Sequence record: J02468.1 | Length of the DNA: 205 nt | Reading direction: 5' to 3' (one strand) | From: a phage | Shown here: one piece after another, positions 1-205 of the stretch | Position numbering within the stretch: position 1 is the stretch's first letter | Layout of the letters: every line of letters starts with the position of its first letter | The notes under the pieces: generated by a model | Told to the model about the DNA's origin: nothing | Databases searched by the model: none | The model's input: only the letters and a program-made list of their open reading frames with translations | Program-made: the position numbers and the translations under genes

Positions 1-39
1 TTCCCTCAGGAGTGTGGGCCAGCGAGCTCTCCTCGGTAG
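1..39 (+). CDS. rep: 3' end of RNA-dependent RNA polymerase (replicase beta subunit) gene of an MS2-like ssRNA phage; partial, 5' end outside window; frame 1 reads F-P-Q-E-C-G-P-A-S-S-P-R-stop (TAG 37-39)
   Basis: Frame 1 is open from position 1 to TAG at 37-39. This leaves a 166-nt 3' UTR, which is in the range I recall for MS2-group phages. The downstream sequence matches the MS2-type 3' terminus from memory. Frame choice rests on that recollection, not on a homology search. Confidence 0.5.
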   Translation, partial: FPQECGPASSPR

Positions 40-50
40 CTGACCGAGGG
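30..50 (+). other. RNA hairpin: stem 31-36 (CCUCGG) with 44-49 (CCGAGG), optional U30-G50 wobble, 7-nt loop UAGCUGA containing the putative replicase stop codon
   Basis: Six consecutive Watson-Crick pairs read directly from the sequence; the TAG at 37-39 lies in the loop. Confidence 0.55.
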
Positions 51-68
51 ACCGTAAACGGGGTGGGT

Positions 69-84
69 GTGCTCGAAAGAGCAC
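69..84 (+). other. RNA hairpin: 6-bp stem GUGCUC/GAGCAC capped by GAAA (GNRA) tetraloop at 75-78
   Basis: Perfect inverted repeat 69-74 with 79-84 around GAAA; C74-G79 closing pair. Confidence 0.6.
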
Positions 85-86
85 GG

Positions 87-100
87 GTCGCGAAAGCGGT
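87..100 (+). other. RNA hairpin: short stem (C89-G98, G90-C97, C91-G96, plus G-U wobbles 88-99 and 87-100) capped by GAAA tetraloop at 92-95
   Basis: Inverted repeat CGC/GCG around GAAA with flanking wobble pairs, read directly from the sequence. Confidence 0.45.
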
Positions 101-103
101 GGC

Positions 104-119
104 TCCACCGAAAGGTGGG
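104..119 (+). other. RNA hairpin: 5-bp stem CCACC/GGUGG (105-109 with 114-118), plus U104-G119 wobble, capped by GAAA tetraloop at 110-113
   Basis: Perfect inverted repeat around GAAA; C109-G114 closing pair. Confidence 0.55.
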
Positions 120-120
120 C

Positions 121-130
121 GGCTTCGGCC
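121..130 (+). other. RNA hairpin: 3-bp stem GGC/GCC capped by UUCG tetraloop at 124-127 with C123-G128 closing pair
   Basis: GGC-UUCG-GCC read directly; C(UUCG)G is the classic extra-stable tetraloop context. Confidence 0.45.
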
Positions 131-157
131 CAGGGACCTCCCCCTAAAGAGAGGACC

Positions 158-170
158 CGGGATTCTCCCG
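158..170 (+). other. RNA hairpin: stem CGGGA/UCCCG (158-162 with 166-170) with 3-nt loop UUC, or a 4-bp stem with 5-nt loop
   Basis: Inverted repeat read directly from the sequence. An alternative pairing of 133-140 with 151-158 (with one A-A mismatch) overlaps it by one base. Confidence 0.4.
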
Positions 171-174
171 ATTT

Positions 175-200
175 GGTAACTAGCTGCTTGGCTAGTTACC
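175..200 (+). promoter_or_regulatory. 3'-terminal hairpin of the phage genome: perfect 10-bp stem GGUAACUAGC/GCUAGUUACC with 6-nt loop UGCUUG at 185-190
   Basis: Ten consecutive Watson-Crick pairs (175-184 with 191-200). Position immediately upstream of the ACCCA terminus. Matches my recollection of the MS2 3'-terminal stem-loop. Confidence 0.65.
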
Positions 201-205
201 ACCCA
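201..205 (+). promoter_or_regulatory. Single-stranded 3' tail ACCCA ending in CCA; site where replicase initiates minus-strand synthesis in leviviruses
   Basis: The sequence ends in ...ACCACCCA right after the terminal hairpin. Levivirus genomes are known to end in CCCA/CCA, with the terminal A added untemplated. Confidence 0.55.

Follow-up and report, generated by a model that had tools for sequence, protein, structure and literature searches.

The plus-strand 3' terminus of bacteriophage MS2 in record J02468.1 and five bases missing from its hairpins

The stretch of DNA analysed here (205 nt, sequence record J02468.1; referred to below as the window) is the plus-strand 3' terminus of the genome of bacteriophage MS2 (Emesvirus zinderi, Fiersviridae). 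It is an already known sequence and an ordinary MS2 3' end, save for five missing G or C bases that shorten three of its hairpins. Taken as a whole, the reading of the window as the MS2 3' end in which the five missing bases are errors of determination or recording, and not biology, is very probably correct.

Identity, placement and origin of the window

When compared by BLASTN with a set of 50,697 phage records, the window aligns over its whole length to MS2 nt 3360-3569 (100% coverage, E = 1e-93), a match that reaches the extreme 3' end of the 3569-nt genome. Altogether, 145 of these 50,697 records match the window and all of them are MS2-group leviviruses (MS2 / Emesvirus zinderi, fr and FrSaffron-type). 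All 205 aligned bases are the same as in laboratory MS2 (GQ153924), the differences being missing bases only. In an alignment with twelve relatives, the window likewise shows no substitution with respect to GQ153924, GQ153927, isolate DL1 and one IMG/VR contig. The full-length relatives have the mat-cp-lys-rep layout, the MS2 genome measuring about 3.57 kb.

Window position 1 corresponds to MS2 nt 3360, and positions 1-39 translate to FPQECGPASSPR followed by the stop, which is identical to the C-terminus of the annotated MS2 replicase (CDS 1761-3398). Since this segment matches the CDS end at 3398, positions 40-205 are the 3' untranslated region (UTR). The features of the window are as follows.

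1-39, plus strand: final 12 codons of the replicase gene (RdRp beta subunit) with the UAG stop; the translation is that of the MS2 CDS end
31-49, plus strand: stop-codon hairpin CCUCGG-UAGCUGA-CCGAGG, intact, predicted at -10.5 kcal/mol, with the stop codon (37-39) in the loop
40-205, plus strand: 3' untranslated region, 166 nt here versus 171 nt in all deposited MS2 sequences
52-61, plus strand: hairpin A, CCG-UAAA-CGG (wild type CCCCG-UAAA-CGGGG), shortened, three C gone at 52-53
69-84, plus strand: hairpin B, GUGCUC-GAAA-GAGCAC, intact, -8.9 kcal/mol, invariant in MS2 and fr
89-98, plus strand: hairpin C, CGC-GAAA-GCG (wild type CCGC-GAAA-GCGG), shortened, one C gone at 89
102-120, plus strand: hairpin D, GC-U-CCACC-GAAA-GGUGG-GC, intact, -10.5 kcal/mol
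121-130, plus strand: hairpin E, GGC-UUCG-GCC (wild type GGGC-UUCG-GCCC), shortened, one G gone at 121-122
133-158, plus strand: hairpin F, GGG-A-CCUC...GAGG-A-CCC, intact, holding the second CCCCC run at full length
159-169, plus strand: hairpin G, GGGA-UUC-UCCC, intact and invariant
175-200, plus strand: U1, the 3'-terminal hairpin, intact, predicted at -17.3 kcal/mol
201-205, plus strand: single-stranded ACCCA-3' tail, intact, the same as the ends of full-length MS2 records

The last 31 nt of the window (175-205, GGTAACTAGCTGCTTGGCTAGTTACCACCCA) correspond to MS2 3539-3569 and are the same as the last 31 nt of MS2, DL1, DL16 and ST4. In R17 one base differs from the window over this segment and in fr three, two of which make up a compensatory pair. 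The window terminates in ...ACCACCCA. Two recently deposited MS2 sequences, MT830620.1 (at 3569) and LC710217.1 (at its last base), end in ...CCCG or ...G instead of the canonical ...CCCA-3', which probably reflects an artefact of the read end or of an adapter at the non-templated terminal A. The 3' terminus of Emesvirus zinderi as deposited in GQ153924.1 and EF107159.1 (DL1) has the replicase C-terminus with its UAG, the order of the hairpins, U1 and the ACCCA end in common with the window.

These results bear out the first-pass annotation, which was made from the letters of the sequence alone and had proposed an MS2-like levivirus 3' terminus; the 145 MS2-group records, the replicase frame and the conserved hairpins all agree with it. 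The short replicase tail that it described corresponds to the last codons of the annotated MS2 replicase CDS, the 31 terminal nucleotides that it assigned to the MS2-group 3' end are identical at 31 of 31 positions in the four genomes named above, and the CCA end that it noted is found in the ACCCA with which both the window and the full-length MS2 records close. The BLASTN comparison with Fiersviridae genomes that it proposed returned a very strong levivirus match rather than none. A search of the window against Rfam (E <= 10) gave chance-level matches only, mostly on the wrong strand, the best being Gammaretro_CES on the wrong strand with 16.1 bits against a gathering score of 93 (E = 1.8); no curated Rfam family covers the MS2 3' UTR in the window.

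The last 210 nt are the most conserved stretch of the MS2 genome. Among isolates about 8% divergent, with some 270-310 differences from MS2 genome-wide, this stretch shows 0-3 differences (0-2 in those with 280-310 differences overall), compared with 5-32 in a typical 210-nt bin. The environmental isolate DL1 is about 270-310 differences away from MS2 over the genome, and yet it matches the window with no substitution, just as laboratory MS2 (GQ153924) does.

From which source the window stems can be considered in the light of these matches. Another group-I levivirus, such as fr, R17, f2, M12 or a FrSaffron-like phage, would share the common architecture and most of the sequence; but among the 3' ends compared, fr is 30 positions off, R17 2, ST4 3 and FrSaffron 2, whereas GQ153924, GQ153927 and DL1 are at zero, which makes a phage other than MS2 proper a very improbable source. 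Even less credible is an origin from a DNA replicon, whether a plasmid with cloned MS2 cDNA or an insertion into a chromosome. Infectious cDNA clones of MS2 have been made, as have UTR-flanked reporters (PMC6847885), but searches of 72,556 plasmids, 185,579 species-representative genomes and 5,426 complete genomes of E. coli found no match to the window, so that the large DNA replicon considered as a counter-case in the first-pass annotation does not appear in these collections either. Moreover, the window contains no vector sequence and halts precisely where the natural genome does, at ...CCCA-3'. The case is evenly balanced for the proposal that the window derives from laboratory MS2 (internal control, carrier RNA or armored-RNA scaffold) and is a spike-in or contaminant. 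The absence of substitutions with respect to GQ153924 speaks in its favour, as does the routine addition of MS2 to clinical metagenomic assays as an internal control (PMC11558004). In addition, the only IMG/VR contig that contains the window region (L005; IMGVR_UViG_3300011370_000027, 3540 nt) has 11 mismatches to NC_001417 and 15 to LC710217 but 260-280 to wild isolates, and is probably, judged by these mismatches, control or laboratory-strain MS2 in metagenome or metatranscriptome data. Its closeness to laboratory MS2 means that MS2 of the laboratory type does appear in metagenome data. However, DL1 is equally free of substitutions, and the stool isolate MT830620 departs from the window at its last base only. 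Because it shows no substitution against either laboratory MS2 or DL1, the window has no power to separate a control from a wild phage. The 205 nt are the entire source sequence, so that there is no parent contig.

Hairpin architecture and the five missing bases

As RNA, the UTR would fold into a row of short GC-rich hairpins, followed by the long U1 hairpin and the free ACCCA tail. The minimum free energy (MFE) of the window is -97.5 kcal/mol (z = -2.70), versus -106.5 kcal/mol (z = -3.96) for the wild-type region. A consensus fold (alifold) that took in fr, R17, ST4, DL16 and MS2_2 comprises 71 pairs; for five of these, located in the stop-codon hairpin, hairpin F and U1, both partners have changed and the pairing is preserved. 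The structured UTR that had been predicted from the letters alone is confirmed by these energies and two-sided changes.

The compensatory changes that back the stop-codon hairpin, hairpin F and U1 are found in fr (X15031): one pair of the stop-codon hairpin is kept through a double change from G-C to A-U, three pairs of hairpin F are kept through double changes, and U1 shows an A-U to G-C replacement. The 3' terminus of fr has the same architecture as the window, with hairpins A, B, C and G and the three runs affected in the window all conserved, although it differs from MS2 by 30 substitutions and 5 additional nt and is 82.8% identical to the window. Used as a query for more divergent relatives, the fr 3' end found none, and fr stands as a singleton.

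Compared with the 210-nt MS2 span, the 205-nt window has three deletions that remove five bases, all from G or C runs, a difference that the first-pass annotation had overlooked. In hairpin A, CCCCC has become CC (window 52-53), in hairpin C, CC has become C (89), and in hairpin E, GGG has become GG (121-122). GQ153924 minus its positions 52-54, 92 and 125 in the aligned span is exactly the window, and the same CCC, C and G distinguish the window from DL1. The hairpins concerned are all GC-rich and capped by a tetraloop; each deletion falls in the 5' arm and abolishes pairs with no compensation in the 3' arm. Locally, hairpin A weakens from -8.8 to -2.8 kcal/mol, hairpin C from -6.5 to -4.1 kcal/mol and hairpin E from -7.8 to -4.1 kcal/mol; in hairpin E the missing G also costs a pair in an alternative long-range pairing of the alifold consensus (columns 29/127). 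Mutual compensation among the deletions was considered and rejected, as four C are lost against one G and pairs are broken in both the local and the long-range folds.

A query across the three sites matched 117 records, with a best identity of 95.7% (111/116), and every one of them keeps all five bases. The CCCCC run of hairpin A is invariant across all compared records, fr included, and fr retains all three full runs despite its 30 substitutions elsewhere in the region. The window, with C2, C1 and G2 in place of C5, C2 and G3, thus departs from the full-length form of hairpins A, C and E, which is best explained as sequence error and is not a ground for excluding it from MS2.

The strings that span the three deletion junctions (GGGACCGTAAACGGGG, GGGTCGCGAAAGCGG and GGTGGGCGGCTTCGG) do not occur in IMG/VR, a weak negative given that the collections hold few short or partial records. 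Gapped patterns that tolerate either run length matched a single IMG/VR contig, L005, which has the wild-type runs, and gave 0 matches in JGI metagenomes and species-representative genomes; two further anchor scans recovered only L005 again. No paper was returned by a full-text literature search for the deletion junctions or for the string of the terminal hairpin, whether written as DNA or as RNA.

A GTG-initiated open reading frame of 55 aa is present at window positions 12-179 (plus strand) and crosses the UTR; its edge-extended form has 58 aa. Neither form is on record anywhere as a called gene. In the wild-type sequence, the frame departs after the first 1-nt deletion, and the present form depends on the deletions. 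As a gene this frame was rejected, since it is located in the UTR, owes its frame to the deletions and has no called-gene record. It looks like a chance ORF of GC-rich sequence.

Errors of determination or a genuine variant

The five missing bases are likely to be sequencing or record errors, because natural variation does not look like this: three deletions, each shortening a stem and none of them compensated, and not a single substitution. When six MS2-type isolates are pooled, 10 substitutions and 0 indels are counted over the 210 nt, versus 0 and 3 in the window (Fisher p = 0.0035). Over the same 210 nt fr has 30 substitutions and 4 indel events (Fisher p = 0.0045 against the window). Every one of the events shortens a run of G or C (P = 0.017 if placement were random), and every one falls in a 5' arm among the five GC-rich hairpins with tetraloops (P ~ 0.001, a post hoc figure from three events only).

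The bases may have gone missing through compression or undercounting inside very stable GC hairpins. Length-dependent undercalling of homopolymers, as produced by some sequencing platforms, was rejected as the sole cause: the other C5 run, the G4 run and seven of the eight G3 runs are intact in the window, and yet a C2 run has lost one base. Compression associated with hairpins accounts for the pattern better than undercalling of the 454, Ion or nanopore type, although there are only three events. That all of them lie on the plus-sense 5' arm is what would be expected, from general knowledge of gel band compressions, if the minus-sense (cDNA) strand had been read, again for three events.

The 1976 reference sequence of MS2 (NC_001417.2 / V00642, Fiers 1976) covers the same region, belongs to the same length class as the window and is identical to it outside nt ~3451-3466. 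Within this interval (window ~88-102) it reads GGGTGCGAAAGCGGTCCGGC, whereas all modern MS2, R17, DL and fr sequences have GGGTCCGCGAAAGCGGTGGC; the window, like all modern sequences, reads GGGTC(C)GCGAAAGCGGTGGC. From these comparisons, the reference seems to carry a misplaced CC in the GC-rich GAAA hairpin, an old sequencing error. As the window follows the modern version, it is not derived from the 1976 sequence. The misplaced CC sits in hairpin C, the hairpin in which the window is one C short, and an error of the reference itself at this place indicates that the GC-rich stretch is easy to mis-sequence.

Another irregular record of the region is LC710218.1 (MS2 GI_B, wastewater, Japan), a "complete genome" deposited as the reverse complement. 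The window matches it at record positions 47-223 on the minus strand, and an Illumina TruSeq adapter is found at both ends. Its mat, cp, lys and rep coordinates refer to the wrong strand, and the annotated "mat" range translates with stop codons.

Alternatively, the missing bases could be real and the window could represent a natural, laboratory-evolved or engineered MS2 variant with hairpins A, C and E each shortened by 1-3 bp. The three shortened hairpins are still able to form 3-bp stems with unchanged tetraloops, and the deletions leave the CCA tail, the terminal hairpin and the other five hairpins as they are. In general, homopolymer runs are places where RNA replicases and reverse transcriptases can slip. 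Nevertheless, such a variant is improbable. It would have acquired three independent indels without any accompanying substitution, in runs that are invariant in all 117 records, experimental-evolution lines and fr among them, and its 3' arms show no compensation. It is absent from IMG/VR, and the JGI metagenomes and species-representative genomes gave no match with either form of the runs. The region is, moreover, the most constrained of the genome, and three uncompensated stem truncations in this most conserved stretch would be expected to be costly. The reading of the five missing bases as errors is the one retained here.

Function of the MS2 3' end and consequences

In single-stranded RNA phages, replication begins on the plus strand at its 3' UTR; in Q-beta, the active site of the replicase receives the CCA-3' sequence (PMC10610835). 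The MS2 replicase starts minus-strand synthesis from the 3' UTR (PMC6847885), and a spontaneously evolved MS2 replicator kept the last 105 nt of this UTR, whose 3' end is also bound, or competed for, by IF3 (PMC8956599). Furthermore, the MS2 3' UTR binds the maturation protein, a contact that has been described for U1, the last stem-loop, in Q-beta and modelled on MS2 (PMC8880383). According to this literature, the replicase holoenzyme would initiate the minus strand at the CCA-3' end, while a single maturation protein on the 3' UTR, at U1, would anchor the genome in the virion and carry it into the cell. The window is thus, as far as the literature goes, the end of the MS2 genome at which replication is initiated and to which the maturation protein is anchored. 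The five-way junction in the 3' UTR of Q-beta (Qubevirus) is reported to work alike, with U1 contacting the maturation protein and synthesis starting at CCA-3' (PMC8880383, PMC10610835). However, Q-beta belongs to a different genus, has no detectable nucleotide similarity to the window and is absent from the BLASTN matches; membership of the window in that group is not claimed.

For practical purposes, the window can with confidence be assigned to the MS2 3' end and struck from lists of candidate novelties. The last 210 nt of MS2 are useless for strain typing, and the question of control versus wild phage requires sequence upstream of nt ~3360. The GC-rich tetraloop hairpins of the MS2 UTR are recurring sites of error in sequence determination, as seen both in the window and in hairpin C of the 1976 sequence, and indels in these hairpins should not be taken as variation without read-level support. 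If the deletions were genuine after all, the window would stand for an MS2 lineage that is viable, or for a construct minimised on purpose, in spite of the uncompensated shortening of three invariant hairpins within the most conserved 200 nt of the genome. For the replicase and the maturation protein, the positions and the loops of the hairpins would then matter more than the full length of their stems.

Follow-up and report, generated by a model that had tools for sequence, protein, structure and literature searches.

The window, by which we mean the whole 205-nt stretch of DNA analysed here, is the final 205 nt of the phage MS2 genome. It carries the replicase stop codon and the 3' UTR and ends in the terminus ACCACCCA, its last letters being ...UUACCACCCA. 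When the window was compared with deposited phage genomes by blastn, 129 MS2-like records were matched, and all full-length matches map to nt 3360-3569 of the 3569-nt MS2 genome. The alignment to NC_001417 covers the same interval, and the aligned bases of the window agree with those of modern MS2 isolates (GQ153924, DL1) at 100% of positions over 3360-3569. In the annotation of NC_001417 the rep CDS ends at 3398, which corresponds to window position 39, and the remainder of the window is 3' UTR. The first-pass annotation, made from the letters alone, had guessed a levivirus 3' UTR; the 129 blastn records and the rep CDS annotation show that the guess was correct and that the phage is MS2. The location directly after the replicase stop codon and the nucleotide identity to MS2 3' ends place the segment in the Emesvirus 3' domain. 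This copy is 205 nt long as compared with 210 nt in every deposited MS2 record, and the 210-nt form is referred to below as authentic MS2.

The last hairpin of the replicase region, which is of the R1 type, is present in the MFE structures of the isolates DL16, ST4 and J20. In the window's own MFE structure an alternative pairing that spans 2-51 overlaps it. The fr sequence supports the hairpin by a compensatory replacement of a G-C pair with an A-U pair (CUCAGU/ACUGAG). The features of the window are collected in Table 1.

Table 1. Coordinates of features in the 205-nt window (position 1 is the first letter of the window).
Feature	Position	Strand	Remarks
3' end of replicase (beta subunit) CDS	1..39	+	stop TAG at 37-39; equals NC_001417 3360-3398
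Last replicase hairpin (R1-type), UCCUCGGU-AGCUG-ACCGAGGG	30..50	+	stop codon in and adjoining the loop
Hairpin between R1 and ld IX, CCG-UAAA-CGG	52..61	+	CCCCG-UAAA-CGGGG in all other records; three C's missing
ld IX 5' strand, UGGGU	64..68	+	pairs with 201-205; found in window MFE, authentic MS2 MFE and RNAalifold consensus
Hairpin 1, GUGCUC-GAAA-GAGCAC	69..84	+	MS2 nt 3431-3446; pair probability 1.00
Hairpin 2, (U)CGC-GAAA-GCG(G)	88..99	+	authentic CCGC-GAAA-GCGG; pair probability 0.28 in window, 0.95 in authentic MS2
Hairpin 3, GC.CCACC-GAAA-GGUGG-GC	102..120 (core 105-118)	+	pair probability 1.00
Hairpin 4, GGC-UUCG-GCC	121..130	+	authentic GGGC-UUCG-GCCC; pair probability 0.01 in window
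Hairpin 5, GGG.CCUC...GAGG.CCC	133..158	+	MFE and consensus; three compensatory pairs relative to fr
A-protein-protected stretch	146..163	+	equals MS2 nt 3510-3527; by coordinate mapping
Hairpin 6, GGGA-UUC-UCCC	159..169	+	invariant in MS2 isolates and fr
Terminal hairpin U1, GGUAACUAGCU-GCUU-GGCUAGUUACC	175..200	+	Mat-bound stem-loop; MFE
3' terminus ACCCA	201..205	+	ld IX 3' strand and replicase initiation end

The MFE structures of authentic MS2 and of fr both describe a multibranch domain that is closed by ld IX and contains seven hairpins, four of which are tetraloop-capped. The seven consist of the four tetraloop hairpins, the hairpin at 133-158, GGGA-UUC-UCCC at 159-169 and U1 at 175-200. 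When seven group I sequences were analysed with RNAalifold, the consensus agreed with this structure. The domain is closed by pairing of the terminus ...ACCACCCA with the upstream GGGUGGGU stretch. Covariation support for ld IX is absent because its pairs are invariant in all the sequences compared. According to Rumnieks and Tars, the 3' domain is closed by ld IX throughout the Leviviridae, its hairpins increase from three in distant phages to seven in MS2, and the UGCUU loop of U1 is conserved (PMC3561173). In the window UGCUU is located at 185-189, the arms of U1 form an 11-nt perfect inverted repeat, and one pair in U1 is compensatory relative to fr. The idea that the tetraloops belong to a compact folded domain was thus borne out by the predicted folds and by the published architecture, the domain being the 3'-terminal one closed by ld IX (PMC3561173). 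An Rfam scan of the window at a permissive E-value returned chance-level matches (best E = 1.8-4, with scores far below gathering), and a model for the 3' domain of leviviruses appears to be lacking from Rfam 15. ARAGORN detected no tRNA-like structure in the window.

Inside this domain four hexamers, CGAAAG at 74-79, 91-96 and 109-114 and CUUCGG at 123-128, are each flanked by complementary arms. The loops with their closing bases are C74-GAAA-G79, C91-GAAA-G96, C109-GAAA-G114 and C123-UUCG-G128; the three GAAA loops (75-78, 92-95 and 110-113) are of the GNRA type and every one is closed by C-G. The motifs and coordinates given by the first-pass annotation are exact when read against the sequence. 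The spacing of 15-18 nt that it gave holds for the first two start-to-start distances (17 and 18 nt), and the third is 14 nt. Contiguous pairing of the arms amounts to 7 bp in hairpin 1, 5 bp in hairpin 2 (3 Watson-Crick and 2 G.U), 6 bp in hairpin 3 and 3 bp in hairpin 4.

Such a concentration of tetraloops had been called unusual, and the statistics agree. Four C-G-closed GNRA or UUCG hairpins with stems of at least 3 bp occurred in 0 of 20,000 dinucleotide-preserving shuffles of the window. When any closing pair was allowed, four or more hairpins were obtained in 41 of 20,000 shuffles, and four or more of the bare hexamers alone were obtained in 174 of 20,000. The segment 60-135 is more stable than its shuffles, with a z of -3.3. 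In a near-complete MS2 genome from IMG/VR (3540 nt), 4 of the 10 GNRA/UUCG hairpins fall within this stretch of about 66 nt, which makes up about 2% of the MS2 genome; in the C-G-closed subset the proportion is 4 of 6. In the hairpin segment the plus strand exceeds its complement in stability by 5-6 kcal/mol. These results indicate that the tetraloop density is real, non-random and specific to the plus strand.

The folding of the four hairpins depends on which copy is examined. In authentic 210-nt MS2 all four are part of the MFE structure, with pair probabilities of 1.00, 0.95, 0.97 and 0.33 for hairpins 1 to 4, respectively. The value for hairpin 4 at this length reflects a competing alternative pairing, and in a 510-nt context of authentic MS2 the probability is about 1.0 for all four hairpins. 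In the window, hairpins 1 and 3 both reach 1.00, hairpins 2 and 4 fall to the values given in Table 1, and hairpin 4 is missing from the MFE structure. The expectation that folding would recover four stem-loops therefore holds for authentic MS2, and in the window itself it holds robustly for hairpins 1 and 3 only. The cUUCGg motif at 123-128 illustrates the difference: its stem has 3 bp and a probability of 0.01 in the window, as compared with 4 bp and 0.33-1.0 in authentic MS2.

The five bases that are missing from this copy all lie in C or G runs: before position 54 a run of CCCCC is shortened to CC, at 89 a single C stands in place of CC, and at 121-122 GG stands in place of GGG. Four of the five belong to G-C pairs of conserved stems, and their partners on the opposite side show no compensating change. 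As a consequence, the CCCCG-UAAA-CGGGG hairpin is shorter by two pairs, and hairpins 2 and 4 are shorter by one pair each, hairpin 2 through loss of a C and hairpin 4 through loss of a G, in both cases from the 5' arm. The MFE is -106.5 kcal/mol for authentic MS2 and -97.5 kcal/mol for this copy. The low probabilities of hairpins 2 and 4 in the window (0.28 and 0.01) are due to the absence of that one C and that one G from their stems. The contracted version was absent from deposited phage records, from IMG/VR contigs and from GTDB genome contigs. The five contractions are probably a sequencing or base-calling error in G+C-rich hairpins and not biology. For MS2 the description of four hairpins is entirely correct; in the window as given it is, according to the predicted thermodynamics, only half realised. 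Because the five homopolymer contractions damage conserved stems, this copy is unfit as a structural reference. A separate observation concerns the RefSeq/Fiers record NC_001417, in which a local discrepancy abolishes hairpin 2.

Comparison with relatives provided the covariation that had been proposed as a check on the stems, and the outcome is in favour of them: hairpins 3 and 4 of fr contain five double compensatory changes, with the loops conserved. The sequences compared are of limited diversity, and all of them agree in direction. Hairpin 3 of fr reads GCUCAUCA-GAAA-UGGUGGGU and differs from MS2 by three double substitutions in the stem. Hairpin 4 of fr, GAGGG-UUCG-CCCUC, differs by two double substitutions, and its closing pair is flipped to G-C. 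A sequence-based MAFFT/RNAalifold alignment shifts fr by one column in hairpins 3 and 4 and scores their pairs as broken; the fr pairs were therefore scored from loop-anchored pair tables. Hairpins 1 and 2 of fr have the same sequences as those of MS2, against an identity of about 85% for the 3' ends overall. Within MS2-like isolates, the segment 69-130 varies only in J20, where the loop of hairpin 2 is changed from GAAA to GUAA and is still GNRA, and in FrBlood, where a C-G pair of hairpin 3 is changed to U.G. The MFE structures of authentic MS2, J20, DL1 and fr all contain the four local hairpins.

Beyond fr, the CCCC...GGGG arms that precede ld IX are kept in MS2, fr, DL52/54, GA, BZ13 and KU1, and the tetraloop hairpins are reduced in number. 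DL52/DL54 have a single hairpin, GCCGC-GAAA-GCGGC, in which the sequence of hairpin 2 occupies the place of hairpin 1; among the Emesvirus relatives examined, the hairpin 2 sequence recurs outside MS2 and fr only in these two. GA, BZ13 and KU1 have one equivalent of hairpin 1 each (GUGACC-GAAA-GGCCAC or GGGACC-GNAA-GGUUCC). In the equivalents of hairpin 1 the stem is changed and the GNRA loop is kept, as seen in GGGACC-GUAA-GGUUCC of KU1, GGGACC-GAAA-GGUUCC of T72 and GUGACC-GAAA-GGCCAC of GA. In DL52/54 and in GA, BZ13 and KU1 this single tetraloop hairpin is followed by unrelated hairpins with loops of 4-6 nt. Hairpins 3 and 4 are absent from DL52/DL54, GA, BZ13 and KU1, the closest relatives compared, all of them Emesvirus. 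T72 possesses a second GNRA hairpin, CGCC-GUAA-GGCG, acquired independently. The 3' ends of M, PRR1, PP7, AP205 and Qbeta contain one GNRA/UNCG loop or none.

On the sequences compared, hairpin 1 is the only one of the four that is conserved genus-wide in Emesvirus, and the array of all four occurs only in the MS2/fr lineage, to which hairpins 3 and 4 are confined. In the 3' domain, gain and loss appear to concern entire hairpins, which behave as modules. Tandem Repeats Finder and a direct-repeat search of the window gave no sign of a recent tandem duplication of the hairpin array. The sole repeat in the window is a 10-nt element containing GGGACC, at 44-53 and 129-138. Metagenomic sequences were also searched. 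With the pattern TGCTTGGCTAGNNACCACCC, IMG/VR returned GA only, and seven metagenome matches to this pattern were set aside as chance, since they lie inside long contigs without GGGTGGGT upstream; this search thus added no diversity. The 81 matches to GGGGTGGGTGN5CGNRAG were likewise taken as chance, being mostly in contigs much longer than a levivirus genome.

What, then, is the function of these hairpins? GNRA loops commonly engage in tertiary contacts, and the three GAAA loops might dock in helix or receptor sites, thereby building a tertiary structure in which the 3' UTR is offered to the replicase or to the maturation protein (Mat), or which aids packaging. We regard this as unlikely, but it accords with several observations. 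The loop class is kept upon mutation (GUAA in hairpin 2 of J20 and in hairpin 1 of KU1), hairpins 1 and 2 are sequence-invariant between MS2 and fr, and the 3' UTR adjoins the maturation protein in virions (PMC8880383, PMC6635492). However, the window contains no canonical 11-nt GAAA receptor (CCUAAG...UAUGG), as UAUGG does not occur anywhere in it; the nearest resemblance, CCUAAAG at 143-149, falls within the hairpin 5 loop. The absence of hairpins 3 and 4 from DL52/54, GA, BZ13 and KU1 is a further difficulty. The mapped Mat contacts also lie elsewhere. U1 is bound by Mat in MS2 and Qbeta (PMC8880383) and MS2 nt 3510-3527 are protected by the maturation (A) protein (PMC5007439), both sites being downstream of the four hairpins and outside 69-130. 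With respect to the replicase, initiation takes place at the penultimate C of the 3' terminus (PMC10610835). A plus strand with both UTRs is insufficient as a replicase template, which also speaks against docking, and the 3' UTR complement is dispensable for minus-to-plus transcription (PMC6847885). The earlier proposal that the four hairpins organise the binding of replicase or Mat, or packaging, is not upheld, given that the mapped Mat contacts fall outside 69-130 and that hairpins 3 and 4 are absent in relatives. A literature search on the tetraloops of the MS2 3' UTR returned nothing specific; in the structural papers on MS2 that were examined the 3' UTR comes up solely with regard to U1 and Mat, and the literature examined is silent on what the MS2/fr-specific hairpins 2-4 do. 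The 3' end lies outside the region covered by the published X-ray footprinting (bioRxiv 10.1101/2021.08.10.455819). The original work on the A-protein footprint is reportedly that of Shiba and Suzuki in 1981.

The signature of the MS2 coat-protein operator is a loop with A at both -4 and -7 and with a pyrimidine at -5, together with an A bulged out at -10. The GAAA hairpins have a purine at -5 and G at -7, the UUCG hairpin has no A at -4, and none of the four stems contains a bulged A. The operator-type signature is therefore absent from all four hairpins. It is very improbable that the hairpins are packaging signals that bind coat-protein dimers during assembly, also in view of their lack of conservation in close relatives, even though the MS2 genomic RNA touches the capsid at numerous stem-loops, tetraloops rank as the commonest class among the candidate packaging signals and the published signal maps include stem-loops of the 3' UTR (PMC5964074; bioRxiv 10.1101/2021.08.10.455819). 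The local hairpins themselves could be questioned if GGGUC at 85-89 paired with GGCCC at 127-131 at the expense of hairpin 4, as in the window's MFE structure. In energy the window does prefer this arrangement (-97.5 kcal/mol as compared with -94.3 kcal/mol for the canonical structure mapped onto the window), and the probability of hairpin 4 is only 0.01 in the window and 0.33 in the authentic 210 nt. The alternative arises in the window largely because of the two stem contractions peculiar to this copy. As the real fold it is scarcely credible, since authentic MS2, J20, DL1 and fr all give four local hairpins in their MFE structures, all four reach about 1.0 in the 510-nt context, and the fr substitutions compensate within the local stem of hairpin 4.

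A different explanation starts from the other end of the genome. The 5' hairpin of the plus strand is GGACCCC-UUUC-GGGGUCC, and the minus strand accordingly has GGACCCC-GAAA-GGGGUCC and then CACCC at its 3' end. Hairpin 1 combined with ld IX might thus be a replicase recognition element that mimics the minus-strand 3' end, where a C-GAAA-G hairpin lies beside a CCACCC tail. Through the complement of the 5' hairpin on one template and through hairpin 1, by way of ld IX, on the other, both templates carry a C-GAAA-G hairpin beside a C-rich initiation end. In MS2, fr, DL52 and KU1 alike, the 3' end of the minus strand folds into a GAAA-capped hairpin, after which comes a 5-nt C-rich tail. The stem covaries, with GCGCCCC-GAAA-GGGGCGC in KU1 in place of GGACCCC-GAAA-GGGGUCC. 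Hairpin 1 alone is kept genus-wide, is always GNRA and abuts the helix that holds the plus-strand 3' terminus, and transcription depends on the minus-strand 3' UTR complement (PMC6847885). The likeness is nevertheless one of resemblance only, and a need of the plus strand itself may account for the conservation of the UUUC loop in its 5' hairpin. In addition, terminal hairpins alone are poorly recognised by the MS2 replicase (PMC6847885), the GA record has no 5' hairpin (this is an old sequence and may be erroneous) and the stem at the hairpin 1 position differs in DL52/DL54. We consider such an element improbable. Its extension, in which a C-GAAA-G hairpin by a C-rich 3' tail would be a replicase element of both strands and hairpins 2-4 of MS2 and fr would be duplicated or decoy copies that tune access, is a still longer shot.

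The explanation that we prefer is structural. Window 69-130 (MS2 nt 3431-3494) contains four of the seven hairpins of the ld IX-closed 3' domain, and these probably act as stable structural modules. This structural reading is favoured by the fact that hairpins 3 and 4 are missing and only one of hairpins 1 and 2 is kept in the other Emesvirus phages examined. Since each hairpin combines a short G+C-rich stem with an extra-stable loop, local, quick and independent folding is expected. In the model that we propose, about 62 nt of non-coding RNA would be converted into a rigid, fully paired and nuclease-resistant scaffold. The scaffold would hold the multiloop and ld IX in register, and the 3' CCA end and the neighbouring Mat-binding hairpins (hairpin 5 and U1) would be presented in one defined fold. 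Hairpin 1, which abuts ld IX and is kept genus-wide, would for that reason be a core element, and hairpins 2-4 would be lineage-specific modules that are gained or lost as whole units. Hairpins 2-4 are probably maintained by selection for paired, stable RNA and not by a sequence-specific ligand. RNA phages are said, on the strength of work from the van Duin laboratory, to be under pressure against unpaired RNA, and the structural reading fits this known pressure. It is from these considerations that we infer a function in scaffolding, stability and fast folding. That hairpins 1 and 2 have the same sequence in MS2 as in fr, set against about 85% identity overall, hints at a sequence-specific partner and not at a purely structural role.

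The MS2 3' UTR fold has been drawn since the first genome sequencing and has been revisited by comparative analysis and cryo-EM. The four-hairpin feature is the long-known MS2 3'-terminal domain and as such is already known. The earlier interpretation is partly supported, being right on what the feature is and where it lies and unproven on why it is there. The result shows that a reader without tools can spot a real structured domain and otherwise matters little. Two by-products are useful, namely that the contracted copy should not serve as a structural reference and that the discrepancy in NC_001417 removes hairpin 2. What the hairpins 2-4 specific to MS2 and fr do is a small question.

Extra-stable tetraloops of the GNRA and cUUCGg types occur in rRNA, group I and group II introns and RNase P. 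The four MS2 hairpins equal them in loop sequence, in the C-G closing pairs and in the short G+C-rich stems; they differ in that they are known from sequence and a predicted fold and in that the window is without the 11-nt receptor. In comparison with the MS2 3'-terminal domain (Emesvirus zinderi), the window is the same object, with ld IX, the U1 hairpin and the terminal ACCACCCA all present, less five bases in C or G runs. Qbeta, PP7, AP205, PRR1 and M are like MS2 in that the 3' end is paired upstream and encloses a few hairpins including U1, and unlike MS2 in that they have 3-5 hairpins without a tandem tetraloop array (PMC3561173). In fr, DL52/DL54, GA, BZ13 and KU1, ld IX, the CCCC...GGGG hairpin upstream of it, the UGCUU loop of U1 and the terminus are common with MS2, and in all of them a GNRA-capped hairpin comes directly after the ld IX 5' strand. 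DL52/54, GA and KU1 have one tetraloop hairpin each and T72 has two, whereas fr possesses all four tetraloop hairpins of MS2, with closing pairs of A-U in hairpin 3 and G-C in hairpin 4.

The 3' end of J02468.1 is five nucleotides shorter than every one of the full-length deposited MS2 3' ends (11 of 11), with the missing bases falling at three contractions. Four of the five bases are each one partner of a conserved G-C pair, the partner side is uncompensated, and the uncompensated losses would cost ~9 kcal/mol according to predicted folding. The shorter variant was not found in IMG/VR or GTDB contigs. The five missing bases look like a homopolymer or compression sequencing error.

Coordinates of the features in the window and the compared records
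Feature	Location	Strand	Detail
Contraction	window 52-53; MS2 3411-3415		CCCCC to CC
Contraction	window 89; MS2 3450-3451		CC to C
Contraction	window 121-122; MS2 3484-3486		GGG to GG
Discrepant stretch of MS2 reference	L001 2088-2106 (NC_001417/V00642 nt ~3447-3465)		equivalent to window 85-102
Last replicase hairpin	window 30-50		UCCUCGGU-AGCUG-ACCGAGGG
Direct repeat	window 44-53 and 129-138		CCGAGGGACC / CCCAGGGACC
Search match H18	LC710218.1 nt 47-223	minus	3605-nt record labelled 'MS2'
fr hairpin 5	L003 446-463		CUGGCC-CCGAAA-GGUCAG
Region of the minus-strand 3'-end hairpin	L027-L031 1-45 (5' ends of MS2, fr, GA, KU1, DL52)	minus

The RefSeq/Fiers record has GGGUGCGAAAGCGGUCCGGCUCC in the discrepant stretch; the nine remaining group I 3' ends in the alignment carry GGGUCCGCGAAAGCGGUGGCUCC instead. 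With the GGGUGCGAAAGCGGUCCGGCUCC version, hairpin 2 is abolished in the predicted fold. This discrepancy is probably a historical sequencing error. The LC710218.1 match comprises 172 nt of the 3' UTR, inverted and close to the 5' end, in a stretch annotated as maturation protein. A snap-back or an assembly artefact may account for it.

Upstream of the tetraloop hairpins, the last replicase hairpin has the UAG replicase stop (window 37-39) at the edge of its loop, and its stem carries compensatory changes in fr. In both copies of the direct repeat, GGGACC is followed by a C-run that opens a hairpin, and the repeat itself may be due to chance.

Across the 3' UTRs of DL52 (L005 2067-2163), DL54 (L023), GA (L006), KU1 (L007) and T72 (L026), the hairpins of the 3' domain behave as modules. 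DL52 and DL54 correspond to MS2 without a 19-nt block, made up of hairpin 1 and a linker, and then have different hairpins downstream. T72 has gained a GUAA tetraloop on a hairpin whose loop is 5-6 nt in GA and KU1. At the position of hairpin 5, MS2 has CCCCUAAAGA in place of the fr sequence. The CGAAAG motif also occurs inside this fifth hairpin of fr, and judging from the sequence an internal mismatch there could be topped by a further GAAA loop, the fourth.

A hairpin capped by C-GAAA-G is found at the minus-strand 3' end of MS2, fr, DL52 and KU1, where it immediately precedes the CACCC/CAACC tail, and its stem shows covariation in KU1; the GA record lacks it in the region of 5'-end nt 1-45. 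The minus-strand hairpin parallels hairpin 1 of the plus strand, which adjoins ld IX, the long-distance pairing that closes the 3'-terminal domain.
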